Source: a virus
Taxonomy: Duplodnaviria > Caudoviricetes
DNA length: 59,728 nucleotides
Direction: 5' to 3' (one strand)
IMG/VR virus record: IMGVR_UViG_3300018421_000026
Coordinates: 1-59,728 of that record
The notes below the pieces were generated by a model. It did no database searches. It worked only from the letters and a program-made list of their open reading frames with translations, and had not been told where the DNA came from. The position numbers were made by a program, and so were the translations under genes. This document shows, in pieces, positions 1-59,728 of this stretch (within the stretch, counting starts at the first letter, position 1; every line of letters begins with the position of its first letter).

Positions 1-236
1 ATGAAATGGATAATCCGAAGTATCTACACGTAGAAACTGGCGGCATCAAGTTCTGGACAACTGGTGAACTTCTTGCCCTTGCACAAGACCTTGAAAAAAT
101 GTTTGAGCGAAAAGACCTAGCGGTAAATATAAACTTCTATGGTGAGAATACACTTGCTGCTCAAGTCTTTGACCAATCATATTACAATCAAGAGTTCCAA
201 ACCTTTGAGGAATTTATGAATGACAGGACAGCTTAA
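1..236 (+). CDS. C-terminal fragment, probably of the GT-methyltransferase-Maf fusion that starts at 57708 (5' truncated)
   Basis: The frame is open from the window edge. The sequence (KYLHVETGGIKFWTTGELLALAQD...INFYG) looks like a DUF115/Maf C-terminus, and the ORF at the other end of the window runs off the edge inside that domain. Confidence 0.6.
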   Translation, partial: EMDNPKYLHVETGGIKFWTTGELLALAQDLEKMFERKDLAVNINFYGENTLAAQVFDQSYYNQEFQTFEEFMNDRTA

Positions 237-675
237 AGAGCGTCAAGAAAAATTCTGTCAAGCATATCTTATAAACAAGAATGCTACACAGTCTGCTATC
301 TCTGCTGGCTACAGTGAAAAGTCTGCTCACAACCAGGGCTATAGACTGCTACAAGAGCCTGCTATTCAGCGTAGATTAGAAGAGCTTGAGGAAGAATACA
401 GCACAGATGTAGATGTAGTATCAGAACTTGAGAAGCAATACGAGCAGGCCAAAGCAAATGGCAATGGTCAGACCGCACTCAAAGCCCTTGAGTTGCTGTC
501 CCGTGTACGTGGCAACAATGCAGAAGACGAAGGACCGCAGGACGTAGCAGGTCTTGAGGGTAAGATATGTGCATCAATGAAAATTATAGGCAAAGAAAAA
601 ATGTATGAACTGTTTATGTCTACATGGCCTGAAGACTTTGAGGAAGAAGAAGATGAAGCTACCCCCGATGAATAA
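220..675 (+). CDS. terS: Terminase small subunit
   Basis: QEKFCQAYLINKNATQSAISAGYSEKSAHNQGYRLL matches the Terminase_2 HTH pattern. Confidence 0.8.
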   Translation: MTGQLKERQEKFCQAYLINKNATQSAISAGYSEKSAHNQGYRLLQEPAIQRRLEELEEEYSTDVDVVSELEKQYEQAKANGNGQTALKALELLSRVRGNNAEDEGPQDVAGLEGKICASMKIIGKEKMYELFMSTWPEDFEEEEDEATPDE

Positions 676-1696
676 GTTCACAGAAAAAACTGCGCTTGTT
701 ACTGGTGTAACAGGACAGGACGGTGGCTATCTTGCGGAGCTTCTGCTTGACAAGGGATACATTGTACATGGCCTGCAGCGGCGTGTATCCTCAGAGCCAT
801 CTAAGCGCATTGCCCATCTGATTGGTCGGCCTAACTTTCACCTACACTACGGTGATTTGACCGATACAGGTAGCCTTATGCAGCTGTTTGATACCCATTT
901 ATTTGACGAAGTTTACAACCTTGCAGCCCAGTCTCACGTGCGTGTCTCATTTGATGTCCCAGAATACACTGCTAACGTGGACGCTATGGGGGTTTTAAGG
1001 CTCTTAGAGTGCATTCGTACACTTGGTTTGACTGAACACACCAAATTTTATCAAGCGTCCACCTCAGAGCTATATGGGAAGGTTTTAGAAACACCCCAAT
1101 CTGAGACTACACCTTTCTATCCACGCAGCCCATACGGTGTGTCTAAGCAGTTTGCATTTTGGACGGTAAAAAACTACCGTGAGGCATACGATATGCACGC
1201 TTCCAACGGTATTCTATTCAATCACGAGTCTCCCTGGAGGGGTAAAGAGTTTGTTACGCAGAAGATTGTACAGGGTGTAGCCGATATTGCACGTGGCAAC
1301 TTGTCGCACATAGAGCTAGGCAACCTAGATGCAGAGCGAGACTGGGGACATGCAGAAGATTACGTTGAAGGTATGTATCTTATGATGCAGCAGCCCAAAG
1401 GCGATGACTATGTACTTGCCACGGGTGAACTACATTCTGTGCGTGAGCTTGTTGAAAAGTGTTTTGCTGCAGTAGATATGCGAATCAGGTGGGTAGGCGA
1501 TGTCGGCCTAAATGAGACTGCCATAGATGAGAATGACAACACGGTGGTAACTATTAACCCACAGTTCTATCGCCCCGCAGAGGTAGACCTACTGCTTGGT
1601 GATGCATCCAAAGCCCGTGAGGTTCTGGGTTGGAAGCCTAAATATACGTTTGATTCTATGATTGACCAGATGATGCAGGAAGCTATTGCTTCTTAG
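668..1696 (+). CDS. gmd: GDP-mannose 4,6-dehydratase
   Basis: ALVTGVTGQDGGYLAELLL, YNLAAQSHV, QASTSELYG, YPRSPYGVSK, RDWGHA. Start moved to ATG 668, overlapping the terS stop. Confidence 0.95.
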   Translation: MNKFTEKTALVTGVTGQDGGYLAELLLDKGYIVHGLQRRVSSEPSKRIAHLIGRPNFHLHYGDLTDTGSLMQLFDTHLFDEVYNLAAQSHVRVSFDVPEYTANVDAMGVLRLLECIRTLGLTEHTKFYQASTSELYGKVLETPQSETTPFYPRSPYGVSKQFAFWTVKNYREAYDMHASNGILFNHESPWRGKEFVTQKIVQGVADIARGNLSHIELGNLDAERDWGHAEDYVEGMYLMMQQPKGDDYVLATGELHSVRELVEKCFAAVDMRIRWVGDVGLNETAIDENDNTVVTINPQFYRPAEVDLLLGDASKAREVLGWKPKYTFDSMIDQMMQEAIAS

Positions 1697-1895
1697 CAAA
1701 GCCAAAGTATGCAGCAACCACTGCAGACAGTGAGCCATACATCATCATCAGGATAGCTTCGGCAGACTCAAAGCGTGCGGGTGAAGCCAGCACAGCAACA
1801 GTGCTAATTACCATCATACCAAGACAAGTCCACGCCATATAGCGGCGGTTCTTTTGATATGCTTGCTTGTCTACAATATTATTATCTTCTGACAT
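1683..1895 (-). CDS. Small membrane protein with two TM helices
   Basis: Two hydrophobic segments, RBS GGAG; last gene of the late arm. Confidence 0.7.
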   Translation of the reverse strand: MSEDNNIVDKQAYQKNRRYMAWTCLGMMVISTVAVLASPARFESAEAILMMMYGSLSAVVAAYFGFAKKQ

Positions 1896-1904
1896 TTGAT
1901 TCTC

Positions 1905-2300
1905 CTATTGAAGCGGGTTAGCCAGTGCGTCCATGCCACGCCATAAGTCCTCAATCTCTTTTTGCACCTTACCAATGTTTTCTGCTTTTTCTGCTGCCTG
2001 ATTTACCTTCAGCACAGACTCTGCCATAGTGGTTTCCATTTCGGCAACCTTATCACGAAGGTCAAGCAGCTGCTCTTGGTTCTTCATAATGCTTTCAAGA
2101 TTAGCACCCAACTCAATCAGCTTATCTGACGCATCAGGCAGCGCTTGTACAGCCGACTCTACCTTTTCTATGCGGCCATAAAACTCTGCTACTGCCCAGA
2201 TGCCGCCTGCCAAAGTCGTAGCAATCGACACAACAATAGCAATCCATACACCCTTGAGATTTACACCGCCTATTTTTAGTTCTGTATCTTCTAGTGACAT
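1905..2300 (-). CDS. Membrane-anchored coiled-coil protein (i-spanin-like topology)
   Basis: N-terminal TM (VWIAIVVSIATTLAGGIWAV) followed by a heptad-rich helical region. Confidence 0.6.
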   Translation of the reverse strand: MSLEDTELKIGGVNLKGVWIAIVVSIATTLAGGIWAVAEFYGRIEKVESAVQALPDASDKLIELGANLESIMKNQEQLLDLRDKVAEMETTMAESVLKVNQAAEKAENIGKVQKEIEDLWRGMDALANPLQ

Positions 2301-3088
2301 TAGTTTAAAGTTCCTTGTTCGTCATAAATTGTTTGTCCCATACCCATAACTTCTTCCACACTAACTGTTGCATTATTGTATGTAAAAAAGTTGTAGAAAG
2401 TGTGTGTGAAACCAGTGGTTGACCAAGCAAATTTTATGGCTTCATTTGCAGAATCATATGTAGCAATAGCATCAGACATATTTATATTAAATTGCTGGGC
2501 ATCATCGTCAACAGACCCAGTGATAGTTTCTATTCGTGACGCAGCAAGAAAAGCAGCAGCGTCTTGAGCCAAATCTTCTACATCTCCTAGTGCATCATTG
2601 TATACATTAACATCTTGTTGGTCTAAGGTCACATCGTTTTGTTGTATAAAATCTTGAAGCTGTTCTTGTTCAGCTACGTTGTTTTGGTCGGTAGTCTCTG
2701 CCTTATCGGCTACCTCTACAGCTACAGCAATAACCGCAGTTGCATCCACAAACGTATCAATAGCAGTTTCTAACTGCACCATAGTTTCTTCATACTGATT
2801 CTCAAGCATCATCTGCGTGTTGTAATAAATGCGAAGAGACACATCATCAACAGAGTCATTGTATGCTTGCACATCTGCAGGCGTAATAAAAGCAGGCAAC
2901 ACAGTACCATCAGGCGCAACCTTACCGTCTACTGCATAGTATGCTAGACCACCAACAGCATTACGCCCTTGCTGTATCTTGTCAGCAATAATCTTACTGG
3001 CCGCAACCAGTCTATCTATCTCAGTCTCTGCGTGTGCTTGTCCTAAAGCGCTCACTAATAGACAAGCCGCTATCAGTATCTTCTTCAT
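2300..3088 (-). CDS. Secreted acidic helical protein
   Basis: Signal peptide MKKILIAACLLVSALGQAHA-E. Confidence 0.7.
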   Translation of the reverse strand: MKKILIAACLLVSALGQAHAETEIDRLVAASKIIADKIQQGRNAVGGLAYYAVDGKVAPDGTVLPAFITPADVQAYNDSVDDVSLRIYYNTQMMLENQYEETMVQLETAIDTFVDATAVIAVAVEVADKAETTDQNNVAEQEQLQDFIQQNDVTLDQQDVNVYNDALGDVEDLAQDAAAFLAASRIETITGSVDDDAQQFNINMSDAIATYDSANEAIKFAWSTTGFTHTFYNFFTYNNATVSVEEVMGMGQTIYDEQGTLN

Positions 3089-3677
3089 CTGACTCCTCTC
3101 CCCCTATATTAAGAATGCTGTCGTAATGTTTCTTGCGTTTCTTGTAATCAGGTATAAATTTTTCTGGATTCCGTTTCATTGTCATGTAGGCACTTCTTCC
3201 TACTATTAGCTTGCCATTGATAGTTAGTGGACATGGCGTGCCAGATTCAAACATAGAAATCCAGATGGCTTTTTTCTGACACATCAAAGCTACAGCAGCA
3301 ATGTTCATGTTAAGGTCTTTTAGTACCTTTGCATCACGCCGCCTATTACATTCTTCATCTTGCTTATAACCGCCAAAGGACAGACCAAGAACATTTACTT
3401 GCACACCTGCGCTACGACCCGCAAGGCAAGTGTCCTGCCCATTAGACATATATGTAGGGGCAATAGCAGAAGGCGGCGGTGTTTCTCGTGAGGCAGCACC
3501 TGCGCCATTGTAGTTATTGGTTGTTGACGGATTGTTACTACTAACTGTGCTGTTAGTGTTTACTGTGCTGGTGTTTAGGTCGCCCGTCTGGTCATTTGTT
3601 TGTGCATGAGCAAGACCTGGCATAAATGCCAAGACAAAAAGAACTAGTGCTGTTGCTCTCGCATTACTTTGAAACAC
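3021..3677 (-). CDS. Secreted Cys-containing hypothetical protein
   Basis: Signal peptide ending AHA-Q, N/T/S-rich linker, four Cys; start uncertain. Confidence 0.65.
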   Translation of the reverse strand: MFQSNARATALVLFVLAFMPGLAHAQTNDQTGDLNTSTVNTNSTVSSNNPSTTNNYNGAGAASRETPPPSAIAPTYMSNGQDTCLAGRSAGVQVNVLGLSFGGYKQDEECNRRRDAKVLKDLNMNIAAVALMCQKKAIWISMFESGTPCPLTINGKLIVGRSAYMTMKRNPEKFIPDYKKRKKHYDSILNIGGEESDEEDTDSGLSISERFRTSTRRD

Positions 3678-4071
3678 CTTTAAACTTCTCGTATGTTCTC
3701 ATACCGCCCAAGCCTAACATACCAAGCAAGACTGTCATCAAGCTTTCCATATCAAACTGGGGCAATTCTGGTATGTCTGCCCCAATCCATGCCGCCACAA
3801 ATAATGTGATAGGCACACCCACAAAATGCCAAGCCATAGCGACACCACATGTCCACCCAATAAAGGGTCGCCAGCCTGCAACAAATATACTTCTATGTCC
3901 TGCCTCTACCTTATTAATCTCTAGCTGTGCTAGGTTAGCCTTGGTAGCGGCCTTAATCATCTCTGCCTCTAGTTCTTGCTTTGCCTTTGCTGCAGCATTC
4001 TTGTCAGGCACAAGGCGGTCAATCACCTTACCTGCCGATGGCAACAATGCACTTACAATACCACTAATCAT
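3664..4071 (-). CDS. Holin (GTA-type 3TM holin family)
   Basis: GWRPFIGWTCG...LLGMLGLGGMRTYEK pattern; close to the endolysin. Confidence 0.8.
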   Translation of the reverse strand: MISGIVSALLPSAGKVIDRLVPDKNAAAKAKQELEAEMIKAATKANLAQLEINKVEAGHRSIFVAGWRPFIGWTCGVAMAWHFVGVPITLFVAAWIGADIPELPQFDMESLMTVLLGMLGLGGMRTYEKFKGVSK

Positions 4072-4802
4072 GTCTGACTCTCATTCTTAATTAACAACAA
4101 ATCAAACATAGCAGATGCTTGCTGCACCTGTGAGCTTGCCTGCGCAGTTACCTCAATGTCAGTCTTCTCTTCAAACTTTAGTGGAAACTCCATAACTTCT
4201 TCAAAAGTTTGAGCAGCCGTAGTATACTTAGCCTGCGTTCTAAAAACACCTCCAGGAACTCTAGCTCTCAATCGAACAGTCATAAACTTATTTGCAACCT
4301 CTGCTGCGCCGCCGAATACCAGCTGATACAGGTAAGCAGTATAGCCAGCAGGAACAGTATATGTAGCCATCAAAGTTTGATTTTCTTCGGCACTAATAAT
4401 AGCAACGGTATCACCTGAATGTCTAATAGTTACATCACCAGCAGGCTCATTGTCATCGCTCACAAACGCACGATATGAACGAATATATGATGCGCTAGTT
4501 GTAACAGTTGTAGTTCCGTTAAGTGTAACAATATTAGACACTTCATTATAGTCAGCATCTAATCCTTCTACAGTAATCTGTGAGTTATCTGTGGTAGATG
4601 TACCAACTACGCCAAGCTGTGCAGCAGATGTTGGATACGTATAGTCGCCGCCACCATTCCATATAAGAGTGGCAGAGGTAGTTACAGAGGTGTTAAAGCC
4701 AAACTTGTGTACATGCTCATGCCCCTGCACATAACCACGCTTTACATGCAGACCAAATGGTTCATGCTTACCTGTTCTTGTTATACTTGAATACTGTCCC
4801 AT
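4068..4802 (-). CDS. Hypothetical beta-rich, probably virion-associated protein
   Basis: Intact ORF; start moved to MGQYSS (4802), directly after the endolysin stop. Confidence 0.6.
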   Translation of the reverse strand: MGQYSSITRTGKHEPFGLHVKRGYVQGHEHVHKFGFNTSVTTSATLIWNGGGDYTYPTSAAQLGVVGTSTTDNSQITVEGLDADYNEVSNIVTLNGTTTVTTSASYIRSYRAFVSDDNEPAGDVTIRHSGDTVAIISAEENQTLMATYTVPAGYTAYLYQLVFGGAAEVANKFMTVRLRARVPGGVFRTQAKYTTAAQTFEEVMEFPLKFEEKTDIEVTAQASSQVQQASAMFDLLLIKNESQT

Positions 4803-4803
4803 T

Positions 4804-5247
4804 TTACAATCCCTTTGTGTAGTTCTTGCCATCATAGCGAAGCACAGAACCACGTTTTTTATTCGAATAACTGCAGTGAATCCACCCTGACGTAGGCTCA
4901 CCGTCTTTATAAAACTCTAGTATCAGCTGGTCAAAGTCCAGATTGTCTCTAATCCATTCTGCCACAACCTTATTGTCTACACCCAGTACCTCAAAGTCTG
5001 CTGCCTCGCCCTTTGCGTGCTGACTGTTTTTGCTGCTGCCAATAGCTACACACAACTCAGGTGAACGATAGCCACTGTTGATAGTAACAGGACGCTCAAA
5101 GTATTCACGCACTGGCTGCAGTATATTATCGCACAACATGTGTAGGTTATACAAGTCCTCTGGGTGCGGTTCGTTAAAAATATCTAGACGCAATGCAGTC
5201 TGACTCTTGGTCATTTCAGACAATGAAAAGTTTTTACTTATTTGCAT
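4804..5247 (-). CDS. Endolysin, peptidase M15A (Zn D-Ala-D-Ala peptidase fold)
   Basis: SGYR...SQHAKGEAAD...WIH Zn-ligand motifs; start moved to MQISKNFSL. Confidence 0.9.
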   Translation of the reverse strand: MQISKNFSLSEMTKSQTALRLDIFNEPHPEDLYNLHMLCDNILQPVREYFERPVTINSGYRSPELCVAIGSSKNSQHAKGEAADFEVLGVDNKVVAEWIRDNLDFDQLILEFYKDGEPTSGWIHCSYSNKKRGSVLRYDGKNYTKGL

Positions 5248-5248
5248 G

Positions 5249-8200
5249 TTACCTTGTTCTTTCTGGACGCAGTGGTTGGCCTTCATATTCTTCTGCAATT
5301 TTATTTAAATTATCTATAACTCTTTCACCAAATTTTCTTTCTTCAATTATGTTTCTTACTGTTTTCTCATCTGCAATAAAATCAGACTGAAAAACACCAC
5401 GGCCATCTTTTCCTTCAACTGCAGAGCGAATTAAAGATTCTGATGTTCTGTATTTAGCATCAGAGGTAGCACCCATAATTATATCGTCCATAGTAATATT
5501 TCTTTTGTTCCCATCTTTACCAACAACTTCCATCTGACGAAACACATCAATCTTATCTGCCAATCTAGCCATACGGTCTTTTTTAATTTCTTGCATACGT
5601 CTAAACTCATTGTAAATATCTTGCTCTTCTTGTGGCGTAAGAATTTTATCTGGTATTTGTTTTACAAAAGCTTTAAATGCTTCTTCAGGAACACCAAGTT
5701 CGCTTGTATCTTCGTATATACTGCTGCCCATAGCCTTAGTAAAGTCTACTGTATTGTGCCGTATACCTCTAGTAAAGAAATCTACTTGGTCTTCCATACG
5801 CATTGGGAATCCTGCGGCAGTTTGACCTTCACCAACACCTCGCAACATTTCAGATTGAGCAGCCCGTAATACTTTTTGCCCAGCCTTTATAGAACCAGGT
5901 GTCATAACCTTAACAAGGTTTACGCTTGTATCTCTAATATCATCTCCTAAAGAAAGACCACGGCGAATAGGGCGACCTTCAGCGTCCATACCAGTATAAG
6001 TTTCTACAAGTGCTTGGGTTAAAAACTTTTCAGATATAAATGGGCTATACACTTCTCTAAATGCGTCTTTAAATATATCATCTAACTCTCTTTGAGTTAC
6101 CTCTTCGCCTGCCATTACTCTTCCTATAATAGCACGTATTGGACCTTTAACATATTGAGCAGCATCAATAGCACCAGAGTCTACAAATTTGGTCATAATA
6201 TGACCGTTTTTATCTACATAAAAAGGTTCTTCCATAATCTTTAAAGTATTCTTTTGATACTCTGGAGCAACCAAATTTAAACCACGTATATCTGCAGGTG
6301 TCACACCAAGCTCTTGGTTGTTTTGGTCAATAGCATATCCAATACCTGCTGTTGTTGCTCCAAGTGCTGACAATCTACGCAAGCCTGTTGCTGCTAAATT
6401 TGCATTACCAGTAGCAGTCCCTTGTGCAATATCTTTTAAACCAATCTTAATAATATTATATTGTGTCCTAAGAACTTCTGCAGGGAATGTTGCATATGTA
6501 CCAAAAGGTAAGCGGGACAAAGCACGCACAGCAGGAACAGCCGTAGTATATGAAGGCATTGTATTTCTAACAACATCTGCAGCATAGTCAAATACTTCGT
6601 CATCTGTTGCATTTGGAAATGCTTTACGATATGCCTGCATTTCTGATTGGTGTGCAATGACTTTACCAAAATCATCAATGCCACCATACAGTGCAGATGC
6701 ACCACGGAAAGGAGCTTTTATAGCCTTTGACATTGCGCCTTCTGCACCTTCACCAAATCTGTCAAGATTTCTTTTTACAGTTTCGGCGACAACGCTTGAG
6801 TCCAAAACACCTCTTTCTTTTAATCGAGCTAAATAAGCCAAAGCTTCTGGGTCATTATCGGTAGCTCTTTGATACAAAGAATACATAGATTTTTGAGCAT
6901 TTTTAAACACGTTAGGGCGTAATAAATTACCGTTCATTGTAAGCTGCTGTAACATACCATATATATTAACAGCGTGAGCAGTATGGTCAAATACAGTTTC
7001 CATTGCCTGCCCTACACCTGCAGGTTTAGCAAAAATATTTAGCCATCCTTTACCAACAGGATTATCAAAACCAAAAGTATCAATACCACGCTCTAGCATT
7101 GTGTACATTTCATCTGTTGTAAATACTTTGTTAAGACCAACAGGCGCACCAGTACCACCAAGTCTGCCAAGCTCTTGAGCAGCTAACTCACCTACATTTT
7201 TTGTTATGTCTCTGCCACCAATACGCTCACCTTGTCTCAAAAAAGTAGCTGTATCTGATGGTAAGAATGGAAACAAACCTGGAGTTTTAATTTCTTTACC
7301 CAGATTGCGTTCAGCAAAAGCCTTAACATCTTTTAAATAGTTAGCCTTTGCAATAAGCTTGTTTTGATTTCTCATTGTTTCTGTAAAGTTACGAACAGGG
7401 TCTTTAACTTCACCCATAAGTTCAAGAATAGGCTTGTCAATATCTTTTCTACCACGTAGAACTTTAACAGCTTTTTCTCCTGTGCCTCCACTAAGAAGAC
7501 TGGTTATCAAATCAAACTGACCACCCTTACTTCTATCAACAATATCACTAATGATACCATCAACTTGAGCAGGCGTTAGCTCTGGATATTGTTTTTGTAA
7601 ATGCTGTCGTGCATTATATACAACTTCATATACATCTGCAGTGTGTCCCGACTTGCCTGCTGCAAGCTTGGCCTTAGACGAAAGCTTTTCTGGCTTCATA
7701 TCCAAAGCTTTCTTAATATCTTTAGACCATTTAGGATTTGTAAATGTTTGAAAGGTTCTGGTCAGATATGCACCACCATCTTCACCTAATTTAATTTGTA
7801 TATCATCGTCAGCAGTAAGTTTAAGAGCATCTTTAACAGCTACCTCATTTAAGTTAATAGCTTCCCTCATTTTTATAACTTGCTCAAGAACTTCTTCTGG
7901 TAAATCATATGAGCCTCCCTCCATAGCCAATGCACGGTTAACGGCAACTCTGTCTACACCAGTTTTTTTAATAAGTTTTTCTAATTTTTTAGCTTCAGCT
8001 TGAATAAGCATATCTTGACCCGCTACAAAGCCACGACTTTTTAAGTAAGACTCAAACATTTCTTTGGGCATTCCTGCTTGAGTAGTAAATGCCCTGCCAA
8101 CACCAGTATTCCATTTTCCAAGAGTTTGTATAATTTTACCACGCTGCCTGTATTCATTAGGAGCAATCTCTACAACCTCTGCTTCAAGTGGTGTCTTGTC

Positions 8201-9013
8201 TACTGTTTCTTCAATAGGTTCTGTAACCTTATCTTTTTTAATTGCCTTGGCTTTACTTGCAACCTTACCTGCAGCTAATCCTATACCCTTAATAAAAGCA
8301 GAGGCTACACCCGCACCCAATGTAGCATCAGCAACCTGCTTCAATCTTTTTTCTGCAACAGTATCATTAGGGTCAATTGCCAATTTAGCAGCCAACTCCT
8401 CACCTTCTGGTCCAAGCGCAGCAATAACCTCTGGCAAAAACACTTCGTCCTCTTGTCGTGTAAGCACATCAGCAGCCACACCAATAGCACCTGCCTTTGC
8501 TACTGCCCCTGCTTTTGTTGTGGTTTTTAATCCTGCAGTTGCCGCAGTCAAACCTTTTGTTGCCACGCCAAATGGAACAAAGTATGAGCCAATCTCTTCG
8601 GCAGTAGACATCTCAGGGTCAAACGTTTCTTTCAAGGCATAGCTAACCGCTTTGCCAACCTTTGTCTTTTTAAGGTTGTCATCAATGTTATCACCAAGTT
8701 CTGAGAATACATTAGAAACTTTTTCACGAGTTTCTTTACCTGCGGCTACTTCAATAGCTTGACCGCCAAGTGTTGCGATAGCACTACCCAGGCGACCAAT
8801 ACCGCCTGTAACCATCTTACCAGCACTAAAGCTAGTGTCGGGTCTTAATGCACCGCTTTCTGCTTTTGCAACAAAATCTTCCGTAACTTCTTGAAACTCT
8901 TTTGGGTCAACACCCTTGTCTCTTAGAAATTTAATTCTGTCTTTTTCTGATTCAATTTCTTGAACTTGACCAAGCAGTGTTTGGAACTCTTGTGTTTGTG
9001 GGGCTAACGCCAT
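5249..9013 (-). CDS. Large internal virion/DNA ejection protein
   Basis: 1254 aa and helical; last of the ejection-like genes after the tail nozzle (positional inference). Confidence 0.65.
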   Translation of the reverse strand: MALAPQTQEFQTLLGQVQEIESEKDRIKFLRDKGVDPKEFQEVTEDFVAKAESGALRPDTSFSAGKMVTGGIGRLGSAIATLGGQAIEVAAGKETREKVSNVFSELGDNIDDNLKKTKVGKAVSYALKETFDPEMSTAEEIGSYFVPFGVATKGLTAATAGLKTTTKAGAVAKAGAIGVAADVLTRQEDEVFLPEVIAALGPEGEELAAKLAIDPNDTVAEKRLKQVADATLGAGVASAFIKGIGLAAGKVASKAKAIKKDKVTEPIEETVDKTPLEAEVVEIAPNEYRQRGKIIQTLGKWNTGVGRAFTTQAGMPKEMFESYLKSRGFVAGQDMLIQAEAKKLEKLIKKTGVDRVAVNRALAMEGGSYDLPEEVLEQVIKMREAINLNEVAVKDALKLTADDDIQIKLGEDGGAYLTRTFQTFTNPKWSKDIKKALDMKPEKLSSKAKLAAGKSGHTADVYEVVYNARQHLQKQYPELTPAQVDGIISDIVDRSKGGQFDLITSLLSGGTGEKAVKVLRGRKDIDKPILELMGEVKDPVRNFTETMRNQNKLIAKANYLKDVKAFAERNLGKEIKTPGLFPFLPSDTATFLRQGERIGGRDITKNVGELAAQELGRLGGTGAPVGLNKVFTTDEMYTMLERGIDTFGFDNPVGKGWLNIFAKPAGVGQAMETVFDHTAHAVNIYGMLQQLTMNGNLLRPNVFKNAQKSMYSLYQRATDNDPEALAYLARLKERGVLDSSVVAETVKRNLDRFGEGAEGAMSKAIKAPFRGASALYGGIDDFGKVIAHQSEMQAYRKAFPNATDDEVFDYAADVVRNTMPSYTTAVPAVRALSRLPFGTYATFPAEVLRTQYNIIKIGLKDIAQGTATGNANLAATGLRRLSALGATTAGIGYAIDQNNQELGVTPADIRGLNLVAPEYQKNTLKIMEEPFYVDKNGHIMTKFVDSGAIDAAQYVKGPIRAIIGRVMAGEEVTQRELDDIFKDAFREVYSPFISEKFLTQALVETYTGMDAEGRPIRRGLSLGDDIRDTSVNLVKVMTPGSIKAGQKVLRAAQSEMLRGVGEGQTAAGFPMRMEDQVDFFTRGIRHNTVDFTKAMGSSIYEDTSELGVPEEAFKAFVKQIPDKILTPQEEQDIYNEFRRMQEIKKDRMARLADKIDVFRQMEVVGKDGNKRNITMDDIIMGATSDAKYRTSESLIRSAVEGKDGRGVFQSDFIADEKTVRNIIEERKFGERVIDNLNKIAEEYEGQPLRPERTR

Positions 9014-9026
9014 CTAGTTCTCCTGC

Positions 9027-10964
9027 TTATAAACCTTGAATAATATCAATCGCTGATGCAATGTCACCTTGTGTCTTTTTATATTGCTGAACTCCAGCAT
9101 TAAATATTTCAAATGCTCTTTGTGCATCTGCTTCTTTATATGTTCCACCACCAACTTTTCTAATGCGGCCATCGTCAGAAATAAAGTATCCAGTTTTTAC
9201 TCCAGTGGCTGACCGTATTGCATTAATATCTGAAGCCTTCTGCTCAAAAGGTTCTGGTTGTGCAGCTAACTCATCAGCTGCTTTCTTTCTTGCAAGCTCT
9301 GCTGCAACACCACGGCGTTCTTCTTCAGCAGCAACCGCAGGCACAGCACCACGGAACACAGTAGCAAGACCTGATTCACCTAACTGAGGTGTTGTTGCAA
9401 GAATAGACATACCAATACGCCGCCGTTCTTCATCACTGTATCCACGGAACGGGTCAAGTTTTTCTTTATAAAAACCAAAGCCTGCCTGAATACCTGAACC
9501 AAGGCTTCTAAGACCACTACCAACTCCTGACATAATTCTATCAATAGCACTTGGCGGCGGTGTCGGTTGCGTAGCCATGGGCATTGCTCTCATTTCCTGC
9601 CTAACTCTTTGCAACGGCGTAGGACTAGGAGTTGTTGGGCTAGGCATAGGTTTAGGTACTGGCTTTTGATTTGCCTGTTGTAACTCATCACGCAAAACAT
9701 TAAATGCTTTTTGTTCTTTGTCGGTAAGCCCTCTATTAATCTTAGGAACAAACTTCTCAATATCTTTTTTAATTTCATCAACAGTGCGACCACCTGTTGC
9801 CAACGCAGAAATACCACCACCTGATTTTAAGCCTGTCATTTGAGCAAGAGCCTGCATAGCTGCTAGTTGTTGAGGTGAGTTTACCGTACCTGTTCTTCCT
9901 AGATTTGTTGAACCCATGGCTTCGGCAAGACCACCAGCTTTTTCTCTCGGCTCTCTAGGTGGTTTGTCTATTTTAGCATTCAGTTCATCAGCTTCGTCAA
10001 TGTCCATTTCCATTTGTTCAAAGTCAGCCTCACTCATACCTGCTGCTTTAGCCATGTCGGCAAGAGAAGCTTGTGGCATACCGCCTACGTTTCTATTTAC
10101 ATGACCACCCTCTTTAAACAATGAAGCAATACCCATAACCTCTTGGAAGGTTGACGGGTCTTGAGTTCGTGTAGTTTCCTGTGTAGGAGCAGCATAAATT
10201 GTTTGCAAGTATTGTTGTGCAAACTTAAATGGGTCATCCTCTTTAAATTCTTGCATCTCAGCCATGATACGTTGTTGCTCCAATGCACGCTGTTCTCTAC
10301 CAACATCTGCACCCAAACCAATTCTTTGTAGCTGTTCGCCAAAGCCTTGCCTGCCAATACCAAGCTGTTGCCCTGTTAGTCGTGCTAATCCAGCTGCACC
10401 TGATGCTTGTCTGGCACGGTCTGCTTCAGCTTGTCGAAGTGCCTGTTGCTGCAGCTGTCCTTCAATACCTGCCATGCCAACAGCAAACTCACCTGCTGCA
10501 CCACCACGAAGAATATCTGCTCTAGCACCTGTTAATGCACCAACACCTGCGCCACCTGCACCAGCACCAATATCCCTCAAAGCACCCTCAAATGCTTGAC
10601 GCTGCGCTAGACGCTGGGCTTCTCCCATAGGTTCAAGAAGCTGTCTTTGGGCAGCAATATCTTCAGAAGTAATACCTGCAGCTGCCTCACGCTGCATTCC
10701 CATTGCTTCTTCAATACCACCTAAAGCAGTCTTATAATAATCTGGTTGTGCAGTTGACAAAGCAAGCAAGGAGGTTTGTGCAGCAAGCTGCGGGTCTGTA
10801 AAGCCTGCAACTCGCTCCCCCCTAAATACTCGTGGTCCTGCCTGAAACTGCTCTTGAAGCGCTCCCAATCCTTCTTCAGCATAAGGTTTAATGGCCTTGT
10901 CAAATCCGCCACCATATTCTCTAACCTTACCTGGTCCACCTAATAAATCTGAAAAGAATCCCAT
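9027..10964 (-). CDS. Internal virion/ejection protein
   Basis: G/A/Q-rich, starts MGFFSDLLGG, RVAGFT..Q motif; podovirus ejection-gene position. Confidence 0.6.
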   Translation of the reverse strand: MGFFSDLLGGPGKVREYGGGFDKAIKPYAEEGLGALQEQFQAGPRVFRGERVAGFTDPQLAAQTSLLALSTAQPDYYKTALGGIEEAMGMQREAAAGITSEDIAAQRQLLEPMGEAQRLAQRQAFEGALRDIGAGAGGAGVGALTGARADILRGGAAGEFAVGMAGIEGQLQQQALRQAEADRARQASGAAGLARLTGQQLGIGRQGFGEQLQRIGLGADVGREQRALEQQRIMAEMQEFKEDDPFKFAQQYLQTIYAAPTQETTRTQDPSTFQEVMGIASLFKEGGHVNRNVGGMPQASLADMAKAAGMSEADFEQMEMDIDEADELNAKIDKPPREPREKAGGLAEAMGSTNLGRTGTVNSPQQLAAMQALAQMTGLKSGGGISALATGGRTVDEIKKDIEKFVPKINRGLTDKEQKAFNVLRDELQQANQKPVPKPMPSPTTPSPTPLQRVRQEMRAMPMATQPTPPPSAIDRIMSGVGSGLRSLGSGIQAGFGFYKEKLDPFRGYSDEERRRIGMSILATTPQLGESGLATVFRGAVPAVAAEEERRGVAAELARKKAADELAAQPEPFEQKASDINAIRSATGVKTGYFISDDGRIRKVGGGTYKEADAQRAFEIFNAGVQQYKKTQGDIASAIDIIQGL

Positions 10965-10966
10965 AG

Positions 10967-11584
10967 CTATACTTCCTTCATAAATTCACGCAATGTTTTT
11001 ACGGCACTAATTTCTTTGGGCTGTTCTTTAGTTCCGTATGCTTGTTGTCTTATTTCTTCTCTAAGTTTATCGAGGCGTGCTGCACCTTCATCTGCATCAC
11101 CACCCCCAATTTCTCTAACTTGATTTGCGTCTACAATATATTCATCTTGACTAATCCGTGCCTCTGTAATGTCACCGCCATTAGCCACATCATATGAAAC
11201 ATTGTCAGACATTCCGTCACCAATTTCTTCCTGAACCATACCAGTTTTACTTCCATCAGTATTTTCTACTTGAGGCAAAGACTGGTCAAGAAGTTTACCA
11301 CCCGCATCCGATGACCCGTTGCCAAGAGCAGACACAGTGTAGGCATCAATTACATAATCATCACCATCTACCTTGCCGCCATCTACCAGACCGCCTTCTT
11401 CTCTATATACAGGAGCAGACATTTGCGGTGGCATAGGAGCAGGTCGCATAGCTTGTTTAGGCATAGCTTGAGCAGCAACCACAGGAATCATATCAGCCAA
11501 ACGAAAGGCACGCTGAAAGCCTGTGGCATCCTCTGTCATGCCCATTCCCTTTAGCTGTAATATGTTTGCAAGACCCTCATACAT
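10967..11584 (-). CDS. Virion-associated protein with a duplicated (D/E)Y(V/I)(I/V)DA..V..(L/I)G.G...G module
   Basis: Two internal repeats plus a GDGMSDNV motif. Confidence 0.6.
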   Translation of the reverse strand: MYEGLANILQLKGMGMTEDATGFQRAFRLADMIPVVAAQAMPKQAMRPAPMPPQMSAPVYREEGGLVDGGKVDGDDYVIDAYTVSALGNGSSDAGGKLLDQSLPQVENTDGSKTGMVQEEIGDGMSDNVSYDVANGGDITEARISQDEYIVDANQVREIGGGDADEGAARLDKLREEIRQQAYGTKEQPKEISAVKTLREFMKEV

Positions 11585-11590
11585 TGTAAT

Positions 11591-11619
11591 ATTATACCCT
11601 ATTTATATCAAATATACCA
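11591..11619 (-). promoter_or_regulatory. sigma70-type late promoter (leaderless)
   Basis: TGGTAT-17-TATAAT, ATG 6 nt downstream. Confidence 0.6.
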
Positions 11620-11624
11620 GCTAC

Positions 11625-11891
11625 CTAGTGGAAATCCACCCATCCACCAGCAGTAGTTGTGTATCCTTTAAACTTAGCCGCACTAATTGCATAGGCTACA
11701 TCGCCCTGCTGCGGTCTACCAATATCAGTAATTGTAACTACTGTATATATCTTTGTTGACGGTGCGCTATCCTGCCGCAAGCTTTCGGTGTCTAGTTCAC
11801 GTGTAAGCTCATTAGCCCAGCGAGTTAAATCTGAGTGTAGCTCATCAGCAGAGGCTGGCTTATTTACAGGATACTTTGGATAATTAGCCAT
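11625..11891 (-). CDS. Hypothetical virion protein
   Basis: Coupled by TAATG to the upstream tail gene. Confidence 0.6.
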   Translation of the reverse strand: MANYPKYPVNKPASADELHSDLTRWANELTRELDTESLRQDSAPSTKIYTVVTITDIGRPQQGDVAYAISAAKFKGYTTTAGGWVDFH

Positions 11892-13732
11892 TATCTTTCA
11901 CCGTCAGGCTGCATAGCCAATCTTACGCTACCCCAGCGCCACTGACCAGCAGCATCTGCAGACACACGAACAACAGACTGTCTACCTCTGGCACGCATAT
12001 TTACCTTTTGTGTGTCAGCATTAATTGTAAACGGACCTTTTTCTTGGAAATCATCTGATGGATACCTGCGTGTCTTAATAGAAAATTTAATTTGCTCGCC
12101 TGTGCTAAATGTATAATCAGGAATAAGTTTATCTGCAAACATTAACTGTTTGCCCTCATCAAGGTCAAATTCTGCAGACTCAATAAATGAAGAGAGGGTT
12201 TGCCCGTCACCAGTATAAATGTCATCAGGCTCGTTGTTCCATACAAGCATGTCGCCTGTTGCAGATGTGCGACCAGTTAAAACAGTAGTGTCAAACACAC
12301 CACGGTCTGCAAACGTAGTAGTAATACCATTTTCAAATAAACTTCCATATACCCATGTTTGTTCTTCGTAGTTATAAATTACATAGGCATTAGGCTCTAG
12401 ACTTTCATCACGTGGATACAGCCAAATAATTTCTTTAAACTCACTGTTAATTCCTGCATACACTTTATCTTTTTGAACCATATTAAAACTTTCAAAAAGA
12501 TGTCGGCGTATCGTACAGGGCATAGTATTAACACGACCATCATACATATAGAAATTATTATCACCCATCCAATAGGACACGCCATCAATGTCTACGGCTG
12601 CATGTGGTGAAATCATACCACAGTTGGAGCCAACCTGTGTAAACCTAAATATAAACGGAGTTCCTACAAACTCCTGAATATACATAGCCTTGTCAGTCCA
12701 AATGTTAATAGTGTTACGTGAACGTATTGCTCCAACAATGCGAGAACCTTCGGTCAAGTTAACAGAGCCTGCAGTATTTGTAGCTGTTGGCTCCCATACT
12801 CTAAAGTTATTTTGGTCAGACCAAGCAACTCTTAATGGTACAATAGTAGTATCATTTGCGCTTACAGAAGCGCCATAGCAAACAACATGTCCATCATTAG
12901 GTGATACAATAAAACTATTTGCATATGGTGCAGTGCCTACAATGCTTGCACGAGCAATAGTATAGTTATTTTCTGAAACATCTAGATATGCAATTTTACT
13001 TTTACGGCGCAAGGCTAGTAGGTCTTCACCATATGTATCAAGTTTCCACTGTGCGCCTTGGAAGACAATATCAGAAGAAGACGCAGGAAAGTTCCAAGCT
13101 TGTTGACCACTCCACACACCTGCGCTATATCCCAAGCCTTGAATATCATTAGACTCTTCATTTGGTATTAAAAGATTTATACTACCATTAGTGCCGCCTA
13201 CATTAGTGGCATTAGCCGTAGCGGTAGCATTTGCAGTAATATAAAAGGCATCCTGTGCGCTTACTAAAGTAATTCCAAACGTTCCGTTAACACTTGTCCC
13301 AGAAAAATTATCTACGCCAACAAATTCAATTCTGTCTCCAACACTAACATTCTGACTAGGGGTATATCCCAAGTTAATTTTAACACTAGCCTTTCCTGCT
13401 GATGTAACAAAATTATTAGATACGCTTGTTGTAGTGGCAATTGGTGTAGAATCTGTTCTGTCTTCGTTTTGGACTACATATAATTGTGTATTAGTGCCAT
13501 ATGCTAAATACTTACGTGTATTATTATCAGTCCATGTAAGAGCATCACGAGCAAAGCCAGATATAGTATCGGTAGAAAACTTTGTGTAACCACGTAAGTT
13601 TTCTGGTTTACCTTCACGAAAGCGCACACGGTTTCCATCAAACCACTTACCCTCTTCGGCATACTTGGTTGACTCCCTATGAAATCCAGGAATAAACTTT
13701 AAATTAAAAAACTGTGTGTCTGTAGAAGCCAT
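11891..13732 (-). CDS. Tail nozzle / DNA stabilization protein (P22 gp10 / T7 gp12-like)
   Basis: 613 aa beta-propeller-like (VAWSDQ, GSNCGMISPHA); position in the tail module. Confidence 0.7.
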   Translation of the reverse strand: MASTDTQFFNLKFIPGFHRESTKYAEEGKWFDGNRVRFREGKPENLRGYTKFSTDTISGFARDALTWTDNNTRKYLAYGTNTQLYVVQNEDRTDSTPIATTTSVSNNFVTSAGKASVKINLGYTPSQNVSVGDRIEFVGVDNFSGTSVNGTFGITLVSAQDAFYITANATATANATNVGGTNGSINLLIPNEESNDIQGLGYSAGVWSGQQAWNFPASSSDIVFQGAQWKLDTYGEDLLALRRKSKIAYLDVSENNYTIARASIVGTAPYANSFIVSPNDGHVVCYGASVSANDTTIVPLRVAWSDQNNFRVWEPTATNTAGSVNLTEGSRIVGAIRSRNTINIWTDKAMYIQEFVGTPFIFRFTQVGSNCGMISPHAAVDIDGVSYWMGDNNFYMYDGRVNTMPCTIRRHLFESFNMVQKDKVYAGINSEFKEIIWLYPRDESLEPNAYVIYNYEEQTWVYGSLFENGITTTFADRGVFDTTVLTGRTSATGDMLVWNNEPDDIYTGDGQTLSSFIESAEFDLDEGKQLMFADKLIPDYTFSTGEQIKFSIKTRRYPSDDFQEKGPFTINADTQKVNMRARGRQSVVRVSADAAGQWRWGSVRLAMQPDGER

Positions 13733-13734
13733 GT

Positions 13735-14025
13735 CTATTCAATAAGTTTTGTTTCTATATCACCCTGCTTTGCCAGCTGTAACAACTCATCTTGCTGCTC
13801 AACCATTCTGTTTCTAAATGATTCAACCGCACCTTGAGTACCTCTGGCAGCATTTGTTTGGGCAACTAAAAGAAGCGGCATCATGGTTACTGCGCAACCC
13901 CACTCCTCTACTTCCTTACCCCCTTGGGGATTTTTGCCTGCTAGTTTTGTAAACCAAGCGCAGTCTAATTGTTTACACGGTTCAAAGTTATGTAACGGAC
14001 ATCCGTTCTTAACATTTAATTCCAT
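13735..14025 (-). CDS. Cys-rich hypothetical protein
   Basis: CPL..C...CAW...WGCA. Confidence 0.6.
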   Translation of the reverse strand: MELNVKNGCPLHNFEPCKQLDCAWFTKLAGKNPQGGKEVEEWGCAVTMMPLLLVAQTNAARGTQGAVESFRNRMVEQQDELLQLAKQGDIETKLIE

Positions 14026-14028
14026 TCA

Positions 14029-15006
14029 TTAATCCTTTTCGCATACAATAAAGTTAACATATTTAACATCCAGATTAAATGAATCTGTGATGGTTACTGT
14101 GTGCGAGTGAGAGCCTAATCCTGAAAGACTGTGAGTATGGCCGCTGGCCGTATTTATTTGAGTTCCGCTTGACTGCATTGTCTTAGTAATATCTACACCT
14201 GCACGACCCATAGTATTTGTATTATTATTTGTGTGACCACCATTTTCGTGATAAATAGTGTCAGGTGCGTAAGTATTCGAACCAGGCCAAGTATATTGAC
14301 CGCCAGCCACTCTGTAATATGCAAAACCTTCGTGTTGGTGGGCGGGTATTTGTGCAGTAGTAATAGCAGTTGAACCAGTGCTTCCTGAAAGGGTTGCTGC
14401 TTCTGTGCTTCCTTGAATAGATACAACAATAGCTGTATTAAACACAGTGGTAAATTCATTGCTACCACCTACCTGTGCGCCGCTGGTTGCGGCATTAACA
14501 ATACGAAGAGCAGCGCCAGCATGAGAGGCAGAGGTAATAACTGTCCAACCTTGCGGTGCAGTATTCTGATTAAATGCTAATCTTGTTCCTGATTCAAAGT
14601 CTCTAATGGCATAGCTGTTAGACCCTTCGGTAGCAATCAATGCTGCGCCATTACCAACAGTAACCTTTGTGCTACCATTGTCCATGATAACATTGTAGCC
14701 GCCTGCAGTTTCATTGTTAACAAAGTAAATTTTTTCTGGTCTGGCAGAATAGCTAACAGTAACATCGGCGGCAAGAGTACCAGTCATTCTAAGGCCAAGA
14801 CTTCTTGCTTGGTCAGGTGAGCCATCATTTGCAGTAAGCGTTACTCCAGTTCCACCAGCACCATCTACATCAACTGCAGTTACACCTGCAACTGCTGCAT
14901 CCACAAGGTCAATCACATTTGTGTTTAATCTATCGCCCCAAGTGTTAGCATTTTCACCAGAGCCTTGTTTCTCTAATTTAATTCTTGAGCTATATGAAGA
15001 AGCCAT
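14029..15006 (-). CDS. Short tail fibre / tail-collar-like protein
   Basis: GEN.NTWG N-terminus, APQGW, H-x-H repeats, C-terminal VKYVNFIVCEKD. Confidence 0.7.
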   Translation of the reverse strand: MASSYSSRIKLEKQGSGENANTWGDRLNTNVIDLVDAAVAGVTAVDVDGAGGTGVTLTANDGSPDQARSLGLRMTGTLAADVTVSYSARPEKIYFVNNETAGGYNVIMDNGSTKVTVGNGAALIATEGSNSYAIRDFESGTRLAFNQNTAPQGWTVITSASHAGAALRIVNAATSGAQVGGSNEFTTVFNTAIVVSIQGSTEAATLSGSTGSTAITTAQIPAHQHEGFAYYRVAGGQYTWPGSNTYAPDTIYHENGGHTNNNTNTMGRAGVDITKTMQSSGTQINTASGHTHSLSGLGSHSHTVTITDSFNLDVKYVNFIVCEKD

Positions 15007-15016
15007 ATCTTAATTC

Positions 15017-15181
15017 CTATTGTTTACCCAACAGTTTCTTTACTGTTTCTGTTTCATAAATTCTGATGCAGACCCACACCAAAGAAGCCAGCGCCGTAAT
15101 GCTAGGCAATATTTGAAAGAAAGCGCCTGCGGTTACACCAAGCGCTCCAAAGTCTAGCACAAGCTTATCTGGTTCATTCAT
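15017..15181 (-). CDS. Small membrane protein, holin-like (54 aa, not in ORF track)
   Basis: Translates to MNEPDKLVLDFGALGVTAGAFFQILPSITALASLVWVCIRIYETETVKKLLGKQ; strong RBS AAGGAG and its own promoter. Confidence 0.7.
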   Translation of the reverse strand: MNEPDKLVLDFGALGVTAGAFFQILPSITALASLVWVCIRIYETETVKKLLGKQ

Positions 15182-15214
15182 TATTTTTCTCCTTGAAAAG
15201 TCTGCAGATTCTAT

Positions 15215-15243
15215 ATTATACCTTATAAACGGCCAGTAAGCAA
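15215..15243 (-). promoter_or_regulatory. sigma70-type late promoter
   Basis: TTGCTT-17-TATAAT. Confidence 0.7.
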
Positions 15244-15429
15244 CTAGTCTGCGTCTGCAATTGTAAGTGTTCCTGCTTCTACTTGGCGCATAATTTCGTC
15301 ATAGTGACGGTTGCCAGCAGCGATGGGGACAACATATCTTTTGCCATCTATTTGACACTCAATGCACTGACCGCCACCGCTATCTTCGGAGGCAACATAC
15401 TGTGCTGATGTAATAATCATTTCATCCAT
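15244..15429 (-). CDS. Small tail-fibre-associated protein (paralog of 17846-18031)
   Basis: Shared VP.AAGNRHYDEI.RQVEAGTLTI..AD. Confidence 0.75.
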   Translation of the reverse strand: MDEMIITSAQYVASEDSGGGQCIECQIDGKRYVVPIAAGNRHYDEIMRQVEAGTLTIADAD

Positions 15430-15432
15430 AAC

Positions 15433-16542
15433 TTATAACTCCGCATCAAAGGCCACATAGGCTGTTGTTGATAGGTAAACTTGAACATAACCAGCTTTGC
15501 CGCCGCTATTATTGTCTGTTAATCCTGTCTGCCCTACAAGCATTCTATGTGTCGTGTTCCAATTTGCATAAGGTAATGTGAGAGAGCTTGCAAGCTGAGT
15601 AGTAGAAGAGCTAGTTGCGCCGTGAACAAACCTATATGCGTTGGTAACTGTGGGACTATCAAGACTTGGAACAGCCCTCATTGTAACGGGAAAATCAATA
15701 ATAAATCTGCTTGATGTATCCGAATGACCATAGGACAACCCTAATCCTGATTCAGAGGCAACTCTGCCATCCGCAGTCATATAATAATACCTCTGACACA
15801 ACGCCAACTCCTCACCAAAGCTGCGATGCTCAAACTCAGATGCAGCACTACCAACTTCAAGTTGAACGCCTGTGATATAAAACTCGTTGCTTGTGCTATC
15901 AAGAAGATTAACCTGACCAGTTACAGACCTAAATGAAGCATCGGCTGTCCAGTCACGATTACCTGAAATAATATCATCTGGGCCAGTAGAAAGATGCCAA
16001 ATAATCCTTGCGCCAACCAAATTATTATCGGCAAAAGCTGCTCCTGCTGTATCGGGATTTATTGTAATTGTTTTCTTTTCCCAAGTATTAGAAGAGTTGA
16101 TTGTGTAAGAATTAGTAAAATTTCTACTGTTACTGTCGAGTTTAAATTGACAACCATATGTTCCCGTTTTATTAGACTTTACCCAAAAAGATAAAACTAC
16201 ATATTTACCAGAAGAAGACCCGTAATTTAAATGTGTTAAATCTTGACCTTCTATAGAGTATTCAAGAGTAGCATTTTCACTCCCAGATGGTGTTGCTGTT
16301 GCTTGCACATCTATTTTAAGTGAGTTTACAAAGTCAGCAGGCGCATCAGAACTCTGGCTTACGTCAACATCAAAGTTATAAGAAGACCCTCTGCCAATCT
16401 TAAATCTATCTAATGTATATCCTGTTCCATTTGTAATAGATATTGTTCCGCCACGCTGATGAACATCCATAGCACCATTAATAATCAGGTTCTTTCGACC
16501 CGATTGATTAGTTCTTTGTGCTAGTTGTCTTGCTTTACTCAT
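15433..16542 (-). CDS. Tail fibre / receptor-binding protein with carbohydrate-binding-like domain (paralog of 18035-19126)
   Basis: NLIINGAM.V.QRG...ITGVQLEVGS.A.EFEHRSFGEELALCQRY...DAEL. Confidence 0.75.
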   Translation of the reverse strand: MSKARQLAQRTNQSGRKNLIINGAMDVHQRGGTISITNGTGYTLDRFKIGRGSSYNFDVDVSQSSDAPADFVNSLKIDVQATATPSGSENATLEYSIEGQDLTHLNYGSSSGKYVVLSFWVKSNKTGTYGCQFKLDSNSRNFTNSYTINSSNTWEKKTITINPDTAGAAFADNNLVGARIIWHLSTGPDDIISGNRDWTADASFRSVTGQVNLLDSTSNEFYITGVQLEVGSAASEFEHRSFGEELALCQRYYYMTADGRVASESGLGLSYGHSDTSSRFIIDFPVTMRAVPSLDSPTVTNAYRFVHGATSSSTTQLASSLTLPYANWNTTHRMLVGQTGLTDNNSGGKAGYVQVYLSTTAYVAFDAEL

Positions 16543-16553
16543 TTCTATCTCCG

Positions 16554-17846
16554 CTATACTCTATACGTAAAACTTAATTGAACTGGTCTAGAATGAACAA
16601 TAGAGCTACCAGAATTAGCTAGAGCAGTAATTTGAGCTACGATTACTGATTGCCCTGCCAAAGGAATTAATACACCACTAGCATTCGTGCCACTCCCAAC
16701 AGCTGAATAAACCATTATCGTTCCTGCTAGTTGTTTATGAATTGTTGAGTTTAATGGAGCAAAAGGAAGGCTTGATAATGTAAAAGAAAAATTATCATCT
16801 CCAACAAGGTTTCCAGAGCCTCCTGTTAATACTACTTCAGCGATACAATAAACTAAATCACCTATTTTAGTATATGTTCCAGTTGAAGATGTAAAACCAG
16901 TTGCAGTGTTATATGCACCCTCTAAAAAGGTATTACTAAAAGCAGGTGTCCAAGTGCCTTTCTCATAATCATCTAGTGCATTAGCCGCAGCAGTATCGCC
17001 ATTAAATGTTAAACCACCACCAGCAAGAACACGCATACGTTCTGTGGTATTTGTATAAAATCCTATTGTTCCTGCAGAGTTATTTGATTTTATAGCTATT
17101 TGATTGTCAAAACTACCACCACTATTTCCTGGACCATAGGCAATAATAAATTTATCATCATCAGTGGTTTCTGTAGTAAATCTATGAATAACAAAATCAT
17201 TCTCTGTAGAATGGTGAAGCTTATGTTTTAAGCTTCCAGAATTAGTTGTTATACCACCATCTACACCAATACTGTCGCCAAATGTACCGCCAGATTTTTT
17301 ACTTACTACATCACCTAAAATAAATTCTTCATATACTACAATGCTTACAATATCACTTGCATCAAGAGCAGACAAACCACCCACAGTATTAGCAGTAGTT
17401 GTGTTGTAGTCATCGCCCTGAACCAAGGCAACACCATTGAGATATACTTCAATCTCTGCATTAGCAGCAAAGGTAATTGTCAGACCGTTATCATCTGACC
17501 CACTAATAGAAGTCTCACCGCCTGAAGCAGTTTTATAGTAACGTCTACGCAAAGCTTCTGTATTTGCTTTGCCAAGGCTAAATATATCATATGCAACAAT
17601 CTCTACAATGTTACCTGCAGACAAAGCATCAAGACCACTAATAGTATTGGCAGTGCCTGTACCATAGTCAGTGCCTGCCACAAGCAGAACACCATTCAAG
17701 TATACATCAACATACTCGCCATCTGTAAACTGTAGCACACGGCCATTATCATCTGCACCAGACAAACTAGTCTCACCGCCTGTGGCAGTGTAGTAGTATC
17801 TAGCACGAACTCCAAGTCCTGCGGGTGATTTACCAATATATGCCAT
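16554..17846 (-). CDS. Tail fibre protein (paralog of 19478-20563)
   Basis: MAYIG start, two VYLNGV.LV.G.DY repeats, TFNGDTAAANALDDYE.GTWTP. Confidence 0.75.
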   Translation of the reverse strand: MAYIGKSPAGLGVRARYYYTATGGETSLSGADDNGRVLQFTDGEYVDVYLNGVLLVAGTDYGTGTANTISGLDALSAGNIVEIVAYDIFSLGKANTEALRRRYYKTASGGETSISGSDDNGLTITFAANAEIEVYLNGVALVQGDDYNTTTANTVGGLSALDASDIVSIVVYEEFILGDVVSKKSGGTFGDSIGVDGGITTNSGSLKHKLHHSTENDFVIHRFTTETTDDDKFIIAYGPGNSGGSFDNQIAIKSNNSAGTIGFYTNTTERMRVLAGGGLTFNGDTAAANALDDYEKGTWTPAFSNTFLEGAYNTATGFTSSTGTYTKIGDLVYCIAEVVLTGGSGNLVGDDNFSFTLSSLPFAPLNSTIHKQLAGTIMVYSAVGSGTNASGVLIPLAGQSVIVAQITALANSGSSIVHSRPVQLSFTYRV

Positions 17847-18031
17847 TAGTCTGCTTCCTGTATAGTTAGAGTTCCTGCTTCTACTTGGCGTATAATTTCG
17901 TCATAGTGGCGGTTGCCAGCAGCGAGAGGTACAAACATTTCAACGCCATCAATAATTGCCTTAATGTTCGTAGCTTCATTAGAAACACTGTCAACTTGAT
18001 ATTGCGCTTCAGTAATATTTATCTCGTCCAT
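17846..18031 (-). CDS. Small tail-fibre-associated protein
   Basis: Paralog of 15244-15429. Confidence 0.75.
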   Translation of the reverse strand: MDEINITEAQYQVDSVSNEATNIKAIIDGVEMFVPLAAGNRHYDEIIRQVEAGTLTIQEAD

Positions 18032-18034
18032 AAT

Positions 18035-19126
18035 TTATAACTCCGCATCAATAAGAAAAGCACTTTCATATGTATCAGTGCTATCATAAAGACAAGCTGC
18101 TCTACCGCCTGTTAAGCTGCCACTAGTTACATTAATATCAAATTCAATTTTATCTGCCTTTAAATATGAAGCATTAAAGGAGGAATATATAGCTGTAACA
18201 CTTCCGTCATATACCCTAAAATGAGATAAAGCACCTGTTTGTTGAAGTGTTAAAGAAGGATTAGCCCTCATCACAACGGGTAATACCATAGCCATCCTGT
18301 ATGCTGAAGTTGTGCTTGCGACAACACCTCGAAGGGGCGGGTTTTTATAATATTGAAAATACCTCTGACACAAAGCCAACTCTTCACCAAAGCTACGATG
18401 CTCAAACTCAGTGGCTACTGAGCCGACTTCGAGTTGAACGCCTGTGATGTAGAACTGGTCATCATCCGCTAGAGAAGAAGGAACACCTACTGCTCTATTT
18501 GCGCTAGTTGCGTTTTCCCAAGCACCCGAAAGCGACCCACTTGTAAAAGTTGTGCCACCCGACATCCACCAGAAAAGAGTTGCACCAATTCCATTATCGT
18601 CATCAAAAGAAGTTCCTGCACCCGTGTCACCTGTCCAAGTAATTATCTTTTTTTCCCAAGTGTTTGCGGCATTAATGGTGTAGCTTTGCGACCACTTTCT
18701 ACTTTTTGCAGCATTAGAAAACTCTACAACATATGTTCCTGTTTTATTTGATTTAATCCAAAAAGAAAGCGTAACTGTTTTTGCATTGGATGTTCCATAA
18801 TCAAGAAAAACAATGTCTTGAGATTCAATGCGCTGCTCAAATGGAATAAAATACTGACTTGCTGATGGGGTAAATGCTCCATTAAGAGTTGCCTTCAAAG
18901 ATTTTTTAAAACCGTTAGGAGCATCTGTAACTTGAGCAAAATCAACAGAACTAGGTCCACTAGCCTCGTAAATAAATCTATCGACTGTATGATACTGATT
19001 ATTACTAGCGAAATTAGTTACGCTCGTCCCACGCTGCGCCACGTTCATAGCACCATTGATAATCAGGTTACGGCGACCTGGCGGTGCTATAGACTTATCT
19101 GCTAGTTGTCGTGCCTGTGAAGCCAT
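18035..19126 (-). CDS. Tail fibre / receptor-binding protein
   Basis: Paralog of 15433-16542. Confidence 0.75.
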   Translation of the reverse strand: MASQARQLADKSIAPPGRRNLIINGAMNVAQRGTSVTNFASNNQYHTVDRFIYEASGPSSVDFAQVTDAPNGFKKSLKATLNGAFTPSASQYFIPFEQRIESQDIVFLDYGTSNAKTVTLSFWIKSNKTGTYVVEFSNAAKSRKWSQSYTINAANTWEKKIITWTGDTGAGTSFDDDNGIGATLFWWMSGGTTFTSGSLSGAWENATSANRAVGVPSSLADDDQFYITGVQLEVGSVATEFEHRSFGEELALCQRYFQYYKNPPLRGVVASTTSAYRMAMVLPVVMRANPSLTLQQTGALSHFRVYDGSVTAIYSSFNASYLKADKIEFDINVTSGSLTGGRAACLYDSTDTYESAFLIDAEL

Positions 19127-19135
19127 TGGTTATCC

Positions 19136-19414
19136 TTATAGGTCTGTTGCTGAATCCATTGCAGTTTCGTAAGCTGACTTGACTGCATCTGTCCATACTG
19201 CATTGCACACAGCCTGGATTGCTGCGTCCTCACCACTGATGTCTGTGTCGCCCCAAGTGTCATCTGTCTTAGTACGGCAGTGCAGAACATGGCGATGGTA
19301 AGTGCGACTGATTTCCTCACCGTCATCTTTTACGATAGTTGCTGTGCGAACTTGGACGTTCTTGTGTTCGCCCCTTACTTCGCAGTCATATTCAAATTCT
19401 TTAGTTAATGCCAT
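19136..19414 (-). CDS. Tail-fibre-associated small protein
   Basis: Strong RBS AAGGAG; VQVR.AT....DG.EISR.YHRHV. Confidence 0.7.
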   Translation of the reverse strand: MALTKEFEYDCEVRGEHKNVQVRTATIVKDDGEEISRTYHRHVLHCRTKTDDTWGDTDISGEDAAIQAVCNAVWTDAVKSAYETAMDSATDL

Positions 19415-19477
19415 TTGTTTTCTCCTTCTATTTATCGTGGCGGAATTGCCACCTGTCCGACCCGACTTCCAGACGGG

Positions 19478-20563
19478 TTATGTTGTGCGGTATGCTATCG
19501 AGCAACCGAGTATTCTGTTTCTATTTGAGCCAGATGATGTGTTTAGATTTGATGTCGTTATATCAGAGTAACCAGCACCGTTTGTGCGCCGCAAGAATGC
19601 GTAAGATGCACCATCTGTCAAGTTTGCATATTCAGGGGCGTTTGTTATCCAGCTTGATTGTGCGCCGCATTGCCCAGTGAATTGCGTTCCACTAGCGGCA
19701 AACGGAAAGCCAGAAATGTACACTGAGCCAGACGCAGTTCCCATCGACAAGGCTGACGTTCTAATATCAAAGCTAACCACAACCATTCGCCCAACTTTGA
19801 CATAAACGCCGTTTTGCTCTTGATACGTCACAGATGAAAATGAGCCGCTGCTAGTGGTAAAAATGGGCGTCCAAGTGCCTTCCTCATAATCGTCCAGCGC
19901 ATTGGCCGCAGCAGTGTCGCCGTTGAATGTGATGCCGCCGCTATTGATGATTCTCATTCGTTCTGTTTCGTTTACGCCAAAAATTATATCTCTTGAAGAA
20001 GAGTTGGTATAAATATTCATTCCCTCTGTGTTAAGCGCAATTGCACCAGCATAACCAGAACCATCAAGACGCAACTGACCATCGGCAGTACTGTTCATGT
20101 CAATATCTTCATTTGCGTCATTAAGATATATTCTTGCGCCTGCGCCTCTTACATCGAGTTTTTGAGAAGGCGAAACAGTCGCCACCCCGACCCGATTATT
20201 TGTGCTGTCAACAAACAGCGTATCAGTGTCAACAGTCAGGTCGCCAGTAAATGTTCCGTTAGTTGCCTCAAGAGCTTGCCCTGAAGGGTGTGTAGCAGAT
20301 AACTCTGCAGGACCACGGTTAACTACATAAATATTGTTAGTACCTGTGCTGGGTGCAGCAGTAAAAACCAGTGACGTTCCATTGCCCTCAATGTTATATG
20401 CTACCCCTGGCTCTTGCCTAACATTGTTTACAAAAACATCTACATTGTTTTCAGTGCCACGCTGCGACAAGGTAAAGGTAGTCGTAGACCCGTTACCGCT
20501 AAACGTATCTTTAGCGTTGGTCGTAGTAAAGTTACCTTCTGCTCCTTGTCCTAAGTAAGCCAT
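19478..20563 (-). CDS. Tail fibre protein
   Basis: MAYLG, VFVNNVRQEP, ERMRI, NALDDYEEGTWTP. Confidence 0.75.
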   Translation of the reverse strand: MAYLGQGAEGNFTTTNAKDTFSGNGSTTTFTLSQRGTENNVDVFVNNVRQEPGVAYNIEGNGTSLVFTAAPSTGTNNIYVVNRGPAELSATHPSGQALEATNGTFTGDLTVDTDTLFVDSTNNRVGVATVSPSQKLDVRGAGARIYLNDANEDIDMNSTADGQLRLDGSGYAGAIALNTEGMNIYTNSSSRDIIFGVNETERMRIINSGGITFNGDTAAANALDDYEEGTWTPIFTTSSGSFSSVTYQEQNGVYVKVGRMVVVSFDIRTSALSMGTASGSVYISGFPFAASGTQFTGQCGAQSSWITNAPEYANLTDGASYAFLRRTNGAGYSDITTSNLNTSSGSNRNRILGCSIAYRTT

Positions 20564-21921
20564 TAGTTAGCCTCCAGTGCGGTCAAGCGTGTTTCAATAT
20601 CTGCCAAACGCTGTTCGGTAGCTGCGCCAATAAAGGCCAACAGTTCAGGATAGCGAATACCAAGACGGGTGCGTTCTGTTGCACCCTCTGGTGCTTCGTC
20701 GGCTGTCTCATAAGTATCTGTGCGGGTGTATGCGTCAGCAGCCTCAATGTCATTTTCTTCGTCAGCTTCAACGGCTGGCACTTCAGTCTGGGTTTCCCAC
20801 CAAGTTGTAGAGATGAAGAAGGCATAGTCACCAGCGTCCAAGCCAGCGTCAGTCATTGCTTGCTGGACGTCTTGTGCGATTATACCAGTGTGCGTTCTGG
20901 CGGCATCGCCTTTAGCTTCAACCTTGTCATTCCATTTGAATGTCTTAAACAATTTGCTAATTGCTTTGGCGGCAGTAATCTCTGCGTCAGTCAGGCTGGC
21001 AATCTGTTGCTTTTCGTTTTGGTCTGATGTTTGGATAGTGCCGTTGGTGGCATAGATGTCATCAAAACGATTGCCAGACGAGCCTAAATCAATAGCGTTA
21101 TCACGCCCGCTACCTGTCGTTGTGCAGGGTGCAATAAACGCACTATCAAATCTTAAACCAGAGTCACTACCGTATGCTGTTGCAATATAAGGTCTGCTGC
21201 TAATTACGCCAATCTGCCCGATTAGCGAGCTATCTTTTGCCATCTCAATGATAGTGCCATCGTTGGTCAGTCGGTTGAAAAAAGCTGGCTGGTCACTGTC
21301 CCGTGTAGCAAACAACCGCCCATCAGACCTTGCACTAACACCAGCTGTAGTATTGTCTGCGCTTGCTTGCCCCACCAGCAGATTCCCGCTGCTGTCGATG
21401 CGCATGCGTTCTGTGGCGTTAGTCCAAAAAGCCATACTGTTGTTGCTGTGGTCATACCTCAAAAGACCTCGATAGCTATCTGCCCCCGTTGTTCCATCAG
21501 CAAATTGAATATCGCCTAAACTGGATGCTCCTGTATGAATTGTTAAACCAGCACCAGTAGTTCCAGAACCAATTTGAAGGTTAGAGCCATTGCCACCACC
21601 CAGCGTGGCTGTTGTTCGTCCAATAAGAACCCGCCCGCTGCTGTCGATGCGCATGCGTTCTGTGGCGTTAGTTTCAAACTGCATACTGTTTGTTGAGTGG
21701 TCATACAATATACTGCCAACAGAAGAAGCGCTATCATCACCAAAATGGATAACGCTGTCGTCTGTTGCCGCATTTGTTTGAATGTATAAAGCACTATCCG
21801 TTCCAGATGGCGACTGCATATGAAGTAAACCATTTGGAGAGGTGCGGTTTATACCGACATTGCCCGAAGCATCAATAGTCACAGCAGTAATGCCGTCATT
21901 AATAATCTTACTGATTGCCAT
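20563..21921 (-). CDS. Tail fibre with C-terminal intramolecular chaperone (peptidase S74-like)
   Basis: ERMRIDSSG repeats; TSD.NEK...H.GIIAQDV...GIRYPEL followed by a coiled-coil end. Confidence 0.85.
   Translation of the reverse strand: MAISKIINDGITAVTIDASGNVGINRTSPNGLLHMQSPSGTDSALYIQTNAATDDSVIHFGDDSASSVGSILYDHSTNSMQFETNATERMRIDSSGRVLIGRTTATLGGGNGSNLQIGSGTTGAGLTIHTGASSLGDIQFADGTTGADSYRGLLRYDHSNNSMAFWTNATERMRIDSSGNLLVGQASADNTTAGVSARSDGRLFATRDSDQPAFFNRLTNDGTIIEMAKDSSLIGQIGVISSRPYIATAYGSDSGLRFDSAFIAPCTTTGSGRDNAIDLGSSGNRFDDIYATNGTIQTSDQNEKQQIASLTDAEITAAKAISKLFKTFKWNDKVEAKGDAARTHTGIIAQDVQQAMTDAGLDAGDYAFFISTTWWETQTEVPAVEADEENDIEAADAYTRTDTYETADEAPEGATERTRLGIRYPELLAFIGAATEQRLADIETRLTALEAN
21385..21672. 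repeat. 39-nt perfect direct repeat (21385-21423 / 21634-21672)
   Basis: cccgctgctgtcgatgcgcatgcgttctgtggcgttagt occurs twice. Confidence 0.95.
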
Positions 21922-22250
21922 TAGGTAATCTCCAGGTAGCTCATTGTTACATCACTTGATACTGAAGTATCTGATTCAACAATTACAACATCAGTAGGCT
22001 CAAGGACAACCTTTTGGTCGCCGCCCACCACTACCAATGTACCACCTGCAGGCACTGGGGCATTCTTAACCAAGTGAATCTTGGAAGAGCCGCCATCATT
22101 AATCTTTACGTTTACAGCAATCTGTGAGTTAATAATGTTAGCAACCGTCAAGCCAATGATAGTAGTTGAAGTAGCTGCTGGACATTCATACACAGACACT
22201 TCAGCTGTGCCTACAGAAGATGCGGTAGATAATTTAAAAGAGTTAGCCAT
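21921..22250 (-). CDS. Small beta-rich virion/tail protein
   Basis: Intact ORF in the tail module, preceded by its own promoter. Confidence 0.65.
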   Translation of the reverse strand: MANSFKLSTASSVGTAEVSVYECPAATSTTIIGLTVANIINSQIAVNVKINDGGSSKIHLVKNAPVPAGGTLVVVGGDQKVVLEPTDVVIVESDTSVSSDVTMSYLEIT

Positions 22251-22256
22251 GTCAAT

Positions 22257-22285
22257 ATTATACCCTAAAAGTTAGCCCAATGCAA
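22257..22285 (-). promoter_or_regulatory. sigma70-type late promoter (leaderless)
   Basis: TTGCAT-17-TATAAT, ATG 6 nt downstream. Confidence 0.7.
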
Positions 22286-24431
22286 TGGCAAAGGCCACGG
22301 CAGCGGCGGCTGCGGTTGCGATAGAGGTAGCCAAAGTTGCAGAGGTTGTAGCAAAGGTAGATGACACCCCTGCTATTCGTGTTTCTAATGTAGCTGATGT
22401 TGTTGCGCTTGCTTTTGTTTCTGCAAGAACAGATACTGCATTGATGCGTGTTTCTAAGTTAACAGATGTAGAAGCGCTAGCTTTAGTTTCCGCAAGAACA
22501 GACACTGCATTAATACGTGTTTCAAGATTAGCAGAGGTGGCAGCACTTGCTTTTGTTTCTGCAAGGACTGACACTGCATTTATGCGAGTATTAACAGATG
22601 TAATAGCTGCGACATTAGCAGTAGCAATATTGTTAACAGAGGTAATAGCTGCCATGTTAATAGCAACAGTAGAGGCGTTAGCAGCAATTGAAGTATTAGC
22701 CAAAGCAATTGCCTGTGCATTAGCAGCAATAGCAGAAGCATTAACATCATTAACAATAGAACTAAGTGCGCTAACCACATTATTAATAGATGTAATAGCA
22801 TTAATATTTGTTGTTATTTTTGTTTGTAGTGTAGCCGAAGTTCCTGCACTAGCAACTCCAGTAAGATTACTACCACCACCATAAAATTCTGTTGCAGTAA
22901 CATTACCATCTACAAAAATACCTGTGTTGGTAGTTTCCATTTTTTTATTATTATTATAATACAGATTTACTGCCTCACCTGCACTACAAACTACATACTT
23001 TGCAGCTATAGCAGACTCAAGCTGTAGAGTATCAGACCCTCTAATAATCATATTGCCTGCGCCGACATCTCTCATATGAAAATTAGAGCCAGTATGTAAA
23101 AGCTCAACTCTATTAGAGCCACTTCCAAACTGTATTTTAACATTATCTGGAATGCTTACAGTTCCAGTGATTTCTCCACCTGCTTTAGGTAGGGCAGCAA
23201 CTGCGATAGTATTTACAGAAGCGATGGCAGAATTGCTATTGCTAATACTTGTTGCCATTGTAGAAGATACTGTAGCAATTCTTGTTTCTAATGTAGCCGA
23301 AGTTCCTACACTTGCAGCTACAATATCTGTAAGATTACTACCGTCACCATAAAAAGCTGTGGCAGTTACATTGGCAGTAAAGTTAGCATTACCTGTTGAG
23401 TGGTCAATTTCAAAACGAGGAGTAAAACTACCAAAGCTATTATTTGCTGTTCCAAGTTGAAATTTACCACCATTACTAATTAAAGATGAATTTAAATCTG
23501 TTGTATCTGTTTCTGAAAAATTAACATAAGGATATGAAGATGATACTTTAACTCCGTTTGCAGTATGCACTTGACCAGCAACAGAGATAGCAGTATCAAA
23601 AGCCACATTACCAGTAAACGTTCCTCCAGATTTAGGCATTTGATTGCCAATGCTTGTTGCCATTGTTGAGGATACTGTCGCAATGCGACTTTCAAGTGTA
23701 GCTGATGTCGTAGCAAAAGTGCTAGATACCCCTGCAATGCGACTTTCAAGAGCAGCTGACACATTGGCAATGCTTGTTGCCATTGTACTAGAAACATTTG
23801 CAATAGATGTTTGTAATGCTACATTAGTACTTGACAAAGTAGCCGAAACCGTGTTAATATGACTTTCCAAAGTCGCAGAGGTTGAAGCAAAGGTAGAGCT
23901 TACTCCTGCAATACGAGTCTCTAATGCTGCCGATACATTAGCAATACTAGTAGCCATAGTTGAACTAACTGTTGCTAATCCTGCTGATGTAGCTACTGGC
24001 TCACCTGCCAATGTAATATTGGTAGCAGCAATAGTGGTTGCGCTTACCGTGCCTGCACTAACAGTCGTAGCAAATAAATCACCAGTGCGTAGGCTGCTAA
24101 CACTTACATCTTGAAATACAAGTGTCGTAGCATTCAGCGTGCTAGTTGTAATACTTGTTGCATTGATTCTTGTTGCAGAAACATCTACAGCATTCAAAGC
24201 AGAAACAGTAAGTCCCTGCATATTAATTGTTGCAGCAGAAACATTACCAGTAACAGTTAAGTCACCATGTACCTTTGCTTCGCTTTGTGAAAGAGAGATT
24301 GCAGAGTTCTTACCGCTACCATCTTGGACACGGCGTAGCGTACCGTCCAGGCCATCATTAGATGCACTAGAGTTAACCTGAAGTAGGTCTTTATAGGTAT
24401 TTGCAATCTTTTTACCTGTTAAGTCTGCCAT
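22272..24431 (-). CDS. Long Ser/Thr/Ala-rich fibre protein with coiled-coil repeats
   Basis: Repeats SATLE.RI..VSST.ATS and three copies of RINAVSVLAETKASA; FYGDGSNLT fibre motifs. Confidence 0.75.
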   Translation of the reverse strand: MADLTGKKIANTYKDLLQVNSSASNDGLDGTLRRVQDGSGKNSAISLSQSEAKVHGDLTVTGNVSAATINMQGLTVSALNAVDVSATRINATSITTSTLNATTLVFQDVSVSSLRTGDLFATTVSAGTVSATTIAATNITLAGEPVATSAGLATVSSTMATSIANVSAALETRIAGVSSTFASTSATLESHINTVSATLSSTNVALQTSIANVSSTMATSIANVSAALESRIAGVSSTFATTSATLESRIATVSSTMATSIGNQMPKSGGTFTGNVAFDTAISVAGQVHTANGVKVSSSYPYVNFSETDTTDLNSSLISNGGKFQLGTANNSFGSFTPRFEIDHSTGNANFTANVTATAFYGDGSNLTDIVAASVGTSATLETRIATVSSTMATSISNSNSAIASVNTIAVAALPKAGGEITGTVSIPDNVKIQFGSGSNRVELLHTGSNFHMRDVGAGNMIIRGSDTLQLESAIAAKYVVCSAGEAVNLYYNNNKKMETTNTGIFVDGNVTATEFYGGGSNLTGVASAGTSATLQTKITTNINAITSINNVVSALSSIVNDVNASAIAANAQAIALANTSIAANASTVAINMAAITSVNNIATANVAAITSVNTRINAVSVLAETKASAATSANLETRINAVSVLAETKASASTSVNLETRINAVSVLAETKASATTSATLETRIAGVSSTFATTSATLATSIATAAAAAVAFAIALG

Positions 24432-24731
24432 CTATACTGTATTCCAATTCTTATCTAATAGTTCCCACTGATAAATAATCGTGTGTCGTTCAGTGGCATC
24501 TTCCCAGTTTATGTTCCTGTCAATATTAGGGTCAGGCCGTGCATTCATTACGAAGTTACTTCTGTCCCGCATATCGGGTGTTCTATTCTGTGGGTGGTCT
24601 ACTCTGTTGTATGGCCCATCCCAGTCATCGGGACAAACCCACAAGTTATAGCTGTTCTTTCGAAGCCTGCTGCGAGGATAAGAAAAACCACATACATCAC
24701 ATTCTGCTTTAACATGCTTGCCTCGTGCCAT
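24432..24731 (-). CDS. CxxC putative Zn-binding protein (paralog of 24732-24980)
   Basis: CDVCGFSYP...KNSY..VC...HPQNR. Confidence 0.7.
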   Translation of the reverse strand: MARGKHVKAECDVCGFSYPRSRLRKNSYNLWVCPDDWDGPYNRVDHPQNRTPDMRDRSNFVMNARPDPNIDRNINWEDATERHTIIYQWELLDKNWNTV

Positions 24732-24980
24732 TTACAAATTTGGTAGCCACGCCGACACCGCTACTGCAGAAACAAGAGAGGGTCGTTGTGGTCTAGCATC
24801 CCTAATGTTTTCATCATCGGTTACTCTGGCTATTCTGTTTTGTGGATGGTTGTGGCGGTCATACTTTCCTTCGTAATCCATGTTGCAAACCATCATACCA
24901 TAGCTATTCTTTTTTAACTCCCGCAGGGGATACCGAAAGCCACAGATGTCACAAAGTCCTAATGATTTAGTTGCTCCCAT
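24732..24980 (-). CDS. CxxC putative Zn-binding protein
   Basis: CDICGFRYP...KNSY..VC...HPQNR. Confidence 0.7.
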   Translation of the reverse strand: MGATKSLGLCDICGFRYPLRELKKNSYGMMVCNMDYEGKYDRHNHPQNRIARVTDDENIRDARPQRPSLVSAVAVSAWLPNL

Positions 24981-25651
24981 TACTTATAGTTCAGGCGGGG
25001 CGTAAGATATAAGCTTGCACGTTCTTTATCTTCCTCTTGCGCTCGCACCAGCCTTTCTTCGTACTCCGTTTTTAACATTTGGATTCTCCCCATATCGACA
25101 CCTGGTCGCTTCATGGACATAAAGTATGCCGTACCTGCAGTAAGGCAGGGATAGAAACGGCGAGAGATGTCTGCAGTTTGTGAAGACCTTGAAACATCCT
25201 GAAAATATTTTACAGTTTCAAACTTAACTTTATCTGTATTGTTTTCGGGTACAGGCCACAAATACACAACAGGATTGTCACGCTCTCTGCGTACTGCGTA
25301 TTGTGTCGGGCGACCCGTTTGCCCTTTGCGTGGAATCTTGAGATACTCTTCCATGCTAATGCGTTCTAGCTGCAGGTCAGTGTTATCTCTATTGACCACT
25401 GCCTCAACTACATCAATATTGTGTGCGTCTAGACTATAGGCTGTGACACTTGTTGCCACGGTCACCGCCGTAGTATTAATTGTCCAAAGTTGGATACCAC
25501 GGTTTTGCCAATCTTGCAGGAGCAGGTTTATAGAACGGCGTGCAGAGCGAGGCTCTTCGCCTAGTGTCGGCTCACCGCCAATCATTTCCATTGCTTCTTG
25601 GATTACCTCATCAATATCCATTGAGAAGCTATATGTTCCTGATGTTGCCAT
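24980..25651 (-). CDS. Head-tail adaptor-like virion protein
   Basis: MATSGT, ARRS.NLL..W.NRG, GRPTQY, LWPVP pattern. Confidence 0.65.
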   Translation of the reverse strand: MATSGTYSFSMDIDEVIQEAMEMIGGEPTLGEEPRSARRSINLLLQDWQNRGIQLWTINTTAVTVATSVTAYSLDAHNIDVVEAVVNRDNTDLQLERISMEEYLKIPRKGQTGRPTQYAVRRERDNPVVYLWPVPENNTDKVKFETVKYFQDVSRSSQTADISRRFYPCLTAGTAYFMSMKRPGVDMGRIQMLKTEYEERLVRAQEEDKERASLYLTPRLNYK

Positions 25652-25815
25652 TATGCTTTTCTCCTACGTTTGGTGCGACCAGCACAGTGAGCCTTTTGAC
25701 TGAAGCCTCTTGGACTTTTACAGTTGATAGACTTTTTGCGCTTTGCAGACCACCTCCTTTTCTTAGAACCAGGCTTACTTACCTGCTGGCTGGTCGCTGA
25801 CCTACTTATCGCCAT
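25651..25815 (-). CDS. Small basic protein (54 aa, not in ORF track)
   Basis: MAISRSATSQQVSKPGSKKRRWSAKRKKSINCKSPRGFSQKAHCAGRTKRRRKA; TAATG coupling to the next gene. Confidence 0.75.
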   Translation of the reverse strand: MAISRSATSQQVSKPGSKKRRWSAKRKKSINCKSPRGFSQKAHCAGRTKRRRKA

Positions 25816-25820
25816 TGTCT

Positions 25821-26177
25821 TTAAGTTTGTCTTCTGTTCTTGCGACCAAGACCGAAAGTCTGTTTTTGACTTTTAGGAGGGCGTTTTTTACTGCCTCTTG
25901 AACCTGCCCAAAAAACTTTATCAGCCCAGTAAGCAGCTGAACATTTGCCTCTAGCAATGTTCTTCGAATGCCTTGCTTTAAAGTTTCTACGAGCTTCTGG
26001 ACTGTAATTGTGACCCATTCCTTGAGCGCCGAACCTAATTGTTTTAATTTTTCCATTATCACACCTTACTGCAACTACTGCTTTTTTAGTTGGATGTTTA
26101 GGAGTCATCTTAGGTTTATTTAAACCTTTGAGTCCTAATTTTTTTAGTTTAGCTTTTTCTGCGTTTGTTAATGCCAT
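25821..26177 (-). CDS. Small basic protein
   Basis: K/R-rich; IRFG.QG, RRNFKARH, SAAYWA. Confidence 0.75.
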   Translation of the reverse strand: MALTNAEKAKLKKLGLKGLNKPKMTPKHPTKKAVVAVRCDNGKIKTIRFGAQGMGHNYSPEARRNFKARHSKNIARGKCSAAYWADKVFWAGSRGSKKRPPKSQKQTFGLGRKNRRQT

Positions 26178-26427
26178 TAGTATAACCTATTATGTCCTGA
26201 AATCTTACCACCCTTACTTTTAGAAACGGTGTCAGTTGCAAAAGGTTCTTTATCTTTATTTGTTTTATAATACTCGGTTACAAAAGAGCCATCCGAATCT
26301 TTACGTGTTTTTACTCTTGCCACATTACCATAAGGCTGCTTTGCCATAGCCTCATCGTTTATCTGCTTTGCTCTTTGAGCATCTGTAAGTTTTTTCTTTG
26401 CCATTAGTATAACCTGTTATGTCCTGA
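26172..26427. repeat. 29-nt direct repeat (26172-26200 / 26399-26427)
   Basis: tgccattagtataacct(a/g)ttatgtcctga. Confidence 0.9.
26177..26404 (-). CDS. Small basic protein
   Basis: Ends KGGKISGHNRLY; TAATG coupling. Confidence 0.7.
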   Translation of the reverse strand: MAKKKLTDAQRAKQINDEAMAKQPYGNVARVKTRKDSDGSFVTEYYKTNKDKEPFATDTVSKSKGGKISGHNRLY

Positions 26428-26715
26428 TTGAGTTTTTTGTTTAATCTTGCCGCCCTTTTTAGCTGTACGATATTTAGCTGTTTTTTTTGCTATAGCTTTA
26501 GGTTGCGGAACATGCTGCTTTCTTTTTTTGATTCCTTCTCTTTTTGCTCTCGTAGTTGCCGCATACTCTGCTTTTGTGAGTGCATCCCTCGCCTTTTTAG
26601 GTAAGTACCTCTCACCTGTAGCTTTTTTACCCTGTGTGCTTGGGTTACCACTTGCTGTACCCCAGTCTTCTTTTTCCCATTTGTCTAAAGACTTTTGTGA
26701 TTTTGCTTTTGCCAT
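26404..26715 (-). CDS. Small basic protein
   Basis: Q.SL.KW..EDW, TGERYLPKKA; ends SGHNRLY. Confidence 0.75.
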   Translation of the reverse strand: MAKAKSQKSLDKWEKEDWGTASGNPSTQGKKATGERYLPKKARDALTKAEYAATTRAKREGIKKRKQHVPQPKAIAKKTAKYRTAKKGGKIKQKTQSGHNRLY

Positions 26716-26723
26716 TTAACATA

Positions 26724-27029
26724 CTACGATGTGTAGCTCCCACCTCTAGCTTTATATTCTTTAGCAACCATTTGAGCTTTTCTTGCTGACCACTGACCAG
26801 GTTTACCGCCTTTGCCTCCAGCCCTAATACGCTCAACTATTTTTTTTCTCATACCAGGTTTTGTGTAGTTGCCTGCTTCATTGACACGGCTACCTTTCTT
26901 TTTAGAAACAGAACGACCTGCCTCACTCATAGCAATAGCTACCGCTTGGCTTTGACCATAACCCTCATCCATTAGCTTACTAATGTTCTTGCTAATAGTC
27001 TTATCACTTGTTCCTTTATACAAAGGCAT
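26724..27029 (-). CDS. Small basic protein
   Basis: [26 protein letters not shown]. Confidence 0.75.
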
Positions 27030-27214
27030 TAGCGCTTCCTTGCCTTACCAAAACCTTGACCAGTTGCACGAGCGCAAACTCCACCACCATGTTTTTTCTT
27101 AGTCATGGTTGAGCCACCTGTTCGGTCTGCATTAATAATTTTAAAGTCCTTGTCATCAATAACACCATCTTTATTCATGTCAATCTTTTTTTGCTTTTCG
27201 GTTAACTTAGCCAT
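27029..27214 (-). CDS. Small basic protein with EF-hand-like loop
   Basis: [13 protein letters not shown]; start moved to 27214 (TAATG coupling). Confidence 0.7.
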
Positions 27215-27681
27215 TACTTCATTGCCTTTCCGTAACCACGTGTAGCGCAACCTACACCTTTAGGAGTGCCACCCTTTTTAAGAACCTTTGGACCTAAATC
27301 TTTTGCGGCTTGTACACGGCGTTTTTTCCTACCTTCAAGAGCTTGCATAGCTGCAGCAGCTGCACCGCCAGCAGACTTCTTAGTCATCTTGCCGCCATAA
27401 CCTTTTTCTACTTTAATGCCTTTTCTTTCTTTAAGCATATCTGCATATTTGCTTTGTTTACCAGCACGAACATTACCAATGATTGCACGTTGAGCAGTAG
27501 GCTTTAAACCATCAAACTCAAACTCAAGACGGTCTACTTTAGACATACCTTCAACAGGTTTTTTACCTGACTGGTTTGTTCCTACAGCACGCTTTTGTTT
27601 AGCTGCTGCTTTCTTAACCTGTTTAGCAGCGGCTGGTAGTTTTGCTAAAGCACCACCTGCTAATTTTTTTGTAATAGCCAT
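27214..27681 (-). CDS. Basic K/A/G-rich protein
   Basis: Four xxxGG motifs; ends GCATRGYGKAMK. Confidence 0.7.
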   Translation of the reverse strand: MAITKKLAGGALAKLPAAAKQVKKAAAKQKRAVGTNQSGKKPVEGMSKVDRLEFEFDGLKPTAQRAIIGNVRAGKQSKYADMLKERKGIKVEKGYGGKMTKKSAGGAAAAAMQALEGRKKRRVQAAKDLGPKVLKKGGTPKGVGCATRGYGKAMK

Positions 27682-28331
27682 TATTGTCTTCCTCCAATTG
27701 TGTTTTCTCCCGCCATAGAAGCAGGTGCTTCCATATCGTCACGCCGTGTTCTGCGTGCTTGGTTTCTTAATGCTTCAACAGCAAGTTGATAACGCTGTTC
27801 GTAATAACTGCTTACTGAAAAGTTTTTCATAAAATCTCCTGCCTCTACCATGCAGCCATAAAACAAAGCGTCATAGCAAAAGTCAGAGAAGTAGTTAGTT
27901 TGATTTACACTAGTCAGTGTAGTCGGTCTAGCGACATATACAAGTTCCCCGCTGTAAGTAGCGCTTGCAGTAGGAGCAACGATAACATCGGTGTTTGTTT
28001 TCTTTGCATAATACTTTGGAGTTCCCGTACTTGCGCTGACAGGCCAGTAGTCATAAATAAACTCATCTGTTCTCTGCAGCAGATTAATTTTAGTTCCACT
28101 ATCTTCAATGCGAAGATTCTTTACATATCGTGTTCCCGAAGGAAGTGTAAGGCTGTTCTTGCCTGCTGATAATGTAACTGTTGTAGTTGTTACCAAACCA
28201 TAATCGTCCAATGTTTTAGTTAGCCGTTCTTCTACACGGTTAACCATTTTGGGAATAGCCGAAACAAATTCGCTGCCATCATTCTCAGTGGCTTCAATAA
28301 TGTCGGTAACAAGATAAGTATAATTAGCCAT
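27681..28331 (-). CDS. Head-tail adaptor (tail tubular protein A-like)
   Basis: GTPKYYA...APT, DALFYG pattern; start moved to MANYTYL (28331). Confidence 0.65.
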   Translation of the reverse strand: MANYTYLVTDIIEATENDGSEFVSAIPKMVNRVEERLTKTLDDYGLVTTTTVTLSAGKNSLTLPSGTRYVKNLRIEDSGTKINLLQRTDEFIYDYWPVSASTGTPKYYAKKTNTDVIVAPTASATYSGELVYVARPTTLTSVNQTNYFSDFCYDALFYGCMVEAGDFMKNFSVSSYYEQRYQLAVEALRNQARRTRRDDMEAPASMAGENTIGGRQ

Positions 28332-28614
28332 AGTAAATAGTCGTAGAAATAGTTGCTGCTGCAGATACGATAACCTTACCTGCCATGCGAATACCATTGT
28401 CTGCGAAGTCCTGATAAGTGTCGCCGTTTACTTGGAACTTAATGCGACCACCGTTGGTATTACCAAATGGGTCAACAGACGTACCAGTGATAACTACAAT
28501 GCCTGTGCCTACACAGTTAACACCACGAACACGGGTGTCGGTAACAGTCACACTAGTAAGCGAATCTACAAAAGTACCAGTCCCAGAAACAAATGCGCTT
28601 CTAATATTAGTCAT
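28324..28614 (-). CDS. Small beta-rich virion protein
   Basis: RBS AGGAG; first gene after the capsid terminator/promoter. Confidence 0.65.
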   Translation of the reverse strand: MTNIRSAFVSGTGTFVDSLTSVTVTDTRVRGVNCVGTGIVVITGTSVDPFGNTNGGRIKFQVNGDTYQDFADNGIRMAGKVIVSAAATISTTIYYG

Positions 28615-28646
28615 TGATTGCTCCTATAAAAAATGTCAATAGCTAT

Positions 28647-28675
28647 ATTATACTAAAAAAGGGGGTGAGATACAA
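28647..28675 (-). promoter_or_regulatory. sigma70-type promoter overlapping the capsid terminator
   Basis: TTGTAT-17-TATAAT. Confidence 0.65.
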
Positions 28676-28688
28676 GTCCCACCCCCTT
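28655..28688 (-). terminator. Intrinsic terminator after the major capsid gene
   Basis: Minus strand AAGGGGGTGGGA-CTTGTA-TCTCACCCCCTT followed by a T run. Confidence 0.85.
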
Positions 28689-28714
28689 CAAAGGTCAGCT
28701 AATAGGTGTTTTAA

Positions 28715-29635
28715 TTAAGCACCTTGGCTTCCGTAGAAACCACGCCAGTCACTGAAACCAAACGCATAACGCTCACGAGCTTTAAAGCGCAGGTTGCCAG
28801 TGTCGAAGTCAGGCTCCATTTTAGTCTGAAGCGGTGAACGGACGAACATTTTCGCACCATTCGGCACATCAGTCTTAATGAAGTAACCATTCGTGTCCGT
28901 GAAACGGCGGTTCACATAGAAGCCATTCGGGACAAGACCTTGATTGCGAATGCTGTTAATGTCGTTGACATTGGTAGCAGAGTTAGCAATCGTGGTTGAC
29001 AGCGGCGAGTTCAAAATCTGGTCTGCAGTGAAGGCCAGGTCTGACGGGATGTGCAGGCTTTCAGCTTGCGCACCAATCAGGATGCCACGGTCATCTTTAG
29101 TTTTAGAAATAGCAATCAATGCAGTTTCCAAAGCGGCTTCCGAAAGGTCAGAAGCAGCCAAGGCGTTGCTTTGGTCGCCAGCGCCAATGGTCGGGTGTGA
29201 AGCGGAGAAGAAAGCTTGTCCGTCACCACCTGCAAAGGCAGAGTTAAAGCCATTGTTGAAAACATCGGCAGCTTTAACTTGTTTCGTGTTCGCCATAGCA
29301 CGAGCCAAACCTTTGGCACGCAGTTTAGCGAATGTGTCATAGAGGTTGTCCTCCATAGCTTCTTCCGTAACAGCGAAGCCAAGAGCGATTGTCTCATGCG
29401 TATAGCGTGAGGTGTAGCTTTCTTGGGCATCGTCGTAAGATACGGCAGCGCCTTCACCTTTAACAGGTGCAGTGCCGAAGCCAGTGAAGAGAACTTCTTC
29501 CTCAAATGCACGGTCTGAGTTTTCAACGTCAAACAGCGGTGCATGTTCGTCAGCAACTTCCCCATACTCAAGGCCGAATACGGCGTTAAGACCAGGGAGT
29601 AGCTCTTTTGCAATACTTGCTCTATTAATAGCCAT
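28715..29635 (-). CDS. Major capsid protein
   Basis: MAINRASIAKELLPGLNAVFGLEY...SDRAFEEEV...DFDTGNLRFKARERYAFGFSDWRG; high-expression codon usage; followed by a terminator. Confidence 0.9.
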   Translation of the reverse strand: MAINRASIAKELLPGLNAVFGLEYGEVADEHAPLFDVENSDRAFEEEVLFTGFGTAPVKGEGAAVSYDDAQESYTSRYTHETIALGFAVTEEAMEDNLYDTFAKLRAKGLARAMANTKQVKAADVFNNGFNSAFAGGDGQAFFSASHPTIGAGDQSNALAASDLSEAALETALIAISKTKDDRGILIGAQAESLHIPSDLAFTADQILNSPLSTTIANSATNVNDINSIRNQGLVPNGFYVNRRFTDTNGYFIKTDVPNGAKMFVRSPLQTKMEPDFDTGNLRFKARERYAFGFSDWRGFYGSQGA

Positions 29636-29650
29636 TATTATTTATCTCCC

Positions 29651-30244
29651 TTAGTTACCAGCCGTAGCTGTAGTCGGAGCAGTTACATAAACTTGACGGA
29701 AGTTATCCTCGTGCAAGTTAAGTGCTACTTCGATTTTGGTGAAGGCATCGCCTACTGCATTGCCTGGTTCGTCAACAACACCAATAACTTTCAGGTCTTG
29801 TACGCCCGTGCCTACAGTAGAGGCATCAGCGCCAGCGCCTGATTTACCAGTGAAAGTTGAGCCAGCAGCTACAGAAGCAAGTGCCAGTGTTTGACCTACA
29901 ACACCTGCAGTTACCGAAGCGTCTGCTTGAATGATGTAAGTTTGTGCGGGATTGTCAGTGACAAGTCCTACGGCGTTAGTGGCAGAAGTGCCACCAGGCC
30001 AATATGATTTAAACTTTTGCTCCCCGTCTTCTACATAACGACAGCCTTGGAATACACCAACAGTAGCTTGACCAGCGGAAATAATCGCAGTGATATTACC
30101 AGCGGTCACACGGACAGGTTGTCCTGTGTAGATAGAGTTCGAGTCGCCCGAAGCAATTGAGTACTCATTAGTACCATTGCTGTTCGGAGCAGCACCACGA
30201 ATGCGGGAAGGAGTCAAACCATTAGGTGCATAAGTTGCAGTCAT
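29651..30244 (-). CDS. Capsid decoration / minor capsid protein
   Basis: Small-residue-rich, GVFQGC.Y; immediately upstream of the MCP. Confidence 0.6.
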   Translation of the reverse strand: MTATYAPNGLTPSRIRGAAPNSNGTNEYSIASGDSNSIYTGQPVRVTAGNITAIISAGQATVGVFQGCRYVEDGEQKFKSYWPGGTSATNAVGLVTDNPAQTYIIQADASVTAGVVGQTLALASVAAGSTFTGKSGAGADASTVGTGVQDLKVIGVVDEPGNAVGDAFTKIEVALNLHEDNFRQVYVTAPTTATAGN

Positions 30245-30289
30245 AGTATTTTCTCCTATAAATTAGTAACCAAGACTGTCGCTTATAGT

Positions 30290-30778
30290 TTAATCGAAAC
30301 TAGGTGTGCGACCCTTAGTTACATTAGTTCTACTTTGGTTTTGAATCGGCATTCTGCGGTCTGATGAGTTTTCAAGCTGTGCATTGACAGCATCAACCAT
30401 CTCTGCAGATGCGTTTTCAAAGTGTCTTTGTCGAGCTTCTGCACGTTTGATTGGCAACTTAGCAAGCGCCAAATCCCCTCGACATACAGTGCCTTTGTAA
30501 CGACCTTCCTCTCTAATTGCAGAGGTGTGCGCTAGTTCAGGTACTTCTTCAAGAGAAACAAACTCCCAGCCTTCGGCCATTCGTTTACCAACATTTGTAT
30601 AATCGTCACCACCTTTTAGGGTTGTACGTATCCAACGGAGTTTCATTCCTTGGTCTTCAAACCTTGCGGTTACTGATTCGGGAATATCCAAAAGATTCGG
30701 TTCACGATATTCAAAGTCTTCGGCTTCTCTTGTTTCCAGTTCACGACTCTGGGTGCTACGTGTGGTATTTCGTGCCAT
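30290..30778 (-). CDS. Head-module hypothetical protein
   Basis: LRWIR...EGWEFV...GDLALAK; between scaffold and capsid genes. Confidence 0.7.
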   Translation of the reverse strand: MARNTTRSTQSRELETREAEDFEYREPNLLDIPESVTARFEDQGMKLRWIRTTLKGGDDYTNVGKRMAEGWEFVSLEEVPELAHTSAIREEGRYKGTVCRGDLALAKLPIKRAEARQRHFENASAEMVDAVNAQLENSSDRRMPIQNQSRTNVTKGRTPSFD

Positions 30779-30798
30779 AAGTGTATATCCTTTCGCAA

Positions 30799-31833
30799 CT
30801 ATCGGTTAATGGTAGTATACTCGCCTTCGCCTGCCTTTTCGACTTTTAGCTTTTCGGCTGCATACTGTTCAAGTGATATGCCCCATTTTTCTGCAAGGCG
30901 TACATCTTCTTGTGAGAGTTTTACCTTCTTACTTGATGAGGGTGCTGGAGTGTGCGAAGCTCCTGCAACCACTTGAGCAGGTGTTGACGTTTCCTGCGCT
31001 ACGGGGGTTTCGGCTGCTACTTCTTTGGTAGCTTTTCCAAACTTGCTTGGGAATTGCTCTGCCATGCGGCGGTCAATTTCCTGATAATAGTCATCGTCAG
31101 CTGGGTCAAACCCTTCTTCTTGAACTGCATTATCAATCTCAAGAGCAACTGCAGTTAACACACGGTCATTGTTAAACCAATCATTTGCTGCTGCCCAGTT
31201 AGTTGCCTTACGTTGTGCCTCTGACACATTGGCAGTCTGGGCTTGTTGTTGTTGCTCCTCAAATGTTTGAGGTTCAAAAGAGTCGGCCTGCTGGCGAAAC
31301 TCTGTCAGCCTATAGTTATCTTGCTGGGCAGTATTAAGAGATTCTTGTGCCTTCAAGATATTATCGGCATCGCCGCTTTCTACGGCCTGACGGTACGCAG
31401 CACGAGCAAGCTCTAAACGTTCCGTCACTTGACGCTCGTTAGATTCAACATTATTATTTAAGAGATTCTTGTATTCTTCTTCTCTCTGTTGAAGCTTGGT
31501 TTGCATTTCCTTCTGTTGTGCCAAAAGGTTTTCAATTTCAGCTTCACGTTCTTTTTTCTGTTTTACCAGTTGTCGAATGCGTTTTTGAGCGCCAGATGTT
31601 TCTACACCCTTTGTTTCTTTTTCTTGCTCTTCTTCAATTGTAGGGGTAGTTTCTTCTTGGGGTGCTTCGGCTTCCACTTTTGCTTCAGGCTGTTGCTCTT
31701 CGGCTTTAGTTTCCACTTCAGCTTGAGGTGCGTCTGCTTCTTCGGCATCTTGTTCACCTTCAATTTCAAATTCCACCTTTTCTTGTTCAGGGGGTGAGCC
31801 TGGTTCGATGGTAGACCATTCAGTCTCTGCCAT
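30799..31833 (-). CDS. Capsid scaffolding protein
   Basis: Acidic coiled-coil, QKRIRQL, W...N.WF, C-terminal VKLS......A.K.GISLEQYA. Confidence 0.75.
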   Translation of the reverse strand: MAETEWSTIEPGSPPEQEKVEFEIEGEQDAEEADAPQAEVETKAEEQQPEAKVEAEAPQEETTPTIEEEQEKETKGVETSGAQKRIRQLVKQKKEREAEIENLLAQQKEMQTKLQQREEEYKNLLNNNVESNERQVTERLELARAAYRQAVESGDADNILKAQESLNTAQQDNYRLTEFRQQADSFEPQTFEEQQQQAQTANVSEAQRKATNWAAANDWFNNDRVLTAVALEIDNAVQEEGFDPADDDYYQEIDRRMAEQFPSKFGKATKEVAAETPVAQETSTPAQVVAGASHTPAPSSSKKVKLSQEDVRLAEKWGISLEQYAAEKLKVEKAGEGEYTTINR

Positions 31834-31891
31834 AGTATTTTCTCCTGTTTAACGTCTGCGGCGAAATAGACGAATAACGCCGATACATAAT

Positions 31892-31920
31892 ATTATATAG
31901 TATGATTGTTTAATTCACAA
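31892..31920 (-). promoter_or_regulatory. sigma70-type promoter for the scaffold-capsid operon
   Basis: TTGTGA-17-TATAAT. Confidence 0.65.
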
Positions 31921-31938
31921 GAGTGACTGTGAATTTTT

Positions 31939-32346
31939 TTAATTGCTTAGATTAAATGTAGGGTCTAAGTCTTTTGCATCTTCGACTACCATCTTGATGT
32001 CATCATCAAACAATAGCAAAAGATTTACGCCCTTGTAAAAAAATTTGCTTCCTGTATGTTTTCCATAACACACAAAGTCACCTTCTTTACACCAAGGACC
32101 ATTGGCAAACTTCTCGTCTTTATAAGCTAGGTCGCCAACTTTTAGAACACGGCCAACTGTTGTAAGGTAAGCCATGTCCGATTTGGTTGAGTCAGGCAAA
32201 AGGATACCACCCTTAGTTGCTGACTTAACTGATACTGGACGAACAAGGATATGGTATCCAGGAATTTCTGGAAGCGGATTTGGGTCTGCAATATCCTCGT
32301 CTGTAATCCATTCATCGTTTTTCAAAGCACTAGATGCAGCTTGCAT
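31939..32346 (-). CDS. groES: Co-chaperonin GroES-like
   Basis: HILVRP...TKGGILLP...GRVLKVG.......GDFV.YGKH.G. Confidence 0.85.
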   Translation of the reverse strand: MQAASSALKNDEWITDEDIADPNPLPEIPGYHILVRPVSVKSATKGGILLPDSTKSDMAYLTTVGRVLKVGDLAYKDEKFANGPWCKEGDFVCYGKHTGSKFFYKGVNLLLLFDDDIKMVVEDAKDLDPTFNLSN

Positions 32347-32348
32347 AT

Positions 32349-32531
32349 TTACTCCTCTTCGATATATTTATTCAGATAATCTTTGATAAGACCTACGGCC
32401 TTTTCTAAACCAGCGATTGTTCCCACTGATTCACAGTATCTAGAATAATCCGAAGCGGCTCCATACGCAAGCGAATTTTTTATAGACTCAATTTCTTTTT
32501 GTATTTCTTTTACTAACTCTTCGTATAACAC
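32349..32531 (-). CDS. Hypothetical protein
   Basis: 60-aa helical ORF coupled between portal and groES. Confidence 0.65.
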   Translation of the reverse strand: MLYEELVKEIQKEIESIKNSLAYGAASDYSRYCESVGTIAGLEKAVGLIKDYLNKYIEEE

Positions 32532-35032
32532 TACTCAATGCCTTGTTGCTTGATTACGTCTGCCAATAGTTTAGCAGAAACTTTAGCTTCTTCCAAGTCA
32601 TTATTTTCTTGGGCTTTCAGCAAGTCGGCCAGTACGTCCATAGCTTTCAATGCACGCTTGGCATCTCTGTCCTCTTGCTTCTGGTAAGCTTTCATTTGTT
32701 CCTGCGCTCCTTTGGCTTGCGTATCGAGAACAATCTTCTGTTCTTTTAAGTCAAGGTCACGATTTTTAAGTGCTGCATCTGCCTGTGCTTTAGCAATCTG
32801 TGCAGCAGTTTTATTCTGTTCTACCTGAAGTTTCTGTGCTTCAATCGCCAGCATTTGTTGTTCAGGTGTAGCTGGTCCTTGAGCAGCTGCGGCATTAGCC
32901 TGCAGAATTTGCTGGGCAGCTTGTGCCTGTACCTGCTCAATGGCTGACGGGTCAAGTGCGATTTGACCAAGTGTTTCTGGATTTTGCAATGCAGCATTGT
33001 ACAGACCCATCATTTGCTCTTTATATTTAAGCATCATGTGTTCTGTAATATTATCTTGAAGAACTGCCGCAATCATTTTAAACGCAGGGTTGCGTTGCTG
33101 ATTCATTGGGTCTTGCAAGAAGGCAGTCTTAACTGCTACATGTGCATCATGGTTTTGTCCTTCAAATGCTTTGATGGGCTTGCCTTCTGAAGCAATCATA
33201 ATATCTGTCATTGCGTCATGCGGTTGTGCCTCTTCTTTAATAGGCATAAGTTTGTCTACATCAGGAACATTGGCAGTAGTCAGCAGCATTCTATTGATTG
33301 CTTCCATGTCGAACATTCCTGGCGCAGACTGCTGTGCAACCTGTTGTACCATTTGAATAAGCATCATACGCTGTGCATTAGACGGAATGTTCGGGTCAGA
33401 TACTGGGATAATATCTACACGGCCATCAAAGTCTGCTTTAAATACTTTTTCGCTTATACCTGGAAGGTCATAAGGATATTCTCCAGGCAATGACTCGTGG
33501 TTAACACGTGCCAATACTTTAAACTCATCACCCTGCGCTTTGTGCAGCCGCTTGTGAATAGCAGAGAAGAACTTGCTTGAGGCTTCGAGCAATGCCATTG
33601 TTGTGCCAACTGGACCATAGCCACCGCTGTCTGCAATGACTTGCTCTGTGCTATCGGCAAATTTCTGACCTGCTCCTGTCACAAAGGACAGCATGTTGAA
33701 CAAAGTCTGTGAAGGTTCTTTAAACGGCAACGGAATAATAGACTTAGACAAGTCCATGCCTGTTGCTTCTACTTCTTTAAATTCCCCAGGCGCAATAGGG
33801 TCGTTGTCACCCACCATACGCACGCCTTTAGCTTTGAAGCCACCAGGGAGGTTAGCGAACTGACCAGCATCAAGCAGGCTGCGCATAGCAGCGGTAGCAG
33901 ACATAGTAAGGTTACCAAGGAAGTGAATAAGACCCAGACCATAGAAACCGAAGCCTGGTACATAGCGGTAATGAGTGAAGTGCATTTTCTTAACATACTT
34001 GTCATCTCCTTCTGACCAGTTGCGGCGAATCGAAAGCACCTGACCCGACTGCTGTTCTACAGTTACAATATATGGACAGGCAGTCTTGCCTTTGTGCATC
34101 TTGTCTTCTTCAAGTTCTAGATAGCAGTGCTGTTCTAGCAACACATACTGCGGGTCATTATCTCCTGCAGGTGACAGACCAAGAACTGTGTCCATCTTTT
34201 CTGCCATGCCTGACAAAGTAGGAACACCTGCTTCAGGAAGTTCCATATCGGCATACATGCCTGCTTCTATCTGGCGAGATAAATCGACAGGGCTGCGGTA
34301 AATAACATGAGTGTAACGGTCTGCTCTGCGAAGGTCAGACGCATAGTAAGACACATAAAACTGGTCAATAGGTACGAACTCACTAACGGGTCGGTCAAGA
34401 CTTGAATCATAATAAATCTTCTTAACAGCAGAACCAATCAGCGGCAGATGAAACAGCATACGCTCAAACTCATCGAAGTATTCAGGCATCTGAGTAGTTA
34501 CCTGATAGTTCATAAAGTTCTGTACACGATTGGCTTGCTGTTGCCTTTCTAATGTTGCATCACCAAGAACCTGTGCTTTGACTGGTCCTTTGGCAGGAAA
34601 CAATTCTTGTGAAGCTTTGGATTGGAACTTAACTGCCGACTCAATCAACAGTGGATGAACAGCCGTGGCTGCACCTTCAAATGGTTCAGTCGTATCTTCC
34701 AGCTTCAGACCAAGCAGGTCAAAGCCACGCTCAAACATTGATTCCCATTCTGCACGAGAATCTTTGTCTGCTTCAAACTTGTCAATAACTGTGTTGCCAA
34801 TCTCTTCAAGCTTATCTTCGTCCAAGATGTCTACAAGGTTCTCATAGAATCCTGAGTTCATATTAACTTCTACTTCGATTGACTCTGCTGACCCTTCAAG
34901 GTCTACAGTAATCTCGCCTGTCTCTGGGTCTAACTCGAAGGTTGCTTCCGTTTCGGAGGGCTGCTGCATTTCCATGCGAATAACATTATCACCCTCTGGG
35001 CGTTGCTCATAAGGATTTCTCTCTGTTGCCAT
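32531..35032 (-). CDS. Portal protein with long C-terminal helical barrel
   Basis: 833 aa, downstream of TerL; PGFGFYGLG, PVGTTMALLE, Q/A-rich C-terminus (P22-like). Confidence 0.85.
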   Translation of the reverse strand: MATERNPYEQRPEGDNVIRMEMQQPSETEATFELDPETGEITVDLEGSAESIEVEVNMNSGFYENLVDILDEDKLEEIGNTVIDKFEADKDSRAEWESMFERGFDLLGLKLEDTTEPFEGAATAVHPLLIESAVKFQSKASQELFPAKGPVKAQVLGDATLERQQQANRVQNFMNYQVTTQMPEYFDEFERMLFHLPLIGSAVKKIYYDSSLDRPVSEFVPIDQFYVSYYASDLRRADRYTHVIYRSPVDLSRQIEAGMYADMELPEAGVPTLSGMAEKMDTVLGLSPAGDNDPQYVLLEQHCYLELEEDKMHKGKTACPYIVTVEQQSGQVLSIRRNWSEGDDKYVKKMHFTHYRYVPGFGFYGLGLIHFLGNLTMSATAAMRSLLDAGQFANLPGGFKAKGVRMVGDNDPIAPGEFKEVEATGMDLSKSIIPLPFKEPSQTLFNMLSFVTGAGQKFADSTEQVIADSGGYGPVGTTMALLEASSKFFSAIHKRLHKAQGDEFKVLARVNHESLPGEYPYDLPGISEKVFKADFDGRVDIIPVSDPNIPSNAQRMMLIQMVQQVAQQSAPGMFDMEAINRMLLTTANVPDVDKLMPIKEEAQPHDAMTDIMIASEGKPIKAFEGQNHDAHVAVKTAFLQDPMNQQRNPAFKMIAAVLQDNITEHMMLKYKEQMMGLYNAALQNPETLGQIALDPSAIEQVQAQAAQQILQANAAAAQGPATPEQQMLAIEAQKLQVEQNKTAAQIAKAQADAALKNRDLDLKEQKIVLDTQAKGAQEQMKAYQKQEDRDAKRALKAMDVLADLLKAQENNDLEEAKVSAKLLADVIKQQGIE

Positions 35033-35040
35033 TTGTATTC

Positions 35041-35277
35041 CTATTTATTAGTTAGAATAAATTCGTCATATCGCTGTTCTACACAGCGTGTGTATTGTGT
35101 CGTTCCTTCGGTGTGTCCAAACTTTGTACACAGCTTTAGGGCATTGCTTAATGCTATCTGTTGTAGGTCTAACTCTCTTTTCATTTTGGCAGCTGCAAAC
35201 ATTGGTGTGCAGGCCGATAAAAACAGAACTGTTAGTATGACCAAAAGAACCACTAAAGTCTTAGTTCTAATATCCAT
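35041..35277 (-). CDS. Small lipoprotein (78 aa)
   Basis: Start moved to MDIRTKTLVVLLVILTVLFLSA-C (lipobox); ATG lies 7 nt after a TATAAT. Confidence 0.65.
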   Translation of the reverse strand: MDIRTKTLVVLLVILTVLFLSACTPMFAAAKMKRELDLQQIALSNALKLCTKFGHTEGTTQYTRCVEQRYDEFILTNK

Positions 35278-35284
35278 ACGGCAT

Positions 35285-35313
35285 ATTATACCACTAAGTT
35301 CTCCAGTATCCAA
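35285..35313 (-). promoter_or_regulatory. sigma70-type promoter for lipoprotein/portal (leaderless)
   Basis: TTGGAT-17-TATAAT. Confidence 0.6.
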
Positions 35314-36850
35314 CCCTCTTTGTTCTACGAGGGTTATAATCGTCTTCCCAGCTAGGGTCTTCATTGTGTGACACATGCCAGCTGTCCCGCATATAATGGA
35401 TAGCCATAGTCATTGCGTCCACCTGGTCATCGTGTGCGCCATTGGGAAATGCTAGACATTCATCGAATAAATCCTTTGCCCACTCTTTGCCCTTCGGGAT
35501 GTAGACACGACCCGACTCCATAAGAGGCGTAGCGGCATAGACACGTGAAACCTTGTCCCTGTCAGGAAGGTAGTCCAAAACAGGTAGTCCAGCGAGGCGC
35601 ATATCCTGAAGCAACGATTGACCAGAAGCCTTCTTCTCAATGATACACACATCTGGTCTGTGCTTTTGGTAAAGATGTTGCGCCGTTCTGCGAAGGTCAG
35701 GATATTCGAAGCGCTCTTTAACATTGCCGAGAAGGATGAGATTGGGAACGACATATTCACCGCCGTACTCGTCCTGCTCGACTTGGTGAAAGATACCCCA
35801 GGTTTGGATGACACTATAGTCTGCCGTTTTCTTAGTAGAGAAGGCCGTGTCATACGTTTGAATGATAAACTCGCAGTGCGGCGGGTCTTCGTACTCCCAC
35901 CACTGAAACCAATTCTTTTTGATAATCCCACCTTCGTCTGGCGATGGGTTTTGCATGTATAGCGCATCCCAGTATCTACTCCCGTTACTTGCTCGTATCT
36001 CTTGTTCGTCTAGCTTCAATACTTCATCTGGCTTCCACTCTGGAAAGTATGATGTACCTTCGGGCAAACCCAATAAGTCTGCTGCAGTTTCGTCCAGCCA
36101 TGCAGGAATGCTGATTACTTCCCACGGCTCTGTGGTAAACTCTGACTCCTGCTTGAGCAACCAGCCACACAGGTCATCAAAGTGATAGCGTGTGTTAATA
36201 ATAATAATGCTACCATTCGGCATCAGGCGGGTACGCAGACCAGAAGGCCACCACTCCTTGATATATCTACGGCCTGAGTCGCTGAAGCTGTCTTCTTCTG
36301 ACATAACGTCATCTAGCAAGGCCAAATGCGCACCCCGACCTGCAATCTGTGACCGCACACCTGCAGCATAGTACGAGCCATTGTGGTTTGTTTTCCATTT
36401 GCCTGCTGCCTTAACGTCTGACCGCAGGGACACACCCTTGAACACACGCTGGAAGTCCTCCGTATTTACAATGTCACGGACAGAACGGCCAAAGTCACTG
36501 GCAAGCTGGTCACTGTGGGACACAGACATAATCTCATGGTTCGGCTCACGGCCAATATACCACGCAGGAAAGATTTTACTAGTAATAAGCGACTTGCTTG
36601 AGCGTGGTGGCAGGAAGACCATCAGTCTTTTTATCTCACCATCGGCTACTTTCTGCAATCTGTCGCACAATAGCTCGATATGCCGCCCCATTTTGAAGTC
36701 AGTTACTAGGGTCGGGGCTACTCTGCGTACAAATGTAAGCAAATCTTCCTTTGATTTTTCTTGAATATATTTATCTAGTGCTTTATCTAGTGTCTGGTAG
36801 TCTAGATAACCACCAGATTCTACCACATCTTGTATTTCTTCTAATTCCAT
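35294..36850 (-). CDS. terL: Terminase large subunit
   Basis: PPRSSKS Walker A, LLDD Walker B, DTA/ADYS nuclease motifs, IEKKASG, FPNGAHDDQVD. Confidence 0.95.
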   Translation of the reverse strand: MELEEIQDVVESGGYLDYQTLDKALDKYIQEKSKEDLLTFVRRVAPTLVTDFKMGRHIELLCDRLQKVADGEIKRLMVFLPPRSSKSLITSKIFPAWYIGREPNHEIMSVSHSDQLASDFGRSVRDIVNTEDFQRVFKGVSLRSDVKAAGKWKTNHNGSYYAAGVRSQIAGRGAHLALLDDVMSEEDSFSDSGRRYIKEWWPSGLRTRLMPNGSIIIINTRYHFDDLCGWLLKQESEFTTEPWEVISIPAWLDETAADLLGLPEGTSYFPEWKPDEVLKLDEQEIRASNGSRYWDALYMQNPSPDEGGIIKKNWFQWWEYEDPPHCEFIIQTYDTAFSTKKTADYSVIQTWGIFHQVEQDEYGGEYVVPNLILLGNVKERFEYPDLRRTAQHLYQKHRPDVCIIEKKASGQSLLQDMRLAGLPVLDYLPDRDKVSRVYAATPLMESGRVYIPKGKEWAKDLFDECLAFPNGAHDDQVDAMTMAIHYMRDSWHVSHNEDPSWEDDYNPRRTKRVGYWRT

Positions 36851-36887
36851 ATTGCTTTTCTGCAGTCAGTGTTGCATATTTGCACTA

Positions 36888-36916
36888 TTGCAAACTGTTT
36901 GAATCCATGCTATACT
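36888..36916 (+). promoter_or_regulatory. sigma70-type promoter with extended -10
   Basis: TTGCAA-17-TATACT with TGn. Confidence 0.6.
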
Positions 36917-36922
36917 ATCTTT

Positions 36923-37103
36923 ACTTTAAAGTTCGGAGGTAAATATATAGGAGGATAGTCTATATAGATTTGTGCAGCCCCCGCTAGGTAGTTCTGGACA
37001 ACTACAGCTATTATACTTCGGACACAACTACTACACAAGCACAATAACTACACCACAAAACAACTGCCAACTCCAGAAGCCCCCGCCCGTGGGGGTTTTT
37101 TTT
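36923..37103 (+). ncRNA. Candidate small RNA (about 180 nt)
   Basis: Bounded by a promoter and an intrinsic terminator; no convincing ORF; short hairpins. Confidence 0.4.
37077..37103 (+). terminator. Intrinsic terminator
   Basis: AAGCCCCC-GCCCGT-GGGGG followed by T8. Confidence 0.8.
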
Positions 37104-37503
37104 GTGTCTGATGAAGTATCCTGGTAATTTTGGTCAGTATATTCCAGGGGTATATTATATATATGTATGCAGGCACGTTTTGTGGGTGGGGGTGCGTGCG
37201 AGACTTCCCTAGATTTCAGCCGATTCTGCCAAAGAATCCTTTCCTGTGGCAAATTTACCACATATTCTATGTGTTTTTATGAAGAACTCACCAGATTTCA
37301 CACGAAGTGTGTCTAATATGCCACACCAGAGGGCTTCCCATGCCCTTGCGAGATAGACTACCCCCGCCCCTAAGTGTATGACATACTTGCGGAAATAACT
37401 ACCCGTGTGTATTACACATATGTGTTTACGTGTTTTAATATTCCCCCTGAAAGGGTGAAGGAATATATAAAACACTTAACACATTTGATGAAAGGTTTGA
37501 TGA

Positions 37504-37683
37504 ATGTTTTGGAATGGTTTGATTAACTCGCTCTTAGGCTTTAGCCTAGCTATCTTCGCCGTGATTATCGTAGTGGCGCAGATAGACTTCCCGCCACTCG
37601 CTACGCTGCTCTTGCCAGTGCTTGCATTGGGCTTGTGCATTAGCGGAATGGTGATGATGACTGTAGGTAATCCTACGGATTAA
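37504..37683 (+). CDS. Small two-TM membrane protein (59 aa, not in ORF track)
   Basis: MFWNGLINSLLGFSLAIFAVIIVVAQIDFPPLATLLLPVLALGLCISGMVMMTVGNPTD; RBS GAAAGG. Confidence 0.55.
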   Translation: MFWNGLINSLLGFSLAIFAVIIVVAQIDFPPLATLLLPVLALGLCISGMVMMTVGNPTD

Positions 37684-37691
37684 AAAAAGTG

Positions 37692-37720
37692 TTGACAGGC
37701 TGATTTTGGCCTGTTACAAA
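37692..37720 (+). promoter_or_regulatory. Early promoter
   Basis: A-tract then TTGACA-17-TACAAA with TGn. Confidence 0.6.
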
Positions 37721-37751
37721 GTAATTGATTTTGCAACCAATGGAGTTTGAT

Positions 37752-37901
37752 ATGAGCAAGATTTACGTAGTAACCGACCTGTCTGATGTCTATGGCGAAG
37801 CAGCCTATGGCGTTGAGCATATCCATGAGGGCATTGTGTCTGTGTGGACAGACTATGAGACTGCTACAGATGTAGCAGAAGAACTTGAATGGATGGCCTA
37901 A
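37752..37901 (+). CDS. Small acidic early protein (49 aa)
   Basis: RBS GGAG; MSKIYVVTDLSDVYGEAAYG... Confidence 0.6.
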   Translation: MSKIYVVTDLSDVYGEAAYGVEHIHEGIVSVWTDYETATDVAEELEWMA

Positions 37902-37926
37902 AGGCCAAGCAAGAAAGGATATTGCT

Positions 37927-38133
37927 ATGAATTTTCAATTCAAAAAACTAGCCAAAGGCTTCCGTATCATCACACACAAAGGCAAGCCTATCGGCACGCT
38001 AGAGTTTACCAAAGGTAAATGGCTAGCATTGTCAGGCGTAAATCCTGAGTATCGGAGATACTTCACCACTGTATCGCAAGCCAAAGTGTGCTGCAATGCT
38101 GACCCAAAGTTTTACTTTGGAATTGGTGCTTGA
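37927..38133 (+). CDS. Early hypothetical protein
   Basis: RBS AAAGGA; start moved to MNFQFKK. Confidence 0.6.
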   Translation: MNFQFKKLAKGFRIITHKGKPIGTLEFTKGKWLALSGVNPEYRRYFTTVSQAKVCCNADPKFYFGIGA

Positions 38134-38286
38134 CAATGGCAAGGCCGTATGCAATCATCTGGGCGAAGTGTCGAGACACTGGCCTGATTATCGAAGATAA
38201 ATGCCACAATGACGCTGACGTTGCCGATTGGATTGGTGACTATGACTATGAAATAGTCAAACTGAAATACACAAATGAGGTTGAAA

Positions 38287-39003
38287 ATGTCTAATTACAA
38301 ACTGCTTTCCATAGGAAACAATGCCAAGACTGTCAAGGGCGATGGCTCAGAATATCTAACAGCTATTCTGTATCTTGCGCCAGCCGATAACCTGCAAGGC
38401 GTGAATGTCTGTGCTATGGCCGAAGTGGCTGGCTGCAAAGCAGCTTGCCTATACACTGCTGGCCGTGGCCGTATGAGCAATGTGCAAGCTGGCCGTATTC
38501 GCAAGACTATGCTATGGCGAGACAATCGTGTTGCATTTTTGCAACAGCTTCGAGAAGATATTGCAAAGTTTGCTCGCTATTGCGAAAAGCGTGGTATTCA
38601 GCCAGTCGTAAGACTGAACGGCACTAGCGATATCATGTGGGAAAAATACATTGATATGGAAACAGAGTTTCCGCAAGTGCAATTCTATGACTACAGCAAG
38701 CTGTATCTTCGGGCTTACAAGGATTTGCCTAGCAATTATCACCTTACCTTGTCATATAGCGAAGCTAATGCTGACTATGCCGAAGCTATCCTGAACGCTC
38801 ACAAGCTGACGGGTGTAAGCGTAGCCGTGGTCTTCCGTGACAAAAACACTATCCCTACCAGCTTCGCTGGCTCTGCAGTGATTGATGGCGACAAAGACGA
38901 CTTGCGCTTCCTAGACACGCCACGCAGCATTGTGGCATTGTATGCCAAAGGTGATGCCAAGAAAGATGCCACTGGTTTTGTGGTTGACACTGTGGCAGCA
39001 TAA
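38287..39003 (+). CDS. GP88-family (radical-SAM-like Cys motif) protein
   Basis: NVC-x7-C-x3-CLY.AGRG, VRLNGTSD, QFYDYSK, NYHLTLS, DGD..DLRFLD. Confidence 0.7.
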   Translation: MSNYKLLSIGNNAKTVKGDGSEYLTAILYLAPADNLQGVNVCAMAEVAGCKAACLYTAGRGRMSNVQAGRIRKTMLWRDNRVAFLQQLREDIAKFARYCEKRGIQPVVRLNGTSDIMWEKYIDMETEFPQVQFYDYSKLYLRAYKDLPSNYHLTLSYSEANADYAEAILNAHKLTGVSVAVVFRDKNTIPTSFAGSAVIDGDKDDLRFLDTPRSIVALYAKGDAKKDATGFVVDTVAA

Positions 39004-39012
39004 CACTAATAT
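38984..39012 (+). promoter_or_regulatory. Early promoter
   Basis: TTGACA-17-TAATAT. Confidence 0.6.
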
Positions 39013-39137
39013 GTAGATGAGTTTTAATAACCTTGAGCTTTAGTGAAAGGTTATATAAAACACACTACAGATTAGATAAGACTTGGGTTTGTCTCAAAAC
39101 AGCCCAAACTGTAACGCAAACTTATGAGGTATATACT

Positions 39138-39341
39138 ATGCGTATCAACACACTTAATGACAACACCAATGGCTTTCGTTTCAACATTGCAGGATTGCAG
39201 GGCTTGTATCGTAAGCGTCAAGTTATCCGCCGCTATGGTATCAAACGTGGCGACAGTATGACTGGTTTTCATTTCGGCAAACGTAGCCTGTATCTTGAGG
39301 GCGGCAACTATCGCCGTGCCTTACACAATCTCGCTGGCTAG
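39138..39341 (+). CDS. Basic early hypothetical protein
   Basis: RBS GAGGT; start moved to MRINTL. Confidence 0.65.
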   Translation: MRINTLNDNTNGFRFNIAGLQGLYRKRQVIRRYGIKRGDSMTGFHFGKRSLYLEGGNYRRALHNLAG

Positions 39342-39343
39342 GC

Positions 39344-39372
39344 TTGACAAACACCTAGGCATGTGTTAAAAC
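39344..39372 (+). promoter_or_regulatory. Early promoter
   Basis: TTGACA-17-TAAAAC with TGn; intergenic. Confidence 0.55.
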
Positions 39373-39403
39373 TGCCTAACAGTTTTTGATAATGGAGTAT
39401 GAC

Positions 39404-39673
39404 ATGGATATTGCAAGCAACGTAAAGCTACGCTTAGATGACCAATACACTTTCTCAATCTCGCAAGAGGTAGACAGGAAAGGCTTCGCAGAAGTAGCAC
39501 TGCTCTACAAGCGTGATGGCGTGGACAAGGGCTTCGTCCATTGTGGCGAGTGGTGTGTCAACTGGGTAGGCGAAGAATACGATGACGAAGTGGTTCGATT
39601 CCTAGATGCACACGATGTTCTCGAATTGTTGCACTTCGCTAAAGAGTATGTTTACATAAAGGATAACCGATAA
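39404..39673 (+). CDS. Early hypothetical protein
   Basis: RBS GGAG; coupled to the next gene. Confidence 0.6.
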   Translation: MDIASNVKLRLDDQYTFSISQEVDRKGFAEVALLYKRDGVDKGFVHCGEWCVNWVGEEYDDEVVRFLDAHDVLELLHFAKEYVYIKDNR

Positions 39674-39963
39674 TGTATCACCATAACGAAGAAGATGTGC
39701 ATGATGTATTCGATGCACTGATTGAAGTAACAGGCTATGACAGCTTTGCTGAAAGTAACCTAGAAGTTTACTATGGCGATGACTACGAGCAGCATGTAAC
39801 CGATGCGATGGTCACAGAAGTATCAGACCAAACAGGTCTGGCGGTGTGGTATGTCCGTAACATACTGATAGATGATATACCCGAAGTGCGTGAGATGCAC
39901 GGCAAGTGGTGTATGACAACCCCGTATGGCATGAAGGAGTTTGCCGATGTTAAAGAAGTTTGA
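39673..39963 (+). CDS. Acidic early hypothetical protein
   Basis: TAATG coupling. Confidence 0.6.
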   Translation: MYHHNEEDVHDVFDALIEVTGYDSFAESNLEVYYGDDYEQHVTDAMVTEVSDQTGLAVWYVRNILIDDIPEVREMHGKWCMTTPYGMKEFADVKEV

Positions 39964-40261
39964 AATTGTAGATGGACTAGCCACAGGCTATGCCCAAGCA
40001 ACGCTTGATATATCTTTCGATATACCCTTGTATGAATTGTCCCGTATTGAAGGCGAAGCCGAAGATATGGACGAGTTTATCGAAGATATGAAATACGAAA
40101 TCGAAGAAGCTGTTCAATTTTATATTGAAGCAACGCTGGATAATATGGGCTATCATTGCAGCGATGAGGTGCGTATTGATAGCTGTAACCAAGCGACACT
40201 AAATCAAATAGATTTAGAAGACGTAGAAGCAGAAGAATTGGAGACTGAAGATGTCGAATAA
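39947..40261 (+). CDS. Highly acidic early protein (DNA-mimic candidate)
   Basis: RBS AAGGAG; about 31 D/E versus 5 K/R by hand count. Confidence 0.65.
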   Translation: MLKKFEIVDGLATGYAQATLDISFDIPLYELSRIEGEAEDMDEFIEDMKYEIEEAVQFYIEATLDNMGYHCSDEVRIDSCNQATLNQIDLEDVEAEELETEDVE

Positions 40262-40423
40262 CCAAACCCGTGTTGAAACCGCAACTGTTGCCCGTCTGAA
40301 GGAAGGCGTGACCAACTTCACACAAGAGGACGCACGCTTTTATATGCGTCTTCATGGCACAGAGGCACTCATTCTACATGACCCAACAATCAACGATTGG
40401 GTCTGGTATCAGGAGGCAAAGAA

Positions 40424-40603
40424 ATGAGCGAGAAACAAATGGTGATGGTGTCTTGCGAGGCACTCATGGATTTACACTTGGCTGCATATGAGCATGACCA
40501 TGTGAAGTATCCGCATAGCGGTGCAGACATTCTGAAGGCACAGCAGGAAGCCCGTGAGGCTTTGTATGCCTGTGGCTGGTGGCAACAGGGTGACGAAGAC
40601 TAA
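40424..40603 (+). CDS. Early hypothetical protein
   Basis: RBS AGGAGG; start moved to MSEKQ. Confidence 0.6.
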   Translation: MSEKQMVMVSCEALMDLHLAAYEHDHVKYPHSGADILKAQQEAREALYACGWWQQGDED

Positions 40604-40764
40604 TGTTTACAATCATTGCCACCATATTGGGCATCTTATTTCTTGTGTTTCTCGCTATGACTATGTGGGAAGTAATCATGCAAGGCTTTATGTTCCTGAT
40701 GTTAAACCCTGTAACACTATTGACACTGCTAGTGGTGTCAGTTATACTGGCAATTATATTTTGA
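40603..40764 (+). CDS. Very hydrophobic two-TM protein (53 aa, not in ORF track)
   Basis: MFTIIATILGILFLVFLAMTMWEVIMQGFMFLMLNPVTLLTLLVVSVILAIIF; TAATG coupling. Confidence 0.6.
   Translation: MFTIIATILGILFLVFLAMTMWEVIMQGFMFLMLNPVTLLTLLVVSVILAIIF
40720..40748 (+). promoter_or_regulatory. Early promoter
   Basis: TTGACA-17-TATACT. Confidence 0.7.
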
Positions 40765-40785
40765 AGGCAGCAAAGGAGATAACCA

Positions 40786-41349
40786 ATGCCTAATCATTGC
40801 AACAATACCCTGACTATCAAGTCAGATGACACGGGCTTTCTGCAAAGCCTGATGAACGAATTGAAGATGGACGATAGCGACAGCCCAAAGTTTCTTGAGA
40901 AACTTGTGCCGTTCACTGCCGACATCAACTATGGCTGGGACTACAACTGGTGCGTAGAAAACTGGGGAACGAAGTGGGACATCTTCGATGTAACCTATGC
41001 GTCCCTCGATGGCGACACGCTAGAGGTGTCGTTTACGACTGCATGGTCGCCACCCATTGAGGCACTGGTGACAGGCATGCTACAGCATGGCTATACCTTT
41101 GACCTGTATTACGAAGAAGGTGGCGTAGGCTTTATTGGACACACCGAAGGTGATGGCGAGTCTCACATTGACCGATGCTGGGAAACCTACACCGATGATG
41201 ACCCGTCCAAATACATACCACATGATGTGCTTGATGCCTTCCCGTGGGTCGAGAGCGACTGGCACGATTGGAAGCGTGAGATGGCAGAGGAAGAAGAAGC
41301 AGAAGCCGCCGCCGAACATCATGCAGAAATGCTAAACGAAGGAGCGTGA
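40786..41349 (+). CDS. DUF1281/YubB ferredoxin-like domain protein
   Basis: MPNHC.N, W..NWGTKWD, F.TAWSPP. Confidence 0.75.
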   Translation: MPNHCNNTLTIKSDDTGFLQSLMNELKMDDSDSPKFLEKLVPFTADINYGWDYNWCVENWGTKWDIFDVTYASLDGDTLEVSFTTAWSPPIEALVTGMLQHGYTFDLYYEEGGVGFIGHTEGDGESHIDRCWETYTDDDPSKYIPHDVLDAFPWVESDWHDWKREMAEEEEAEAAAEHHAEMLNEGA

Positions 41350-41489
41350 GATGCGTAATTTCATGGTAAAAATGACCATTGAACAGTGGGTGGAAGCCCA
41401 AGACGAAGACGATGCAGTGGAGATTGCAAAGTTAAACTTTGAGTATAGTGATTTACACTATGCAGAATTAGACGTAGAGGAATTGCAAG

Positions 41490-41681
41490 ATGTCTAAGAA
41501 AACATATCGAGTAGTCGTGTGCTACGAAGAAGGTTTCGTAATGGAAGTCGAGGCAGACAGCGCAGCGCAAGCTGAACAGATAGCCTACGACAAGGTAGAT
41601 TACTGGGGTAATAGTGCCGCAGACAAGTGTGTCCACAGGGATTTCTGGGTGGACGCAGTAGAGGAGCAGGAGAATGCGTAA
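41490..41681 (+). CDS. Small acidic early protein
   Basis: Y.V......EVEA.S...A pattern; RBS GAGG. Confidence 0.6.
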   Translation: MSKKTYRVVVCYEEGFVMEVEADSAAQAEQIAYDKVDYWGNSAADKCVHRDFWVDAVEEQENA

Positions 41682-41871
41682 GAAACGATACACAGCACTA
41701 GCCGAAATGAGTTTGGCTTATGAGGTTGAGTTTGACGAAGACGAAATCCCCGCAGGTATGGACGAGTGGGAGTATGCCCACCACCTTGCCGAACAGGGTG
41801 CTTACACAGAGCAGCCTAACGGCGGAGACTTCAAGATATATGACGTTGTGCATGATGGAGATGACAAATGA
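41674..41871 (+). CDS. Small acidic early protein
   Basis: RBS AGGAG; overlapping gene chain. Confidence 0.6.
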   Translation: MRKKRYTALAEMSLAYEVEFDEDEIPAGMDEWEYAHHLAEQGAYTEQPNGGDFKIYDVVHDGDDK

Positions 41872-42263
41872 TGCAAGCAATACTTATTGACCCGTTCACC
41901 GAAACCATTGAGGTGGTGGACTATTCAGGAGACTGGCGGGACATCTCAACCTTACTAGGTTGCGAACTGTTCACGACTGTCTACATTGATGACGAGGATA
42001 CACTCTACATAGATGACGAAGGTTTGTATGTAGAAGACCAGCGATACTTCAAGTGGGAAGGATACCCGCAGCCCCTGGCTGGGCGTGGCCTTGTGCTTGG
42101 CTGCACACCTGATGGCGACTCTACCGATAGTAGTAAGACTGTATCAGAGATACAAGATATGGTAAAGTGGTGTCCCGAAGGGCTGACTGTCGAACCTCGC
42201 TTCGAGGTGTATGGTTATGATAGCGCAGAGGAACTGCTTGAAGCATTAGGAATTGATGACTAA
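41868..42263 (+). CDS. DUF3846-like protein
   Basis: AILIDP, LYIDDEGL, PLAGRGLVLG. Confidence 0.7.
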   Translation: MMQAILIDPFTETIEVVDYSGDWRDISTLLGCELFTTVYIDDEDTLYIDDEGLYVEDQRYFKWEGYPQPLAGRGLVLGCTPDGDSTDSSKTVSEIQDMVKWCPEGLTVEPRFEVYGYDSAEELLEALGIDD

Positions 42264-42621
42264 TCGCTACTACTTCTTTACTTCGGAGCATGACCCGAAG
42301 GGCAAGTATAATGAGGTTCACCCCTGCCGCATCGTGAGAACACGTTGGCGTGAGCAGGGCTGGTATCTCAACTCGTTCTATCGTGTGTCCCGCTTCGCTG
42401 GCATCAAGCTGGGTAGAGTATCGCTTGGCTTGGTGACAGGCTACAGGCGGTATCGCATACCTTATGTGGCATACCATTGGGAAGGTGGCTTCACCCTGCC
42501 CGTTGTTCTTGTGTCTTGGATAACAGGCAGCAAGCTGAAGTATATTCGCTGCACCTATGGTGACAGGAAACTAAAGACATCATTGAAAATGATTTGGAGA
42601 AAGTGGATAAAAGATGCTTGA
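42253..42621 (+). CDS. Basic aromatic-rich hypothetical protein
   Basis: Overlapping gene chain. Confidence 0.55.
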   Translation: MMTNRYYFFTSEHDPKGKYNEVHPCRIVRTRWREQGWYLNSFYRVSRFAGIKLGRVSLGLVTGYRRYRIPYVAYHWEGGFTLPVVLVSWITGSKLKYIRCTYGDRKLKTSLKMIWRKWIKDA

Positions 42622-42646
42622 CTTACCCCTATCAATATCGTATATT
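42618..42646 (+). promoter_or_regulatory. Promoter
   Basis: TTGACT-17-TATATT. Confidence 0.6.
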
Positions 42647-42718
42647 GAAATTGCAATCATGGTTGGCGTGTGGCTTAACACCTCAATCAATGTGTATAAT
42701 TTTATGAAAGGATAGCCT

Positions 42719-43009
42719 ATGGCTAGATATGAAGTTTCGTTTGTGATTGACACAGACGTTGAAGATGCAGGACAGCAGCCGTGGTGGCTCATGCTGGGCG
42801 AGAAGCCTATGCCTATCGAGTGGCTTGAGTATGTCATGGTGCGTGACCTGCAGGTGGACGAACAGGTATTGGATGTTGAGTTCATGCCTGATACAATCAA
42901 TGTGATTGACATGGTGCATAGACCAGAGCCACCGAAGCCAACCCTACAACTAGTGGTGAACAACGATGACAACGATACTGAACATACCGAAGTTCCTGAA
43001 AAGGAATAA
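42719..43009 (+). CDS. Acidic hypothetical protein
   Basis: RBS AAAGGA. Confidence 0.6.
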   Translation: MARYEVSFVIDTDVEDAGQQPWWLMLGEKPMPIEWLEYVMVRDLQVDEQVLDVEFMPDTINVIDMVHRPEPPKPTLQLVVNNDDNDTEHTEVPEKE

Positions 43010-43112
43010 GGCAGCAAAAGCCCTGTCCGAAGGACAGAACAAACCCCAAGTAATCCCTGCCAAGAAAGGCAAGGGCAGCTATAAACGAAAAGGAAAACAT
43101 CGTGCCGAATAA
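42966..43112 (+). CDS. arfA: ArfA-like alternative ribosome-rescue factor (48 aa, not in ORF track)
   Basis: MTTILNIPKFLKRNKAAKALSEGQNKPQVIPAKKGKGSYKRKGKHRAE contains the ArfA signature KKGKGSYxRKGKH. Confidence 0.7.
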   Translation: MTTILNIPKFLKRNKAAKALSEGQNKPQVIPAKKGKGSYKRKGKHRAE

Positions 43113-43273
43113 ACACACGAAAATGTTCCGCCCGTGGTATGAGGACAACATTCTCAGCCCGTGGCGGAAGGTAAAAACTGGTGACAAATCATACACTTAC
43201 GAGAAGGTGAAGCACATACGTTCACACAAGGACGATAGGCTTGGCCGTGAGTGGGAACACGAAAGGATTTGGA

Positions 43274-43711
43274 ATGATTGAAACATTCTTCGCTAATGCA
43301 CTGATGTGCATGGCAATCAACATCTATCACGAAGCACGCAACGAGTCTATCATTGGACAGATTGCAGTCGGGCAGGTGGTGATGAATCGTGTTGCAGATG
43401 AACGCTTCCCGAACACAGTATGTGAAGTGGTCACTCAAGGTAAACATTACATGACCAAAGATGGCATCCGCTATCCTGTCAAAGACCGTTGCCATTTCAG
43501 TTGGTATTGTGACGGGCTAGGTGATGCACCACGCAACAGCAAAGCCTTCACGCAATCGCAAGAGGTTGCAGCGATGGTGCTGGAAGGGTGGACAGGCACG
43601 TTCCTCGAAGGTGCTACACACTACCATGCTGACTATGTGTTTCCTACATGGGCAGCACACCACACGAAGATTGTCAAGATTGACAGCCATATTTTTTACA
43701 GGTGGGACTGA
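43274..43711 (+). CDS. Cell wall hydrolase, SleB/Hydrolase_2 family
   Basis: NIYHEARNE, V.NRV, FPNTVCEVV, FSW, GATHYHADYV.P.W, HIFY. Confidence 0.9.
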   Translation: MIETFFANALMCMAINIYHEARNESIIGQIAVGQVVMNRVADERFPNTVCEVVTQGKHYMTKDGIRYPVKDRCHFSWYCDGLGDAPRNSKAFTQSQEVAAMVLEGWTGTFLEGATHYHADYVFPTWAAHHTKIVKIDSHIFYRWD

Positions 43712-44193
43712 TGAATATATTTGTATTACACGAAGATGCTATCGAAGCAGCCGACATGTATTGCGACAAGCACGTGCCTAAGATGGTGCTTGAGTTGGCA
43801 CAGATGCTGACCACGGCACACCATGCACATGGCGTAGCCAGGGACGGGATGTATAAGGTAGCACACCTGAACCACCCCTGCTCAAAGTGGGTGCGTGAGA
43901 CTGGCGGCAACTATCGCTGGGCTTATCACCACTTTGTGCGGCTGGCCTTCAACTATTGGTGGCGCTTCGGCAAGATGCACAAGTCATACGCTGACCACAG
44001 CATCAGGCTCATCCGACCACCTGAACCTATCGTCAGCGACACAAGCATGACGGACTTTGCACAGGCTATGCCTGATGAATACAAGGACGAGGACGCAGTG
44101 ACTGCATACCGCACCTACTACATCAACGACAAGCAACGCTTTGCCAAGTGGGAGAAGGGTGTGCCGACACCAGATTGGTGGCCTAATGATTGA
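43711..44193 (+). CDS. Pyrimidine-dimer DNA glycosylase-like (T4 endonuclease V-related) protein
   Basis: MNIF.L...DKHV.KM.LE.AQML, H.NHPC..W, F.QAMP, AYR.YY. Confidence 0.7.
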   Translation: MNIFVLHEDAIEAADMYCDKHVPKMVLELAQMLTTAHHAHGVARDGMYKVAHLNHPCSKWVRETGGNYRWAYHHFVRLAFNYWWRFGKMHKSYADHSIRLIRPPEPIVSDTSMTDFAQAMPDEYKDEDAVTAYRTYYINDKQRFAKWEKGVPTPDWWPND

Positions 44194-44470
44194 TAAATCA
44201 AAAGCCGTTCTTGTTCACTGCTCAGACAAGCGTGAGTCACCCACACGTGAGGTGGCCGAAGGCTTCATCGGTGGCGAGTGCCGCATGGTGCAGCTTGAAG
44301 ATGGCCGACAGCTTGTGATTGAAAAGAAACAAGACATGAACAAACCTATCAACGAGGAAGTGTTCGTTATGTATAACGAGGATGACACGTGGCCTATGGC
44401 ACTGTCGTTCTTTGGCAATGCTTTCTTGTTGACAGGCGAAGCGAGGTGGAAAAACAATGAAACTAATTAG
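44186..44470 (+). CDS. Hypothetical protein (weakly DUF3846-like)
   Basis: FIGG...V.L.DG.QLV, FGNA.LL. Confidence 0.55.
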   Translation: MIDKSKAVLVHCSDKRESPTREVAEGFIGGECRMVQLEDGRQLVIEKKQDMNKPINEEVFVMYNEDDTWPMALSFFGNAFLLTGEARWKNNETN

Positions 44471-44681
44471 ACGCTCGATATACTCTGGCAACATGCACGA
44501 GATGGACTTACCCCTGACCTATGCACAGATACGCAGATGGCAGGACGGGTGGTCAATTGACCGTGCCTTCCCTGACTTGACACAGGAAGAGATTGCCTTT
44601 ATATTAAATGGAACGCTTCCCGAAGAGGAAGTGGAGATAGCAATGATGGAGAAAACTTTTAGCGATGTCACATTACACTAA
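44457..44681 (+). CDS. Hypothetical protein
   Basis: Overlapping gene chain; RBS GAGG. Confidence 0.6.
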   Translation: MKLIRRSIYSGNMHEMDLPLTYAQIRRWQDGWSIDRAFPDLTQEEIAFILNGTLPEEEVEIAMMEKTFSDVTLH

Positions 44682-44856
44682 CAACCTATGGGAAAAAGAC
44701 CGCAAGCAACTCTTTCGAGAGTTGTATCACCAATACATTGAAGAAGGCTACAGCCAGAAAGAAGCCAAGCGATTGGCACGAGAGGAAGCCACTGAGATAT
44801 ACTCAGACAGCGTGGACTTCGCAATGGACGCAGCCGACATGGAGTTTGACCAGTGA
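44665..44856 (+). CDS. Hypothetical protein
   Basis: Y.EEGYS.KEAKRLA; gene chain. Confidence 0.6.
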   Translation: MSHYTNNLWEKDRKQLFRELYHQYIEEGYSQKEAKRLAREEATEIYSDSVDFAMDAADMEFDQ

Positions 44857-45056
44857 AGGCAGTGCCGATACGCAAACTGAAGAAGATGCAGGACTTTCAT
44901 GGTCGGCTCTTCCATGACGAAGGCGATGCCTATGACTGGCTTGAGCGTATCCAACGCAAGATGGGTATGGGCTACACCTATGGACATCAGCCGTGGAAGG
45001 CAGAGGATAACACTCACCTTACCCTGGCCTACTTACACAAAGGAGAACACGCATGA
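44853..45056 (+). CDS. Hypothetical protein
   Basis: GTGA overlap; RBS GGAG. Confidence 0.55.
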   Translation: MKAVPIRKLKKMQDFHGRLFHDEGDAYDWLERIQRKMGMGYTYGHQPWKAEDNTHLTLAYLHKGEHA

Positions 45057-45646
45057 TGGACTTTATTGAACAATGGGACAACCTGTTTTCAGAGGATGAG
45101 TGCAATCAAATCATTGAATACTTCAAGTCCTGTGAGGAGTTGGGCATCTGCTATGACCGAAAACAATTTGAGAACGCTGACCCGCTTATGAAAAAGGACT
45201 TGGCTGTAGGTGTTCCGCAGATACAAAGTCTTGGTCGTGGGCATGAAGTCTATGCCAGCTTCAACTGGATAGCAGGTATGATAAATGAAAGGCTCATGGG
45301 CAGATGCTTGCCTGAATATTGTGCGAAGTATTCTGTCAAGGAGCGACTATATAATGATGCCTACAAGATACAGAAGACCGAACCGACAGGCGGCTACCAC
45401 ATGTGGCATTACGAGCAGAGCAACCAAGCGAATGAAGCGACTCGTAGAATGGCATACATGATGTATCTGAATGACGTTGAGCATGGCGGTGAGACAGAGT
45501 TCTTGCACCAGAGTAAACGCATCCTACCCCGCCGTGGCACAATGCTTATGTGGCCTGCAGGGTTTACGCATCAACACAGAGGAAACCCACCGCTGTCAGG
45601 TACGAAGTATATTGTGACTGGCTGGATTAAAAGCATAGTGGAGTAG
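45053..45646 (+). CDS. 2OG-Fe(II) oxygenase (prolyl-4-hydroxylase-like)
   Basis: WHYE (HxE), YLNDV..GGETEF, HQHRG, KYIVTGW. Confidence 0.9.
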   Translation: MMDFIEQWDNLFSEDECNQIIEYFKSCEELGICYDRKQFENADPLMKKDLAVGVPQIQSLGRGHEVYASFNWIAGMINERLMGRCLPEYCAKYSVKERLYNDAYKIQKTEPTGGYHMWHYEQSNQANEATRRMAYMMYLNDVEHGGETEFLHQSKRILPRRGTMLMWPAGFTHQHRGNPPLSGTKYIVTGWIKSIVE

Positions 45647-45742
45647 ACAATGAATGAGAAACAACTGAAGCGTCACCGTGACTTGGTTCGCCGCCGCAAG
45701 CAAGAGAAACGGCAGACACCAGAGTGGCATGAAAAAAAGCGC

Positions 45743-45771
45743 TTGACATTTGCGAGAGCATGGAGTAGATT
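45743..45771 (+). promoter_or_regulatory. Promoter upstream of replication genes
   Basis: A-tract then TTGACA-17-TAGATT. Confidence 0.6.
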
Positions 45772-45925
45772 TCACCCAATGGAATTGACACGGAAGGACG
45801 ACCAATGAAACAACCAAAGAGAACACCCAAGCAAGAACTGAAAGCACTGCGGCGCAAGGCTATCAGGTTTCAGAACAACAGTAGCCGCAAACTTACAATG
45901 GCCGAAGCAATGAGAGAGGTTCAGA

Positions 45926-46123
45926 ATGTATCGGATGATGTATAAAACACAGGGCTGCGGTGCAGCCTTCATGGAAAATGTGAAAGACAAAGAAGAGTTC
46001 TTTCGCCACCGTGAATTACTTGCCACAGGCATGGGCTTCACTACAGAACTGGTGAACGACAAGTTATACTTGTATAACAAGGGCAAAGAGTTTGGTATCT
46101 ACTACGTAGAGGAAGACAAATAG
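45926..46123 (+). CDS. Hypothetical protein
   Basis: RBS GAGG; abuts the primase gene. Confidence 0.6.
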   Translation: MYRMMYKTQGCGAAFMENVKDKEEFFRHRELLATGMGFTTELVNDKLYLYNKGKEFGIYYVEEDK

Positions 46124-47764
46124 ATGAACACTGAAAGAGCAAATGTAGTCAGCCGTGGTGAGTGCGGCAAGTGTGGTTCGTCCGATGGCAATGTGCTATA
46201 CGACAACGGGTCACGCTATTGCTTTGTGTGTGAGACATACACGGCAGCAGAAGGCTCTGACAATCTTGTCAGCGTCACAGAACGAAAGGTTCATACAATG
46301 AATACACCATTGAGTCGAGGGCAGTTCGCTGCCATTGAAGACCGTGGTATCACTATTGATACTGCCAAAGCTTATGGCATTACTGTCACAGGTGACAAAC
46401 AGATATACCCATATCACGATGTGAATGGTCAGCATGTTGCGAACAAGGTTCGACATGTATCCACCAAAGACTTCCATGCCGAAGGCCGACTGCCACAGGC
46501 AGGGTTGTTTGGTCAGCATTTGTTTCGTGATGGTGGCAAGTATATCACAATCACCGAAGGTGAGTTGGATGCTGTGTCTGCTTATCAGATGATGGGCAGC
46601 AAGTGGCCTGTCGTGTCCGTCCGTAATGGCGCACAGTCTGCAGTCAAGGATGTGAAGGCACAGTTCGAGTGGCTCAACAAGTTCGACAACATCGTTGTGT
46701 GCTTCGACAATGACGAGCATGGCAATGCAGCAGCCGCAAAGGTTGCGTCCATCTTCGAGCCTAACAAGTGCCGCATCGTGAAGCTGAAGGCAAAGGATGC
46801 CAACGAGTATCTCAAGCACGGTAAGACCGAAGAGTTTATCAAGCGGTGGTGGGACGCAGCGCCTTACACACCTGCAGGTATCGTGAACCTCAAGGACTTC
46901 GAGGGCTTGTATGATGACGAGGACAGGCAGTCCGTTGACTACCCATACAAGGGCATGAACGAGTTGCTCTATGGTATGCGTACTGGTGAGCTTATCACCT
47001 TCACAGCAGGCACTGGTGCAGGTAAGTCCAGCATCATGCGTGAGCTTGAGCATCACCTACTCAACAACACCGACAGCAACATTGGCATCATCAGCCTTGA
47101 AGAGAACGTCAAGCAGACCATCTTCCACCTGATGTCTGTCGAGGCAAGCAAGCGACTCTACATCAAGGAGATTCGTGAGCAAGTTCCGCAGGAACAGCTA
47201 ACACAATACGAGCAAGCCACTGTAGGCACAGGCCGTGTGTTTGCCTTCGACCACTTCGGTTCGATACAGACAGACGAAATCCTGGCACGTGTACGCTACA
47301 TGGTCAAGGCACTTGACTGTCGCTACATCATCATTGACCACCTCTCGATACTTGTATCGGGCTTGGAAGGTGAGGACGAGCGCCGCAACATTGACAAGAT
47401 GATGACGCAGCTACGCTCACTGGTCGAGGAGACACAGTGCTGTATGCTTCTGGTGTCACACTTGCGCCGTGCATCAGGTGACAAGGGACAGGAGCAGGGT
47501 GTGCAGATTAGTCTGTCCATGCTACGTGGCTCACACAGCATCGCACAAATCAGTGACGCAGTGATTGCAATGGAGCGTGACCAGCAGGCATCCGACCCTG
47601 TGGTTGCGAACACCACGACCATTCGTGTTCTCAAAAACCGCTATGCAGGTGAGACAGGCATCGCTACCTACCTGTTGTATGACCGTGAGACTGGTCGTAT
47701 GCAGGAGATTGATGACCCTAACGCCGAAGACTTTGACACAGTAGAAGCAGGAGACTACCTATGA
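46124..47764 (+). CDS. DNA primase-helicase (T7 gp4-like)
   Basis: CxxC...CxxC Zn finger, TOPRIM EGELDA/FDND, Walker A GTGAGKS, IIIDH, LRGS, KNRYAG. Confidence 0.95.
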   Translation: MNTERANVVSRGECGKCGSSDGNVLYDNGSRYCFVCETYTAAEGSDNLVSVTERKVHTMNTPLSRGQFAAIEDRGITIDTAKAYGITVTGDKQIYPYHDVNGQHVANKVRHVSTKDFHAEGRLPQAGLFGQHLFRDGGKYITITEGELDAVSAYQMMGSKWPVVSVRNGAQSAVKDVKAQFEWLNKFDNIVVCFDNDEHGNAAAAKVASIFEPNKCRIVKLKAKDANEYLKHGKTEEFIKRWWDAAPYTPAGIVNLKDFEGLYDDEDRQSVDYPYKGMNELLYGMRTGELITFTAGTGAGKSSIMRELEHHLLNNTDSNIGIISLEENVKQTIFHLMSVEASKRLYIKEIREQVPQEQLTQYEQATVGTGRVFAFDHFGSIQTDEILARVRYMVKALDCRYIIIDHLSILVSGLEGEDERRNIDKMMTQLRSLVEETQCCMLLVSHLRRASGDKGQEQGVQISLSMLRGSHSIAQISDAVIAMERDQQASDPVVANTTTIRVLKNRYAGETGIATYLLYDRETGRMQEIDDPNAEDFDTVEAGDYL

Positions 47765-48225
47765 AACTCAAACCAATACAAGGCGCAGTGAACATCCCGT
47801 TCAGTCGCCAGCGTTACGAAACATCTGACGCACCAGCGAAGGACATCGTGATGGATTACCTACAGCGTAATGGTCACGAGATTCTTGACAGCAAAGAAGA
47901 TTTTTCTGTTGACATTAAGTCAAAGAAAGGCGATAATACATACTTCAGCGAAGTGGAAATCAAGTATGGGTGGAAGGGTGACTGGAATCCCAGCTGGAAA
48001 GAGATACGCATTCCGTATCGTAAGCACAAGCTGATTAACAAAGTGGCCGATGCCGATGGCTTCTTCAACTTCTACATCCTACGCTCTGACCGCAAGGCAG
48101 CATGGCGCATCAAGGACAACGTAGTTGCAGAGTCAGAGGTGCGTGAGGCACAAGGACGCAACATTGTGAAGGGCGAACACTTCTTCCACATACCATACGA
48201 GAAAGCAGAGTTGATTGAACTATGA
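47761..48225 (+). CDS. PD-(D/E)xK nuclease-like hypothetical protein
   Basis: VD...EVEIK motif. Confidence 0.5.
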   Translation: MKLKPIQGAVNIPFSRQRYETSDAPAKDIVMDYLQRNGHEILDSKEDFSVDIKSKKGDNTYFSEVEIKYGWKGDWNPSWKEIRIPYRKHKLINKVADADGFFNFYILRSDRKAAWRIKDNVVAESEVREAQGRNIVKGEHFFHIPYEKAELIEL

Positions 48226-49889
48226 AGAGATTAGCAGTAGACATTGAAACAGATGGCCTTGATGCCAAAGAAATCTACTGCGTAGTAGCACGAGACTTAG
48301 ATGAAAAGAGAACCTATACATTTACACCCAAGACTATTGAGAATTGCAAGCAACTCTTGGAGTCGGCTGACATTCTGGTGTTTCATAATGGCGTGTCTTT
48401 TGATGCTCCCGTTCTGAAACGTCTACTAAATATCAACATACCTCTAGACAAGATACGTGATACGCTTATCCTGTCGCAGATGGCTAACCCTGTGCGTGAA
48501 GGCGGTCACTCGCTTGAAGCATGGGGTAAGTCTCTAGGGTATAACAAGATAGAGTTTGACGATTGGTCAGAGTATTCAGACGAGATGTTGAAGTATTGCA
48601 TACGTGACGTAGAGATTACGGAGCGTGTGTATAACATCCTCGTACCAGAGATGAAGCGGTTCTCGCCACGCAGCATACGCCTTGAGCATCAGGTGCGTGC
48701 AATCATAGACCAGCAAGAGCGTAACGGCTTTGCACTCAATGTGCCTGCTGCTATGCAGCTGATGGCTAGGCTGTCGGACGAAGCATCACAAATCAAGGAA
48801 CAGCTACAGCATAAGTTCCCACCGATTGTTGAGATTCGTATATCCGAAAAGACTGGCAAGCGATTGAAGGACAAGGTGACTGTGTTCAACCCCGCATCAC
48901 GCAAGCAGATTGCAGAGCGTCTGTCGGAGTTGGGCTGGAAGCCTCATGCCTACACAGAAAAAGGTCAGGCCATTGTATCAGAGGATGTGCTGTCGAAGGT
49001 TGACATACCAGAGGCACAGATGGTCGCACGCTTTCTTCTCTTGGAGAAACGTGTCTCACAAATTAAATCTTGGATAGAAGCAGTCGGTGATGATGGGCGT
49101 GTGCATGGTAAAGTGTGGACGCTGGGTACAATCACTGGTCGTATGACACACACTTCGCCCAACATGGCGCAGATACCTGCTGTCTACTCACCATATGGAA
49201 AGGAATGTAGAGATGTCTGGACTACTAGAACCCACGCTGATAGCATTGGTAATAGTGTACTTCTGGGTTGTGATGCGTCAGGACTAGAGCTTCGTATGCT
49301 GGCACATTACATGAACGACAGGGACTTCACACGTGAGGTTGTTGACGGTGATGTGCATACCGCAAACCAGAACGCAGCAGGATTACCAACACGAGACAAC
49401 GCCAAGACATTCATCTATGCCTTCCTGTATGGTGCAGGTGCGGCTAAGATTGGTAAGATTGTAGATGGTACAGCTAAAGATGGTAAGAAATTAATTGATA
49501 AGTTTTTATCCAACATGCCTGCACTCAAGGCGCTACGCAGCAAGGTAGACAAGCTTGCATCACGTGGCTATGTGCTAGGTATTGATGGGCGTGTGTTGCA
49601 GATACGTTCTGCACATGCAGCACTCAACTCCCTACTCCAGGGGGCAGGTGCAATCGTCTGTAAGGAATGGCTCAAGCACATTATCATACAGGCAACCAAG
49701 CGCAACCTTGACTTCAAACTCGTTGCGAGTATTCACGATGAGTACCAGTTCGAGGTTCGCAAAGACCACGCTGAAGAACTTGGCGAGGTTACAAAGCTGG
49801 CAATGAAACTGACAGAGCAATCGCTCAAGGTTCGTTGTCCTCTCGACAGTGAATACAAGGTCGGGAATACGTGGGCAGAAACCCACTAG
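48222..49889 (+). CDS. polA: DNA polymerase family A (T7 gp5-like)
   Basis: DIETDG exo I, HNGVSFD, DASGLELR motif A, RDNAKTFIYAFLYG motif B, IHDE motif C. Confidence 0.97.
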   Translation: MKRLAVDIETDGLDAKEIYCVVARDLDEKRTYTFTPKTIENCKQLLESADILVFHNGVSFDAPVLKRLLNINIPLDKIRDTLILSQMANPVREGGHSLEAWGKSLGYNKIEFDDWSEYSDEMLKYCIRDVEITERVYNILVPEMKRFSPRSIRLEHQVRAIIDQQERNGFALNVPAAMQLMARLSDEASQIKEQLQHKFPPIVEIRISEKTGKRLKDKVTVFNPASRKQIAERLSELGWKPHAYTEKGQAIVSEDVLSKVDIPEAQMVARFLLLEKRVSQIKSWIEAVGDDGRVHGKVWTLGTITGRMTHTSPNMAQIPAVYSPYGKECRDVWTTRTHADSIGNSVLLGCDASGLELRMLAHYMNDRDFTREVVDGDVHTANQNAAGLPTRDNAKTFIYAFLYGAGAAKIGKIVDGTAKDGKKLIDKFLSNMPALKALRSKVDKLASRGYVLGIDGRVLQIRSAHAALNSLLQGAGAIVCKEWLKHIIIQATKRNLDFKLVASIHDEYQFEVRKDHAEELGEVTKLAMKLTEQSLKVRCPLDSEYKVGNTWAETH

Positions 49890-49899
49890 AAAAAAAGTG

Positions 49900-49934
49900 T
49901 TGACATTTGATTCGAGATGTGGCACTATATAGTG
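49900..49934 (+). promoter_or_regulatory. Promoter for ssb with overlapping palindrome
   Basis: A-tract then TTGACA-17-CACTAT; CACTATATAGTG palindrome. Confidence 0.5.
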
Positions 49935-49986
49935 GTCGTTGGCAATACCGCCACGACATGACAACCAAAACGAAAGGTAAAACGAA

Positions 49987-50454
49987 ATGACCGTAGTAAA
50001 AGGTAAAGCCTATTGGGCATCAGTACAACAACCAAACACCACTTACGAACCTGAGTGGGCAATCGACATTCTTGTTGATGACAACAATCGTGCAGCATTC
50101 GAAGCGGATGGTGTTCCGATTAAGAACAAAGATGACGAGCGTGGTGACTTCGTTCACATCCGTCAGCGTGTAGCACGCCGTGATGGTACGCAGAATGAAG
50201 CGCCTTCAGTTGTGGATGCACAGAAGCAACCGTTCACTGGCCTTATCGGTAACGGAAGCGTTGTGAATGTAATGTACACACCGTTTGCGTGGGAAATGAA
50301 TGGCAAGTCAGGTGTCTCGCCATTGCTCAAGAAAGTTCAAGTCGTTGACTTGGTTGAGTACAAAGCAGGGGAAGACTTCGATGTCGAAGATGGCTTTACT
50401 GCGACAGAAGCACCGTCAGCTAATGAAGAACTGAATGACGAAGTTCCGTTCTAG
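49987..50454 (+). CDS. ssb: Single-stranded DNA-binding protein (T7 gp2.5-like)
   Basis: IGNGS.V.V, VQV.DLVEY, acidic tail ending in PF. Confidence 0.85.
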   Translation: MTVVKGKAYWASVQQPNTTYEPEWAIDILVDDNNRAAFEADGVPIKNKDDERGDFVHIRQRVARRDGTQNEAPSVVDAQKQPFTGLIGNGSVVNVMYTPFAWEMNGKSGVSPLLKKVQVVDLVEYKAGEDFDVEDGFTATEAPSANEELNDEVPF

Positions 50455-50544
50455 GTAGTTGATATGCACGGGGGCGACATTTGGATTTGGTCGCTGGAGA
50501 TAGCTGCGAGGGTGGGAACGCTATCACTTACATAGGAGATTGAC

Positions 50545-50748
50545 ATGACAGACCTACCAGTACAATTGGTATTATTTTATTTTCTAATCGCAGGCTTCTT
50601 TGTCGGGTGGGTTATGCCCCGTGGCAAATATCTAAAAGCCTTTCAATTGCGGCTACTTAAAGGCTTGCACAACTTCTTCGCAGACGAGGAAGAGTATATT
50701 GCACACAAAGTAGAGCGCATTCGCAAGCATACACGCCGTAAGAAGTAG
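50545..50748 (+). CDS. Small membrane protein
   Basis: N-terminal TM; RBS AGGAG. Confidence 0.6.
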   Translation: MTDLPVQLVLFYFLIAGFFVGWVMPRGKYLKAFQLRLLKGLHNFFADEEEYIAHKVERIRKHTRRKK

Positions 50749-50824
50749 GACACGTAGCTCAACTGGATAGAGCAGCAGACTTCTAATCTGCAGGTTGCAG
50801 GTTCAAGTCCTGCCGTGTTCACCA
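50748..50824 (+). tRNA. tRNA-Arg (anticodon UCU)
   Basis: GGACACG/CGTGTTC acceptor, GCTC/GAGC D-arm, GCAGA-CTTCTAA-TCTGC anticodon arm, GTTCAAG T-loop, encoded CCA. Confidence 0.97.
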
Positions 50825-50839
50825 ACATAGGAGAAGCAA

Positions 50840-51367
50840 ATGTATTTACCCAAGCGATTGCCAAGCGTAGTGTTTCAGACACGAGTGCGTGACGAAAGCA
50901 TAGGCGGGGATAACCCGTATCGCTGGCAAGAAGTAACAACCGAAGACCTGTTCGAGGGCAAGGAATGTATTCTGTTTGCTCTCCCAGGTGCATTCACACC
51001 TACGTGTTCAACGTATCAGCTGCCATATTTCGAGAAGATGTATGGCGAGTTCAAGGAGCAGGGCATTGACGAAATCTACTGCCTGTCTGTGAACGATTCA
51101 TTTGTAATGAACAAGTGGGCAAAAGACCAGAACCTTGAGAACGTCAAGGTAATCCCTGATGGGTCAGCCAAGTTCACCAACGGCATGAATATGCTGGTGT
51201 TCAAAGACAATCTAGGATTCGGCGCACGTTCATGGCGTTACGCTGTGCATACAAAAGGTATGGACATTGTACGCAGCTGGGTTGAAGACGGATGGGGGCA
51301 TAACGTAGAGGATGACCCATATGTTGAGTCAGCCCCGCAAAACATTCTCGCAGACTTGAAAGGATAA
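50840..51367 (+). CDS. Peroxiredoxin (Prx5/redoxin type)
   Basis: LPGAFTPTCS, SVNDSFVM, PDG...F, RSWRY. Confidence 0.93.
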   Translation: MYLPKRLPSVVFQTRVRDESIGGDNPYRWQEVTTEDLFEGKECILFALPGAFTPTCSTYQLPYFEKMYGEFKEQGIDEIYCLSVNDSFVMNKWAKDQNLENVKVIPDGSAKFTNGMNMLVFKDNLGFGARSWRYAVHTKGMDIVRSWVEDGWGHNVEDDPYVESAPQNILADLKG

Positions 51368-51369
51368 CC

Positions 51370-52227
51370 ATGACTAAGACACTCGACACACTCGTACAGG
51401 ATATATACACGACACTTGAACAGGGTGTCGATGTCTCACAGCCATCAGTGCAAGAAGCACTGGATGAAGTCGGCAGCTTGGTGCGAGAGGCTGCTGAAAC
51501 TGTGCTTCGTGAGGGAGAGCGTACAGGTGCATCTAACCTACGACTCTCTCAAATCGGAAAGCCAGACCGTCAAATCTGGTACGGAGTACAGGGAGAAGAA
51601 GGAGAGCCTCTCAGTGGACAGACCCGTATTAAGTTCCTGATGGGTCATGTTCTTGAGGCTCTCCTGATTTGCCTGACCAAAGTGTCTGGGCATACAGTCG
51701 AAGAGGCGCAGGATACTGTAGAGGTAGAGGGCGTGGTCGGACATCAGGACTGCGTGATTGATGGTGTGCTAACAGACATCAAGTCTGCGTCTGCCTTTGG
51801 CTTCAAGAAGTTCAAGGACAACAGGCTGTCAGACGATGACCCGTTTGGGTACATTGCACAGATTAGTGCATACGCAACCAAGAACAACCGCAATGAGGCA
51901 GCGTTCCTTGCCATTGACAAGAACAGTGGTGAGCTTGCAGTGACCCGTGTGCATGAGCTTGAGATGATTGATGCTCCTGCTCGTGTCCGTCACCTCAAGG
52001 GCATGGTCACAAGTGAGCAGCCACCTGCCCGTTGCTACAACGATACAAAGGATGGAGAGTCAGGCAACCGCAAGCTGGCGATTGGCTGTGTGTTCTGTCC
52101 ATACAAGAAGAAATGCTGGGCTGATGCCAATGGTGGTGCTGGTCTTCGTGCATTCAAATATTCTAATGGCGTGAGGTATCTGACGCAGGTAGCCAAGACA
52201 CCGAATGTCGAAGAACTGGAGTTATGA
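51370..52227 (+). CDS. Cas4-like PD-(D/E)xK exonuclease
   Basis: LRLSQIG, GH..E, GHQD, DIKS, QISAY, CVFCPYK..C. Confidence 0.8.
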   Translation: MTKTLDTLVQDIYTTLEQGVDVSQPSVQEALDEVGSLVREAAETVLREGERTGASNLRLSQIGKPDRQIWYGVQGEEGEPLSGQTRIKFLMGHVLEALLICLTKVSGHTVEEAQDTVEVEGVVGHQDCVIDGVLTDIKSASAFGFKKFKDNRLSDDDPFGYIAQISAYATKNNRNEAAFLAIDKNSGELAVTRVHELEMIDAPARVRHLKGMVTSEQPPARCYNDTKDGESGNRKLAIGCVFCPYKKKCWADANGGAGLRAFKYSNGVRYLTQVAKTPNVEELEL

Positions 52228-52622
52228 AAAGAAAAAAATATAAACACGAATACAAATCCAATTCAGAATACGAGGCAGCACAGCAGCTTCACAAACTAAA
52301 GATAGCCTTCGAGTACGAGAGGGACACACTACCATACGAGTGGCGTGAGGATAAGAAGTACACCCCAGACTTCTTCCTACCCAATGGTGTCGTGCTAGAA
52401 GTAAAGGGTAGGTTCATGGCAGAGGACAGGAAGAAACACCTGTTCATCAAGAGCCAATACCCAGACATAGACATACGCTTTGTGTTTGATAATCCATACC
52501 GCAAGCTATACAAGGGCGGCAAGATGACCTACGCAGACTGGTGCAACAAGTATGGCTACCAATTCTGTAAATTAAATGAGGGCATTCCGCAAGAATGGCT
52601 TGACAAAGCAAATGTCAAATAG
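52224..52622 (+). CDS. Endonuclease I / Holliday junction resolvase (T7 gp3-like)
   Basis: YTPDF.LPNG..LEVKGRF...DRKKH, DIRFVF. Confidence 0.92.
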   Translation: MKRKKYKHEYKSNSEYEAAQQLHKLKIAFEYERDTLPYEWREDKKYTPDFFLPNGVVLEVKGRFMAEDRKKHLFIKSQYPDIDIRFVFDNPYRKLYKGGKMTYADWCNKYGYQFCKLNEGIPQEWLDKANVK

Positions 52623-52628
52623 TAAAAT
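52600..52628 (+). promoter_or_regulatory. Internal promoter
   Basis: TTGACA-17-TAAAAT. Confidence 0.55.
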
Positions 52629-52944
52629 AACAATTCATCTGGACGAGTTTAGACCAGACCCATCATCGCCTGAACAGACGCTGTTTCTATGTGTCATACT
52701 TCAGGCACTACTCGATGCGACCAAGCAACCATACAAGGGTGAGCCATCAGAAGCACGCATTGAAAGGGACAGGGCAACGGCGTGGTTCTTTGCTTCAATA
52801 GGAACTACGGCACAAGACTTTGAAGAAGTCTGTACCAATGCAGGTGTTGACCCGAACTACATGAGAGACTTCGCCTATAAGGTGTTGCACACAGGAGAAA
52901 TTGAGTATGTCAGAAAACGAATCAACGCAATCCTTGGACACTAA
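52612..52944 (+). CDS. Hypothetical protein
   Basis: VILQALLDA...A.AWF...F.EVC..AG.DP. Confidence 0.65.
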   Translation: MSNSKITIHLDEFRPDPSSPEQTLFLCVILQALLDATKQPYKGEPSEARIERDRATAWFFASIGTTAQDFEEVCTNAGVDPNYMRDFAYKVLHTGEIEYVRKRINAILGH

Positions 52945-53188
52945 GTTCAAGCACTTTGAAGAGCCAAGCGATGACCCAGTAAACAGCCCCGCACATTACA
53001 ACCGCAAGGGTGTGGAGGCAATCCAGGCCATCGAGGCAAGCATGTCACCCGAAGAATACCGTGGCTACCTGAAGGGTAACTGCATGAAATACATGTGGCG
53101 CTACCAATACAAGGGCAAGCCTGTGGAAGATTTGAAAAAATGTCAGTGGTATTTGGATAGGCTTATTGCCTCGCTGGAACAAGTGTAG
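52907..53188 (+). CDS. DUF3310 protein (T7 gp1.7-like nucleotide kinase domain)
   Basis: VNSPAHY, GN..KY.WR..K, EDL.K..WYL. Confidence 0.85.
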   Translation: MSENESTQSLDTKFKHFEEPSDDPVNSPAHYNRKGVEAIQAIEASMSPEEYRGYLKGNCMKYMWRYQYKGKPVEDLKKCQWYLDRLIASLEQV

Positions 53189-53194
53189 TATAAT
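53166..53194 (+). promoter_or_regulatory. Promoter for thyX-nrdJ
   Basis: TTGCCT-17-TATAAT. Confidence 0.6.
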
Positions 53195-53209
53195 TGGAGT
53201 CTTCGACTA

Positions 53210-53887
53210 ATGAAAGTATCATTGATTGATTTTATGGGCAGCGACCTTACTGTGGTAAACGCTGCCCGTGTTTCCTTCAACAAGGAATCAGAGCGTGTCA
53301 AGGTGGGCAACCATCTCGACCTAACAGAGAAAGACCAGAAGCTTATCAAGTACTTAGCTGAACACGCACACTGGTCGCCGTTCTCACATTGCTTCTTGCA
53401 GTTTCGTATTGAAGCACCCCTATTTGTAGCACGACAGCTAGTCAAACACCAAGTGGGGTTGGCTTGGAATGAAGTCAGCCGCCGCTATGTTGACTATGAA
53501 CCTAAATTCTACACACCTAAGATGTGGCGGAAGCGTGCAGACAATGTAAAACAGGGCAGTGCAGACGATAAAGTTCCGTATGACATACGCCCCTTCATGC
53601 AAGAGGCTTTGGAAACATACGACAACATGCTGAAAGATGGCGTAGCACCAGAGCTTGCACGTATGGTGTTGCCGCAGAACATGTACACAGAATGGTATTG
53701 GTCTGGCTCTCTGTATGCCTTTGCCCGTGTGGTCAACCAACGCCTACACGATACGGCTCAGAAAGAGACACGTGAGATTGCAGATATGATTAGTCAGGAA
53801 GCCGCAAGATTTGATTTTAAACACAGCTGGAAAGCACTAACAGGAGAGGAGCTACGCACCGATGACAAGCAATATGACTATGACTAA
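53210..53887 (+). CDS. thyX: Flavin-dependent thymidylate synthase
   Basis: VNAARVS, HWSPF, ARQLVKH..WNEVSRRY, ARMVLP, AQKE. Confidence 0.95.
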   Translation: MKVSLIDFMGSDLTVVNAARVSFNKESERVKVGNHLDLTEKDQKLIKYLAEHAHWSPFSHCFLQFRIEAPLFVARQLVKHQVGLAWNEVSRRYVDYEPKFYTPKMWRKRADNVKQGSADDKVPYDIRPFMQEALETYDNMLKDGVAPELARMVLPQNMYTEWYWSGSLYAFARVVNQRLHDTAQKETREIADMISQEAARFDFKHSWKALTGEELRTDDKQYDYD

Positions 53888-55781
53888 CCACCTACCCACC
53901 GACTATCAAACCTTTATCGCCACATCACGATATGCCAGATGGTTGGAAGACGAGAACCGAAGAGAGACATGGCCTGAGACAGTAGGTAGATTTATAGACA
54001 ACATCGTGCGACCCTCTGGAATTGATACCAAAACAATAGACGAGATTGAGGAAGCCATCCTGAACCTAGAGGTTATGCCTTCCATGCGTGCCTTGATGAC
54101 AGCAGGCCAAGCAGCTGACCGTGACAACACATGCGTATACAACTGTAGCTATCTACCTGTTGACCACCCCCGTGCCTTTGACGAAGCAATGTTTATCCTT
54201 CTGTGTGGCACAGGTGTCGGCTTCTCTGTCGAGCGTCAGGCAATCCAGAAGCTGCCACAAGTACCCGAAGACCTTGCAGAGGTAGAAGATATTATCGTGG
54301 TGCAGGACAGCAAAGAAGGCTGGGCAAAAGGATTGCGTAAGCTTATCTCTCTGCTCTATGTAGGTGACATCCCGTCATGGGACTTGTCTAAGATTCGCCC
54401 AGCTGGCGCACGCCTCAAGACATTCGGTGGCCGTGCCTCTGGACCAGAGCCTCTCAATGACCTGTTTAAGTTTGTCGTTGGTAAGTTTAAGGGTGCAGCA
54501 GGACGTAAGCTCAACAGCGTTGAGTGCCACGACATCATGTGCAAGATTGGCGAGGTTGTGGTTGTCGGTGGTGTACGCCGCAGTGCAATGATTAGCCTAT
54601 CCAATCTGTCCGATGACCGTATGCGTCATGCTAAGTCAGGCCAGTGGTGGGAGAACGAGGGGCAGCGTGCTTTGGCTAACAACTCTGTTGCCTACACTGA
54701 GAAGCCCGACATGGAAACATTCCTGCGTGAGTGGACAGCCCTGGTTGAGTCTAAGTCTGGTGAGCGTGGCATCTTCAGCCGTGACGCAGCAGACAAGCAC
54801 GTAGCACGTAATGGTCGCCGTGAGATTGGCAAGGACTGGGGAACAAACCCCTGCAGTGAGATTATCCTGCGTCCTTACCAGTTCTGTAATCTGACAGAGG
54901 TTGTGATTCGACCAACCGACTCAGAAAAATCCTTGACACGTAAGGTAAAGCTTGCTACAATCTTAGGTACAATTCAATCTACGTACACCCACATGCCGTA
55001 TCTACGACCTGTGTGGCGGCGTAACACTGAAGAAGAAAGGCTGTTGGGTGTGAGCCTGACAGGTATTATGGACAATGAAATTACTAACAAACCGACTTCA
55101 AAGCTTCTTAACAAGCTTCGTGACACTGCTGTACAAACAAACAACGATGTTGCACAGCAACTTGGAATTAGTGCATCTGCGGCCATCACTTGCGTCAAAC
55201 CTTCGGGTACTGTATCGCAGCTTGTTGATTCTGCCTCTGGCATTCACGCTCGTCATAGCGAGTATTATATCCGCACTGTACGGGGCGATAACAAAGACCC
55301 GCTAACGCAGTTCATGCAGGACGCAGGCATCCCATCAGAAGCCTGTGTGATGAAGCCTGAAAGCACGACAGTATTTAGCTTTCCTGTCAAGTCACCTACT
55401 GGTGCAGTTACACGCAATGATATGTCTGCCATTGAGCAGCTTGAGTTGTGGAAGATGTATGCCCTTGAGTGGTGTGAACACAAGCCATCAGTAACCATCA
55501 CAGTGCGTGACGAAGAATGGCTCAAGGTAGGCGCATGGGTGTATGACAACTTTGACATCTGCTCTGGCGTATCCTTCTTGCCGCACAGTGACCACACCTA
55601 TGCACAAGCACCCTATCAGGACTGTGACAAGAAGGTGTACACTGATGCACTGAAGGCCATGCCAAAGTCAATCGACTGGTCAAAGCTTTCTGATTACGAG
55701 AAGGAAGACAACACTGCAGGAACACAGACGCTGGCTTGCTCTGGCGACAGCTGTGAAGTTGTTGACTTGACTGCGGCATAA
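53862..55781 (+). CDS. nrdJ: Ribonucleotide reductase class II (adenosylcobalamin-dependent)
   Basis: YNC, VVGGVRRSA, TNPCSEI, TCVKPSGTVSQL, C-terminal CxxxxC; no beta-subunit gene nearby. Confidence 0.9.
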   Translation: MTSNMTMTNHLPTDYQTFIATSRYARWLEDENRRETWPETVGRFIDNIVRPSGIDTKTIDEIEEAILNLEVMPSMRALMTAGQAADRDNTCVYNCSYLPVDHPRAFDEAMFILLCGTGVGFSVERQAIQKLPQVPEDLAEVEDIIVVQDSKEGWAKGLRKLISLLYVGDIPSWDLSKIRPAGARLKTFGGRASGPEPLNDLFKFVVGKFKGAAGRKLNSVECHDIMCKIGEVVVVGGVRRSAMISLSNLSDDRMRHAKSGQWWENEGQRALANNSVAYTEKPDMETFLREWTALVESKSGERGIFSRDAADKHVARNGRREIGKDWGTNPCSEIILRPYQFCNLTEVVIRPTDSEKSLTRKVKLATILGTIQSTYTHMPYLRPVWRRNTEEERLLGVSLTGIMDNEITNKPTSKLLNKLRDTAVQTNNDVAQQLGISASAAITCVKPSGTVSQLVDSASGIHARHSEYYIRTVRGDNKDPLTQFMQDAGIPSEACVMKPESTTVFSFPVKSPTGAVTRNDMSAIEQLELWKMYALEWCEHKPSVTITVRDEEWLKVGAWVYDNFDICSGVSFLPHSDHTYAQAPYQDCDKKVYTDALKAMPKSIDWSKLSDYEKEDNTAGTQTLACSGDSCEVVDLTAA

Positions 55782-56011
55782 TGGCAGACAAGATTGAAAT
55801 ATATGGACAGGAAGGCTGCGGCTTCTGCGACAAGGCAAAGGCTTTGTGTGAGAAGCGTGGTCTTCCTTACACCTATTACGAGATAGGCACTGATATAGAT
55901 GTGTCAGATTTTGCCCGACTGTTTCCCCACAAAAAGACAGTGCCACAAATTATGATTAATGGCACACACATTGGCGGCTTTGCCGAACTCAATGCGGAGT
56001 TGACACTGTGA
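55781..56011 (+). CDS. grx: Glutaredoxin
   Basis: CGFC, TVPQI, HIGGF. Confidence 0.92.
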   Translation: MADKIEIYGQEGCGFCDKAKALCEKRGLPYTYYEIGTDIDVSDFARLFPHKKTVPQIMINGTHIGGFAELNAELTL

Positions 56012-56340
56012 GGGTTGACAGAGACTGGGGATACTACATTGTTCTACTGGAGGGCAACGGCTATCTGGTAAAAGAGCTTACCATAAAACCAGGAAAATAT
56101 CTATCCAATCAACGACACCAACACAGGAAAGAAGAGTGGCTTGTAGTGTCGGGCAGCATCAATGTTGTGCTGCAAACAGACCGTGCGCTACAACGTAGCC
56201 TTGTATACCACAAGGGTGACAAGCTCACGATACCAAAAAAGATGTGGCATCATGTTGGCAATATCGGTGACGAAGATGCCAAGATAATTGAGGTATGGAT
56301 AGGTGACATCTTAGATGAAGCAGATATTGAACGGAGATAA
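56008..56340 (+). CDS. Cupin, mannose-6-phosphate isomerase type II C-terminal-like
   Basis: R.WG.Y, S.Q.H.HR.E.W.V.SG, WH, IIEVW.G..L.E.DIER. Confidence 0.8.
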   Translation: MRVDRDWGYYIVLLEGNGYLVKELTIKPGKYLSNQRHQHRKEEWLVVSGSINVVLQTDRALQRSLVYHKGDKLTIPKKMWHHVGNIGDEDAKIIEVWIGDILDEADIERR

Positions 56341-56341
56341 T

Positions 56342-56857
56342 ATGACAAAAGTTATTTTAAACGAGCTAGAAAAAAAGATTGCCCTCTTTGTAGCAAAAAG
56401 TAGGTATGCCAGCAATAGAAGTAACGGCGTAAATCAATTACCATATGGTAAAAATTTATCTGAACTAGAGCCAGATATTATGGGTGCAGAATCAGAAATG
56501 GCTGCTTGTAAAATGCTTAACGCTTACCCTGGAGACTTGTTTACCCTTGGAACAAAGGGCGTTAGGTCTGGTCTAGAAATGGGAGACATAAATTATAACG
56601 GTCTTCGCATTGATGTTAAGACTACACAATGGCAAAGTGGATGCCTTTTGTCAAATCAAAAAAATAAAAATATAGATGTTTTTCTGTTAATGGTAGGGTC
56701 AAATGGTAAGTATGAATGCCGTGGTGCAGTTCAAGCAGATACATTATACAAAGACTCAAACTTTGGCAACAATGGTGGCAGATTTAAACACTCTTGTTGG
56801 TATTTAAAACAAACAGAATTAGAGGACTATAAAAAAGTCCTTGACTTAGCTGCATAA
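56342..56857 (+). CDS. Hypothetical PD-(D/E)xK-like protein, AT-rich
   Basis: G..SE, GD......IDVKTT. Confidence 0.55.
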   Translation: MTKVILNELEKKIALFVAKSRYASNRSNGVNQLPYGKNLSELEPDIMGAESEMAACKMLNAYPGDLFTLGTKGVRSGLEMGDINYNGLRIDVKTTQWQSGCLLSNQKNKNIDVFLLMVGSNGKYECRGAVQADTLYKDSNFGNNGGRFKHSCWYLKQTELEDYKKVLDLAA

Positions 56858-56869
56858 TTTTCATATAAT
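56841..56869 (+). promoter_or_regulatory. Near-consensus promoter for the glycosyltransferase operon
   Basis: TTGACT-17-TATAAT(AT). Confidence 0.75.
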
Positions 56870-56943
56870 ATAAGACAAGCGGTGGGCAGAGTTCTTCAGT
56901 CCTTTCTCTCTCCTGTCCACCGCACCCTTATATTGGAGCAGTT

Positions 56944-57708
56944 ATGAAAAGAAGACCAGTTATTTATGTAGGATATGACGAGCGTGACCATCGAGCCTAT
57001 GAGGTTCTGGAACACTCCATCCGCAAATACAACAAAACATATGACATTATCCCCCTGCTTGAGCCAGAGCTTCGGCGCATTGGTTTGTATCGCAGGGCTT
57101 CACGTGTGTTTGAACACGACCCAAAGCAACGCTATGATGTCTTCGACAACAAACCATTCAGCACAGACTTTACGTTTACTCGTTTCCTTGTTCCCGCATT
57201 GAACCAGTATCAAGGGTTGGCATTGTTTATGGATGCCGATATGTTTGTGCGTGGTGACATCGAAGGCATATTCGGTGTGTATGGCAAGAGGACAGAGTTT
57301 GCCGTTCAATGTGTCAAGCACAAATATGAGCCGCCCGAAGGAGCAAAGATGGACGGGGTTGCCCAAACCCGCTATCGCAGAAAGAACTGGTCTAGCTTTA
57401 TGTTATTCAACTGCTCCCACCCCAGCAACAAAAAGCTTACCGTTGATGCAGTGAATCTGCAATCAGGTTCTTGGCTGCACTCTTTTGGGTGGCTTAACGA
57501 TGACGAGATTGGAGATATACATGAAGAATGGAACTGGCTTGACGGACATTCAAGCGAACATGTTGAGGCAAAGAATGCTCACTTTACAACGGGTGGTCCG
57601 TGGTTTAAGGGATGGCAACCCAAGCGGCCTATTGATGAGGCGTATGCAGAAGAGTGGCAAGCCGCTGAAAAAGAAATAACAACGCAGCTTATATTGGAGA
57701 ACATGTAA
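56944..57708 (+). CDS. GT-A fold glycosyltransferase (GT8/CDI-like)
   Basis: VGYD.R, STDFTFTRFLVP, FMDADM (DxD), RKNWSS.MLFN, WNWL, HFT.GGPW. Confidence 0.85.
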   Translation: MKRRPVIYVGYDERDHRAYEVLEHSIRKYNKTYDIIPLLEPELRRIGLYRRASRVFEHDPKQRYDVFDNKPFSTDFTFTRFLVPALNQYQGLALFMDADMFVRGDIEGIFGVYGKRTEFAVQCVKHKYEPPEGAKMDGVAQTRYRRKNWSSFMLFNCSHPSNKKLTVDAVNLQSGSWLHSFGWLNDDEIGDIHEEWNWLDGHSSEHVEAKNAHFTTGGPWFKGWQPKRPIDEAYAEEWQAAEKEITTQLILENM

Positions 57709-59728
57709 TGTATACTTTTGTAACCAGCTTTCCAAAACAATTTGAAAAAGAATACGGACTGCCAATGCTGGAGTCTGTTGTTAATAAATGGAAGCCAACA
57801 GATTTTAAACTATACGTATACCTAGAGGGATATAGTGGAAAGACAGATAGCCTACCACAGGTAAGCTTTATTACCTATCGACACATCGAAGATGTTCAGG
57901 CACGTAACGATTTTATTGAGCGTAACGCAGACAAGAACGGACGCTTTGCAGAAGCTCCCTATAACTATAGGCTGGACGCTGTTCGTTTCTGCAATAAAGT
58001 ATATGCGTATTCTGACCTTGCCTTTGAGCTTATTGACCAAGAGTATAAAGGCTGGTTGGCATGGCTTGATGCTGACACTATTACAAAGAAAAGATTCACC
58101 GCAGAAGATGCAGCCAAGATTATGCTTGACGAAGTAGATATGGTACACCTTGGTCGCATCGACATTGACTACAGCGAGACAGGCTTTACCGCTTGGAACA
58201 TGGCATATCATAACGCTTGCTCACACATTGTAGATATTCGTGGTGCATACGATACTGACGAAGTGTTTGGCTATCGTGAGTGGACTGATTCGTTTGTATA
58301 CACACGACTGTTAAAAGTATATGAAGCACATGGCGCTAAAGTACGCAATCTATCAGAGGGCGTGCGTGGCCTAGAGGTGTTTGAAAACTGTATGTTGAAC
58401 GAACACTTTACACATAACAAAGGCAATCGTAAGTGGCAGAGCAAACAAGAAGTATCCCCCGATGTTATTGGTCCAAAGCGTTACAAGCAGCTTGCCGACA
58501 TGGTTCGCTTCTATGCAGAAGGCCGTGATACATTTACTATTGTCGAAACAGGCACATGGAATGGTGGCCGTGCTATTGAGATGGCTCTTGCTGCTTTTGA
58601 AAAAGTAGATACGGTACACTATCGTGGCTTTGATTTGTTTGAAGAAGCAACAGAAGAAACTGACAAGCTAGAACTAAACATCAAGGCACATAATGCCACT
58701 GAAGCCGTAGGCCGAAGGCTTGCAGAGTTCACAGTTAAGATGAAAGAGCAGGGTAAAAACTTTACGCACACCCTGCACTGCGGTAATACAAAAGAAACAA
58801 TGAAGGGTAAGCACTTTGACGATGTAGACCTTGCATATATTGATGGTGGTCACTCATACGACACAGTTAAAAGCGACTACACGTTTTTAAAAGATGTTCC
58901 TGTTGTGGTATTTGACGATTATTATTCTCACGAAGACGAAGAGTTTTTAAACAATCCTGATTACAACGGCATAATCAGAACATTCCAGGAAATTAAAGAC
59001 ACTAACAAATATGTCTTGCCATCAGATGACCCAACTGCCTTTGGAGGTAAGGTGCATCTTGGTGTAGTCGTATCTAAAAAAGAAAAAGATTTACCGCAAG
59101 AGTTTATGCGTGTCCCGATTATTGTAAAGCCCAAAGACTCAATGCCACAGGATGACATCCATAAAAATATTATTTACAATGTAGAAAAGATTGGCGACTT
59201 TGATTGGGTCAAGCAATATAAAACAAATAATAAGCACGCCATCATTGCATCAGGCGGTCAGCTTGATATGGATAAAATTAAAGAAGTTCAAGAAAAATAC
59301 GATGCCGAAGTGTGGTGTGTTAAGCACTCATATCCTCGCCTTCTTGAAGCAGGTATCAAGCCTACAGCCTGTGTTATCCTTGACCCACGGCCTGTCGATG
59401 GTGTAAGCACACACGGTGTAAAGCGTAAAGACCTGTTTAAAAAGGTTGACCCTAGCACCCTGTTTGTAATTGCCAGTATGACTGACATATCTGCAGTAGA
59501 TTACATCATGTCAAAAACAGATAATATCAAAGGCTTCCATGCCTTTACAGATGCTGTGCGTGATACAGAAAGAGATGACAAGTTTGTTGTTAATCCCAAG
59601 TTGCCCATCCCTGGTGGTACAGTATTTATTTCTGGTGGCACAGCTTCAGCAACACGAACTGTTGGCCTGTTAGAAACACTTGGCTATCGTAACCTACACC
59701 TATTTGGATTTGATTGCAGCGTAACAGA
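57708..59728 (+). CDS. Glycosyltransferase - SAM methyltransferase - Maf/DUF115 triple fusion (3' truncated, not in ORF track)
   Basis: Open frame of more than 670 codons from the TAATG-coupled ATG. GT-A: RFCNKVYA, WLDAD, YSETGF. MTase: ETGTWNG, GFDLF, YIDGGHSYDTVKSD, VVFDDY. Maf-like: IIASGG, GIKP..CVILDP, LGYRNLHLFGFDCS. Confidence 0.85.
   Translation, partial: MYTFVTSFPKQFEKEYGLPMLESVVNKWKPTDFKLYVYLEGYSGKTDSLPQVSFITYRHIEDVQARNDFIERNADKNGRFAEAPYNYRLDAVRFCNKVYAYSDLAFELIDQEYKGWLAWLDADTITKKRFTAEDAAKIMLDEVDMVHLGRIDIDYSETGFTAWNMAYHNACSHIVDIRGAYDTDEVFGYREWTDSFVYTRLLKVYEAHGAKVRNLSEGVRGLEVFENCMLNEHFTHNKGNRKWQSKQEVSPDVIGPKRYKQLADMVRFYAEGRDTFTIVETGTWNGGRAIEMALAAFEKVDTVHYRGFDLFEEATEETDKLELNIKAHNATEAVGRRLAEFTVKMKEQGKNFTHTLHCGNTKETMKGKHFDDVDLAYIDGGHSYDTVKSDYTFLKDVPVVVFDDYYSHEDEEFLNNPDYNGIIRTFQEIKDTNKYVLPSDDPTAFGGKVHLGVVVSKKEKDLPQEFMRVPIIVKPKDSMPQDDIHKNIIYNVEKIGDFDWVKQYKTNNKHAIIASGGQLDMDKIKEVQEKYDAEVWCVKHSYPRLLEAGIKPTACVILDPRPVDGVSTHGVKRKDLFKKVDPSTLFVIASMTDISAVDYIMSKTDNIKGFHAFTDAVRDTERDDKFVVNPKLPIPGGTVFISGGTASATRTVGLLETLGYRNLHLFGFDCSVT

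Follow-up and report, generated by a model that had tools for sequence, protein, structure and literature searches.

Gene organization of the locus

The window (the whole stretch of DNA analysed, 59,728 bp) is a complete virus record (CheckV estimate, 100%) with a GC content of about 45%. Its structural genes are located on the minus strand, between 2.3 and 36.9 kb, and a plus-strand block starts at about 38 kb. Within this block, a 48-amino-acid (aa) open reading frame (ORF) resembling ArfA, the bacterial factor that releases ribosomes stalled on damaged mRNAs, sits in a tightly packed plus-strand gene chain that precedes the genes for the primase/helicase and the DNA polymerase. The ORF listing gives this frame at 42966..43112 on the plus strand, running from an ATG through a basic motif at its end to a TAA, as the preliminary description of this DNA had it. 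The features discussed here are as follows:

42719..43009, plus strand: upstream 96-aa acidic ORF, overlapping the ArfA-like ORF by 44 nucleotides (nt)
42953..42959, plus strand: Shine–Dalgarno-like GTGGTGA, ending 6 nt ahead of the ATG
42966..43112, plus strand: putative ArfA-family ORF, ATG, 48 codons, then TAA
43005..43061, plus strand: codons for residues 14–32, equivalent to the A-site and RF2-contacting part of E. coli ArfA (column counts, hhalign)
43062..43100, plus strand: codons for K33–H45, the basic motif that occupies the vacant mRNA tunnel of the 30S subunit in E. coli ArfA, 12 of 13 residues identical to E. coli ArfA
43110..43112, plus strand: TAA stop, three codons past H45 and within the start region of the next ORF
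43102..43281, plus strand: downstream 59-aa ORF, GTG start, overlapping the ArfA-like ORF by 11 nt
43241–43711, plus strand: Hydrolase_2 (Pfam) cell-wall hydrolase, 3′ of the ArfA-like ORF
43702–44193, plus strand: phrog_624 'DNA binding protein', 3′ of the ArfA-like ORF
46124–47764, plus-strand block: T7-type primase/helicase
48222–49889, plus-strand block: family-A DNA polymerase
50748–50824, plus strand: tRNA-Arg (anticodon TCT), the sole tRNA of the phage

Neither the 96-aa upstream ORF nor the 59-aa downstream ORF has a Pfam or PHROG match. The downstream ORF starts with GTG in this phage and with ATG in three relatives, and the 44-nt overlap with the upstream ORF is retained in all eight sequences compared (this phage and seven relatives). 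The GGTGA of the Shine–Dalgarno-like site is present in 6 of 8 relatives; as the site falls within the upstream coding frame, this conservation is not independent evidence. Just 5′ of the 96-aa ORF lies a 33-codon hydrophobic ORF (42614–42715, plus strand), whose peptide is kept even at 65% nt identity (L007, the most distant relative). A sigma-70-like site at 42618–42646 was considered as the operon promoter and rejected, since it lies inside this conserved 33-codon ORF and L007 loses both hexamers while keeping the peptide. A minus-strand terminator-like hairpin within the ArfA-like ORF (43040–43020) was treated as a chance occurrence, given that its stem codons differ in L005 and L006 and that minus-strand genes are absent from its vicinity.

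No RNase, release factor, tmRNA or SmpB gene was found in the gene neighbourhood examined, and ARAGORN detected no tmRNA in the 59,728-bp record. The neighbouring genes offer no hint of a counter-defence or decoy role. Across 62 loci, phrog_624 occurs 3′ of the ArfA-like ORF in 17 and Hydrolase_2 in 15; the loci with these neighbours represent two phage clades, whose ArfA-like proteins differ.

The large terminase is nearest (about 40% aa identity) to those of the Pelagibacter phages HTVC023P and HTVC027P and of a phage recorded for Gammaproteobacteria. A 2.5-kb DNA query returned no DNA-level match to cultured phages, and the 48-aa query returned none either; both nulls probably reflect the low-complexity filter and divergence, because longer homologue queries found phage copies. 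Near-identical sequence is present in runs labelled marine or salt-marsh metagenome. The assembled contigs of two libraries recorded as true RNA include one contig each from this region (42672–42861 and 43367–43532), neither over the ArfA-like ORF; a 480-nt contig (42889–43348) spans the ORF, but its source run is flagged as probably DNA.

Conservation of the reading frame

Relatives were collected by a pattern scan of viral contigs, in which 277 stretches matched and 61 loci were confirmed as encoding a relative. Eight of these loci (L002–L008 and L058) belong to related phages with 65–96% nt identity in the region. The preliminary description had asked that the frame be conserved in related phages, and it is open in all eight contigs. 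The pN/pS ratio of this phage's ORF against each relative ranges from 0.14 to 0.82. Pooled over the ten pairs among five gap-free sequences (this phage, L002, L003, L004 and L007; first 135 nt), with L005, L006, L058 and L008 left out for indels or a cut end, the ratio is 0.20, with zero stops. The other five frames have a pN/pS of 0.94–2.9, stops, or both; the antisense frame that shares the wobble positions has a pN/pS of 0.25 but contains 5 stops. Since only the ArfA frame combines the absence of stops with a low pN/pS, we consider a long minus-strand ORF across the region to be non-coding. All 8 nucleotide differences between L002 and L003 are synonymous, the nucleotide changes in the motif codons among the relatives are 100% synonymous, and L005 and L006 share an in-frame 18-nt insertion. 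These comparisons indicate that the ArfA-like ORF is a real gene under purifying selection.

That the frame is open by chance where two real genes meet, which the shortness of the ORF, its overlap with both neighbours and the absence of its exact sequence from a 15-billion-protein collection might suggest, is extremely improbable and already refuted as far as sequence analysis goes, given a frame open in this phage and in eight relatives over 65–96% nt identity, a stop-free pooled pN/pS set against five frames with stops, ratios of at least 0.94, or both, an indel that preserves the frame and the concordant HMM evidence below.

Relationship to the ArfA family

The Pfam profile PF03889 (ArfA) matches the 48-aa ORF with 24.1 bits (E = 2.5e-5), 1.4 bits short of its curated gathering cut-off of 25.5 bits. 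When ten relatives were scored singly, seven passed this cut-off:

Passing (bits): L002 26.2, L007 29.0, L058 31.8, P0002 27.4, P0003 34.1, L017 27.8, L042 30.0
Failing (bits): L005 24.4, P0004 15.2, HTVC027P gp30 20.2

The 48-aa ORF and L005, both slightly under the cut-off, have N25 in common, and L002, which is 94% identical, passes. A six-frame PF03889 search of the whole 59.7-kb record yielded one match (E = 1.3e-6), covering 43044–43100; the Pfam matches in this clade span profile positions 23–44 only. The 48-aa ORF has no NCBIfam match. It has weak matches to phrog_37108, an unnamed PHROGs family (24.4 bits, E = 5e-5), and to DUF7230 (PF23876; 19.7 bits, E = 1e-3; family cut-off, 27 bits), the latter matched by only 2 of the 34 family members defined below.

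Among the PDB chains searched with phmmer, only ArfA, represented by six distinct sequences, scored below E = 0.02, and the next match had an E value of 0.67. The nearest ESM Atlas clusters are likewise ArfA (score 0.93; 19 of 30 matches). In protein searches, a word-indexed method found one relative and an exhaustive method found five at E ≤ 1e-3. One of these five, P0005, was taken as a chance match: this 263-aa protein consists of about five tandem repeats of about 52 residues and aligns over four stretches (E = 9e-4) without the motif. We built an alignment of 34 members (hereafter A1) from this phage's ORF, 30 viral loci (selected among the 61 for their distinct forms) and three proteins that the exhaustive search had found. 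All but one of the 34 members match PF03889 at E ≤ 0.01 (best, 6.3e-21). In a PDB search with the A1 profile, chains of E. coli ArfA were matched with 41.6 bits (E = 8.5e-10), the aligned part spanning 43 residues of the chain (10–52 of 5u4i_w). In the HMM comparison with ArfA proposed in the preliminary description, seven relatives thus exceed 25.5 bits and the A1 profile matches E. coli ArfA, and the ORF itself, at 24.1 bits, falls just short.

The similarity is not confined to the motif. With the motif cut off, hhalign aligned 24 pre-motif residues of 37 short-type sequences with 30 of 9 gammaproteobacterial-type ArfAs (85%, E = 6.3e-6) over 21 columns flush with the motif, the sequences having been chosen by their motif and not by their upstream part. 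Because the pre-motif part aligns with the motif removed, the homology appears to run from about residue 13 to residue 45. PF03889, the A1 profile and the motif-less alignment therefore agree with the ArfA homology first claimed, and the 48-aa ORF very probably belongs to the ArfA family. A basic peptide acting away from the ribosome, for instance in nucleic acid binding, could resemble ArfA by convergence, and the strongest identity does fall in a lysine- and glycine-rich stretch. However, the match of 12 of 13 motif residues at equal residue numbers, the continuation of the similarity upstream of the motif and the orthologues above the curated Pfam cut-off render this explanation very unlikely.

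Basic motif and release factor-facing region

In the phmmer alignments, residues 18–45 of the ORF correspond to residues 18–45 of the 72-aa chain 5h5u_3, and residues 14–45 to residues 14–45 of 7oj0_6. The gap-free alignment described at the outset, with N14, L20, V29 and the motif at equal numbers, is thereby reproduced. The residues identical to E. coli ArfA are N14, L20, V29, K33–Y39 and R41–H45, which make up 15 of the 32 aligned positions, and the residues ahead of N14 have no similarity to E. coli ArfA detectable by phmmer or profile search. The basic motif (K33–H45) is the most similar part, and its K33, G35–Y39 and R41 are invariant in all 34 members of A1. According to passages of PMC5378476, residues 31–48 of E. 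coli ArfA are located in the mRNA tunnel, 47 residues suffice for activity and truncation after M40 inactivates the protein.

Upstream of the motif, positions 18, 19, 24 and 25 are K, A, Q and N in the phage ORF versus A, L, L and F in E. coli, in agreement with the loss of A18, L24 and F25 noted previously, where the ORF has K, Q and N. In E. coli, the patch made up of L19, L24 and F25 binds Trp319 in the switch loop of RF2 and accounts for the RF2 specificity, and A18 is a core residue whose substitution in A18T leaves RF2 binding intact without peptide release, as reported in the portions of PMC5378476 that deal with these residues. Of the 34 members of A1, 28 have K or R at position 18; at position 25, 23 have Y, F or H and 5 have N. 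Within the clade of this phage, position 25 varies among N, Y, H and F, and it is Y in the 94%-identical relatives, so that the loss of the aromatic residue is a trait of this ORF and its nearest kin. By these counts, the short subfamily as a whole differs from E. coli in the activation patch, and this ORF differs further in having lost the aromatic residue. Other upstream positions are conserved in A1: N14 (30/34), A17 (32/34), a hydrophobic residue at 20 (34/34), and V or I at 29 (31/34) and 30 (34/34). A complex prediction for the phage peptide (with A1) and E. coli RF2 gave a score of 0.01 and a mark of 0.32, which speaks neither for nor against an interaction; E. coli RF2 serves here as a stand-in from another host, and the natural contact is made on the ribosome.

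A short, stop-terminated form

The preliminary description regarded the phage protein as a ready-made short form, and this holds: it ends at residue 48, with a TAA at codon 49 and residues 31–48 all retained, and no plus-strand terminator-like site occurs in or just after the ORF. Passages of PMC8012679 describe E. coli arfA as encoding 72 residues, with a stem-loop that causes termination or RNase III cleavage and thereby yields a non-stop mRNA under tmRNA control. The hydrophobic tail and the in-frame hairpin or terminator of bacterial arfA are missing in the phage ORF. With its own stop, no hydrophobic tail and no in-frame terminator, tmRNA feedback is unlikely. A hairpin at 43125–43171 was considered as a counterpart of the RNase III or terminator element of arfA and rejected, as it lies past the stop, inside the next ORF, and has no T-run; its z score is −3.2, but its covariation term is +0.97 and its outer stem is broken in more distant relatives.

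Such short forms with a stop codon are not unusual and predominate in viral contigs. Among 47 distinct viral open frames, 35 stop no more than 16 residues past the motif tyrosine and 12 extend 17–74 residues beyond it, and among the gammaproteobacterial loci with known tails, 3 of 12 stop within 16 residues. The run-on viral frames include L009, L025, L029, L034, L035, L044, L049 and L062, and the tails of close relatives (for example, L029, L035 and L044) differ greatly in length and sequence. Such variable tails would be in keeping with a message cut short of its stop codon, as happens with bacterial arfA; some of these contigs may be bacterial.

ArfA-like proteins in other phages

The initial characterization of the gene as hidden did not hold, as public sources already name proteins of near relatives ArfA, and phage ArfAs appear in two papers and one GenBank record. 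The name 'stalled ribosome alternative rescue factor ArfA' is carried by a 55-aa protein (the 90%-identity cluster of the nearest relative) and by a 63%-identical protein. Passages of PMC12753301 identify gp30 of Pelagibacter phage HTVC027P as an ArfA with a PF03889 domain that is highly expressed both early and late, and g10 of Citromicrobium phage vB_CbaS-RXM is called ArfA in the relevant passage of PMC8953757. In GenBank, ATN93434.1 of Pseudoalteromonas phage J2-1 (MF988720.1) is annotated as ArfA. The 48-aa ORF thus adds a member to a kind already named in databases and two papers. In the literature searched, we found no functional test of a phage-borne ArfA.

Stop-terminated forms occur in the cultured phages J2-1 (annotated) and pf16, CRP-212 and Cr30 (unannotated). 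In Pseudomonas phage pf16 (L099), the ArfA-like ORF lies opposite an annotated hypothetical gene; in Caulobacter phage Cr30 (L101), it lies between two genes; and in Roseobacter phage CRP-212 (L100), it is contained, in a different frame, within the annotated end of gp38. A 281-kb jumbo-phage contig (L032) encodes a full-length gammaproteobacterial-type ArfA at 2911–3141 (74.3 bits, profile positions 2–44) with a 37-residue tail, which probably represents a recent host capture because it closely resembles the chromosomal form of Pseudoalteromonas.

ArfA-family ORFs in SAR11 and other bacteria

Cellular counterparts were sought by a motif scan of one genome per species that required K or N after the tyrosine, so that E. 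coli-type sequences were not sought. The scan returned 29 loci: 12 in Gammaproteobacteria (Pseudoalteromonas, Alishewanella, Rheinheimera and Arsukibacterium), 12 in Pelagibacterales, 3 in other Alphaproteobacteria, one in a Proteobacteria metagenome-assembled genome (MAG) and one in Clostridium. The Pelagibacterales forms comprise 35–50 residues, and all 11 distinct frames stop 7–16 residues past the motif tyrosine. On a 234-kb contig (L087), a 38-aa ORF (1992–2108, plus strand; 29.4 bits) lies between response regulator and PfkB kinase genes, with DapB and endonuclease III genes nearby. PF03889 matches at E ≤ 0.001 were found in 66 of 101 Pelagibacteraceae genomes, with 50 of the 101 over the cut-off, and among 14 control genomes only E. 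coli had a match. The ArfA-family ORFs in Pelagibacteraceae chromosomes (genomes G005–G107) are 35–70 codons long.

Table 1 of PMC11633108 gives ArfA in 0 of 2,376 Alphaproteobacteria, and in the passages concerned, reviews, and likewise a survey covering 15,259 genomes, confine ArfA to Beta- and Gammaproteobacteria (and Bacillus BrfA). In the literature searched for ArfA together with SAR11, the relevant passages concern the phage gene only. The presence of the short subfamily among housekeeping genes of SAR11 chromosomes suggests that it is useful, as in rescue, rather than inhibitory; this is our main argument for a rescue function.

Proposed function

On balance, we favour the reading that this phage encodes an ArfA-family rescue factor in the form of an ordinary, stop-terminated 48-residue protein that escapes tmRNA feedback, a view derived from sequence comparison. 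Within this proposal, binding to stalled ribosomes is likely, and release factor-dependent rescue is about an even prospect, or marginally better. The protein would be made from the early, replication-side gene chain. Residues 33–45 would insert into the mRNA tunnel when the message in a ribosome extends no further than the P site, which would restrict binding to ribosomes stalled on truncated messages. The part upstream of the motif would occupy the A site and recruit a class-I release factor of the host, RF2 being the most likely, to cut the peptidyl-tRNA and render the ribosome recyclable. Because the ORF has its own stop codon, no tail and no terminator, its synthesis would not be throttled by tmRNA, unlike that of bacterial arfA, and the factor would be produced whenever the operon is on. 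The likely benefit would be a continued supply of usable ribosomes in infected cells in which host or defence RNases are cutting mRNAs short, although a counter-defence role is a guess.

Against this reading, the E. coli RF2 patch residues L19, L24 and F25 and the core residue A18 appear as A, Q, N and K, respectively, in the alignment. These changes would suit a tunnel-plugging competitor that binds ribosomes with an empty tunnel without activating a release factor, and that either blocks tmRNA–SmpB or host rescue or holds the ribosomes. The binding of RF2 without peptide release by E. coli A18T, described in the portion of PMC5378476 cited above, points in the same direction, and the variation at position 25 in the phage's own clade suggests relaxed constraint there. 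However, K or R at position 18 is a feature of most of the short subfamily, including the SAR11 housekeeping copies, in which an inhibitor is unlikely, and a pure plug would not need the conserved N14, A17, hydrophobic residue 20 and V/I at 29 and 30. We therefore consider a plug unlikely.

The same patch bears on the choice of partner. As it is tied to RF2 specificity via Trp319 and is missing here, the protein could be a rescue factor that works with RF1 or with either release factor, as does Francisella ArfT, which uses both RF1 and RF2 according to passages of PMC8012679. By contrast, the aromatic residue at position 25 persists in two-thirds of the family (23/34) and as Y25 in the 94%-identical relatives, and a changed partner is, in our view, improbable.

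If the proposed function is correct, phages carry a minimal ribosome-recycling device that lacks feedback control, which would bear on how they withstand defences that cut mRNA and the loss of host mRNA that they cause themselves. Phage ArfA genes are common, with 61 loci from one pattern scan of viral contigs. The wider pattern is worth following: most phage forms are short and stop-terminated, and such forms are also found in SAR11 chromosomes. We tentatively suggest that stop-terminated ArfA-like proteins of 35–55 residues might form a separate branch of the family, exempt from tmRNA feedback and common to SAR11-type Alphaproteobacteria and many marine phages, in which the phage copies would act as always-on rescue factors that free ribosomes as messages are cut in the infected cell, possibly with a release factor contact unlike that of E. 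coli. The occurrence of ArfA-family ORFs in about half to two-thirds of the sampled SAR11 genomes may matter more to the ribosome-rescue field.

Comparison with known rescue systems

E. coli ArfA (YhdL; PF03889; PDB 5h5u, 5mdv, 5mgp, 5u4i and 7oj0) is matched by the phage ORF without gaps and with equal numbering over residues 14–45. The two differ in the RF2-activating patch, which is replaced in the phage ORF (A18K, L19A, L24Q and F25N), and in gene structure: the 72-codon frame of E. coli ArfA includes a hydrophobic tail and an RNase III/terminator hairpin, whereas the phage ORF stops after residue 48. The phage ORF is close in length to the 47-residue E. coli core reported as sufficient in the cited part of PMC5378476. 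The families DUF7230 and phrog_37108 are weakly similar to the 48-aa ORF, and neither is a family with a known function.

HTVC027P gp30, J2-1 ATN93434.1 and, by its description in the passage cited above, RXM g10 are small, stop-terminated phage ArfA-family ORFs, like the present one. Unlike the phage ORF, HTVC027P gp30 lies beside the small terminase gene, is extended by 25 residues at its N terminus, carries a diverged motif and scores 20.2 bits; the motif of the J2-1 ArfA is strongly diverged. The short ORFs of Pelagibacteraceae (SAR11) and other Alphaproteobacteria have the same pattern of N-x-x-A-K, aromatic residue 25 and V/I-V/I, with at most 61% identity to the phage ORF. The SAR11 ORFs are cellular and lie among housekeeping genes at a GC content of 26–29%, whereas that of the phage record is about 45%. 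ArfT of Francisella and BrfA of Bacillus subtilis are likewise small, release factor-dependent rescue factors in which a basic tail senses the empty tunnel, as passages of PMC8012679 describe. These two are called sequence-unrelated in the same passages, whereas the phage ORF appears to be directly homologous to ArfA.
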